Shown here one piece after another: positions 1 through 64,000 of a stretch of 64,000 nucleotides of DNA. The notes under the pieces are model-generated. The model searched no databases, was not told the origin of the DNA, and saw only the letters and a list, made by a program, of their open reading frames with translations. This stretch comes from Octopus vulgaris (lineage: Eukaryota). A program made the translations under genes and the position numbers. Numbering within the stretch: position 1 is the stretch's first letter; every line of letters begins with the position of its first letter. The stretch covers positions 83,142,001 to 83,206,000 of the forward strand of contig OX597822.1 in NCBI GenBank assembly GCA_951406725.2, read 5' to 3'.

Positions 1-370
1 ACATAGACATATCGGTGCGTGTTTATTCAATATCTAAATTTGTGTGTTTCTGTTCATATATATATGAATATTTATGCATGCATATTGAATATGTGTGCAT
101 TTATATGAATATACATACATATATATTTAATGTGTATACATATAAGCAAATTTAACTGCATATATACACACACATTCAATTTGTATGAGAAGCACTATAA
201 ATATTAGGTGAATTTAGTATTTAGTACAATATTTTTGTCGTCGTTGTCGTCGTCGTTGTTGTTGTTGTTGTTGCTGTTAGCAGAAGCATGTTTAGTTAGA
301 GACCGATTCCTACTTTATTGAAAATATTTGAAGACTAGTAAATAAAAGTAAATTTACATATGCACGCACA

Positions 371-420
<50 letters not shown>

Positions 421-827
421 TATATAAATATGTATATATGTGTTTGTGTGTGTGTGTGTGTATGTATACACACACACACACAACAACAACAACAACATAA
501 AGATAGTACGCTTATGTACACGCATATTTCTTCCCAAAGCAATTTCATTGAAGTCATTACTTTATAAACGCCAATAAAAAATTTTTTCGTCTTTTAACAA
601 TGAAAAAAAAAAACGGAATATCGATTTCTGTTCTTTTGAGTAAATATGAAGAAAATGAAGAAGATGCATAAATGTAAGTTTCTATGAGATTGGAATTGGT
701 AAGTCAATATGGATAAATTGTAAGAATTCGAAAAAAATTATAACGATGTTGAATTCTTGATTGAATCTGATTATATTCCTCGCTCATTTATTTAGATAAA
801 AATAAATTTGCGATTTGCATGGAATAT

Positions 828-886
<59 letters not shown>

Positions 887-1725
887 TTGTTGTTGTTATA
901 TTTTGTAAGAGTACGACATAAAATTGAGTGTGAGCTAGAAGTCAAGCGAGTTTATTTGATCTCCAGTTTTAACTAGTTCACTTTATTTCATTTCACTAAG
1001 GTCGCTAATGCCCCTGAAAAAAATGGGAAACAGCACGTTTCCCTTTAACTACAATAAATGCATATTTCTAAAGTATCAGCAATTTAACTCTTATTTGTCG
1101 CAACAGTCTAAGTAATTGCATGAATTTGCAGAGCCTCATGTAGAAAACAAGGGGTTAGTAACCCTCTTGAGAGATGAACTCAGAATAAGTCAATTAGGAA
1201 AACCATACACTATGTCTCCACCTGTTTCCGGCTCCCCTACGAGTTTAAGTGCCACAGCGTCGAGTTTGCCTTTCATTCTTTAGGGGTCGATAACGAAAGG
1301 TTTGCATTATCATTCTCGGTAAAATAAGCATCAGTTCAGTACAGAGCTGAACTATGTTTAAACAACAGCATTGTTTATTTCTAATTGAGATAGAAGGCCA
1401 TCAGTTTTGAAAGGAAGGGGTGAGTTGATACCATCATTCCCAGACTTTTACAGGTACCGTATTTTATCAACCCCAAGGGATATGAAACAAAGCTGAACTC
1501 TGCGGGATTTGAACACTGAACGTTCAAACACCCCCATAACAAACAACAATTATTGAGTCAGAAAAAACTACTTCAATCCAGATAAGTACAACGTATTTGC
1601 TGAGAATTTTTAATCTTACCTATCCGCTAACCTCCTATTTACGATAGCAGCTCTATGCGAATAAAATAGTTTCGTTTGAATCAGTGGCATTGAACGTTGT
1701 TCGTCATTCAAATTCAGCACTACTT

Positions 1726-1944
1726 AAGGCGGCGAGGTAGCAGAATCGTTAGCACGCCGGACGAAACGCTTAGCGATACCTCGTCTTCCGCTACCTTCTG
1801 AGTTCAAATTCCACCGAGATCGACTTTTTCTTTTTCCTCCTTTCGGGAGCGATAAATTAAGTACCAGTTGCATACTGCGGTCGATCTACTCGACTGGTTC
1901 CCTCCCCTAAAATTTCGGGCCTTGTGCCTAGAGTAGAAAAGAAT
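1726..1944 (+). mobile_element. tRNA-derived SINE (family A), full-length with 13-bp TSD
   Basis: A-box-like GGTAGCAGAATCG and B-box-like GAGTTCAAATTCC. TTCAGCACTACTT flanks it at 1713-1725 and 1945-1957. Related copies at ~1385-1520, 4350-4545, 41210-41420 and 49490-50510. Confidence 0.85.
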
Positions 1945-2422
1945 TTCAGCACTACTTGCTCCTTCGAAGGCTGAAGCTAAATATTATCCACTACTTAGTA
2001 TGGTACTTATATATTTATATAATAAAGGATAATCCTTTTTTTAAAAAAAAATTATCAATGGCCAGCATATGAAATGAAACCAGTTAAGGCGAAAATTATA
2101 TGTATAATTATATGAGCTTAGAAAAATTTAGCGTCGATTTCTCAGCATATAGGCTAGAAAATTTTTCTAAGCCTTATATATATATATATACAAATAAAAT
2201 ATGGGGGTTTACTTAACAGGTGATCTAAACGACTAGGTATGCTTGGTAAGTGCTGTAACGGATTACTAGGGCTTCGAAGTTATAGCCGAGACGGTAGTTA
2301 TGGAGCCATTGCAGATTTCTGATATAATGGATGTATAATTGTTAAACAGGACAGCAAACGTTAAGGGAAGGCAAACACCTCAAGTCATATACATGATTAT
2401 TATTATTGGAAAACATTTCAGA

Positions 2423-2477
2423 GTCTTACAGTTTTTCTGGGATATCCCGGAGTATGGGATATTCCATCATCGGAGAC
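2423..2477 (-). ncRNA. Degenerate minimal type-I hammerhead ribozyme motif
   Basis: Minus strand: GUCU-CCGAUGA-[UGGAAUAUCCC/GGGAUAUCCCA stem II]-GAAA-AACUG-UA-AGAC. Stem I GUCU/AGAC; U4C in the core; stem III eroded. Confidence 0.6.
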
Positions 2478-2619
2478 AAATAGTGAAAATGAGAAGGGTG
2501 TAGATTAGTGAAATGACGACAGAAAGGACAGAAGAAAAGGAATAAGGAGATGAAGAGACGAAAAACGAAGCATGAAAGATCGGAAAGTTGAACTGGGAAC
2601 TTTTATGCTGCTTTTTAAC

Positions 2620-2681
<62 letters not shown>

Positions 2682-2928
2682 TACTAATATAGGATGAAGT
2701 TTTTTTACAGAAAACAATTCCATAAAAAAATGTGGCAGCATATTAAAATACCTTTAAGGTTAAAATTATAAACAACTTATAAATAAGGGCTATAGAAAAT
2801 TATTTCTATGCCAATATGCTGTTAATAGACTTTTAAATCGTCAATTTCCACATATTATTTACTCGCTACAGAAAAGCACGAAGAGCTGAAATCGAGGGAA
2901 GCTGGCCGATAGAATTCTTTTAAAAAGT

Positions 2929-2967
<39 letters not shown>

Positions 2968-3964
2968 ACATGTTCCATTTATATTGTGTAAGTCCATTGG
3001 GTGGCGGAGATAAGATCAGACATTGTCGTGCTGATGGTGTCTCTGGAATCAGAAACAAGTGGCCATGACTGTCCTTTTATCTCCAGACAATAAACCAGTT
3101 CTTTTCTATACTGTTGCGCAGTGATTTTGAAATCAGAACCATGACATTGCAAATCGAATTTCTTAAAGACTCAACCATGCTTCAAAAATTTCTAGGGATC
3201 CAGTTAATGTAATTGATTTTATCAAAACCCGAGGGTCAATGCACAAAGTCAATCGAAGTGTACTTTGTCGTCGTATCAACATTAAATAACATGAAGATTT
3301 TATTTCGGTGCTCAACCGTTTCTATTCGATCACCGCCCTATAATTAACAGGTTACTGTGGTTTTCAGACTAAATACCTTGTGTTGTTATTTATGTGTATT
3401 TGTATTTTGATTTTATTCTAATTACAACGACGCCTGACATGGTATTTTACTCCTCCAGGATTGCTAGAATTAAAGGCCAATCAAGCAATAAAGATAGAAT
3501 CGATCGGTCAATAATGCTGAGATTCAGACATCTGTAGAAGCATGCCACATTTAGAAATCAATATTGCATGTTTGTTTATTGCAAAATACTTCAAGTTTTC
3601 CGAGGTTAAATTTATTAAATAAATCACCATACTGACAAGAAGCTTTACATGTATCAACGTACTTTAATATCACTTAAAAGAGATTCCGTGCTAAATCAAT
3701 TATTTCATCTTCAGTCGATGTTATCTTGTATTAGAGACATGCGTGGAGTAAAAACATATTTTCGTTTCTATGAAACCCCGAATGTTGATTTTTAGGCGAC
3801 AGCCGCATTAGAGAACATTCAATTAATATAAGCCAATCGATACCAATCGCTATAGTTGTACCAACTAAACGGCCTCTACGTGGTGTGCTCAACTTGCTAG
3901 AAACAGCAGCCAACTCTCACTCAAGAAACTATTTTCTATCTTAAAAAATAAGTAAGTGTGGTCC

Positions 3965-4206
3965 TGAGTTCTAGGATTCACAGAGTAACTTACCATGTTG
4001 CCATTGCGTATAAAGGATCGAGATGGCAGCACTCCTATGGATGGGGCGCCAATCCGTTGCAGGCTAACACATTTACAGCTGATTGGACCGGTGCAATGTG
4101 AAATAAAGCTTTTTGTCATGTATACACAACTCGCCGCCCTGTCCGCGAATCGAAACCACATTGTTTCGAAGATGAGTGCAATACCCCAATCACCAAGTCA
4201 CGTGCC
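3965..4206 (-). mobile_element. tRNA-derived SINE (family C), decayed
   Basis: Reverse-complement similarity to the copy at 33440-33690 (GTGAAATAAAG, GAATCGAAACC segments). Further copies at ~17650-17835, 37140-37290 and 42805-43113. Confidence 0.6.
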
Positions 4207-5888
4207 TAGAAACTAGAACGTAAAGATAGACAAAACACCCTTAAGCACTTTGTCAAACGTGTTAACAGTTTTGCCAGCTCGCCGCCCTAAAATTCCTCTG
4301 TAATGGTTTTAAATTTCGGTTAGCGCCTAAAGATATCTTCAGTAATTCTGTTTCGAATAGGCACGAGACCAACAATTTCAGAAGAGGGTTAAGTCGATTA
4401 CATCGACTCCAGTGTATAACTGGTACTTATTTTAACCGAAAGGTTGAAAGGTAAAGTCGACCTCGGCAGTCTTTAAACTCAGAACATGAAGTCGGAAGAA
4501 ATGCTGTGAACTATTTTCCCCGGCACGCTAATGATTCTGCCAGCCTGAAGATATCTCTGTTACGCTGCATGATTGGAATTGGATTAAAATATATGTTTAT
4601 TGAATTTTGAATTGAAACTAAACAAATTAAACTTTATGCCATTCTAGTCAACGTCGTTAAAAATTTATTTCTAAAAGTTTGTACGAGTGTTTGTATTGTG
4701 TGTGTAAGTGTGACAGAGTGAGCGCGCAGTAAAAACAGATGTAGATATCGTTCGTTGATGGTATTAAACTTTCGATAAACACAAGTACTTATGCCTGTGT
4801 TTTAAATTGTATATTAGAAACGATATCACCAACGAGTCAATCACTGGTTCAGTGAATTTAGATTAGGAAGAGTGGCAAGAGTTTGTTTGTTAAACTTGGT
4901 CAAGTGGAAATTCGGTGGAAAGTATCGGTTAATTTGTTTTGTCGCTAATATTTAGATACATTTTTCTGTGATGTCATGACACTAAACTCACAAGTTGAAC
5001 GATAATATTCTTGACAGATACAAACACAACTATAAACAAACAAAAGAAGAGCAATTTTAACAAAAATAAGAAACATTAGAAAATATCAAATATTGCAACC
5101 AACAACCAACTCCCTTCTATTCGGCACGACGAACCAGAGGATGCCGGATAACTAAATTTTCTAGATGTCTGATAATAGCTTTTAAAATTAGCAAAGCACA
5201 TTAATGTCAAACCACATTAAAATTGTATATATATCCATCAATTTTATTATTAATATTCTGACAATAATGGAAAAGAGAGAAATAAGAAGCCATAAAAGTA
5301 TAATTTATGTAATGACCAAGTTTTATTAAATTAATAAAGTACAAGCAGTGAAATGTAATAAAATACTTTTAAGAAGCAGCTATTCGTTTTAGTTTGAGTA
5401 TAAACTTACATTTAATGACAATTAATTGTCACAAATTAACATAAATCTCCTTCAACAGATTTTTAAAAAAAATCCGAGTACCGGATGCTTGGGAGTTCCG
5501 TAATTTGAACACCGGATAATAGGGAGTTTACAAAGCTTCAAAAATTTGATTTTTCAAAGTCAAAACCGGAAAAGAAATATAACTGATGTTAATATATTTT
5601 AGACACTTTGTGTATGTGTTCTACATGCTAGAAATATCAGCAACTATCCCTCAAACAACATTTTGCCATTTCAAATAATGAAAAAAAAAGGCATTACATA
5701 ATGTAGATCTACACACATCTAAAAAGGCGGGATGCTCACGGCTGGCATGGATGCATTTAGTTGATTAGATTTCTGTTTGATCAGAAGTGACATGAGAAAA
5801 ACAAGAACAACGGCAGCGTCAAAAACAAGAACAGTAGGAAAAAATAATCTCTTTTGAGGCTAATTTTTCCAGTCAACATCAACAAAGA

Positions 5889-5935
<47 letters not shown>

Positions 5936-6245
5936 TCGGCAGCAACAACAAAAACAGCAATGAAGTAAATTTCCTTGTGAAACTGTAAACAGGATTAATG
6001 ATTCGCACAGGAAATAAAAACTAGATGTCAAACACGATAGCATGATAGAAAAATTTAAAGCCAGAGTGATAATATGACTAGCTATTTGCAGGAGAAGGAG
6101 ACACACTTTCTTTATTCATTTTTAAAGACGTCGCAGCTCTCTGTGTCATCTCATGGGAAACAACTTCGGAAAATGACTTCCAGAAACATAACCACGGATT
6201 GGCCAGGACCTTGGTTCATACACACGCACGACACACACACACACA

Positions 6246-6347
<102 letters not shown>

Positions 6348-6891
6348 CATACTAATCAGAAGCAAAAATATTCAGAAGCGAATATTTATATAGATATTAA
6401 TGTTGTTATTATTATCGAAGTCAATACAAATAGTTAGTAATAACAACAACATGGATATGGGTGGTTGCAGGCCTAAGTCAGCGTTTTATGGCTATAAAAT
6501 TAGAATTATATTAATCAAAGGACACATTGAGCTGTCTACCCGCTCGAAATAAGAGTTAAAACCCTCATTTGGATCACCCCCAAAATATTTACACTGAAAA
6601 TAACAGACACAACAGTATACGGACGAGCGAACTGAAAAAGATCTCTCACCTATATAGCATAAAAGAAGGGACAACGTGGCGGGCTGGGAAGATGTTTCTA
6701 AGGGTTAAGGTATGCTGAGAAAGGTACGAACTTTATGTCAAACCAGAAACCGGACTACATATATTACTGTTCCATTAAATGTATAGCTTTATGCTCTATA
6801 TTTTGGTAGTACCAATGAGGGTTTTAACTCCTATTTCTAGCGGGTAGGCACTTTAATGTGTCCTTTGATTAATGTATGTATGTATATATAT

Positions 6892-6925
<34 letters not shown>

Positions 6926-7166
6926 GTATGTATATATATATATATATATTAATAATAAATATTAGGGAATAAATCCAAACTTACAGGGAAAAATCAGATT
7001 TAGGATTGAATCCAATTTTATAGTAAAATATTATATTATATTAAATTAGAGATAAAACCACTATTAGGCAAATCATACAATGAAAAACTTAAGCCGATAC
7101 ATAAGATTATTTGATTTATATTATTTAAATATATAACAAAATTATTAAAAAATATAATTAATATAA

Positions 7167-7230
7167 CACTACGATCGTTTCATGGCTGTTAATTTCTTAA
7201 ACTTTTCGAGTTACAGTCATTCATCAGGTG
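7167..7230 (-). ncRNA. Minimal type-I hammerhead ribozyme (left-arm copy)
   Basis: Inverted copy of the 8244-8307 motif with the core intact. Confidence 0.8.
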
Positions 7231-8243
7231 GTTTAAATATCTAAAATATAATCAATATTTTAAAGATATAAATAATACATATAATATAATAATTTTACTT
7301 ATAATAAACTCTATTATCAAATATGATTATATCCAAATCGACTATAATGTTAAATATTAATTTTAATTTATAAGGTAGGAAACCCATAATCTAATATCAA
7401 TATTAGTCTATATCTAATTACATAAATATTTAAAATGACTACTATATATAAATTATCAATGAAAATATATATATAAATATTACAATCAAGATCTAAAATA
7501 ATCTCTATAAATAATTGTATATAATAAAAACCTAATAAATTTAATTTTTCATATTTAAAGATGAAATAGCTAATTTCAAAATACAAATAAACTAACTTAG
7601 ACGAACTTTCAGAAATCTTATGTAAAATACTTTTAGAAATAATCAATTCTTAGTAATATAGTATCGAATAAATACTATAAGTACTATAAATATAATTATG
7701 AATAGGAATAATTATCTAATATAAATTTAAAGAAATAACTAAGTTATGCTATTAAATTAGACATGGCCTAGACCAATCTTTAGTCGAAACATATCTAAGT
7801 TTATCAAAGTTTATCTAATTTAATTATAAATTTAAAACTACAATTAATACTATTAAAACATGTATATACAAAGCCTAATTTAATACACCTAGTATGCTTG
7901 CTATCAAATAATAAAACTATCACTAAAAAGTATCTTACGAATAAACTTAAATTTAATATCTAATAATATAGAAAATTACGATAATTAGATCATTACATAA
8001 ACAACGATATTTACATAAGGAGAATATTATTATTCCAAAGGCTTATACAATATTAAAATTTACAATTTGAAGATCTTAAATAAATACATACTTAACTTGG
8101 CGAGGTTTAATCAATAATATTTAACATTATAGTCGATTTGGATATAATCATATTTGATAATAGAGTTTATTATAAGTAAAATTATTATATTATATATATT
8201 ATTTATATCTTAAAAATATTGATTATATTTTAGATATTTAAAC

Positions 8244-8307
8244 CACCTGATGAATGACTGTAACTCGAAAATTTTAAGAAATTAACAGCCATGAAACGAT
8301 CGTAGTG
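8244..8307 (+). ncRNA. Minimal type-I hammerhead ribozyme
   Basis: CAC-CUGAUGA-[AUGACUGU...ACAGCCAU]-GAAA-CGAUCG-UA-GUG. Canonical core, palindromic hexamer in place of stem III, stem I CAC/GUG. Confidence 0.85.
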
Positions 8308-8428
8308 TTATATTAATTATATTTTTTAATAATTTTGTTATATATTTAAATAATATAAATTAAATAATCTTATGCATTGGCTTAAGTTTTTCATTGTATG
8401 ATTTGCCTAATAGTGGTTTTATCTCTAA

Positions 8429-8501
<73 letters not shown>

Positions 8502-8869
8502 TAAATAAGGGTAGAAATTGATATTAATCAATTAAAACCAGTAGCTTAGCATATTTAAAAAAAATCTGAAGATTAAAAATTGTTCTACATAAAAAATTTA
8601 GAGGACTGACCACTAAAAGTGGACAGCCTATATGTTAAACATAGTGAAGAGATTTGAAAGATACACTTAAATATAAAATGTAGAACTTTATACATGGTAG
8701 ATTTCGGTTGAGCGTTCTGTATCTAGTTCTGGAAATTGCATTTTATAAAATGGCGAAAGTAAGTTCGAAAGCAGGGTAGGTGGATGAAATGAGTATGGGG
8801 GAAAGAGTTGGCTTCGGTGCAATCATTGATGGACTACCATAAAGTTCAAAAGTGAAACCAGTGTATGAG

Positions 8870-9300
8870 ACTAAGAAAAGGTTTGCATGTCTAGGGCCCA
8901 TCTTAGATCCCATGGCCACCCCAGTTGCTTTTCGCTATAGAAAGAGATACAATTCAATGTAAAGTCAAGCCCGGAAAGGTGAAAGAGAGTAGAAGTGCCG
9001 GTTTTGAGGGTAGTGCAACGATCTTGGAACTATCTAAGGATGAGAAGATGGGGTAAAAGCGAAATAGAGCAAAAAGAGTTATGGAGGAGGAACTGGACCG
9101 GAAGGAATGAAGTGGAAAGTATGGTTATCATCATGGTTCTAGGAAGAAAGGGAAGTTACTAAGAGTAAAGAGCATCCTATCGAGGTTGTTTAGATATGAA
9201 TGATGCGTAACATTGCAAGTGGAAATGATGGTGCGGCTAGGATTTTTAGATTTATGAACATTGGTGAGGAAGCAGATGGTGGGGATTCTGGGGGGAAACA
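8870..9300 (-). pseudogene. Penelope-like reverse transcriptase relic
   Basis: Manual translation: 9292-9215 PRIPTICFLTNVHKSKNPSRTIISTC (cf. PLE LPKIHK..P.RPIVS) and ~8931-8872 KATGVAMGSKMGPRHANLFL (cf. PLE G.AMG..MGP.YANLF). Disrupted in between. Confidence 0.75.
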
Positions 9301-9938
9301 GAGGATAGGCTGATAGCAGTGGTTAGGAGAGGGGAGGGAGAGATGACGAAGTGATGAGCTTCTTTTTGCAGTGGTGCACAGCAGACATTGGAGGCTAGCG
9401 GGAAAGTGAGATGGAAAGAGTGGGAAAACTTCCGATCAAAAAATGTTTGTTCTTCACCTAATATCGATTATATTCATTTGTTGTCGCATCAACATTGAAC
9501 TGGATAATTATTTTCTATTTAGCCACTTGTATAAATCAATCGGAATTTATTAGAGTTAAATATAAACGAGAATATAAAAGTACATGGTTACTCTCTGAAG
9601 ATATCTCTGTAATGATAATTTAGATGGCAAAACAAAATGTAGGTCTTCGGAGAAATTGAATTAAAAATAAACAAACTAGTCTCCACGTCATTTCAAGTAA
9701 ATATCGTCAAACATTTATGAGATATATGGGTACATACATACAGACGTACATACAGAGATACATACATACATACATATATACATACATAGATACATACATA
9801 CATACATACATAGATACAAACATACATACAGAGCTATATACACACATATATGTGTGTTGTATAATTGAGAGTGGGTTTCAGTGATGCACATGTCCAAATG
9901 CACATTAAACTTTATGCGTAAACATTATGCATTGACAG

Positions 9939-10031
<93 letters not shown>

Positions 10032-10076
10032 CTTCACATACACCTACGCACAAACATATATTAACACACACACATA

Positions 10077-10883
10077 TAGGGTGCAATAGGTAAGTTGTCG
10101 CCATTTTATATCTTTAATTTCGCGCATGAGCATTGTTTGTTTTTGATTTTGTCGAGTACACAGTATAGTAGGGTCAGTTGGGCATCGTCTGTGAGAAAAG
10201 AGGCACCCTGACACAATTGACTCTACCGGAAATTTAGAAACGACATGCTGTACCGTTTGGCATCTACGTCGGAAGCTCCGACACGAACATTTTAAAGTGT
10301 TTAGGTGTCAATATGAGGACACTGTTATCTGAGGGCATGTACTGAGAGCGATAAAAATCAATACGAAGGGCTACATCAAGTCCCTGGAGGAGGTACCTGG
10401 CTCTTGGAGGCCCTGGCTCAAGAGGGTGGCTGCTGGAAGACCCTATGTCTGGCAGCAGGACTCTGCACCATGTCACACAATTACGAGAACCCAGTCATGG
10501 CTGTCAGACAATTTCTGCGACCATATCGCCCTTAACATCTGGATACCTAACTCTCCAGACTGCAACTCCCTTCATTATTATGTGTGAGACGTAGTTGAGC
10601 GAGGGACTAACAAAACTCCTTGTAACACCAAAGATGACCTGAAGGTAAGGATTATAGCAGCATTCATCAACTTAAACAACGAGACCGTCCCGAAGAGTGC
10701 ACGACGTTCCGAAGTTGTCTGGAGGCCGTAGTTGAAGCCAATGACAATTTTATTCATTAAATTTACTCTTTAATATTTCAAGATATCGTTGTGTAATTTT
10801 GGTAAATATATCTGTTAAAATGAGAAGTCAGTGTTATTTTCATTTTTGCATAATTTAGACGACAATTTGTTCACCGCACCCTG
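10077..10883 (+). mobile_element. Internally deleted Tc1/mariner (maT/DD37D-like) transposon
   Basis: Imperfect TIRs TAGGGTGCAATAGGTAAGTTGTCG / CGACAATTTGTTCACCGCACCCTG with TA flanks. Relic IWIPNSPDCNSLHYYV* near 10537-10587 (cf. WPPNSPDLNPLDYYVW). Confidence 0.75.
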
Positions 10884-11195
10884 TATATGCAATTCTATTC
10901 TTGAAAAGCTATGCCTAACATACTTTAACAATTATTTCATCTGGACTTGTCACTGGTTACACACTTATGGCATGATGCGTATATTACTTATAAATATGGT
11001 TACCATGCATATGATCCTCTAGAGACAGCTGTCGAGATAAAGGCATTACCTATTCTTTTCTTTATAGTCTGTGCTCCACATAAATATAGGCGTCAATCGT
11101 CTGTTTTCGGTACGGAGCGTATTTTTCTATCACTCTCTCTCTCTCTCGCTTTCTCTTTCACACACACACAATATATATGTATGTATGTATGTATG

Positions 11196-11505
<310 letters not shown>

Positions 11506-11514
11506 ATATATATA

Positions 11515-12319
11515 AGTTCAGCAACAATTTAGATTCAAATGAATATGGTACTTAATTTAGATGCACCAGAATTTTTGTATGGTGTCATCCATAAAAATTT
11601 GCGGGGTGATTATAATAAAAAATAAGCAACAAGAATGATTCTGCTAATTTGGTACAATTGTTTCGCACTACATCATTTTATTAAAAGTTGTAAGTATTAC
11701 AGCAGATTTAAGATGCTGAGTGCTCATTAGCCAAATATATAGGTTTTCCAATAATACAAAAGGCTTTCAAATCAAGTAGTAACATTATAGAGAAGGTAAA
11801 TATACAGATAAAGATGTAGATTTAAATTTTAAGAACATATGAGGTTGTGAAGTCCAGCCACTGACTGACCACGCTATAGCTGTATCTGACTGCTATAAGA
11901 ATAGAAGTAATAAAGATTTTTAGTTGTAGGAATGGGGTAAGGGAGGTTTCAGAATACCATAAAAGGAATTCAAGTTGCCACTAACAAAATGCCAATTACT
12001 GCTATTTGGTGAGAGGAACTAGGTCAATGTCAAAATCTTTATTACTTCTATTCTTATAGCAGTCAGATACAGATATAGCGTGGTCAGTCATGGCTGGACT
12101 TCACAACCTCATATGTTCTTAAAATTTAAATCTACATCTTTATCTGTATATCTACCTTCTCTATAATGTTACTACTTGATTTGAAAGCCTTTGTATTATT
12201 GGAAAACCTATATATTTGGCTGATGAGCACTCAGCATCTTAAATCTGCTGTAATACTTACAACTTTTAATAAAATGATGTAGTGCGAAATTACCAGAGTC
12301 ATTCTTGTTGCTTATTTTT

Positions 12320-12326
<7 letters not shown>
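11515..12326. mobile_element. PLE-like fold-back element with an HHR in both arms
   Basis: Arms 11611-11920 and 12032-12326. Left-arm HHR (11648-11735, -): UUUGG-CUAAUGA-GCACU...AGUGC-GAAA-CAAUUG-UA-CCAAA. Right-arm HHR (12215-12295, +) has CUGAUGA but a deleted stem III. Tail 11515-11610. Confidence 0.85.
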
Positions 12327-12362
<36 letters not shown>

Positions 12363-13689
12363 CACATATATGTATATATGCATATATGTCTGTATGTGTG
12401 TGTGTGTGCCCGTATATACGTGTGTGTGTGTACGAAAAGAAAAATAAACGAATTAGCATGAGCGAAAGAGGGTAATGCTTATAACTATGCCGTAACTGTC
12501 AGTCTTTCACCATTTTTCTCTTCGATGCTACCCGTTTTCCACAGGAGGGATGGAGAGTTGGACCCGGAATCTTTTTTCTATGCATTATCCCAGGATGATT
12601 ATGAATTTAAATAAAAATAATGTAAAAAAAAAATCGTTGAGAAATGGTGACATTGTTTCAAGACAAACATGAACACTTAGACATGCAATTGTACTTGTTA
12701 ATCCCACGCTAATCTCTTATTAAGCGGATTTATAGCGAGATGCTTTGCAAACGTGACCATCCCCATTGTTTTATTTTCCAGCTGTGTGCTATTCAGTTCC
12801 AGATTATCTAATGTGTGTTACGCCCTTTGTTATATCGGTAGACTGTGACTTGAGGGAGATGTGATTGTTATTTCCAGCTGATTGAAGCATCACATAGACG
12901 TATCTAAGCTGGCTGGCAATACCTATTTGTACGTTTATGTGGGCGAGAAAACAACTCTGGAAAGAAGCAACTCTTTTATTATTTCAAAATGGTTATTGAT
13001 CTAGACATTCGTCTCTTTAATCTCAGGCGTGAGCGCCAACTTACCTACTTCACCATACAGACACGTAGAATATATATACTTCACTAGAGAGACATGAATC
13101 ACTCTTATGTATACATTCTTGAAAGTACGATTTTATTTTAGCATTTGATTATTTATTACGACTTTGTTTTTCACTTCGTTGCAAATTGTTCATAATTCTA
13201 TTAAGAATATCATTTTCCCCAAGGTTCCTTGAGCTCTCAACCTGTCAAGAGCTGATCCTACATCATATTTTCGTAACTGAAATGTTTGAACTGGTACTAT
13301 CAGGAGTCAAATCTCGTTACGTTTATTTTTCTTGTATATGTCGTTTCATTATTTAAAATTTTAACATTAGGTTTATTGACAAAGGCTTGAAAAAGTAAAT
13401 ATTACATACGTGTTTCAAATTGTTAATGTTCCCATAACTTTATTGTTACACATTAAAAACAACCAATGGGCGCAGCCGGTTTGTTTAAGAATTTCGTTTC
13501 AGATCTGCTTGGATTCAGACAGATTCCACTGTGTGGGATCTTGGACAAGTGTCTTCTACCGCAGCTTCGGGTTAACCAATGTCTTGGGAGCAGAATTTGG
13601 TTGACAAGAGCTGTGCTGATATCTATCACATATGAACACGCTTTCGCTTTTCATTATTTGAATTGTGACACTGAGGTATTTCACCGACA

Positions 13690-14110
13690 TCCTTGTCCCT
13701 TTTCTGCCTCATTTAGACCTCAAGTATATCATCATTGATACAGCTTGCCTAAGGTGTAATGCAGGGGCAGTACTAATTTCAGATTTCTGTTCCTGCCATG
13801 CTGCATCCAGGTTAACTTCATTCTTTTGCACCAGAATTTTACCCCGAACGAATCCCCATCCTCTTAGGAAGAGAAGGTGTGTATTGCAGATCGGTTTTGA
13901 CTGAATATTTTGTTAAAACAGATTTTTGTTCAGGTGTCCTCTTCTCTTGCCGGAATTTTTCAATGTAAGTTCTTAACTTCTGTTTTAGGGCGATTCATTT
14001 ATACCCAAGAGTAGCTTTGTTGGTCTCTTCAAGCATGGAATCTATTTTATCATTCAATTTCTTTAAGAGGCGAATGTTGTTACTTGTTCTGTTTGTACGT
14101 AATAAGCATC
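13690..14110 (-). pseudogene. Possible highly decayed R4/Dong-like LINE N-terminal fragment
   Basis: Interrupted frames give ...NKIFSQNRSAI...KFWC..., loosely like the pre-RT region of the element at 31256-31450. Confidence 0.3.
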
Positions 14111-14174
14111 GCAACATAATTGATAATGTCCTGTAGAACAGAAATCTTCTTTTCCATTTTCTAAATATTATTTC

Positions 14175-14535
14175 ATTTGTTTCAGTCATTTGATTGCGGC
14201 CATGCGGGAACACCGCCTTTAGTCGAGCAAATCGACCCAGGACTTATTCTATCGGCCTCTTTTGCCGAACCGCTAAGTTACCGTGATGTAAATACACCAG
14301 CATCGGTTGTCAAGCGATGGTGGAGGGACAAACTTAGACGCACAAACACACTCACACACACACACACACACACGACAGGCTTCTTTCAGTTTCCATCTAC
14401 CAAATCCACTCACAAGGCTTTGGTCGGCTCTATGATATAGTAGAAAACACTTGGCCAAGATAACACGCAGTGGGACTGAACCCGGAACTATGTGATTGGT
14501 AAGCAAGCTACTTACCACGCAGGCACTCCTGCGCC
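14175..14535 (-). mobile_element. tRNA-derived SINE (family B) with internal (CA)n
   Basis: Reverse complement of the 44524-44946 copy along its length. Confidence 0.85.
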
Positions 14536-14674
14536 TACGTAACATTTTTATTACTTTTTCTCATCTGATGATGAATAAGCTGTCCGTTATTTGAAACCGT
14601 TTTATATCTTTAGTAAATATCTCATGATCACGAACGTTTTGCCAGTTCACATGAGCGGGTCAACAAAAACTGAA

Positions 14675-15268
14675 TTAGGCTTCGTCTACAAAATGATTCA
14701 ATCTACCGCCTCTTGTCAAGCACAACCACCTTGAGATAGCCGCGACCGTCAAAACGTAGATTGAAATTGATAGCGTGAAAAGAGTATTATAAGAAATGTG
14801 GTCTGTTGGGACATGTGATGTCATCAATGTAGTTATAGGAATATCACTTTTAGAAAAATATTCCAATAATGTTATTTACGTAGTGTGGATACTTTTGGGA
14901 ATAAAAGCGTCCACACGTTCATTGCTTTTAGGTATAATAAAATTATTCTCATCAATCCATGTCTTCTGCTCCACAAGGGCTGCTTGTCGGCGTAATTGTT
15001 TAACCGCGACATAATTCAATTTTGGAAAAGTTCGTCACAGTGTAGTTCTCATTCCAATCTTACAGACAAGGGAGAGATCAATGTTTGCCATTCTATATAA
15101 ATTAAATATGTTATTATTGATTGTATAACTCCGAGAACAATGCACTTCATAATTTCGGTGTCTTCTCAAGCCAAAACTAAAACAAATGCTGTTTGTCTTT
15201 CTCGTTTCTGCACCACTATCGTTAATGGTGTTCAGGCACGTTAAAACCAAGCTTGAGACGAATATCAT
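14675..15268 (-). pseudogene. Possible pseudogenised small membrane-protein frame
   Basis: ORFs 15035..15268 and 14675..14866 share a frame (offset 402 nt), bridged by a mostly open stretch; two in-frame stops in total. Hydrophobic N-terminus and C-terminal hydrophobic segment; no recognised family. Confidence 0.25.
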
Positions 15269-15432
15269 TACGGATTTGAATAAAAAAAAGTTAATTCTCC
15301 ACTGAATCTACTCATCAGAATAACCAGTTGTTTAGCAAGACTGATAGTTATGGAATTAATGTTGGACATGAGATTCATCCCAAATTCAATGGAGAATCTC
15401 GCATACTAAGTAGACAACTGCCCACACCGGAG

Positions 15433-15518
<86 letters not shown>

Positions 15519-15630
15519 GTATGTATGTATGTATGTATGTATGTATGTATCTATCTATCTATCTATCAATCTGTTTGCCTCTCTGTCTGTCCGCTCGTCC
15601 GTCCACCTGCCTGTCTGCCTGCCCGCCTGC

Positions 15631-15724
<94 letters not shown>

Positions 15725-16324
15725 GTCTATCTGTTTCCCTGTCTGTCTGTCCGTCCGTCTGCCTGCCTGTCTGTCTACTTACCTTTATATTCATGTATTT
15801 CTTTGAGATCCAAGTCCTTTCCAGAATCCAAGTCGCTGAACGACGAAGTGACAACGAGTTTTTCATTTCAGTCGAAGCTGTTACCCTTCACTTCTGAAGA
15901 CGTTGAATCTACTGTGCTACTTGTTTTTAAGCCTGGTCATCTATTCTATCGCCTCTTTTTGCCAAAACGCTATGTTACGGGGTCGTAAACACACCAACAC
16001 CGGTTACCGGTTGTCATGTGGTGACACAAAATCACCCGCACATAAACCGCGATAGGTGAACTGCGATATGACGAGGGATTACTGTATTATGGAAGTCTTG
16101 TACTGTTTTGACGCTGACTGATGTGCGCAAAACTTTATTTTCTTGTTAAGAATCAACGAAAAATCTGAACCTATGTAACAGAAGTTAGCGTCATATTCTA
16201 AAACTTTGCTTGTTTGGAATCACCTTTAAATATTAATATCTTACAAAGATTGTGCCATTTTGGAGTGGATATAATTGAGTGAAACTGGACCCCAGTTCAT
16301 ATATATTAAGGACCCTGATCATTT

Positions 16325-17615
16325 CAGGGTGTTCAGGCTAAATTTGGGATTTTTTTCTTTTATTTCTTTCAGTCATTTTGATTGCGGCCATACTGGAGCA
16401 TTGCTTTTAGTCGAACAAATCAACTCCAGGACTTATTCTTTGTAGGCCTAGTACTTATTCTATCGATCTCTTTTGTCGAACCGCTAAGATACGGGGACGT
16501 AAATACACCAACATCGGTTGTCAAGCGATGGTGCGGAGAAACAAAAACAGACAAACACACATACACATATACAGACATACACATATACGACAGGCTTCTT
16601 TCAGTTTCTATCTGCCAAATCCACTCACAAGGCTTTGGTCGGCCCGAGGCTATAGTAGAAGACACTTGTCCAAGGTGCCACACAGTGGGACTGAACATGG
16701 AACCATGTGGTTGCTAAGCAAGCTTCTTACCACACAGCCATGCCTGCGCCTATTTGCATGAAAGGGAAGAAAAGCACAGTGTCCCATCTAAAAAGTATTC
16801 TGAAAAAAAAATTCAACTAGATTATGATTGGGTGATAACCGTATACTCAAAGTATCCACTCTTACCTGCGGCAAGACCTCATGACGGTTCCGGAACTTGG
16901 CGCATGCGCTCCTTACTGCTTCTCTGGGAAGGTCTTCGAACTCCTCATTGATCTTGGCCACCAGCTCGGCCTTGGGGTTGAAGGTTGAGGTGTTGGTGTC
17001 CTCAACACTGCCCCAAACATAGTAACCCATGGGATTACAATCGTGGGAATTAGAAGGCTAGACATTTGTGTTAGTGAAGTCGTAGAAATTCTCTGACAAC
17101 TACTTCTGACTTTTCCCAGAGGCATGACAAGGAGCGAAATCCTGCTGCTACACATATAGACTTCCAGCAGCAATCCTCTCCAAGGGATTGACCACAATCT
17201 CCGGCAGCTTCATATAATCGTCTAAATTGAGACTAAGGTCCTGTTCATCAGTTGTTGGGTAAATTCCAGTGTGTGTGCAGACGCATTCACAACGCCTGTC
17301 GTGTCCTTCCTGCTCGCCACGCTTAACAGTTTCCATTGCAGCTGTCCATCCCACGTCATACAGCCTTAAAGTGTTCACAGAGCATTGTGCAATTGTCATT
17401 TTGTCGGCATTTGGATACCCGGCGGGAATCCTCATGATACAGACAACTCTTTTCCAGTATTCCGATAGTTTCTAGTCGTCCATGTTAGTTAACTGTTTCT
17501 CAAATACAACTTTAAATCGCTATGCTCTTCAACGCTGTTCACTGCTCTCAATACATTAAGCACTTACTGAAAAACAGAAGACATAAAAATCGTCAAATTT
17601 AGCCCGAACACCCTG
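16325..17615 (-). mobile_element. Tc1/mariner (maT-like) transposon relic with a nested SINE
   Basis: 22-bp TIRs CAGGGTGTTCAGGCTAAATTTG (16325-16346) / CAAATTTAGCCCGAACACCCTG (17594-17615). ORF 16788..17030 GYYVWGSVE...ACAKFRNR is a transposase C-terminus. Confidence 0.8.
16360..16750 (-). mobile_element. SINE family B nested just inside a TIR
   Basis: Matches 44524-44946 in reverse complement. Confidence 0.85.
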
Positions 17616-18734
17616 TAGCGTATTGATTTGTAAGATTCGCAGGGCCGACTGCTTGGTTTCCATGGCGTGTAAGTGACCATGATCACAACATGCCCGTTAA
17701 ATGGGTCTTCAGTCTGTCACGGAGTTACTCATTTACAACGTGAAATGAAGTGTTTTTCACAAGAACACAGCGCATCGGCCGGTCCGGCGATGGAAATCCC
17801 CGTTTTGCGATCGTGAGTGCAACCATCTAACCACTAAGTATATATATATACACACACCTAAAATGTATTGTATCGCAGCCATAAACTATATCAATCAAAA
17901 ATCGACATCAGTAGAATGAAAACTCATGTCGTAGATGGACTGAACTAAATACAACAAAACGTCATTCAGCGTCATGACATTTTGAGCTTCTGTGCAGTTT
18001 CCAGCCACTGCGCCGTCTTTGCTTCTACGCTATCTTTTCCCATCTTTTCTTGCATAAAACTTAGACATATTCTCAATGTCTAATTGCAATAGGTTAATTA
18101 TAAAATTTATACTCCCGTTAAAATACGTTTTACTTTCTGAGATGTAGCATATCAGAAAATAAGACTTCGAAGCAATTAAAATGTCGCTCGCAAATCGAGC
18201 AGAGAAGGAAAAAAGAAATGTTATCTCCTAACAAAACTATTATGTTTAAATCTGAATGAAACAGTAGCAAACGGGCTACAAAAACGGATATTGATTTTCT
18301 TTTGGGTAACTTTTTCGAAATCAGGTATTTATCTGGTCGACATTCCATTAAAGAGTTTTAAAAAAACAGAGATATAAAAAATAAACAATTTTATATTGCT
18401 TCTGTAAACAAATACTTCTAATATTCATCGATTGTAGATAGTAAAGTCATGCAAGGCAGCCATTTTCCTTGAAGTCATCCTAGGATATCATCCCATGCGC
18501 AATGGCAACGACCGTATCAGTTACAGTGAAACGATACGAGTTCTACAGAATATATATATTCTTGTAAACAATAGTAATGTGAGCTTGCATTGATCTATTA
18601 CAAGGCAAACATATGAAATAATAACTTAAAATATGTGTTGCTTCTTTGACACGTGTATGTATAATGACTCCGATATTGAAGCTAAACTTATATAATACTG
18701 CTTCAAATATATGGATACATATACTTGAACATAC

Positions 18735-18773
<39 letters not shown>

Positions 18774-18874
18774 TAAAAACGGTAAGATAACAAAAGAAAG
18801 AAAGATTCCTCAATATTATATAAATAGAGGAAATTTATCTATAAAATAATATGTTACATTTACTCAATAGTCAA

Positions 18875-18935
18875 GATAAAACTCTGAGTTTCAGATGCCG
18901 AAGTGGAAATCCACAACACCATCTCTTCGGTTATC
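18875..18935 (-). ncRNA. Hammerhead-like motif with U4C core
   Basis: GAUAA-CCGAAGA-[GAUG...CAUC]U-GAAA-CUCAGAG-UU-UUAUC. 5-bp stem I GAUAA/UUAUC; lies in an insert that starts at a (TA)n tract (~18771). Confidence 0.65.
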
Positions 18936-19197
18936 TGGCCATTTGAAAAACACTATGAAAAAATACCGTTATATAAAGAGAAATTACTGTGTCATTAATA
19001 TATATATACACACACCGTCCTACTGTACAGGTAATGTTGCTTTGGTGGCGGAAATGGGTTCAGGTACAACACAATCATTTGATCACCATCAACAAATCAT
19101 GTGTACGTCTCTCAGCACGAAATTGCAGCATCGTCTTTTTTGTTGCGTTACCGATACACACTATTTTATTAAACTGTTACTCAAAATCCCACGCGAG

Positions 19198-19260
19198 CGT
19201 TCGTCAGACAGTATTATCATAACAGTCTGACGAACGGATATGTGACACTAAGTAACAGCT
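19198..19260 (+). ncRNA. Decayed fold-back/HHR motif related to 11437-11472
   Basis: CGTTCGTCAGAC...GTCTGACGAACG hairpin, then CUGACGA-ACG(GAUA)UGU-GACA-CUAAG-UA-ACAG (GAAA mutated). Confidence 0.5.
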
Positions 19261-19414
19261 GGTGAAGATTTTCTTCGGCTTTAATCAGTTTTTGACTATG
19301 CTTCTGGCATTCGAGTACAATTTTTCCATCATATTTTGTACCTATGTGCTTCTCTGTATACATACATACAGAGTATGTATAGTAAAGAGTAAAACAGTAA
19401 AAGAGTAAGAAAGT

Positions 19415-20030
<616 letters not shown>

Positions 20031-20036
20031 ATATAG

Positions 20037-20225
20037 TTGAAATTTATAAAAAAACAAAAGACGAAGATAGGTGTATGAACAACAAGAAGGTGTATAAGTT
20101 TGACGCTCGGGAAAATGAAAAAGTCATTTACGTTTCGAGCCTAAGCTCTTCAACAGAAAGGAATAAGAGAAAATAAACAGAGACAGAATGAAATAAACTT
20201 GTTGATTTCAGCAGTCCAGCATGAT
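20037..20225 (-). mobile_element. ~185-bp (TA)n-inserted repeat with HHR-like variant (20125-20160)
   Basis: Homologous to 38658-38838 and truncated 41543-41652. Minus strand CUUU-CUGUUGA-A-GAGC(UUAG)GCUC-GAAA-CG-UA-AAUG. Confidence 0.7.
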
Positions 20226-21018
20226 ATATTATATATATATATATATGTAAAACTTTTGAAAACAGTGTTAGCCTTGTTCAGACTGTCATCGGTTATGACA
20301 ATGGATGATTCAGTCGTTCAATCAACTGAATTACATGCTCATTGACTCAACATATAATTGGCTGCGTATTCCACAGAAACGTATGTACCGAATGCCGTTC
20401 AAAAGCAGTATCAACATGGCACATTGTCAGACGGAGTTGTGCCTTTCAATTAATGACGAAATCCATCCGACGGACATCTGAACGATTTTTATCGAGCCAA
20501 TTTATTCACAAGGCGCTGACTGACGCAGGGCTATAGTAGAAGGCAGTAGGCCGAGACACCGTGCAGTTGGACTGAACCCGAAACCACATGGTTAAAAGCG
20601 AGCATCTCAACAATAGACAATTGCTTGTATAAATGATATACATTTCTAAAATAGCTAATTTTCTTAATTTAATTTATGAATCCATTTTTTGTGGCGGATT
20701 TCGAAAGTTCTGTCAAAGTTCTAAAGAGATTTGTACAACAACTTGAAACTATTACTTTTATTGATATTTCTGTTATTGTCGCATTACACTAGTTTTCAAT
20801 GTTACTGTATATAGACAGCCACTTATGTGCATGATTCTGCTTGCATCTCCGCTGCTGAAGTTATCACGACATCCTAGATTTCCTGACTACCAGAAACAAT
20901 GTGTTCAACACTCTTTGTCTCTCCCTATGGGTGCGTTTAAAAATATATACACACACATTTTTATATACATACATATATGTAAATGTTTATATATATGCCT
21001 GCGTATATATATGTCTGT

Positions 21019-21654
21019 ATCCTTAAATCCTTAAATCCTTAAAAATGTTTTAGCCCGAAGGCCGCAGCCATGCTGGGGCACCACCGCTGAATGAGCTACA
21101 CTAATTTGTTAATCCACCTCTGATACGTGGCACTTGATCAACAAGGGAGTCCGATGCTGCTGCCCGCATCCGCGTCTCCTGTCGTGAGGTAGGTTCATCT
21201 GGGACTCCCAACAAGAAGAGATCCAGTTTAGTTTTAAAGAAACCCACATCCACACCATGTAAGTCTCTCGGGCATTTAGGGAGGATGTTAAAGAGCTGTG
21301 GTCCTCTGAAACCCAAGTTGTTGCAGTATCTGGACCTGTATTTTGATGGTGATGTTGGAATCCTTGGCACCACGCAGCGGCGCCCCGTTCCGCGGTTGGG
21401 GTAACTTTGAATGCCAAAGTTTGGGACAAGACTCTCCAGGATTTTCCAGATGTATATCACCGCATATCTCTCCCGCCTCCGCTCTAGGGGGAAAAGGTTT
21501 AATACCTTCAGTCTTTCCCAGTAGCTGATATTTTGCATTGAGACGATTTTCTTTGCGTAGCTTCTTTGAATTGCTTCGAGTTCTGCTGTTAGTTTTATAT
21601 TGTGTGGTGACCACAGTTGGGAGCAGTAGTCCAAGCGGCTGAGGACGAGGACGA
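21019..21654 (-). mobile_element. 5'-truncated CR1-group LINE (RT C-terminus + 3' tail)
   Basis: [15 protein letters not shown]...LEAIQR...[20 protein letters not shown]...IYIWKIL typical of a CR1-type ORF2 end. 3' stem-loop followed by three TTAAGGAT-like tail repeats. Confidence 0.85.
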
Positions 21655-21680
21655 TATATATATATATGTATATATATATG

Positions 21681-21749
<69 letters not shown>

Positions 21750-22009
21750 CACAACCACATTTATTGTATGTATATATATATATGTATATATATGTATATA
21801 TTTATATATGTATATATATATGTATGTATAGATATGTATATGTATATATATATATGTATGTATATATATATGTATGTATATATATATATATGTATATATA
21901 TATGTATATATATATTTATATATATATATGTATATATATATGTATATATATATATATAATGTATATATATATGTGTGTATATATATATGTATATACATGT
22001 ATATAAATA

Positions 22010-22046
<37 letters not shown>

Positions 22047-22694
22047 TTTATGTTTTTATGTAACCTTTTCACATTAGCTGTATATTGCATTTACACCATT
22101 TTGAGATTGATTCATTTCATTCATATTGTGAGTTCTCTCTAAAACATATCCTAAAATGTAAAAATAATTCCAATATATCTGCGAAATATTTATAAATACA
22201 ATTGCTTAATAGCTCATATCTCTACGTATATGTTTCAAGTATATTTTTTCAACGTACTTTACAAAATTTCGAGCGATATTGCAATGCTATTTCCACAGCA
22301 AATTAAAAAGTATTTTTGTTCAACATATTTCAGATATATACATAAAACATCTCTTGACTCTAGACCTCCTGACTGGCGAAAACAATACATGGAATTCACA
22401 TCTATATAAAGCTATCTTTTGGAATTACAAAACAGTACGCCTGCAGATAAGCAAGCAATCTACTTCACTGCATGACTTGAATATATTTACTCATCACATC
22501 ACTCTTCATATTAGTTTTATATATATATATCGTGAAGTATATTTGCCACCTAAATGTGTCTGACACATGTGGGACGATGCTACTGTGGTTTATAGTCCCA
22601 GAAAGACATCTCCTCCAACTGGCTAACGGCACACTGTGCCCGATCAGTATTTGCGAAGGGAAATCATCGTTCCCATCTCTAGCCTGACGTGATA

Positions 22695-22740
22695 CACACG
22701 GACCTGGGTTTCTGGGTAGTAAACCCGTCATCAGCGTGTG
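22695..22740 (-). ncRNA. Type-I hammerhead ribozyme with canonical core and GUC site
   Basis: CACACG-CUGAUGA-C[GGGU(UUACU)ACCC]A-GAAA-CCCAGG-UC-CGUGUG; 6-bp stem I. Confidence 0.85.
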
Positions 22741-22754
22741 ACAATCACCGGCTA

Positions 22755-24577
22755 TTTTCTTTATTATAGATACAAGGCCTAAACACAGAGGGGACATACA
22801 TGGACATGCGGGAACAAAAGAACACATAAAAGAATGTAAAATGAATTAAATTACAATGAATATGAGACGATTTTCTTGGTCCCGTTCCGAGACGAAACCG
22901 TGATTTCTTTTTACATTTAAATCAACGTTCTTACAGTCTTTTTTTTCTGTATAGTTCTTTTTAATTTTCTTTTTCTTTTAAACTTTTTAACAGTCTGTTT
23001 TCTTTTTTTTTCTTTTATATAAAACACAAATTGTACTCACTTGCTTTTAAATGTTCATAACGGGTTTCAAATCCTCCAATTCCACCCAACATGTATCGGG
23101 CCTACACTGCAGAGTTCACAAAATCCTTATAAATCACCACAGGCGGCAATTCGTCGTATTGAAACCGTTTCCTTGTAATTTCCATTCTGCTTCCAAATAT
23201 TTCTTTTAATCTTGCTGCTCTTTCGTTCTCCAGTAGCACTGCTTTCATAATACAGTCCTCTCCATTGTCTGCTAATTTCACCCTTATTATGCCTTTCATT
23301 TTTGTTATACGCTTTTCCATCTCTACACTTTTCTCGTTTACGACTAACACTCGTTCATGTTTTCTTTTACGTGGCTTTCTCGGCTGTATTTCTTCACTCG
23401 CTACACCAGTAACAGATGTCTTCATTTCTGTTTGTTGTTCGTTTCCTTGTTTCTTCTGTCTTTCCTTCTCCTTACTCGTTGAAGGCTCTGGCTCTTGAGT
23501 TCGATTCTCCGTTGCTCCCTCATTTTTTCTTTTCTCTTTTTTCTTCTCTTCCGCCTTTCTTTTCTTTTTCGGTGGAGATTCGCTATTTCCTTTCTTCTCT
23601 ACCATTGTAGACTCTGTTTCCTTCTCCGATATCATATTCGCTTCTATCTGACTTCTTTCGTCTACCGCTTCTTGTTCTTGTTTCTGGGGACAGTTTATCT
23701 TCATGTGTCCCCTTACTCCGCATTTAAAGCATATTGGTGGTCTACCCTCCACCATGACTCTCAGTCTGGTCTCATTGGGTAGGACAATTTCTTCTGTCAT
23801 TTTGTGGAGTCAGGCAAGCTGATAAGGACCATTACCTCTAGGCCATACCCTCCACCAATTGACCTCCGCTGTCTTGGACATTTTCAATATTTCCACCTTC
23901 TCCTCTGTGTTGTAGAGGGTGGCTGCCATAAGCCAGTCCTCATTAATTTCGGGTGGCACTCTCCCTATTCTCACTCTGGCTGCCCGTCTGCCCGTCTTCC
24001 ACAGTAAGTAGGTAAGAGTGCCCACTGTGCCGGTTTCAAGGCCACGGAAGAGTACTTTTTTTTACTTCGCTCTCATTAACGAAGCGTAACTCCACTGTGC
24101 CAAACTTTCTCCTCTGTTACAGAAAGTTGTCACTTCCATAACGTCCTTCAAACACCTCTCCATTTCCTCCACGGCTGCCATTTCCATTTTCTGTGTCGCC
24201 ATGTTCAACGTTCGACAGGTTATCATTTTTCTTTCGAAACCCTCTGCCACCTCTGGTGGGTATTAATCCCAAACATTCCTCCTCCCTCCTCAATAGGTTG
24301 TCAAACTTCTTATAATCTACATTTTTCACCTCCAGCTCCTGCACTTGCAGCGGCTCTGCAGTCAGGCTTTTGCCTGTTACCGCAGGACAACTGCCTGTCC
24401 GGGTCTGCTCACTTCCGCTATTCACTGCTTCACCCATAATGGGGAATCCAAACAAAACCTTCAACGACCACAATAAATTACAAATTTAACAATCACAATT
24501 TCAACAATTCAACTATTCAGCCAAACAAAGCAACGGCCCACATGGGGGCGGAATGAAAACACAACCACTTCAGAAGA
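22755..24577 (-). mobile_element. Tx1/L1-like LINE derivative (frameshifted ORF1, ORF2 absent) with 17-bp TSD
   Basis: TSD GTGACAATCACCGGCTA (22738-22754) / GTGACAATCACTAGCTA (24578-24594). ORF1 fragments 24473-23102. 3' end TGTCCCCTCTGTGTTTAGGCCTTGTATCTATAATAAAGAAAA resembles the tails at 60470-60511 and 61284-61325. Confidence 0.75.
23102..24473 (-). pseudogene. Gag-like ORF1 with CCHC zinc knuckle (frameshifted)
   Basis: RVRIGRVPPEI and RLRVMVEGRPPICFKCGVRGHMKINCP (CX2CX4HX4C), followed by a charged K/E-rich tract; split over four ORFs. Confidence 0.75.
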
Positions 24578-24905
24578 GTGACAATCACTAGCTAACGATG
24601 TGAAAGTAAGTCCAAACGCAAAATACTATATGTTTTTTCCAGTGACAAACTGTCGCTGATCTTGAAACAGGAGAAATAAGCAATAATAAATCTCTGAGCG
24701 AGATGTAAACAGTAGCAGCACGACATGGTGAACTATATTTGCCACCTAAATATGGCTGACCCATATGCGACGATGCTACTGTTGTTTATAGCACCAGGAA
24801 GACATCTCCTCCAGCCGGCTATAAACTACAGTACCATCTTCTTCTATGGGTCAGCCACATTTAGGTGGCAAATATACTTAACGATGTCATGCTGTTACTG
24901 TTTAC

Positions 24906-25337
24906 GGATCTTTTCGGTTTGAACGGCAGTTTTTTCTAGCGGTGTCATATGAAATTGTCACCCATAATTATGACCCTAGTATCGATCTATTGCATTTCAA
25001 TCTGTTTTAGGGTTAGGGTTAGTAAGGGTTAGTTAGGGGTGGGGGAAAGGGTATCTTTTTTTCTTCACTAATGTAAATAAACCCAATCTGTTTCTTAAAC
25101 GAGGGACATATTCATACGGCACGGAATGTTTTCACCTTAATAAACGTCATTGATTGGTTGAAATTGCAGAAATTGAAGAAAAAACAACAACAAATATCTT
25201 ACAAACTATAGAATTTTTCCAATAAAGCCAAGAGAAAGAGATGTTTTATAAACACATTCTACTAATATGCGAAGTTTAAAAGTGTTTAGTTACGTGCAAA
25301 TTATTAAAAAAAACTGCCGTTCAAACCGAAAAGATCC
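24906..25337. mobile_element. MITE with ~30-bp TIRs and 8-bp TSD (Merlin-like)
   Basis: TIR GGATCTTTTCGGTTTGAACGGCAGTTTTTT at both ends. TSD CTGTTTAC at 24898-24905 and 25338-25345. 5'-GG termini plus 8-bp TSD fit Merlin. Internal TTAGGG-like repeats at 25007-25040. Confidence 0.85.
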
Positions 25338-27134
25338 CTGTTTACATCTCGCTCAGAGATTTATTATTATTTATATGTATGTAAGTGTGTGTTTGTGAGT
25401 GTGTGCGTGTGTGTGTTTAAAGGGTAGTCGTTGTTATGTGTATCTATAATCTTCTGGGTTCGACTATTATTAGAAAAGAAAGAATTGAATGTGCATGTAG
25501 ACCAAAATATTATATTGTAATGTAACTATTGAAAACTCCAATGCTCTACAATGCCCAAAAGCAAAAACAAAACAAAAACGAAAAGCAAAACAAAGAAAAG
25601 AACATTCCTATCAGCTTCGTAATGAATCCCGTTTTCTCATTTCCTCTCCTTCGTCACCAGAAGAGTTTTCACTTTATTTTCTTTCTAATTCATTTCTTAT
25701 GGTTTACATTACTTCGGGGTAAAAACTTCCGATGTTTGAAGCTAGAGAACAGCTCTGTTGCCTCTTAATATCTCACCACCATCTTCTAATTGAAAGATTT
25801 TTCTGTCATTTGTTTCGATGAGAAATCATTCCAATTAGCTGCTTTGAAATAATGTAAAAAGATATAAGAAAACATGAAAAAATATCAAAAATGGTAAAAT
25901 CTTGTTTTGGGTATTAACTAGAATTCTAATTAAATCTTTGGGCTTCCGCAGGCAAATCCTTTTCATAGCTTGCTGAATCATTCGCTGCATATATTTTTAG
26001 AAATTAATTTATTTGTTGCAAAGAAGAATATAGAGCTGAAACTCGAATTTACTTCATAATGTTTTTGAAATTATATTTGTTATCACCTTGTACATGTGAA
26101 TATATACATATGCGATATATCATATATATCTATACATGTGTGTGCGCGCCCGAGCATATCTGTGTTTGTGTGTATATACGTATGCATATGGTGCAACTTA
26201 AATTTGAATTGCGTAACAAATAACCAGTATTTATAATTCCAGATGTATCTCCGTATATCTGAAAGGAAACCGTGCGATGGATTCGTATTATATTCTTGAT
26301 ATAATTTGGTTGCATTCTATAGCTGGATATGTCACAGAGCTTTAAAAACCAAAACGGGTGAGTTTTATCATCGTACGTCCGTTTCATTCGCAAAGTTAGA
26401 TTATCAGTTATATAAATTATATAACACATTGTAATATCTTCAGAGATGCGTAACTCCTATTCGTAATACAAACTATATAATCCAGTGGTGTTAGCAAGTC
26501 TTCAGAGGTGCATATCTTTCGTCCATAATTTTACGTTTAAAAAATAGGATTAGTGATAATGTTACGATCACTGGCTCACTAAGGACTGCCATTAAGTAGG
26601 TGAAGAATTTAGTTTATATATTTGGCATTTGGTGGCGGAAAACCTTATCGGAGACAAAAAAAGGGAAAATTAGAAAGGAAGATTTTGCGTTGCCAAACGA
26701 CTCTGATGTTTCTAACTAAAGTTTTAACACTTATATTCACTAGGACAATAAGGCGATTGAAATTAGGATATTTAACGTAACTATGTACATTGTCGTAGGC
26801 TTAATGTTATTTCTTAATTAAGTGCCTCCTATGATGTTCCAATCTATGCTAAATCTACAGTAGACATAGTTTACAGATATAATATTAAAAATTCTTAGAA
26901 CGATGCCGAAGAAAGCTCAACATTACGACAGATGAAAGACTGAGTCTATAGCAACCTAGATAAGACCACTTTTCTGAATATAATGGTGTATAATAATGAT
27001 AATTCAACATCTTGGGAATTCAAGACGCTCTTGCTTTCTATTTTATAACATTTGAATTTTATATAAATTAGCTCTATGCTTTACCTCCCGAATACGGATA
27101 CTGCCTTATTTTTGATATCAATACGATTGTATTC

Positions 27135-27238
<104 letters not shown>

Positions 27239-27285
27239 GTCTGTCAGTCTATCTGTCTGTCTGCCTGTGTGCCTGCCTGCCTGCC

Positions 27286-27383
<98 letters not shown>

Positions 27384-27890
27384 GAAACACACATACATAT
27401 GCGTATGTATGTGCGTTTGTATTTATGGTGAAGATACGTGACTTAGGGGTTGGGACGTTCAACTTACGATCGTAATGTTGTGCACTCGTTTCTTGGTCCA
27501 GGCAGAAGGTTTGGCACTTCATTTCTCATTGTTCCAGTGTACTCAGCTGAAAAGATATATCATCTACTGCTAGTGCAGCTCTTTATTTCTGTAGCTGTTA
27601 CACCTACAATGCTCTACTATGTTAAAGCTAGAAATCCCGCGTATGTATCGATGCTTACGACTAGATTGAGATATAAAACAATCAGTGGAACTATGGGAAT
27701 TAGTTAATACAGTTCTATATTTAAGAGATGAGGAATTATGTACATTATTTACATTATTTTACAATTGACGGATATTTGTCCTCAACTTTTTTGTTGTTAA
27801 CACAAGGTTTCGGCTTATATACCCTCCGGCCTTCATTAGGTGTCTTGGCGAAATTTCGAACCTGGGTTCTCATTCCTAAGGTATTTTTCG

Positions 27891-28003
27891 TTCTTCTTCT
27901 TCTTCTTCTTCTTCTTCTTCTTCTTCTTCTTCTTCTTCTTCTTCTTCTTCTTCTTCTTCTTCTTCTTCTTCTTCTTCTTCTTCTTCTTCTTCTTCTTCTT
28001 CTT
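27891..28003. repeat. (TTC)n microsatellite
   Basis: Perfect trinucleotide run abutting the 3' end of the LINE fragment. Confidence 0.95.
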
Positions 28004-28555
28004 GCCTTTGCACAGTTTCCAACGCTGGAGATGTACTACAGTGTCAGCTGTTCACTACCAGTGAACTAAGGTAACACCTCTTATTTTTCGAGCACCTTCC
28101 GGAGTATTCGAGCGGTTCCAAGCAGTGCTGTTTTTTTTGCAAGTGCTCCACCCTAATTGCAGCCCCTATTTCTTCCAAGTACTTCTCGAGATTTTTGCTC
28201 ACTGTTCCCAGGGTTTCGACAATTATTATTTTTCATCTACCACAACTGCTTAACCTCCCAAGCTAACCTGTCATATCTCTCGACTTTTCTTTCTTCTTTA
28301 TCGCATGCCTTAATGTCAGCTGAGCATGCTATATCTATGATCTAGTATAGTTTGTTTTCTTTCTCAATTAAGACTATGTCCGGCTTCCTGTTCTCTATCT
28401 CATGGGTGCACTGAATCATAAAATCCCATAGAATCTGCATTTTTCTTTTCGACGATACCTTCAGGTTTGTGGTCGTATAAATTTTTTGCTCTGTTAAGTC
28501 AATACTTCTTGAAAAGTGTCCAATGGACAAGCCTGGCTATATTGTCGTGGCGTCT
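28004..28555 (-). mobile_element. 5'-truncated R4/Dong-like LINE (RLE domain + 3'UTR)
   Basis: QILWDFMIQCTHEIENRKPDIVLIEKENKLY*IIDIAC: PD-(D/E)xK restriction-like endonuclease, with stops and frameshifts. Diverged from the adjacent element. Confidence 0.8.
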
Positions 28556-28556
28556 C

Positions 28557-28604
<48 letters not shown>

Positions 28605-28614
28605 GATTATTATG

Positions 28615-28649
<35 letters not shown>

Positions 28650-28657
28650 CATCATCA

Positions 28658-28737
<80 letters not shown>

Positions 28738-28740
<3 letters not shown>

Positions 28741-31700
28741 TAGTTTTATTTTTTATAGCGTGCTTTCACTTCACTACCGAGCGCAGCTCTGTGTGCCTTG
28801 GGTATGTGCTGTGATTTGTTGTGATGCTCTGATGGTTATTGTATGGAAAGTGTTCTGCGTAGGATGTGTGCAGTGCCTAGTAGTGCAATTTTCTGTATGT
28901 TATATGTGTTTGTAAGTCCTGGTGGTTTTGATATGTATTTGTCTGAATATTTTCTTATCATGCCTAATGCACCTACTATGATAGGAATTGTTTCAGTTTT
29001 TAGATTCCACATTCTGGTTACCTCCGTATCCAGGTCTTTGTATTTTGAAAGTTTCTCCATTTCTTTTAGAGACACGTTATCATCTGCCGGTATTGATACA
29101 TCAATTAGAAAGCATTTTTTTTCTTCATGATCTCTGACAACTATATCTGGTCTGTTGGCCTTAATTTCTCTATCTGTGTGTATCGGCATATCCCAGAGTA
29201 TGGTTGCTTTCTCGTTTTCTGTGACCTTTTCTGGTGTGTGCCTATACCATCTTTTTTCCGTTGTTATTTCATAATGTTGGCATAGCTTCCAGTGTATGTA
29301 GGTTCCAACTCTGTCATGTCTGTGAATATATTCCTTCTTAGCCAGGACTGGGCAGCCAGAGAAAATATGATTTATTGTTTCTTGTCCATCTCCACATATT
29401 CTGCAGTTACTTGTTATATTTCTTTTCATTACATGTTTTTGGTAATTTCTGGTGGGGAGGCTTTGGTCTTGCGCTGCAATTAAAAATCCTTCTGTCTCTG
29501 CTTTGAGTCCTGAGTTCTCAACCATTGCTGGGATTTTTCTTTGTCTATTTATTTTGCATTTAGTTTAGTCCAGGATTTACCGTGAAGGGGTTTTTCTTGC
29601 CATCGTTTTATCATTGTTCTTTGCTGTTCTAGTTTTAGTTTGGATTTCATTTGTTTTATAGCTTTTGTTGTTTCTTCTTCTTCTTCTTCTTCTTCTTCTT
29701 CTTCTTCTTCTTCTTCTTCTTCTTCTTCTTCTTCTTCTTCTTCTTCTTCTTCTTCTTCTTCTTCTTCTTTATATTTGTTAGGTGGTATGATTTCTTGTTT
29801 GTATTTGTCAGCTTCCTTAAATACTGAGAACAGTTTTTTGTTTTGCTCGTGTTTTGCCGCTATTTGTATCAGTTTTCCTTCCTTCTGAAGTAGATATGGT
29901 GGTTATTTTATAGTAGTTTTCCAGCTGTATAAGGCCTCTACCACCTTATATACGTTGTATATATAGTCTTTCTATGTCAGATTTTGGGTGATGCATCCTA
30001 GACCCTGTCATTATTTTTCTTGTTTTCCTATCCCTTTTGTTTTCCTATCCTTTTGGTCAGTTCATTTAGTGTCCAGTTAAGGATATTGTAGCTGTAACTT
30101 ATAACTGGGACAGCTAAAGTGTTAATACCTATTATCTTGTTTTTAGCATTGAGCTCTGTTTTTAGTATTGATCTAACTCGTCTATAATATTCTTTTTTTT
30201 TATTTTCTCTTTCATTTGTGTGTGTTGTGTCTTATCTAGTTCATGGATTCCTAAGTATTTGTAAGTTTGGCTTTGGTCTAATTCTTCTATTTCATTGGTT
30301 TTATCTAGTGTGATGTTGCTACTCTTAACTAGTTTTCCTCTTTTCATGGTTACTTTGGCGCATTTTTCTAATCCAAATTTCATATCTATTTCTTTGGTAA
30401 ATCCATGAACTGTCTTTAATAGTGTTTCCAGCTGTTTGTCATTTGCAGCGTATAGTTTTAGGTCATCCATATATAAAAGGTGGCTGATCGTTTTGCCGTA
30501 ACATTTATATCCGCATCCAGTTATATTTAGCATATCAGATAGAGGTGACAGTGCCAAGCAGAAAAGGAGTGGAGAGAGCGTGTCTCCCTGGAATATTCCT
30601 CTTCTAATGGGGATGGCTTTGGTTTTCATGAGTCCCTTTTTTGTTTGGAGCTGTAGCACTGTTTGCCATTTATTCATAGAGTGCCCAATGGATTTTATAA
30701 TTGTTGGTGCTACTTTGTTAATGGCTAGTGCTTCGAGGATCCATGTGTGGGGGATGCTATCAAACGCCTTTTTGTAGTCGATCCAGGCCATACTGAGGCC
30801 TTTCTTTTTTCTGTGGCTGTCTTCAGTTATGGCTTTATTGATCATTAGTTGATCTTTACAGCCGTATGAGCCTTTGCGGCATCCTTTCTGCTCTTCTGGA
30901 AACAGGCTGTTTTCGTCTAGGTGCTTGTTCAACCTTTGTGATATCACTGCAGTAAATGCCTTGTACATCGTAGGGAGACAGGTTATTGGTCTGTAGTTTT
31001 CTGGTTTTGCTGTCTCATTTGATTTGGGAATTAAGATGGTTTTCCCCTTCGTGAGCCATTCAGGCATTGTCTCTGGCTCTGCTAGTATGTTGTTAAAATT
31101 TTCAGCCAGCTTTTTGTGCATTCCTATTAGATATTTCAACCAGAAGTTGGGGATCTTGTCATGTCCAGGTGCCTTCCAGTTGCTTAGTCTTTGCAGTGCC
31201 TGGGTGACCTCTTCAGTTGTTATGGGGGTCCAAAGTTGCTCAGATGCTGAGTTTGTTATTTTAATACTCCTTTTTTTGGTTGTTCGTTCGCCGACCATAT
31301 TTCTCTCCAGAATTCTTCCACTTCTTCTGCCGTTGGTGCTGCAGTGATTTCTATTTTATTTTTGCCAAGTTCTTGGTAGAACTTTTTGGGGTTGGAGTTG
31401 AACTTTTTGTCTTGTTCAAAGAAGCGCTGGCATTTCTCGTACCGGTGGATCCTTTGTGCTTTGGCAAGGATATCTTGCTTTAGCTTTTCTTTTATCTCAG
31501 GTAAATCTTTTTGTGTGATGTTGTATTTGCGGAGTATTTTTGTTTTATTTTTGTTGCTCAGTAGCGTTGATTGTCTACTGATTTCATTAAGAATCAACAG
31601 ATCTTTTCTTATTTTTTGTATTTTGTTTTGGATGTTATTTATCCACAGGGTTTGTTTGGGTGGTGGTACTCCTGTTTGGACGGGTTTGAGTGAGTATCCA

Positions 31701-32692
31701 GCTTCTTTTGTGGCTGCAGTGGCTGCTGCGTATACTAAGTTATTTAGCTCAGTGATATCGCTTTTTGTTTCAGTGGCTATTAGTTCCGTGACGGCTAGGT
31801 TAATGCTGTTTATAATTGGTGTTGTTGTTTCGTCTATTTTGATTTTTGGGAGGTATGGTCGGTGGTCCATTTTGAGCTCTGTGGTTTTCAGTTCTTTGAT
31901 TATTCTACTTTTTACATTATCATAATCATTAGGCTCCCCTTCATTGTTTCCAGGTTTTAGAATTGTGTCGTTTTCTTTCTTATTTCTATGTTTGTTTGTC
32001 TTGTTGGGAGTGTTACATTTGTCTTCGTGTTTTACTGTTTCAGTGTTTATATTATTGGGCATTGTTGTCTGGCTTCTATCTACATTTTCCTGATGTATTT
32101 TTTCTTTTAGATGTTCTATTTCTATTTCTGATATTTTTTTTGCGTTGAGAATATATCTCCGTATATTTGCTAGTTTGTTAGGGTTCATTGCTGTATCCAA
32201 GTCTATATTTATGTTGTTTTCCTTCCATATTTTATATGTATGTGTTGTTGTGTTTTCATTCTTTGGGTAGAGCACTGCTGTAAAATAAGCATGTTGGATA
32301 GAAATGTATTCCTCACGTGTCCATTTATGTCTTTTGGGTTTTATTTGCGGGACATGAGGAACAACGTCCGGCCCATTATTTTGACGGCCGTCATTTTCGT
32401 AGGGTACCGGTCTATTCATTTCTGTTGTCACATTGTTTTGCACGTGTAGTTTTTCGTACATTTTATGTTGTAAGTTTAATGTACGTACTTCCCGATTGCT
32501 ATTCTTGGGTTGAATAATATCGGTGTTATTTAATTTCTTCGTAGTTTTTTTGTACATGGTGTTTGGGGTCGGAGATGATCTGGTGTTGATGGGTCGTAAT
32601 GTCTCGCGCATGTTTACATGTGTTGTGTTCGAGGTGGAGATGATATCGAGTTAAAATACATCATTTCGTTTCGAAAATAGTAATAAATTTCA
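28738..32692 (-). mobile_element. Near full-length R4/Dong-like non-LTR retrotransposon (RT + RLE), frameshifted, flanked by (TAA)n
   Basis: RT motifs APGHDKIPNFWLK, YRPITCL, WIDYKKAFDSIPH, GIFQGDTLSPLLF, YMDD, YKYLG (30162..31298). CCHC CRICGDGQETINHIFSGC, RHD, PDIVV, IDVSIP, KYKDL (28836..29525). N-terminal ORF 31256..32611. (TAT)n at 28557-28737 and 32693-32763. Confidence 0.92.
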
Positions 32693-32768
<76 letters not shown>

Positions 32769-32791
32769 TCACTGCCTGGAATCGAACTACA

Positions 32792-32861
32792 GGCATATGG
32801 CGTAGTGGTTAAGAGCGCGAGCTACTAACCCCAAGATTCCGAGTTCGATTCCAGGCAGTGA

Positions 32862-32863
<2 letters not shown>
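32792..32863 (+). promoter_or_regulatory. tRNA-like head with Pol III A and B boxes
   Basis: TGGCGTAGTGG (32798-32808) and GAGTTCGATTC (32841-32851) at tRNA-like spacing; no good acceptor stem. Confidence 0.7.
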
Positions 32864-32923
<60 letters not shown>

Positions 32924-32970
32924 TCGAAAAATACCTTAGGAATGAGAACTCAGGTTCGAAATTTCCCCAA

Positions 32971-33016
32971 GGCACCTGATGAAGGCTGGAGGGTATATCA
33001 GCCGAAAGGTTGTGTT
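32971..33016 (+). ncRNA. Minimal hammerhead ribozyme motif (inverted copy at 27799-27844)
   Basis: GGCAC-CUGAUGA-A-GGCUG(GAGGGUAUAU)CAGCC-GAAA-GG-UU-GUGUU. The other arm reads GAAA-CC-UU, suggesting an ancestral GAAACGUU palindrome. Confidence 0.7.
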
Positions 33017-33439
33017 AACAACAAACAAGATGATGACAAATATCCGTCAAATGTAAATAATGTAAATAATATAGGAATTAGTACTAAATAATATGGGTTT
33101 GTGAATGACGGAAGTTCATGAGCTTGGATCAGCTCTTATTCCATGGAGCAAACTATAGCCTGACTTTTTCTTAGGAATCTTTAATCTCTGAGGAAAAAGA
33201 ACCTTCATTTGAAGGATGGATTGTGCATACGTGAAGGGTTTAAGTGTTTCGTTAAAAAGGCGGTATAGTTTACATGGTCTTGTAATTAAAGATCAAAGAA
33301 GATAGAGGATAAAGGCCAGTGTGTGTGTATGTGTGGATGTGTGAGGTAATTGTGAATGTAATTGGATGGATGTGTAATTACAGCTTAATGGGCGTAAATG
33401 ACGTTAGCCGGTGTGTGTATGTGTGGTATGGAAACAGTG

Positions 33440-33690
33440 TGGAGGCGCGTGGCTTCGTGGTTAGGGTATTGGACTTATGACCGTAGGATTGCGCTTTCGA
33501 TTCCTGGACCGAGCGATACAGTGTGTTCTTGAGCAAAACACTTTATTTCACCTTGCCCCAGTCCATTCGGCTGGCAGAAATGAGTTACCCTGCAATGGAA
33601 TGGCGTCTCATCCAGGGGTTAAATATATGCCCACAGAAACCAGAGAAACCGACCCTTATGACTTGATACGACTAAGGAAGGATCTTTATC
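33440..33690 (+). mobile_element. tRNA-derived SINE (family C)
   Basis: Head GGCGCGTGGCTTCGTGGTTAGGG...TTCGATTCC, then TGTGTTCTTGAGCAAAACACTTTATTTCAC. Confidence 0.7.
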
Positions 33691-34995
33691 CTAACTATAT
33701 AGGAACAGTCGTCTATACAATACGAAGTGCTTTGTTGTGCTAATCAGAGGTTAATGGATACAGGTGACAAAGTTTTGGATGTAGGGAATATGAATTCCGA
33801 CGTAATATCAACTGTATGGTGCCATATATCTTTCTAGGGATGAACTGAGTTGCTTCATTATTTCCCACAATACTTTTTACGTTGCCTTTCGATTCATTCC
33901 CGCTGTATCAGAGACATTTTCAGCTGTCTTGATATCTCTGTCACCATCAGCATCATTCACCTGTCCATATTTATATAAAGCTTCTCGTCATTGTCTCGCC
34001 TAATCTTCCCGTCACCCTTACACTAAACGCTGTATCCATTTCTGCTGATATTTCTGTCCCTTATTTCTTCTAATACTATCTCCATTAGCGGTACAGGAAA
34101 GACTCCGATATATATGTATTTGTGTGTCTGTGTTTGTCATCCTACCATTGCTTTATTTTCAATGTAGGTGTGCTTATGTCACCGTAACCTAGCGGTTCGG
34201 CAAAAGACACCGATAGAATAAGCACTTGGCTTACAAAGATTTGCTCGACTAAAAGGCGGTGCTCCAGCATGACTGCAGTCAAATAACTTGAAACAAAAGA
34301 GCAAAAGAATAAAAGAAGAAGGCGCTTCGTAGATGCATGATATATATATTTTTATTAAATCACAATTGAACACATTTTTGAATGTACATCAGTGGAGGGA
34401 AGGAAATTCATAAACAACAATATTTTGATACAAGAAGTTGAAAACAACAGTGTGAGAAAAATGTTATAAAAAATAATGTTGAAAATTAGGTTTGATGATA
34501 TGGAAGTTTACACCAGGGCAAGATGAGAATATATAACCGGGGAAATCTCAGAGAAAGACTTCTTATGCGATAATGTACGTCAAATAGTTACGATGTATAC
34601 CTTCATATTGTGTGATGTGCAGATGAGGGAAATATATACAGGAATCCTGTGCACAAATACACACGCAAGCATCCACACACCCGCACATGTGTATAATGTA
34701 TACATATGCACACACACACACACACACACACGCGTAAATGATTATGTGTTGTTAGTTGTAGGAAATCATATGTGTGTGCGCGAGTGTGTATGTGTGTGCG
34801 TGTGTGTGTATGTGTGTGTGTATGCGTGTGTGTATGTACACGTTGGTCATGGCGTGCACATGACTCGAACGCAGCCTTGTATTTTCTCCTGCCTTCGTGT
34901 CTGTTGCTACTGAGAGCAATCTGATAGAATATGGAGACATGTGCTTCCGGATTTGCCAACCCTATCAACGGTTTTGATGTTTTCTTCTGAACGCA

Positions 34996-35051
<56 letters not shown>

Positions 35052-35095
35052 TATGTATGAATATATATTCATATTTATATATACTGCATATATGA

Positions 35096-35166
<71 letters not shown>

Positions 35167-35240
35167 AATATATATATATATTATGTATATATATTCATAT
35201 TTATATATACTGCATATATGTGTATATATATATACAAATA

Positions 35241-35318
<78 letters not shown>

Positions 35319-35374
35319 AAATATCAGTGCATAAATAAACAGTTTAGATTTACTTCATTGCAACTCGAAGTTTC

Positions 35375-35785
35375 GGGTTCAGTCTCAATGCGTGGCACCT
35401 TGTACAGGTGTCTTCTACAATAGCACCGACCAATGCCTTGCCGGTGCATTACGTAGACTCTAGGTTGTGTGGAAGCTCGTCGTACACATACACATACACA
35501 CAAACATGTGAACATACACACACACACACATATATATGTGTGTGTATGTGTCTATGTCTAAGTCCGTATTTGTGTGAGTCTGTATTTATCTCCTCCGCCG
35601 CCACTGATTGCAACAGGTGTCGGTTTGTTTAAATCATTGAGCAAAAAATATGAAAAAAAAAAACACGAATGTAATGAGTACCAGTCTCAAAAAAGAAAAT
35701 CCTGATGTCAATTTCTTCGACTAAACCCTTTATGGCAGTGCCCCAGCATGGCCGCAGATCAATGACTGAAAGTAGTAAAAGGGTA
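35375..35785 (+). mobile_element. SINE family B, decayed
   Basis: GGCACCTTGTACAGGTGTCTTCTAC core and GCCCCAGCATGGCCGCAG tail. Other pieces at ~13465-13605, 19850-19935, 34100-34315, 45140-45385 and 54675-54870. Confidence 0.7.
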
Positions 35786-36234
35786 TAATTCAGACAGCCT
35801 CGTGACAGACTCATATAGAAAAAGTTCAATCAGTTCTTTCGTGTACACACACATACAAACGCGTACACACGTTAGGTATGCATGCATGTATATATGTAAG
35901 TACGTATGTATGTATGCATGTATGCACGCACGTATGCATGCATTATGTATGTATGTATGCATGTATGCATGTAATATGCATGCCTGCATGTATGTACGTT
36001 TGTATGCATGTATGTATGTATACATGCATATATGAATGTATGTAATTACGTATGGATGTATGTATATACGTACATATGTATGTATGCATGCATGCACGTA
36101 TATACGTATGTATCCATGTATGTATGCATGCATGCATGAATGTATGCCTTTATGTATTCATGCATTTATGTATGTATGCATGCATGTATTTATGTATGTA
36201 CGTATGTATGCATATAAGTATGTATGTATGAATG

Positions 36235-36283
<49 letters not shown>

Positions 36284-36628
36284 GAACGTACATATGTATT
36301 TATGTATGAGTGTGCATGTGTGTGAAGGAGAGAGGCTGGAGATAACACATATAAACATAGCAACAACGCGCGAATTGTTTACTTTCCTACCGGGAGGGGT
36401 TAATCGATTAAACTAGAGTGTAACCAAATTTGGGTCAGAGAGGTCATGACCATTGGGACAGAAATATTATCGGCACAGAACTGCAACTATGTGCAAAGTT
36501 AAATCTAATCAGCCTTAATCTTATTTACAGGCCAGTAATTCCCTTAAACAAGTCATTGTATGAATTCACGATGTACGTTTGTGGAATCCTGGCCACCGAC
36601 ATATTTGTATCAAATCAGATAGACAAAG

Positions 36629-36727
<99 letters not shown>

Positions 36728-36963
36728 TGCATCAATGTACGTATGTTTTTATGTTTAGACAGGCACACACATATACAACATAAATAGGTTACTGTGCACT
36801 TGACACAAATATCTATTTACTTTTCACTTTTTCTCCGTCTCAGCATATGAAAGTATGTGTCTGTCTGTCTGTCAGTATCTAAATATATTTTTTCCGTTCA
36901 ACCTACTGCACAACTGTCTATTTGCACACATTGACCATTTGCACACACATATATAATAAAAAT

Positions 36964-37005
<42 letters not shown>

Positions 37006-37038
37006 CACACGTATATAATACATATATACATATATATA

Positions 37039-37085
<47 letters not shown>

Positions 37086-37095
37086 TATATATATT

Positions 37096-37147
<52 letters not shown>

Positions 37148-37288
37148 CAGATCGACATTACCTGTACAGGTGCAACTGGGTGCCACATTCCATATGATGA
37201 AATGATCGCAGGGCAATGTGAAATGAAGTGCTTTGCTCAAGAGCATAACTACAATGCCCGGTCCGGGAATTGAACCTACGTCCTTGCA

Positions 37289-38400
37289 ATCAAGTCAAAA
37301 TTTTCTGAAGTAAACGGAGCACTGTTGAATGATAATTAGGTTGTAGGGTAGATTATGATGAATAAGGGTTATGGAAAATTTTTGCTTGTTTTATTATTGT
37401 TTGTATGTTTATTCTTATTTTTTAACATAATTTTATTCTATTCAGACATTTTAGAATACCCTAAATCCATAGATCAAAAATAATATATATAATAGCATAA
37501 AATACCCCCGCTTGCAACCGAATAATTGAATGTTTATAAGAAGTTGCTCACAAATTTCACATCCCTAAAGCACAAAAGTTAAAATTTCTAAATAGTAACC
37601 AAATAACTTCTAGAATAAGAAATTCCTAGAGAGAGAAATATACTGACCAACAACCTTTACATCCACCTACATCCTTTTGTGAACATTTAGATATAATACA
37701 AATTTCTATACTAACAACACCATAGTATGCTTGATTGATAACCTCCACCTCTCCAATACGTATAGGTAAAATAACCTAAATAATACCAACAATAAGTAAA
37801 CAAGCTGGTTGACGAACAAACACTTACAACCTACTTACATTATTTTATCAAAAGCTGCAAAGGTTACCACACTTAAATAAACAAAGGTTTAAATGTTGGA
37901 CTAAATCCTGAATATTAACCTTTCCATTCTCAAAACAAATAGTTAAATGTCCTATTAGCATCGAAGTAATACCAACAACTAGACCTTATGACACATATAC
38001 TGACTGATAAGCCAGTTAAACCTACATACATTCTTTTGTGAATCCCTAAAAAAACCTATGATCTGAAACTGACACACCTAAATAGACACACCTGATTACA
38101 AAGTTTTACATGTCTGAATAAATTCTGAACAATAACATTACCTCATATTTAATCAATAAACATTTTTCATAACACTTCGCCGTCACAATCCAACACAGAA
38201 CCTAATTATCATTCAATAGAGCTCAGTCTACTCCAGAAAAGTTTAACTTGACACAGACTATATAAAGTCAAGATGAATGTAAATGTAACACAGTCCGATG
38301 CTGGCTTAGCTGACTGAAACTTCGAAGTCACTGTCAATGCTATTCTTGTTAAAGAATAATACATTTTTACACTGCCAGACGTAGTGAATAGTCCTTCAGT
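37289..38400. mobile_element. Old fold-back element with HHR-like motif (38290-38334, +)
   Basis: Diverged inverted match 37289-37342 / 38199-38251. Motif ACAGU-CCGAUGC-...-GAAA-CUUCGAAG-UC-ACUGU (5-bp stem I, palindromic stem III). Confidence 0.55.
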
Positions 38401-38657
38401 TTAATGTAAACTTCTTTTTATTATCTGTGTCTGTGTGTTTGTGTGTGTAATTTTATTGAAGCTGATAAGCCTTCACAAACTGTTACTCAGATTTTGACGT
38501 CTCCCATCAGATGCTCATGAATATTACTCAAACTATCTGATGATGGCTTACGTGAAACTTTGAATCACATTTTTTATAGCCTTGTCACCTCCAGTGAAAT
38601 ATCATTTTACCTTCTATTTTTGGTATATGCTCACTGTGTGGATATATATATATATAT

Positions 38658-38838
38658 AGGGAGAGTTTACGAAAAAACAAAAGACGAAGACAGGTGGTGT
38701 ACAAAACAAACAGATGTATTAGTATAACGCTCAGGAAAAGAAAAAGTCTTTTACATTTCGAGCTTACGCTCTTCTACAGAAAGGGACACAGAAAAAACAA
38801 GGAGAGAAAAAATGTGTGTAGTGGCTAACGATCTATCA
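38658..38838 (-). mobile_element. ~180-bp (TA)n-inserted repeat with HHR-like variant (38748-38783)
   Basis: CUUU-CUGUAGA-A-GAGC(GUAA)GCUC-GAAA-UG-UA-AAAG; same family as 20037-20225. Confidence 0.7.
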
Positions 38839-39080
38839 TATATATATTTACGCAATGCACATATATGCATACATAATTACAGGAAAAACTTGACGTAAAC
38901 GGTTATGATCTTTTCATGTCTTTCTAAAGTTTTGAAACTTTTTTCAAAAACGTTGAAAGAGCCAAACATGTGTTGGTCCATTATAATTGTAAAGTTATCA
39001 TGGGTTTATTGTAAAGTGAAGTACACGATCATACCTGTACAAATACATAGCATATAAGTGCACACATATATGATATGATA

Positions 39081-39125
<45 letters not shown>

Positions 39126-41487
39126 GATGTGATTTGTGGAAACGCGCGTTACGATGATGCATTAAATGTTTATAAATTCCATTCAAGGATTATTGTTATT
39201 ATATATATATATATATCCTACATTATATCAGTACAGCTCGATGCCACCTCAAAAACTGGTTCACCAGTCAGCATCTTTAGAATTTAACCGGTCATAATAG
39301 AATAGGAGCTTTATTTGCTATTCAAAACCTTCCCCATAAACAAATTTAAAAGATATTTATATTATTGTGATGTTGTGGCGCTTCTTATTAATATTATTGC
39401 AATCCGAGTCTTCGTGTAATTCTGTTTCTCTGCTGCTTGCGTCGAAACAATGTAAGGTATATAATAAATTGAGACCTTGACTACTGGAACGAAAGGACCG
39501 GTGAGTATTCTATTTGGCTAACTGATTGTTTGAATGGTATGATAAATTGTATGATGGTCAGCAAAGGAAGTTATAATGAATATACTTTTGGGACCTAGAA
39601 ATCTTGTTCGAGTGTTCCAAAATTCGGAAGATTAATGTTCGGTTTTACTTTCTGGGGAAAAATGTTAGAAAACACTTTGTGATTTGATTGGGTAACAGCA
39701 CATCGCCAGTGAGCAAACGTGACCCATGGTTATACTAAGTATACACAGAAACATGATATATTTAACTATTTAGGACTAAGTGCGAAAATGTAAATAATTC
39801 AGTTTGTTAGCTTTTCAATACCATATGCAAAAAAGAAAGGAACGTGCAGAAGTGACACTTGTTAATAAAGTCTTAATGTTGATCAATGAATGAGGAACCT
39901 TAAAATAATGGTCCATCTTTTTAGAAAATAGCCCATCCCTTATATAAGAAATCAAATTTGATAGCGACTTTGTAGTTGAGGGTTCATGAATAAATAATAA
40001 TAGAAATGTGTGCTAGAAATTACCATTTCTGAACTATTGTGCGAAAAATTTCGATTACTTCTCAAAGAATGTTGTAATTCTCTTAGAGACAGAAGTAATA
40101 CGTTTGCGATTACTGGGTCTAAGGAAACACGTGCTCTATAATGAATGCATTCCTTCGTAAAATTGTTAACTAGTCTAATTTCTATTATTATCCTTCAGAT
40201 TCCAGATATATTTGAATGAAGGCATGTTTCTAAGCGTCTGAACAGACTCATATGTCATGAGAATGGTATTAAAATAACTTTCAGTGCGCCTATGATGTTA
40301 TTTATTCCACGTCCAGCTATAAGATAGGCTTTAACTCGATTAGTTAATGATTTAGAAGTGTTGGAAAGGCAGATAGTAGGCTTGTTATAATTTCATAGTT
40401 TTGCATATTCGCAACGGATGAATTTCTTCTCTGTATGCTGTCATGGAAGCATTATTTACAGCACAATTATGACTTATAGTTATTTCAGATATCAGTTGCC
40501 TCTCTAACACTGCTATATATAAAGTAAGAGGATCCTGGCAATATTAGAAAGAATATTTAAATTCTAAGGGGGATTATATAATATATTCTTTCTTTTCTTA
40601 CATTCTTTTGTGTTTAAGTATATATTTGTGTGAAAATATATATAATGTAAAAACTCAGATTTTTATAGATTAATATTTCTTCTACATAATTTTAGTTTTC
40701 AAATCGTTTGATGTATACTTTACCAGTTTTACTGATTTACTATAATTCACAAGATTGAAATAACCGAACAATGCAACACAAAATGGGAACTCAAAAGCTG
40801 CCTCGATGCTAGGTATCCACAATCCTACCGTGACCTGACATCAAAACTGATTGCTTGTGTTCGCTGTCTCATGTCTGGACGAGATCATTTTTGTTTGTAG
40901 TTTGTTCTTTGTCGTCGAGCGGTGGCTAAAGTACCTCAATGGTTCTGAAAGCGAGGTCAGATAAAAAGTATTTATGTTCTGAGTTCAAATCTCGATGGAA
41001 ACGACTTGTCACCTCGCCTCAAAATAGCCACTCTTCAACCCTGCAACGGACTGGCGTCCAACTCAGAGGAATGACTCTGGTTAGAATTAAACCAACGAAG
41101 AAGATTATGAAAAAGAAATTATATTTTTGCGATGCATTTAGTTGTTAATTAAGTTGTTGGATCAGCTCGAATTTAAAGATCACAATCGCCGGAGTTTTGC
41201 AATATTGGTTCCAAATTTTCGCACAGGGTCAGTAATTTCAAGAGGGGTGCTTAAATCGATTAGATTGATCTCAGTACCAGGCGAGTACATTATTTCATCG
41301 AAGCCAGAGGGATGACAAACAATGAAAACCTCAGTGAGATTCCAACTTAGAACATAAAGCCACAAAAACGCTGCTAAGCTTCTCGTACGACACTCTGACG
41401 ACTCTTCCAGCTCGCTTGCTTGTTAGTAATAGTAGACTCAAAATTAACATGAAGTACGTATACAATACACACGTACACACACACATT

Positions 41488-41547
<60 letters not shown>

Positions 41548-41664
41548 GAATTTGCAAAAAAATCAAAAAACGAAGACGGGTATGTAAACAACAAACTGAT
41601 GTATTATTTTAACGCTCGTGAAGTGAGAAAGTCTTTTATGTTTCGAGCCTTCACATACATGTGT

Positions 41665-41747
<83 letters not shown>

Positions 41748-42177
41748 ACACACTTATATATATACATATTACAAATTACAGATAATTTTACAATCCTGTT
41801 TGATAAAAAACTATCAATAGAATGCGATAATTAGGGCATGTGAGGGAATGGTTTAGAAAAAAGCGCAGTTGCTTTTATAGTACATAAACTTAGGAAAAAC
41901 GTAGTGTTAAAAGTATAGATTAAAAGTTAAGAGAAATTGATAGCAAATTGATATAAAAGAATAGATCTAACTTCAAAAGAAATCGTTATTGGAAAATATA
42001 TACTTATATTAGAATATTAAATAATGTATACACATATATTAAAACGAAACGAATAAATGAATGTGAAACACATAATAATGATAGTGAGGAAATGTTTTCG
42101 GATTATGAAGTGAAAGGATAAGATCATTGAATAAAACTGTCGCTGAATATTTACGAATATGAGATAGAGGAAGCTCT

Positions 42178-42563
42178 GTGTGTGTGTATGTGTGTGTGTG
42201 CGTGTGTATGTGTTTCTGTGCATGCGTGTGTGCATGTGTGTGTCTATGTGTGTGTGTGTTTGTCTGTTTATGTGCATGTGTTTATGTGTGTGTTTCTGTG
42301 TGTGCTTGTGTGTGTGTTTGTGTGTGTGTGTTTGTGTGTGTGTGTGTTTGTATATGTGTGTTTGTGTGTTTGTGTGCATGCGTGTGTGTATGTGTATGTT
42401 TGTGTGTGTACATGCATGTATGTGTGCGTGTGTGTATGTGTGTGTGTATGTGTGTATGTGTGTGTGTTTGTGTGTGCGCATGCGTGTGTGTATGTGTGTG
42501 TTTGTGTGTGCGCATGCGTGTGTGTATGTGTGCGTGTATGTGTGTGTGTGCGTGTGTTTGTGT
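42178..42563. repeat. Degenerate (TG)n tract
   Basis: Interrupted TG dinucleotide array. Confidence 0.95.
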
Positions 42564-42804
42564 GTTGGTTATGGAATAATACGAAGTAGATCAGAGTGTA
42601 AGAGTTAAAAGCTGATTTACAAGGAGGCATGAGAATAACTTTTCATATTCGAAGTCATAAAAGATGTATGGCCATGAGGCACCCCAATTACTTTTAGGCT
42701 TTTAGGGTTTGACAACATGTAATATGAACCTAGCTTCACATACACATTATTGGAAAATGTTTAAATGATGAAAACATTCTGTAAGAATACTGAGGAGACC
42801 CCCT

Positions 42805-43113
42805 TCACTCATGAATGATCAAGGGATTGCACCTAGAAAGTTCCCCTCCGAGGCACAAGTCCGGGCAAGGTTTTTTATGGAAGGCCAGCATTTGCCCATG
42901 CACACCAGCCTGCCCTCTACACACCACTGATGTTATCCAAGGGAAAGGCAAAGGGGCCGATACAGCTTGGCACCAGTGATGTCGCAACTCATTTCTACTG
43001 CTGAGTTAACTGGAGCAACGTGAAATAAAGTGTCTTGCTCAAGAACACAACGCGCAACCCGGTCCGGGAATCGAATTCATAATCCCACGATCGTAAGCTC
43101 GACGCTCTAACCA
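42805..43113 (-). mobile_element. SINE family C variant with a different 3' tail
   Basis: Head/core GTGAAATAAAGTGTCTTGCTCAAGAACACAAC...GGGAATCGAA shared with family C; 42805-42985 is unlike the 33440 copy. Confidence 0.7.
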
Positions 43114-44070
43114 TACAAAGAATACTAGTATTTAGTAATAAGAAACTGGAATGCATACATAACAGGAATATTCTAAAAAAAAACTACAAAATAGACGTAC
43201 CACAGAATTATACTTTGCATGAAAAAGTCGATGAGACAACCTGGCAAGGTGGAATCAGTGCGAAACTATACTTTATGTGGTTAAATGTCCAAATAAATAT
43301 CTGCTCACAGAATATGAGTCATATAGACAAGTAAAGATTAATGGTGGTACAATATCTAGCGGAAACTGGAGGGTGGGTGCTCCTTGTAGGAACTGGTAAA
43401 CGCGTACCCGTGCATTCTGCCGACAACTCAGTATGTGGCATGCTGTAGGCAAAATGCACAAATGCCTCTGAAGTGCATTGATCCCGTAAACAGCTGAAAC
43501 ATACTACATACACCGCCTTTATCAATCACCTGCGAACTTTTCTACTAGTGATACCAAGGATTTTACTACCCTAACTATGTTAAATATACACCAAAGACTG
43601 CTGGAATTCTCTTTCGGATCATCCTGTAGTGTATCTGTCTATTATGGACTTTTACCGAACCACTGTAAACTTTTGCCCTCCAGATCTTCCTGTTTTTTTG
43701 CTATATTTATATATATTTGCATATCTTTGTTTTCTCTTTGCCATTCTATAAATCGATTTGATGTCCCGAGAAGGCTTGTTCATAATTTATTCTATTATAC
43801 TTACAATTGCTCGACCACTACATTGCCTTTACGTAAATCGTCTACGATCCTAAAACTCTGCACCTAACGTCGAAGTTTAGACACTTATTGTAAGTATCTA
43901 ATATCTATCTCTTTTGACACCGTCTCCTACATACACACATACATACATACATACATACATACATACATACACATACACACTCAAAACCTTATATCCTGCG
44001 ACGAGCTGGCGTCTCAGGATCAGGGAAATCGGCTTTTGAATCAACGGCTCGGGAAGGACCATTGATCCGT

Positions 44071-44156
<86 letters not shown>

Positions 44157-44512
44157 AAGGGAAACGATCGAAAAACATAGAAGATTTGTTTTACAGTATA
44201 TTAAACCCATGATAATAATGCTTTTATACAATTTTGTACAAAATAAGGTTTTGTTCTTTCAACATATTTGAAGTAAGGACCGGTTTCGCATTGCTAATCC
44301 ATTTTAATGAGTAATGCGTAACCGGTCCTTACTTCAAATATGTTGAAAGAACAAAACCTTATTTTGTACAAAATTGTATAATATCGTTATTATCATGGCT
44401 TAAATATACTGTTAATTCCTGTAAAACAAATATCTTCTGTGTTTTATCGTCTTTTCTCTTTCTCTATTTATATCCCCTACGTGTTTTCCCTCACTAAAAT
44501 ATTTTCTACTTT
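44157..44512. mobile_element. Near-perfect palindrome folded at a truncated HHR
   Basis: Arms ~44164-44296 / 44310-44451 with a very short spacer. Each arm carries GC-GAAA(GUAA)-CCGG-UC-CUUA; tail ~44452-44512; (TA)n flanks. Confidence 0.75.
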
Positions 44513-44523
44513 ATATATATATA

Positions 44524-44943
44524 GGCGCAGGAGTGGCTGTGTGGTAAGTAGCTTGCTAACCAACCACATGGTTCCGGGTTCAGTCCCACTGCGTGGCATC
44601 TTGGGCAAGTGTCTTCTGCTATAGCCCCGGGCCGACCAATGCCTTGTGAGTGGATTTGGTAGACGGAAACTGAAAGAAGCCTGTCGTATATATATATATA
44701 TATATATGAATGTGTGTGTGTGTGTGTTTGTGTGTCTGTGTTTGTCCCCCTAGCATTGCTTGACAACCGATGCTGGTGTGTTTACGTCCTCGTCACTTAG
44801 CGGTTCGGCAAAAACAGCCCGATAGAATAAGTACTGGGCTTACAAGGAATAAGTCCCGGGGTCGATATGCTCGACTAAAGGCGGTGCTCCAGCATGGCCA
44901 CAGTCAAATGACTGAAACATGTAAAAGAGTAAAAGAGTAAAGA

Positions 44944-44946
<3 letters not shown>
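44524..44946 (+). mobile_element. Full-length tRNA-derived SINE (family B, CORE-like) with internal (TA)n(TG)n
   Basis: A box TGGCTGTGTGG, B box GGTTCAGTCCC, CORE-like GGCATCTTGGGCAAGTG, 3' stem-loop and (GTAAAAGA)n tail. Confidence 0.88.
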
Positions 44947-45029
<83 letters not shown>

Positions 45030-45165
45030 TTTAGAAACTACTCTGAACTATGCAGTTTCGGATTTAGCTCGCTGAGCGTCATCATACGTTAGTGTTTACA
45101 AGTAAGACCCTGGGTCTACCATCTCATAAGTGAACATGGTCGGCGGGGCTGTGTGGAAGCCCGTC

Positions 45166-45201
<36 letters not shown>

Positions 45202-45529
45202 TTTTATGTTTGTGGTACCACCGTTTGGCAATCATTGCTGGTTTGTTTCCGTCCCCATAACTTAGCGTTTCGGCAAAAGGGACCTATAAAGTAAGAAACT
45301 TAAAAGAATTACTGTGGTTGATTTGTTACATTAAACCATTCAGGGCGGCGCTCCAACATGGCCACAGTTCTATGGCTAAAACAATTAAGTTCACACACAC
45401 ACACACACACACACGCAAACACACAAACACATGCATATACATATATATATATGGATATAAATATGCATATATAAATATAAATATGTGTGTGACTATAACT
45501 ATGTATGTATATATGCGCGATTATATGTG

Positions 45530-45631
<102 letters not shown>

Positions 45632-45636
45632 CATAC

Positions 45637-45686
<50 letters not shown>

Positions 45687-46257
45687 TATGGAAAAAAGAA
45701 AAGGAGGTAGGGAGGGATAGAGAAATGGAATAGTTGACTGGAAAAAGGTAATATATCAGACACTTGTAATTATTTAACTGGTTTATGGAATGAATAGAAA
45801 GAAAGATTATTTCAAATATGACAGATTATCTGCAGTGATACCTTTAGAACAAATGTGATTTATTTTTAATAAGATCTAATTACGAGGGAAAAAATAAACC
45901 AAGAAGAAATAAACAGAAGAAAATTTTTTAGAAATCATAATATATATAATAATATTTAAAAGGATTTATTTCTATAACTATTGTTCACCTGTTAATGATG
46001 GATGATTTTTTTTATAATGAATAGCCATCATTTCGTCAGTAATTGAAACGTAACAAATGATAAAAAATGAATAAAAACAATTAAATGTTCTTTTAAATAC
46101 GATATTACTCTAATTTGTTACGGTGTAAACTGATTTTTTTACGGTGTGAATTGATGAATTACTAAAAACGTCTTTTCATAATTCACGTCGTTTCCATATT
46201 GAGTTTTTGAGATATGGTTAATCTTTTGAGTCTGAAGACATTTTGAAACGTCTTCTT

Positions 46258-46337
<80 letters not shown>

Positions 46338-46854
46338 AAACAAGTGGAGGAAGAGAAAAAAGAAAAGATGAAAATCCATAGACGATATACTAGAATTAAT
46401 TAGAATTTGATAATATTTTAAAACGGTTTCACATTAGATTTTCAAAAGTGTATAGTATATGGAGATGTGTTGCGAATTATGCTTATCCAGTCCGTTAACA
46501 TAGAAATTGATTGATCAACATTCATGTATTAAGCTTATGAATATTAAATGATATTTTGAATTTGTGCTCGATCTGAGATCCTATGTTGTATTTAAAACTA
46601 TTGCATGATGGAATGTTATATTTTGGCCAAGTCAGATCTTACGAAAATACCATATTCAGTTCAGGTTATTTGTTGATAGTATTACCTGTTGTGAGGTATA
46701 AATATATGTCGATGTTCGCTCATGACTTGGTTTCTAACATAAGATGCGGTGAAAATTGTTTAGCATAGTATGTCCTTAATTGCGTAAATGTCTGAAATGG
46801 TGCTTTCACTAGGTAATCTTTACATACACACGCATATTACACACATACTTCCCT

Positions 46855-46893
<39 letters not shown>

Positions 46894-47080
46894 TTATTCA
46901 TATGTACGTTATAAACACATACAACAGTTGACGAACGGTAGCTGTAAATCAGAGAAAATTACATCCGTAGCTGAGAAACTCCGAGCTCTGGATGTTAGAG
47001 TTCTCTGCTTGTATTGCATATTAAGATCTACTTTAGTTGTTACATATGTGACGTGGTTTGTTGGTATGGGTAGATATATT

Positions 47081-47114
<34 letters not shown>

Positions 47115-47841
47115 CAAAATATGTGGAAAACATATAAAAAGCGGAAAAGAAATGCCTTCGTTTCACAGAGTTTAATATCTTTTTATTAAAAAAATGTTAC
47201 AATATATACATATTTTAAGGATGTTTTCCACATATATTCAACTCATAATTTTGCCACGTTGTGTATACTGAATCTCCAGTATTTTTGCTCCTTATATATA
47301 TATATATATATGTAATATATATGCATAAAGACATGTATATATGTGTATGTATGACTATATATATGTGTGTGTGTGTGTTTGTATGTATGGCTATATATAT
47401 ATATGTTACTATGTTGCTATATTACTAAGTAGCAAACGCGAGTATATTGGGGCTTTCGACTGACTGTGAGGCCATACGAGAGTCCAGATATAATAGGGCC
47501 CGGATATAACTGCAGAGTAGCGAATTTTCCACCTCATGTAGGGAGAGGTCCTATAACTTGTTGAGATTCTAGATATTTTTTGGATTAAAAAATACTAGTC
47601 GTTGCCTTTTGTCCGATAATTTTGTCCAGTATATTTCACAATCATATTAATTACGGTTTCGTATCTCGGTGTTTACCTGCGCATTTTATTTTGGGATGTA
47701 TCAACACCAAGGCAATCTTGATCATGCTCACTTTCTCTCTCTTTCTCTCTGTTTCTCCATCTCTCTCTTCTTTATATACCTGTTTATCTGTGTGTATCTA
47801 TGTATTTATGTACATACACATCTGTATGTGTGTGAACATAC

Positions 47842-47930
<89 letters not shown>

Positions 47931-48752
47931 TATATATCTATATCTTTAACTCTCTCTATAAATAAATTTGTGTGTGTATTTGTGTGTGCTTTTGTGTGCA
48001 TGTATATGCCAAATTTTACTTTCACACTCATGAAAATATTTTGTTAATAGATAACCCATGACCATATCTATTAAGGTGGGGGACAATATTAAAACACAAA
48101 AAATATATTGCAATTGCCCTGATATATTATTATCCGAGCCACAGAATCACAACAATATTTTATTATAATTTAGATTTTCATGTGATTTTATTAAACAGTT
48201 CGATGAATGACAACGATTTTATATAATAATAATAATAGTAATAATAACAATAACAAAATAAAACAATACCAACAATTATAATATCGATAACAATAATAAT
48301 GAAAATAATAATGGTTATTATTATCATTATTATTATCATCATCATTGTTATTATGATCTTTATAGAATACAATTGTGGGGCGGTATGTTAGTGTTGTTCT
48401 CACATTGTTGCAATCCAAACAATTTTTCGTTTTGGTCTTCCATTGTTCAGTTCTGCTCGCTTTTGCAGGTATGGCAGCAAAGTATAAATTGAAATATAAA
48501 TTAATGAAAATTAATATTTTAAAAATTATTTTATTATTTTACTCCATGCAAAGAACGTTTGTAACAATGTGAAGATGAGTAATCAATCAACGTAGTCATA
48601 CACCTATATCCACATGCACCTATATGATGTCAGATATAAAATTACACACACCACAAATTTTTCTTGAGTGTTAATTGCTTCTTTTCTGTACAAATCTATT
48701 TTGGTTTCCATTTTCTCATATTCTATTGTCTTCTATTTCCCATTCCTTCCAG

Positions 48753-48840
48753 TCAACCCCACCAATCATATTCTCAATTTCTACGTTCATATGCAACACA
48801 TTGTCAATGTCGTCGACGCATTCATGACCTACGGCGAGAG
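48753..48840 (+). other. Candidate spliced exon (88 bp)
   Basis: Pyrimidine tract ending CCTTCCAG, donor GAG|GTAAGT; a further possible acceptor CCCTGTAG at 48949. No recognisable protein. Confidence 0.3.
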
Positions 48841-49489
48841 GTAAGTTCCTGGTGAGTCAAATCTGCGACCCCAGTTTCGATTTTCTTATTGTATGTGTCT
48901 TTGCTGAGCCACAGAAAATGTTCTATTTTGAAATTAAAATTCCCTGTAGGTGGAAAATATACGACATATCTAGGACCTATTCATGGAAAGTTCTGATTAT
49001 CGCACAGTGGTCCGCTAGCTTCCACTATCGTACAAACAACATGTGCTATAAATATTTTCCTATTAATAGTATCCTGTGTTAGCACACCAAATTCATACCG
49101 ATTTTCTATGAACACAAGGCAATTAAACTTTCGAATAATTATACATGTTAGAAATGACACTATATGCCACAAGTTAACTTTGCCCGACGTGCCGAGTCTG
49201 TTCATCTCATGTTTATATTTACCTACACAATCGATGGTTTTACTCAACGCTAACGTCTACAAAATTTCATTTTCATCGAATATTGTAAATGTCGCTCCAT
49301 GCGATCAACTCCGTAACAACGCCATTGCGAACAACTGTTCTTAAGCAGACAGCTATGTCTTCACCTTTATGTTTGTTACATAAATTTATATAGAATAGGT
49401 TTAACATTAATGGGTTTAAAATGAGCATTTTTAGGTTTAACAGAAATATTATAGTCTTATATATATTTTTGCATCACTCCAGCAATTCC

Positions 49490-50510
49490 GGCGAGGGCAG
49501 GGTGTTAGTCAATTACATCGGCCCCTAGTACGCAACTGGTACCTATATTAAGGACACCGAAAAGATGAAAGGCAAAGTCGGCTTTGGTGGCATTTGGACT
49601 CGGAACGTAAAGTCGGAAGATATAACGCTAAGCATTTTTCCGGTGTGGTAAGAATTCTGCCGTCTCGCCGCCCTGTAGTCGTATAAATATTGGTTCTAAA
49701 TTTTGGCACAAGGCCAGTGTTTTCAAGGGAGAAGGTAAGTCGATTACATTGACCCCAGTACTCAACTGGTACTTATTGACCTTGAAAGGCAAAGTCGACT
49801 TTGGTGGAATTTGAATTCAGGACGTAAAGATAGACGAAATGCCGCTAAGAATTTTGTTCGGCGCGCAAACGATTCTGCCAGCTCTAAAAAGAAAATTTGC
49901 ATGGGCGGTTCTCGAACCACCTATTGAGGAATTGGTTTCAAATTTTGGTTAATTTCTTGACATCTATCTTAAATCACTGTTCAAAAATGTGATGATATAT
50001 TTTACTAACTTGTCACACAAGCCCGGCAATTTTGAGGAGAAGGAAAAGTCGGTCACATCGACATCATCTTTTTATCGACCCCTAAGGGATGAAAAGATTT
50101 AACCTTGGTGGCGTTTAAACTCAGAACATAAAGAACCGGAATGAATGTCTCCGACCATTTTGTCCGATACGCTAAAACTTCTGTCACCTCGCCGCCTTAT
50201 ATAACTTTTTTCATATGTTGGCATAAGGAACAATGAACAGAAATTACCCCCCCCCCCAGTATTTGAGTGGTAGTTATTTTATCGATCCCGATGAAAGGCA
50301 AAGTCAACCTTGGCAGAATTGGAACTCGTAATTGTTTCTAATTTTAGCACATGGCCAGCAAGTTTAGGGGGACGGGGTAAGTCGATCATACCGACTCTAT
50401 TATTGGAATGGTACCCGAAAAGATTAAAGGCACAGTTGACCTCAGCAAGATTTGAACTCATAACAAAGTATTTATACCGATGCTCTAACCAGTCTGCCAG
50501 TTCGCCGATT
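49490..50510 (-). mobile_element. Cluster of ~5 same-strand family A SINEs
   Basis: GAAAGGCAAAGTCG/CAAC and TTTGAACTC motifs recur at ~49565, 49785, 50090, 50295 and 50425. Confidence 0.8.
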
Positions 50511-51335
50511 TCTTGGTGACTATGATAATAATGATAGCAAAAACATTACTTCCGATTAATTTGTGAAACCGCTAAGGTTAATACTAGTTCCATCAACTCT
50601 AAATGAAAGATTTCCGAATGATAAAGAAACCGTTTTTACTGATTATATCAGATTGTAAATACACTCAGCTTGCTTTTTTTTTCTGAAATTAGATGCAATT
50701 TTATCTGAGTTTAATTGATTATATCAGCGTGCATACAGTTTAACTGTGCTACACAAATAATCCATCAGTTATTTAGTACTAACATGGAATGTTATTATAC
50801 AAATGTCTAACGCTGTAAGTTATCACATCTTCATTCGATAATATGAACAAATGTAAATCAATCTAATAGTTTCTTAAAGTCTACACGAATTCAATCAGTC
50901 TATAAGAAACACCACAAACGGAAAATATCTTCGATTCAGTCCTTGATAATGAAATTGTGAACGTCTAGAAACGTCGGATATGAGGTTAGGAACCTATTTT
51001 GGAAACCATTGTCAAAAGCTAATAAGAAAGTATGGAAAATACATAACAGAGAGAAATATTGACCATAGTCGTGTATTTAATGAAACGGTTATCTTAATGG
51101 TTGTTTTTATGTTCAGTTAACAATTTTACAATAATTTAATGGGTTACTCTATACATTTGTAGAGTATAAATTTATTCTTAAACAAAAATATTACTAACAG
51201 AGACCTGGAAGTTTCGGCCAGTTAAGACATCGTCAGTTTGACAATGGTTTAATTAGCAAACACACACACATACTATACCCCCCCCACATATATGTAGGTG
51301 CGTGTGTATGCATGTATATAAATATATCTATGTAT

Positions 51336-51420
<85 letters not shown>

Positions 51421-52820
51421 TACATATACCTATATGTATACATATATTAGCATTGGAGCAATAGTTTGGCTGAACAAATGGCCTGGCAATATTCTTTTAT
51501 AAAATGCTTTATAAAATGTTTTTAGTTGAAATCCTGCTGATGTTGACGATGCCTTCCATTCTGCCGGTAGAGATAAAATAAACACAAAACTGCTGAAATG
51601 GATTTTATCGGTTTCATTCTCTCTCAAAGTGTATGGATTACACCAATGGTCGTTCGAAGACCTATATATCATTTGCAATGAGCACAAAAATATCTTATAT
51701 GTTCCAATGTTCCATATTCAAGTGATATTTTTGACCTTTATATAGGATTCCCGGAGCAAATTTAGGAAAGTTTGTAAAAAAAAAATAGTGCAAAAAAGTG
51801 TATGATGTATTAAAAAAGTGTAGTAAAATGTAAGAGATCTCGGGTCGCACATTAAATCACCAGAAATGTACCGCGCACTCACACGTATACTGATGAGGAC
51901 ACGTACATATGCACACACACACACGTATATTGTAGTGTCTTGGGTGGGTCATTATGCCAATAATGATAGCACACACACTGGTTCAATACTGCCTCTTTAT
52001 ATTGTTAGTCAATTGGTTAAATATCAACACATTGAAAAATTTATCGATTAATTGGTTGCTTAGATATTCAAACAATTGATTAACAACCTAGAAGTGGTAT
52101 TAGACCAGGGCGTGTGTTATTGTTATTATTATTGGTGTAATCACCCTACCAAGACAACAAAATTTATTTCAACACACGAATTCACATCAAGAAACTTGCA
52201 AACCAAATACAAAATCGAAATGGGGAATAATACACACACACAGACACACACATATATATGTATATATACACACGTGTGCAGTCGTCTTTCGATTCTGCTC
52301 TTATTCTTATATCTTTGTCTTTGTAATCCATTTTCCTTTCCGTTCTTCTTATTATTCATCCATTCTCTAATTATCTTTTATTCACCCATACACATATATT
52401 TACCTCATTTCATATTCGCAATTTCCTCGTTCTCTCATTCCCCATTCATTCTTTCCCATTTTTTCTTTCTTATTTTCTCAGATGTATGTTATTATTGTTT
52501 TTAAATGCCTTTCTTTTAAAATTTCTCATTTAAAATTCAATTTTGCCTTTCATCTCTCCGGAGCTTAGTAAAATAATTGGAATCCGTACACTGTGCGCCC
52601 GATTAAGTGAATTAATGCATTTTGCTCATCCATAAAGTTTATATCTTTGCAGCCCAGTCCAAAAGTAAAAGAAAAAAAATATTCAATTCTCTTCCTCCTC
52701 TTCCTTCCTTTGATTTGATCTCTCTGTCTTTTTTCTGTCCCCATCCATTCTTTCTATATCTACATCCATGTACACCATATATACTGTATATATACACACA
52801 CAAACAACGGCATCACACAC

Positions 52821-52851
<31 letters not shown>

Positions 52852-53156
52852 GGCACACACATATTCGCTCTTACTGTTTGTTATAAAACCTTGCTGTCTC
52901 TATACAAGATTTCGTCTTTTTCTCTACCGTATTTCAATTTTCGTTTCGTCGGCAACTGTTGCGCTGTTTGGTAACAGTGGAATGGCATGGGCTTCATTTC
53001 GTACTTTGGTTGCTTCCACCTTTTGTTGTGCCCGGATGTTCCAATTGTATGAAAAAAAAGAAAAACAAGACAAGAAACAAGTTTAATATCCAAGCTTACA
53101 ATGGAACACATACTTACATGCACAGACGCACACGCACACGCATACACACAAACAAA

Positions 53157-54440
53157 TCGGGTTATCCCATAAGTTCTGTTCGATTTTATCTTTTTTCTAA
53201 AATTGAATGAAATTTAATAGTATTTTAAAATGTCTAATGGAATTAAAAATCATTTTTATGCATTTGTGTACATTTAAACTAATTAAAGAATATTTTACAG
53301 ATTAATAAAATTAAAACTTCTTTGATCAAAACCCTTTCTAACATGGAAGTATCCAAAGAACATTTGAGGAACATAATGCTTTATGAGTACAAAAAAAGGA
53401 TACTCTGCAGCCGAAGCTACTCGAAACATACACCCAGTTTATGGGAAAGAATGCTTGAATGAAAGAACTTGCAGAAGATGGTTTGCAAAATTCAAAAGTG
53501 GAGATTTCAGCCTTGAAGATGAAGATCGAACAGGATGTCCAGTTGAGTTTGATGATAAGCTCCTTGAGGCATTACTTGAAGAAAATCCTGCATTATCAGT
53601 TGAAGAACTGGCAATAAAGCTTAGTTCAAACCATACAACTGTTCATCGTCATCTTCAACAACTTGGAAAGGTTCCTAAACTTGGAAAATGTGTGCCTCAT
53701 GAATTGTCCGAAAGCAACCGAAAATCCCGAGTTGACACCTGCTGTTCTCTCCATTCTCGCGAACTCTTTTCACCCTTTTTAGATAGACTTGTGACTGGTG
53801 ACAAAAAAATGGATCTTCTATCGAAATATTAAACGTCGTAAGCAGCGGCTTGGTAAAAGGGAAAAAGCTCAACCACAACCGAGAAGGGAACTTCATAGGA
53901 AAAAAAGTTCTTCTCTCTATCTGGTGGGATTGCAAAGGAGTAATTCACTATGAATTGTTACTACCTAATGCAACTATCAATGCTCAAGTCTACTGTCAGC
54001 AATTACAGCGATTGAACCAAATAGTGAAGAAAAAAAACACCCGCTTTAGTGAATCGAAAAGGAGTGATATTTCATCAAGACAATGCGCAACTCCACACTG
54101 CAAAGAAGATCGAAGAGCTTGGTTGGAAAAAAAAATTCCTCATCCACCCTATTCTCTCGACCTTGCTCCTTCAGACTACCATTTGTTTCGTAGTTTACAG
54201 AATCATTTGGGGGGTCATAACCTTCGCAAGCCAGGAGGAGGTCGAAACTGACATTTCAGAGTTCTTTGCTTTGAAGCCAAAAGAGTTTTACATTGATGGG
54301 ATTAAAAGCTTGTAATTAGATGGAAGGAAGTCGTAGATAATCAGGGAAAGTACGTTGATGATTAAATTTCAATTAAATATCACATTTGATCAGTTGTTTT
54401 CTTTATTCAAAATTCGGGAAGAACTTATGGGATGACCTGA
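53157..54440 (+). mobile_element. Full-length mariner (DD34D) element with frameshifted transposase
   Basis: TIRs TCGGGTTATCCCATAAGTTCT / AGAACTTATGGGATGACCTGA, 1284 bp. Motifs CVPHEL, LVTGDKK, FHQDNA and HPPYSLDLAPSDYHLF across ORFs 53383-54315. Confidence 0.92.
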
Positions 54441-54890
54441 TATATATAAAAGATACAGAAATAATCGCGTTTTAGATTTAACATAGCATTTCAAAGCAAT
54501 TCATTTGGTTAACAAACTCTGAGGTTCACACAATCACGCACAAACACGCACAATCACGCACACTACACATATATGGCGATTCTATAGCTCACTTGGTTAG
54601 AATGCCAGTCCAGTACACTGAAGGTCGATGGCTCGAATCCTCCTGCAGTTTGGATTTACATTATTATCTGCAGTTGCCGGCATGGTTGTGCAGTTAAGAA
54701 GCTCGTGCTTTCCGGTTCAGTCCTAATGAGTGGAACACTGGGCGGCCATGCTTGATCACTACACTGAAGAGTTTTAGCGAAACAAATTGACCAAGGGTGC
54801 CAGGCAGTGGAAGTGAATACAGAACCATGTGGTTGGAAAGCAAGCTTCTTACCATACAGCCACGCCTACACCTATATGTATATGTCTATG

Positions 54891-54952
<62 letters not shown>

Positions 54953-55032
54953 AAGTGAAGTTGTAAGGTAGCGCACGAGTGGAAGTATATATCAAAGAAG
55001 GTTTGAAAATGCAATTTTAAAGGTGTTTATTC

Positions 55033-55075
55033 ACTTGACCGGTTTCACTTTTTTAAGAAAAAGATTGTCAAAAGT
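55033..55075 (-). ncRNA. Hammerhead motif with covarying U3-A8 core
   Basis: ACUU-UUGACAA-U[CUUUUU...AAAAAG]U-GAAA-CCGG-UC-AAGU, within an insert (54951-55312) between (TA)n tracts. Confidence 0.65.
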
Positions 55076-55312
55076 AAAATGTAAGGCTTTGTATAAGCTT
55101 TGTTGTGTTAAGTACTTGTTGTCACAAAATACATATATACATTCTTTGATAATAAATAAGAAAATGTTAAAATCTGTTTACAAGAAAATATTTAAGAAAA
55201 TATTCAGCACAAAGTATTATGAGTTCAATAAAAATCATGTTTGTTTGGTTGTAAATATATATGTACACAGAAAAAGTATTAGGAGTTCAATAAAAATCAT
55301 GTTTGTTTGGTA

Positions 55313-55379
<67 letters not shown>

Positions 55380-55769
55380 GACCGACCAGGCTATCAGATG
55401 TTGCTACACATCGCTGGTCACAATGCGCTTCGCATTGTTTTAGCCTTCAAATGACGCCACCCCGCTGGCTAAGCGAGCAGGCCAATATATATATACATAT
55501 ATATACACAGAAGGAGATATATTTAAGAGTTTACAAAGAATTTGATATGAACCAACCTGTTTTCTTAGCATTTTTTATTTTGTGTGAAGCTAAGGGTTGT
55601 TTGCTATTTTAAGGGACAGTGTGGGAGGTTGATTGGGTTGGGGGACGGAAGATCAATGTGGAATTAAAAGGAATTTTTTTGCTTCTGGGATAGTCTGTCA
55701 TGGTTCAGTGAATTTTGGGACTGGTCTGAGAGGTCAGAATGGTGCGTGTACGTCTCTAATCGTGTATGT

Positions 55770-57230
55770 ATATACATGTGTTTGTGTTTGTGTATGGGCC
55801 GTTTTTGAATAGTCCCAGAATTTATTGCGGTGTGTGTAAATGTGTCAGTGTGTGTTTTATATTTGGTTGGATGGTGTGTGTATATGTGTGCATGTTTGTG
55901 TGTGTGTGTGTATGTGTATGAATAATATATGTTAGGGTGTTGTGTGTGCGCAAGTGTGTGTATGTGTCTATTCGCATGTGTGTATATGTCTGCGTCTGTG
56001 GGTGCGTGTGTATGTTTGTGTGTTTTTTGTGCTGGTGGGGATGTAATGTGTGTGTACGTGAGTGTGTGTGCCTCTATCTGAGTATTTTTGTGTTGTTTAA
56101 ATTGTCCTTGTGGTGTGTGTGTGTGTGTGTGTGTGTGTGAGCAACCATATGTGTGTGTGAGGATGCATAAGTATGTGTGCGTCTGTGTGTGTGTGCTTGT
56201 GTATGCTTGTGTGTTTCGTGTTGGTGGGGATGTTATGTGTGTGTACGTGAGTGTGTATGTACGTGAGTGTGTCTGTTGTGTCTGTCTGAGTATGTTTGTG
56301 TCTTAATTGTCCTTGTGGTGTTTGCGTGTGTGTGTGCGCGCAACCGTATGTGCGTGTGTGAGGTTGCATATGTATGTGTGTGTGGGTATGTGTGTGTAAG
56401 TGTGTTGTATTTATCAGGGGCTCTGTGTGTGTCCGTGTGTGTTGGGTTCATCGGGGTGGTGTGTATGTGTGTGCATGTGCGTTTTGTGTATGATGGAACT
56501 GAGTATACGCTTGTGCGTGTGTATATATGTGGGTATAGTTTATGTAGTTTTCAGGTGTGTGTGTATGCACATGTGTGTGTGTGCTGCATTTGTGAGTGAT
56601 TTGTTTTGTTTGTATTGTTAGTGCAGTGAGTGTGTATACGTGTGGGTGTGTTTGTGTGAGTGTGTCTATGTGTCTTGTGATTGTCGGGGAGCTGTGTGTC
56701 ATTGAGTGTGTGCATGCTTGTGTGTATGTGTGTTTGTGAGTGTTTGTTGTGGTTGTTGGGATTGTATTGTGTGTATATGTGTGTGTCTTTTCTTTTGAGT
56801 GTGTGTGCATGTGTTATTTTATTACTGGGGTACGGGCGTATTGTGTGTGTGTGTCTACATGTGTGCATATATGCGTGTGTGTTTGTGTGGGTTGTGTTGT
56901 AGTTGCGTGTTTGTGTGTGTATCTGTGTATGTGTGGGCGTGTTTGTGTTAATGTGATTTGTAATTGTCGGGGTGGTGTGTGTCGGTGTGTGCATGTACGT
57001 GTTTACATATGTGTGTGAGTGTTGTTTATGGTTGCTATAATCATATTGCAAGTGTATATATGTATGAATTTTTCTTGGAATGTGTGTGGGTTTGTGCTCT
57101 AGTGTGGGAATATTGTGTTTGTGCGTGTGTGTATTTATGTGTGTGTGTGTTTGCATCGGAGGTTTGCATTGTTTTTGTGTGTGTGTGATTTTGTATATCT
57201 GTATGTGTTTCTGTGTGTGTTTGTTTTGGA
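55770..57230. repeat. ~1.5-kb degenerate TG-rich tract
   Basis: Low-complexity TG array with an internal duplication (~56030-56150 vs 56220-56350). Confidence 0.9.
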
Positions 57231-57233
57231 TGT

Positions 57234-57482
57234 TTACCTGGGGGGTATGTTAGAGTATGTCGAGTTGTGGTCTGTATTTTTGAATAAGATTATTTCTCTA
57301 TGTATTCGTGTTTGGTCGGTGGTGTTGTCCGGGCATTGGTATAGTGGGAAAACCAGGAATTTGGGGGACTTGTGTGCACAGAGATCTAAATGCCCACTAA
57401 GTGGTATCTGTCTTGTGGTGGGATTCCTCAATTGTTGGCGGTGAACTGTCATCCTTTCTCGGAGGGTAAGGCTCAGTAACAC
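57234..57482 (-). pseudogene. Penelope-like GIY-YIG endonuclease C-terminal relic
   Basis: SLTLRERMTVHRQQLRNPTTRQIPLSGHLDLCA...FLVFPLYQC...RIHREII fits the L..R...H......H....R..E pattern downstream of the YIG motif in PLE endonucleases. Confidence 0.65.
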
Positions 57483-58743
57483 TAACTGTCTCCGTATTAC
57501 TGTACTAATTTAACCGTATACCCCATAAACATCTGCAAAGTGTTACCCGCATTCTCCAGTTCCATAGGTGTGAGGTTCGAGTATGAACTCTCCAAATTTT
57601 AACCAATCTATCCATGGTGAACCACTGCAAATAAACTACTTGGACTTCCATTACTCTTGTCTGTGACGCTAGTCTGAGCATTCCGGATATATTTCTCATT
57701 TATGGAGAATTACGATGAACTCTTGCGTCTCTGATTTTTCTGCTTAATTTATATATTTTTATACATACTTCTTTATGACTATTTTATAAATGCTTCGACA
57801 CCATTAGCAACCGTGTGACCATCTTTATTGATTTTATGGAAAATATAAATGTAAATATACACAGAATAAGTGGAACGTACAGAAAGGTGAAATGGTGCAA
57901 CCAAAGCAATATGACAATAAAACATTTCACAAAAGGATAAAAATATTGAACGTTGAACGGTGTAAAGTGAGAAGTGAAATAAAGCATAGCTCTAAATAAC
58001 AGTAGAGATAGAGAATAAAGATAAAACTATCAATAATAATAACATCTCAATAAAAAGTGAACGTGTAAAGATAACGATACAACCGCAGGATATAAAATAG
58101 TTTGAAGTAGGCAGAGTTAAAACAACAGACGTGTATACAAGTATACTCGAAGAAAAGAAGAACAATGCTATATGCTTGTCTATATATACTTGTTTATACA
58201 GACCATCTCGCTCTGTGAGTATGTACGTATGTATGTATATATGGATGAGTGCATATTTATATATGCACATACATATATACATATTATACATATTCTCATA
58301 TATACTCATTATACGTATACACAAATATACACATTATACTCACACACATACATATTTGATCCAGGACAGGGCTGAAGGTCAATATTTCAGTTACGATACT
58401 CAGTAACCTGTATTGTACACTTGACATTCAGATATACATTGATTCTTATAATGGCGCTGATTAGATTAGGTGTAACTCTTTCTAGTTTATTAATTACTGA
58501 GATGTCAATATAGATACATATACCGACTTCAAAGTTGACTGGTAATCACTCCGAGGATTTCACACACATACACACACACACCGACACACACACACAAACA
58601 CACTCGCACACACATTAGTTTAAATATATGTCGTATTTTTGTTCACGAGTATGGTAATTGTTTGATGTGAATAGCGTGGGACACATACACACGTGCATGT
58701 GTATCATATTATATTATATTATATTATATTATATTATATTATG

Positions 58744-58792
<49 letters not shown>

Positions 58793-59041
58793 AAAAATAC
58801 AACATATATATATATGTATATATATATAAATATATACATATATATATGCATGCATATGTATGCGTGTTTAGGTTAGCATCTAATTTAATAATCATAGCAT
58901 GTTTTCGTGCATATGACTCATTGATCACAAGTGAAGTTCAAGAGACGCCTCTAATGGAAGAAATTCGAATCCAATCGGTTACATGGGTGGAAGAGCGCTG
59001 TGGATTATTCATTCAATTACGCTCTCTTTTGACATGACATG

Positions 59042-59074
<33 letters not shown>

Positions 59075-59144
59075 ATACACACATGCACACACATATTCAT
59101 TCCTTCATTTATTCATTCATATACATATATATATATACACACAT

Positions 59145-59181
<37 letters not shown>

Positions 59182-59239
59182 TAAATATATATATATATCT
59201 ATATACATATACATATATATATATGTATGTGTGTATATA

Positions 59240-59298
<59 letters not shown>

Positions 59299-59343
59299 AT
59301 ATATATGTATATATATATATATACACATATATGTATATGTATA

Positions 59344-59391
<48 letters not shown>

Positions 59392-59492
59392 TACACACAC
59401 ATATATATATATATTCATGCATATATATATATATATATATATATACATATGTATATATACATGCATGTGCATGTATTAACACCCCATATAAT

Positions 59493-59538
<46 letters not shown>

Positions 59539-60051
59539 ATATGCATCTGCATATATAAATGCAATTTGTATATATTTATACATACACTCAAGTACACTCG
59601 CAGACACATATATGTACATAAATCGAAAGAGACATAACGCAAGTGAAAAGAGCGGGAGAGAATAGGTCTATTGTTCCGCAACTCTCGATTGCATGGTTAC
59701 GGCTACAGTGTGACATAAGACTGCTTTTGATATGTCATATGTTACCAGAAGCGATGCAACGGCCAATAGAATTAAGATAAGTGTCCTGTGTATAATTGAT
59801 AATGGAAAATTGTTACTGGAAGCGATGTTATTCAGTACAATTATATGTATATCAATTCATATTGTCAATCAAGAACAGGCAGAGATACTGTGCAAAGCAA
59901 ATTATAAATATTTGATCACGACACATTAAAGACAGTTCAGGATCGAGTACTATTGAAGTCGTTCATCGATGTCAAAATGTGTGCATTCAGAGGATAATAC
60001 CAAACCAAGAGGGCCAGTTTCTATCTCTCTCGCGTATATGTGTAGTTTTGC

Positions 60052-60123
<72 letters not shown>

Positions 60124-60124
60124 C

Positions 60125-60511
60125 AGTAAAAAAAAAAAGATGAGTTAATGTAGCAAGTGAATGTATGAGTGAATGTATGAATGACGAAGCCACCTTGACT
60201 ATGATTCTATGACCCGTAAAAATTAATACAGAGAGTTGCTTATTTGCAAAAAAAAAAGAAATATAACATATGACTTCATTGACCAAGGTTACCGTGGTCT
60301 TTTCCGTAGGCTTTTCTTTCCACGGGTAAACCTCACCTGTCCTCCTCTTTACACTTCATATTGACATCTCTGTGATAACGATCCCTCTTTCTTTCCATTT
60401 ACGATCCCTTTTGATCGAAAACCAAACCCCCTTCTTTTACCCCCAAAAGAAAAGCACTACCTTGTAATTTTGTCCTGTCTGTGTGCAGCCCTGTGTGGCT
60501 AATAAAGAAAC
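60125..60511 (+). mobile_element. Tx1-like LINE 3'UTR fragment between (TATC)n tracts
   Basis: Shares CCGTGGT..TTTTCTTTCCACGG with 61095-61145 and ends GCAGCCCTGTGTGGCTAATAAAGAAAC before (TATC)n. Confidence 0.7.
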
Positions 60512-60520
60512 ATATCTACG

Positions 60521-60693
<173 letters not shown>

Positions 60694-60730
60694 GTCGGTC
60701 TGTCTGTCGGTCTGTCTATCTGTCTATCTA

Positions 60731-60789
<59 letters not shown>

Positions 60790-60810
60790 GTCTCTCTCTA
60801 TCTTTCTATC

Positions 60811-61330
60811 TGGTGTTTATGGTGAAAGAATGTGTGTAGTGGACTCGCACGAAAGGTTTAGAGACAAGCACTTTCCCCTCGGGCCAGCCTCTAATCAACT
60901 CCTTCAAGTATCACTTGAAGAGGAAGGTGAGAATAGAAAGGGAATGTTAGTCTAATGAAAAGTTCAACAAAAGGTGGGTGAATGTGGCAAGGATGGTACG
61001 AATAAATGACGGAACCAGCTTGAGCATGATCCTATAAAACGAAGAGAGAAAGAGCGCCTTGCTCTCATGTTAATGTTTTTCTTTACCGTTTCCGAGGTCA
61101 CCGTGGTTCTTTTTCGTAGGTTTTTCTTTCCACGGATAAACCTAGGAATTGTTACATTCTTCATCCCTTTTGCGAACTCTAATTGCCAACAACGACTTGT
61201 GTGTTATTTCCCTGTTTACGCGTCCAAAAAAAGTTTTTCGTTCCCTTTTGATCAATTTTCAAAAGGAAAATCTCTACATTGTATTGTCCCCTTTGTTTTC
61301 GGCCCTATGTGACTAATAAGGAAATTTATC
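60811..61330 (+). mobile_element. Tx1-like LINE 3' fragment (ORF2 C-terminus + 3'UTR) between (TATC)n tracts
   Basis: 60825-61037 translates KECV*WTRTKGL...FKYHLKRKVRIEREC*SNEKFNKRWV (Tx1/L1-type W..R...F...W end); tail GACTAATAAGGAAA then (TATC)n. Confidence 0.7.
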
Positions 61331-61401
<71 letters not shown>

Positions 61402-61682
61402 CACCATATATCATAACACTGTGACACACGATCCCTATTGATCGTTTTTTTTCCTCTTCCCCTTTTTTCTTCTTTTTTTCATTTCTCTTTTCTTATGTTC
61501 CTTTTCCTTTTTTTATGTTATTTCTTGTTCTTTTTTTTCCTTTTTACGATCACTTTTGATTGAAAACCTACGCCACCTTTTTTTTGTTTCTTTTTTTTTT
61601 TTTTTTTTTATCCCCAAAAGAAAAGCTCTACCTTGTAACTTGTCCCATCTGTGTGCAGCCCTGTGTGGCCTATAAAGAAACT
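61402..61682 (+). mobile_element. Third Tx1-like 3'UTR fragment between (TATC)n tracts
   Basis: CCCCAAAAGAAAAGCTCTACCTTGTAACTTGTCCCATCTGTGTGCAGCCCTGTGTGGCCTATAAAGAAAC is near-identical to 60440-60511. Confidence 0.75.
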
Positions 61683-61683
61683 T

Positions 61684-61790
<107 letters not shown>

Positions 61791-61838
61791 AGTCAGTTAG
61801 TCTGTCTGTCTGTCTGTCTATCTATCTATATATCTATT

Positions 61839-61908
<70 letters not shown>

Positions 61909-61954
61909 TTATCTATCTGTCTGTCTGTCTCTATCTATCTACCTGTATATCTGT

Positions 61955-63066
61955 GACCATATGAGATTTACATTTCAACATTGTCCTCTTTGCGGTGTGC
62001 ACACTTCTTCCGTCGGTATTGCAGTGCTTCGATACCATTGGTGAAGAAGGTTTCGCTCTGTTGGTGAAAAAGTCATTGACAGCAGATTGGACTCCATCAC
62101 TGTGATACTGGTTCCCAACCAAGTGTCTTTTCATGTTTGGGAACATATGATGATAGAAAACTGTGAGGACAAAGCAGGAGAATAGGGAAACTGATAAACC
62201 AATTCAAAGCCACAGTCACACACAACAGCCACTGAAACCAAGAACTTGTGTACTGGAGCATTGTCCTGATGAAACACTGCCGTTTTCGTCACTTTTCCTG
62301 GTCGTGATAGCATTTCATATCTGCCTCAGTAAGTTAAGCATAGTACTCGCGATTGACATGTGACCCTTTGAAGATAATCAATAAGCAAAATGCCTTTTGC
62401 ATCCCAAGAAACTGAGGCCGTCATCATCCCTGGAATTAAAACACGTTGGCCTTCTTTGGAGCAGATGAGGACAGATGTTTTCCCTGCACAAATTGTGTCT
62501 TTGTCTCCGGCTTAAAGTGATGAACCAATTCTCCCTTTGGGTTAGGAAACGTCCAAAGAAATCAACAGAATCTGCCTCAAACAACGTCCGATATTCCCGT
62601 TGTACTTTTGATTGGGTGTCAGAAGACGTGGTATTCACTTAAGGCAGAAATCTTCACCATGCCAAGTTCCTTGTGCAGAATATTCTCAACTCTCTCACAG
62701 GATACGTTAATAGTATTTGCTATTTGATGTATCGTCATTCGCTTGTCATCCATCACCTTGTAGCGATCAATGTTTTCCTCGGCGGTGGTAGAATTAGGAT
62801 GTCCAGAACCTGAGTCATTGTTGAGTCTCTCCCTACCCTTTCTAAATTTAGTCGCCCAATTTTGCACTGTTGATAAAGTTATTGCAGCCATACCAGCATG
62901 AATGTCCTTTGGGGCTAAACTGTTTTTCTGCGATCCCAAATCGTGTCCATTTTCAAGAGAAGTCACTATTTGTTCACTATTTGTTACTTTTGAAGTTTTC
63001 TTTGAGCAGTCAGGTGTCACTTTATCTGGAATGAAACAATACAGTTATTTCCAAGAAGAGTTGCAA
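61955..63066 (-). mobile_element. Decayed mariner transposase relic
   Basis: ORFs 62619..63020 (HTH, WATKFRKGRE...SGHP), 62131..62313 (FHQDNAPVH, PYSPAL) and 61931..62146 (FPNMKRHL). Confidence 0.85.
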
Positions 63067-63323
63067 TTAACCCATTAAGTCCTACTGTCCTATAAATAGG
63101 ACACTAAACGAGAATATTAAAAAAGCAATATCACATTATCTCGGTGTCCTATAAATAGGACACCGAGTATTTCCATTTCAACTTGAAGTAAAGGAGTTTT
63201 AATAATTATCCTTTTCATTTTAATATATTTTCAATCATCAGTAAAAATTTAAAAGTAATATTCAGAAATTTAAGTGTATGTATATATATATGTATATATA
63301 TGTATATATATATAATGTTCCGG

Positions 63324-63473
63324 TGAGCTGACGAGTAAGTCTTTATTTACATTAATGTGGATATAAAAATTTCTTGTGTAATGTTCTTCATGCTTATTGA
63401 TCGAAACATACATGTATAATTTTACATAATTACTAGTATTACCTGAAAAAAGTTGACGAAACGGCTGTAATCA
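63324..63473 (+). ncRNA. Possible HHR with a very long loop II
   Basis: UGAG-CUGACGA-GU...AC-GAAA-CGGCUG-UA-AUCA directly after a TA-rich tract; stems weak. Confidence 0.35.
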
Positions 63474-63581
63474 TATGCGAGTCATATGGAATTACTGGAA
63501 TTTCTAGCATCACTCCTTCAGAGTCGACCCTCCAACTTTTCATTCCATACTCCTATGATCCACCTGAATACATTTTGAACA

Positions 63582-64000
63582 TACGAAGTTGAGTCAAAAA
63601 GTAATACCATTTTGTTTAGGACAGGTATAATTACCATCACATGAACATGTATCATACATCAAAATGGAGCTGATCCTACATCCCTACATCTCAACATAGT
63701 CACGTTTCTCTCAATAGCAATGCTCCACCTTTGAACGAGAGCATGTATCCCTGCCCCGTAAAACTCTGTTGACTGTTTTTGAGTCACTTCTTCACTACAG
63801 TTTTCACTCCCTCGTTACTGGAATAATTTTGCGCCTTCAGACTTATCATCTCTTCGGCCCCATGAAAGAGTGTTTGAGAGGCAAATATTATTCCAGTGAC
63901 GAGGAAGTGAAAAAAGTAGTGAAGAAGTGGCTCAAAGGACAGTCAACAGAATCTGACGGGGCAGAGATATATGCTCTCATTCGAAGGTGGAACGTTGCTG
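63582..64000. mobile_element. Palindromic mariner derivative (two inverted 3' ends; runs off the window)
   Basis: 63715-63831 is the inverted copy of 63881-64000. The + arm reads YHLFGPMKECLRGKYYSSDEEVKKVVKKWL...ALIRRW. Confidence 0.75.

Follow-up and report, generated by a model that had tools for sequence, protein, structure and literature searches.

A decayed ORF1-only LINE at a recurrent site beside the hammerhead motif of a retrozyme-type repeat in Octopus vulgaris

Does a LINE found directly beside a hammerhead ribozyme motif owe its position to chance, to movement of the two as a single unit, or to the use of one mobile element as the landing site of another? The question is raised by a 64,000-nucleotide stretch of the Octopus vulgaris genome, here called the window (assembly GCA_951406725.2, contig OX597822.1, positions 83,142,001 to 83,206,000, forward strand), and was addressed by searching the genome (2.8 Gb, 227 contigs). 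A preliminary description of the window had offered two readings: either a Tx1-like family targets retrozymes, or the composite moves as one ribozyme-processed unit. The observation in the window, an ORF1-only element between 17-bp duplications just 5′ of a hammerhead, is confirmed, and the arrangement recurs across the genome. We consider it highly probable that this element is a decayed ORF1-only LINE at a 17-bp target-site duplication, 20 nt upstream of a retrozyme-type hammerhead core, likely placed there in trans by a related Tx1-like LINE. One mobile element thus likely uses another as its landing site.

The insert runs from position 24577 to 22755 on the minus strand (1,823 bp). It is full length and decayed, is of the L1/Tx1-like non-autonomous kind, and carries a 3′ hairpin and a AATAAAGAAAA end with no poly(A) tail. 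The 17-bp duplications that flank it, an upstream copy at 24578–24594 and a downstream copy at 22738–22754, agree at 15 of 17 positions, and both mismatches fall at one CpG, which has decayed in the upstream copy. ORF1 is broken by a frameshift and in-frame stops; its C-terminal open piece (23102–23809, minus strand) includes a CCHC zinc knuckle (approximately 23734–23684; PF00098, E = 7e-5, above the cut-off), and other pieces lie at 23810–24061, 24062–24262 and 24117–24485 on the same strand. There is no room for ORF2. The 1.8-kb element with a zinc-knuckle ORF1 between 17-bp duplications, as first described, is therefore present, and its closest other copies in the genome are 81–87% identical to it.

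Host repeat, likewise on the minus strand, lies on both sides of the insert. The portion upstream of the insertion site occupies 24595–24821; downstream lie a type I hammerhead motif (22695–22740), the host body 3′ of the hammerhead, which includes the 3′ arm of an extended stem I (22626–22694), and a terminal 97 bp (22529–22625) that restart the unit and are 87% identical to 24725–24821, giving a partial tandem of about 1.3 units. A (TA)n microsatellite (22517–22530) adjoins the 3′ end of the host. Subtracting the insert and one duplication leaves 227 + 17 + 112 = 356 bp, which matches the unit of about 356 bp, present about 1.3 times in tandem, that excision had been said to restore. Absent from the preliminary description is an inverted, truncated copy of the host 3′ part on the plus strand (24822–25374, made up of 24822–24905 and approximately 25338–25374, with 86% and 95% identity), which ends about 46 nt further than the forward copy. 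By its structure this inverted arm with tail is of the Penelope type. A MITE at 24906–25337, with terminal inverted repeats of about 33 bp, an 8-bp duplication and many copies in the fetched loci, is a later entrant into the inverted arm. This MITE is an abundant 432-bp element with GG...CC termini, which may be Merlin-like.

The hammerhead was called from its anatomy and from covariation, independently of Rfam, which yielded no family at the gathering score in the window and weak snoRNA noise alone at E values up to 10. Stem I is formed by 22740–22735 and 22700–22695, and between these strands lie CUGAUGA (22734–22728), helix II (22727–22713), GAAA (22712–22709) and a short helix III with its loop (22708–22703). 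Cleavage is predicted between 22701 and 22700, 54 nt past the 3′ end of the insert. The duplicated sequence, as had been noted, overlaps the 6-bp core stem I at its first 3 nt. It constitutes the 5′ arm of the extended stem I, so that the hammerhead downstream of the insert remains complete. The statement that the hammerhead is intact holds for the core and fails for the helix III palindrome, which reads CCCAGG in the window, mutated at a CpG, where the commonest form in the family is CCCGGG; the predicted dimer helix is correspondingly −4.8 kcal/mol for the window versus −14.9 kcal/mol for the commonest form. The site was also considered as the base of a hairpin, an idea that we rejected since the paired arm extends well beyond the duplication.

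Comparison of 67 distinct motifs, a few of which are probable false hits, reveals a 3/8 pair that is C-G in 50 and U-A in 11, where the search pattern admitted only C/U and G/A at these positions. Helix II varies across the set with its pairing kept, and loop III is self-complementary in 49 of the 67, with several different palindromes. This covariation and self-complementarity match animal type I hammerheads, whose helix III is short and palindromic and which are described as active as dimers and as cleaving poorly alone (PMC4209133). A stricter descriptor recovered only 2 of 30 loci that were selected by the LINE tail, compared with 17 of 30 by eye, because decayed copies and copies with a C·A closing pair fail it.

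The positions of other family members decide whether the window is a singular accident. A search with the 3′ end of the insert yielded 30 loci with 33 distinct family 3′ ends, and the target motif (at least 11 of 15 matches) follows 31 of these; the remaining two score 10/15, and a random control reached the threshold at 52 of 20,000 window positions (0.26%). Beyond the motif lies the hammerhead or else a further element, beginning at its 5′ end, so that arrays are formed: host sequence comes directly next at 15 of the 33 ends by a script filter, and most others run into another element. Such piled-up elements stand head to tail with a single duplication between neighbours, as in an array (L047) composed of host, three elements and host with a duplication at each joint. 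A search with the 5′ head gave 26 matches, from which 13 were fetched. All three complete 5′ ends show host and duplication at the same base, and the remaining ten, which diverge near the 5′ end, belong to relatives that have different flanks.

A 17-nt tail pattern occurs 159 times, versus 3 for its control. In 30 loci carrying it, inspected by eye, the window’s motif comes next in 15, and elsewhere different recurring sequences lead into hammerhead cores (L167, L171, L179, L185 and L186, also by eye). A one-off insertion of a LINE fragment into an abundant repeat might be suggested by the 3,021 candidate host copies and by the age of the window copy; its probability is negligible, however: 31 of the 33 3′ ends and all three complete 5′ ends use the same base, which refutes it. 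The flanks of other LINE copies are thus non-random, which supports the proposal that a Tx1-like family targets retrozymes, with the label Tx1 taken from architecture. Three relatives of the window family (L295, L302, L304) have heads about 100 nt after a polypurine tract and TG start, which suggests insertion into the LTRs of LTR retrotransposons.

Most copies of the host lack any such insert. From the 3,021 candidates of the hammerhead-part search, 40 were scored and 30 loci were cut out. Counted by eye, with two duplicate rows dropped, these provide 33 distinct host copies, of which 24 are empty (a single motif in continuous host), five are occupied (the window, L085, L087, L090 and L110) and four are without upstream host. 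The empty monomer that the excision model presupposes also exists in uninterrupted form, with a period of exactly 356 bp at L100. These copies show that the host was there before the LINEs, with candidate copies numbering in the thousands and most of them empty.

With its 356-bp period, type I hammerhead and lack of an ORF, the host unit is of the kind and size (150–450 bp) of a retrozyme unit. It resembles animal non-LTR retrozymes and the pseudo-LTR hammerheads of Penelope-like elements (PLEs) in this tandem unit without ORF and in its type I fold with a 6-bp helix I, 4-bp helix II and short palindromic helix III (PMC7229834, PMC4209133). Unlike retrozymes, most hosts of the window’s subfamily have one hammerhead per arm and are monomers by the two-hammerhead criterion of a recent preprint (bioRxiv 10.64898/2026.07.22.740005). 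The window host has one hammerhead, several host loci have two, in inverted arms, and a related host at L122 is a true array of 360–366 bp, unlike the window’s subfamily.

How the host itself moves is suggested by its ends. Most of its 3′ ends lie at one of two points separated by 46 nt, a microsatellite adjoins 21 of 30 of them against a background of 13%, and inverted 5′ arms are common. Microsatellite-abutting ends and inverted 5′ arms are described for PLEs (PMC8557442), and animal retrozymes, with which the host has PLE-like integration marks in common, have been argued to be non-autonomous PLE derivatives (bioRxiv 10.64898/2026.07.22.740005). The host is therefore probably a non-autonomous element moved by Penelope-like machinery, a mobiliser that we infer from these marks. 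No host was found attached to a PLE ORF in 11 PLE stretches, eight of which are flanks of 800 bp, perhaps too short to include the terminus; none of these eight short GIY-YIG flanks, drawn from the best 150 of 6,136 candidates scored, matches the host, and L192 and L193 likewise show no match. The PLE beside the host in L139 and L194 was considered as the host’s own and rejected as a separate insertion behind a microsatellite. L192 (G000:C16:20836100–20839799) belongs to a young PLE family with a 781-aa RT and GIY-YIG frame, many near-identical copies and a tandem-repeat 3′ region. The reverse nesting is seen at L049 (7546–7839), where a piece of host repeat with an inverted arm lies inside an ORF1-only element.

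The second reading of the preliminary description would make host and ORF1 cargo one composite, excised by the hammerhead and integrated in Penelope-like fashion, with the duplication an old junction copied along. Three features have this appearance. L037 is bounded by inverted host 3′ ends, with one arm consisting of LINE tail and host joined directly to a truncated LINE; at L189 (TA)n tracts flank an inverted host end that is fused to 150 nt of LINE tail; and upstream host is absent from many truncated copies, being found at the 5′ end in 3 of about 20 examined 5′-truncated copies (L022, L046, L143). Since most truncated copies have neither host nor duplication at the 5′ end, they require target deletion, later rearrangement or hitchhiking, and target deletions of 20–25 nt occur at L022 and L143.

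Against a composite stand 13 young host-inserted copies. Distances between their LINEs are 0.019 within the larger group and 0.019 between groups, whereas their hosts differ by 0.047 and 0.036 within and by 0.134 between subfamilies, with a Spearman correlation of 0.04 between LINE and host distances; five 3′-UTR columns do separate the LINE copies by host subfamily. Host sequence and a duplication of about 20 bp are present at seven of nine tested 5′ ends (two of the stretches held no 5′ end), and at L139, L140 and L152 locus-specific variants occur in both copies of the duplication. A LINE family of 1.9% divergence thus occupies two host subfamilies that differ by 13.4%, seven times its own divergence. 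This shows that the insertions were independent and went into already diverged hosts, so that the composite is not the main mobile unit. Several different families also occupy different sites of the same host, L143 has an occupied forward arm beside an empty inverted arm, and hosts are mostly empty. We therefore regard movement as one ribozyme-processed unit as very improbable and, as the main mode, unsupported. Occasional hitchhiking of LINE with host, for which L037 and L189 are candidates, seems to us to have somewhat less than an even chance.

Independent insertion at a fixed site requires an enzymatic source, which the window family does not itself encode. None of the 30 tail loci has ORF2 directly upstream of the tail, and they therefore form a set of ORF1-only families, whose full-length copies are 1.6–1.8 kb long, lie between duplications and are multicopy. 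Their ORF1 proteins are 23–54% identical between subfamilies and about 30% identical to ORF1 of the sampled ORF2-coding families. As a gauge of purifying selection on ORF1, pN between the ORF1-only subfamilies is 0.29–0.53 versus a pS of 0.50–0.81, values to be read with saturated synonymous sites and a protein-guided alignment that biases pN down.

The genome does contain many intact ORF2 frames of 1,134–1,166 aa. One of these (L129) has an intact 1,146-aa ORF2 with APE, RT and zf-RVT domains and lies in the same host superfamily as the window insert; both L129 and L130 sit in subfamilies of the window’s host. Of the 30 copies closest to the L129 C-terminus, 13 carry an AATAAAG end and terminate in the host, 6 nt upstream of the window’s site; one (L153) ends in a related host without AATAAAG, and the rest end in other repeats or have no tail. 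ORF2 remnants are found at the window family’s own site (L191 and the second element of L003) and 7 nt upstream of it (L087, L090 and L110), so that ORF2-containing versions occur at the same site or 6–7 nt upstream. Elements at L122–L125 lie in a 362-bp repeat with a U3-A8 hammerhead variant and have a 17-bp duplication. The window family and the ORF2-coding families have in common a 3′ hairpin with AATAAAG end as well as the site, and the CCHC knuckle of ORF1 is present in the window insert and among the ORF2-coding relatives. In most families examined a hairpin is predicted around AATAAAG with differing stem sequences, L126 being an exception in which it is weak or missing. The searches, the 30 tail loci included, gave no intact ORF2 element with the window family’s exact tail, so we infer an autonomous partner. 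Overall, ORF1-only and ORF2-coding (APE-RT-zinc finger) families are shown to recur at fixed sites approximately 17–35 nt 5′ of predicted hammerhead cores in several divergent host subfamilies.

Among solved structures, ORF2 matches human L1 ORF2 best (E = 4e-64), with R2 (E = 4e-25) behind it, which places the family in the L1/Tx1 group only. Membership of the Tx1 clade is suggested by architecture, namely the APE-RT-zinc finger ORF2 of L129, the CCHC ORF1, and the target preference with duplication. The best named ORF2 match, at 60%, is from Argonauta. A DIRS or LTR identity was rejected, as the relatives have APE-RT but lack integrase and recombinase. In a tree built from C-terminal ORF2 pieces, the basal branches of one group consist of hammerhead-flanked copies, and non-hammerhead targets arise inside a young subgroup; the node joining all hammerhead-targeting copies has a support of 0.65 and is based on partial sequences. 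A single ORF2-family copy (L159) is positioned 47 nt upstream of a terminal hammerhead that belongs to a PLE family encoding RT and GIY-YIG, a position that may be chance. Among metagenome relatives (80 loci fetched, 25 checked), no hammerhead was found within 1.2 kb downstream in the 19 loci that were long enough, which are mostly 24–33% identical and too distant to test conservation.

We propose that a related Tx1-like LINE supplied its sequence-specific endonuclease and its reverse transcriptase in trans to the ORF1-only element. Staggered nicks 17–20 bp apart, combined with target-primed reverse transcription, would generate the duplication, and the host repeat may serve as a multicopy safe haven for LINEs.

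The hammerhead downstream of the window insert would cut read-through RNA 54 nt past the insert end. It is thus conceivable that these site-specific LINEs also depend on the ribozyme: read-through RNA would be cut about 54–60 nt past the LINE end to give a defined template that carries the target, the upstream monomer would also cut in arrays, and a ribozyme-adjacent position would be selected. Such dependence would suit an insertion that is always in the sense of the ribozyme and leaves the downstream motif complete, a site 17–35 nt 5′ of the core across hosts with strongly differing target sequences, the lack of a poly(A) tail, and the basal position of hammerhead-flanked copies in one ORF2 group. 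However, sisters of L129 within a few percent in protein sequence use unrelated repeats with no hammerhead within 400 nt, a (TC)n-targeting family has the same non-poly(A) end, and inner array members have no adjacent ribozyme. In addition, hammerheads with a short helix III need a dimer and cleave poorly alone (PMC4209133), and the window palindrome is broken. We judge ribozyme dependence of LINE insertion to be unsupported and improbable; the ribozyme is probably a landmark of the target rather than a required processing step. Contigs of four runs, none on record as RNA, are assembled sequences that cannot show ends, strand or level; in three runs their loose ends correspond to the empty host site, and one contig extends across the LINE–host junction by no more than 30 letters, observations that carry no evidential weight.

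Site-specific LINEs of the Tx1 clade are known to target other transposons, microsatellites and small RNA genes. Examples are Xenopus Tx1L in the piggyBac element Tx1D, crocodilian Tx1-Mar in Mariner-N4_AMi, Tx1-8_Crp and Tx1-4_AMi in LTR elements, and Kibi and Koshi in (TC)n and (TTC)n (PMC4494074). The octopus families resemble these in their APE-RT-zinc finger ORF2, zinc-knuckle ORF1 and fixed site in another mobile element, in tandem insertions that sandwich one duplication, and in a non-autonomous partner with a common target. As with Kibi and Koshi, the same genome has a (TC)n-targeting relative, in which 11 of 11 copies end in (TC)n. Unlike the cited systems, the target is a hammerhead-bearing retrozyme-type repeat, the genome is that of an invertebrate, and the partner codes for ORF1 where theirs is a SINE. 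An ORF1-only LINE derivative recalls HAL1 (half-L1), from which the present families differ in being sequence-specific, in belonging to a Tx1-like rather than the mammalian L1 lineage, in having no poly(A) tail, and in comprising several ORF1-only lineages with saturated synonymous sites (PMC5753468). R2 in 28S rDNA is similarly a LINE that inserts at a specific site of a multicopy target and has a ribozyme next to it. R2 carries its own 5′ ribozyme, whereas the ribozyme here is a hammerhead that forms part of the target and is situated 3′ of the element. Co-transcription of R2 with its 28S rDNA target is cited in PMC4494074.

A literature search among freely accessible papers found no Tx1 element described as targeting a hammerhead or retrozyme, in keeping with the preliminary description’s belief that no such LINE is described; a Repbase entry could already record a hammerhead-repeat target. 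The available text of the retrozyme preprint (bioRxiv 10.64898/2026.07.22.740005) contains no occurrence of Tx1.

Ribozyme-bearing retrozyme repeats thereby present a new class of target, used by site-specific LINEs of a known kind. The locus shows a three-tier parasitism, in which an ORF1-only element exploits a LINE and the LINE exploits a repeat that is probably mobilised by Penelope-like machinery. An old Tx1-like lineage and its ORF1-only satellites may have tracked diversifying Penelope/retrozyme hammerhead repeats, always on the 5′ arm of stem I and with the host ribozyme trimming read-through RNA, perhaps from cephalopods to vertebrates, a scenario that we consider speculative and unlikely. 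The many near-identical intact ORF2 copies, whose close relatives (about 80–99% identity) use different targets, are natural material for mapping changes in APE endonuclease specificity, which bear on tools for site-specific gene insertion. The system also permits a direct test of whether a neighbour’s hammerhead can process LINE RNA.

Several neighbouring families and features were recorded in passing. Copies of the (TC)n-targeting ORF2 family (L111–L121) are 96–99% identical, and their target resembles that of Kibi. A young sister family, mostly on contig C27 (L142, L145–L150, L155, L158 and L160), occupies a repeat that has a CCAAT-like box and terminates in a splice-donor-like sequence; this repeat could be the promoter region of a clustered gene family. 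The 3′ flanks of L126, L128 and L151 represent other sister families in promoter-like repeats with no hammerhead within 400 nt. Elsewhere in the window, positions 32760–33070 look like another short repeat family, in which a tRNA-like head and an (AAT)n tract accompany a minimal hammerhead-like motif unrelated to the first (core near 32977, plus strand), and 21101–21760 (minus strand) hold the C-terminal remnant of another LINE, with about 180 readable aa, cut by the (TA)n tract. Head-to-tail arrays of five and nine ORF2-coding copies, at G000:C5:29183282–29204892 and C9:59208501–59251235, respectively, have a spacing of about 5.28 kb and several open frames of 1,148 aa.
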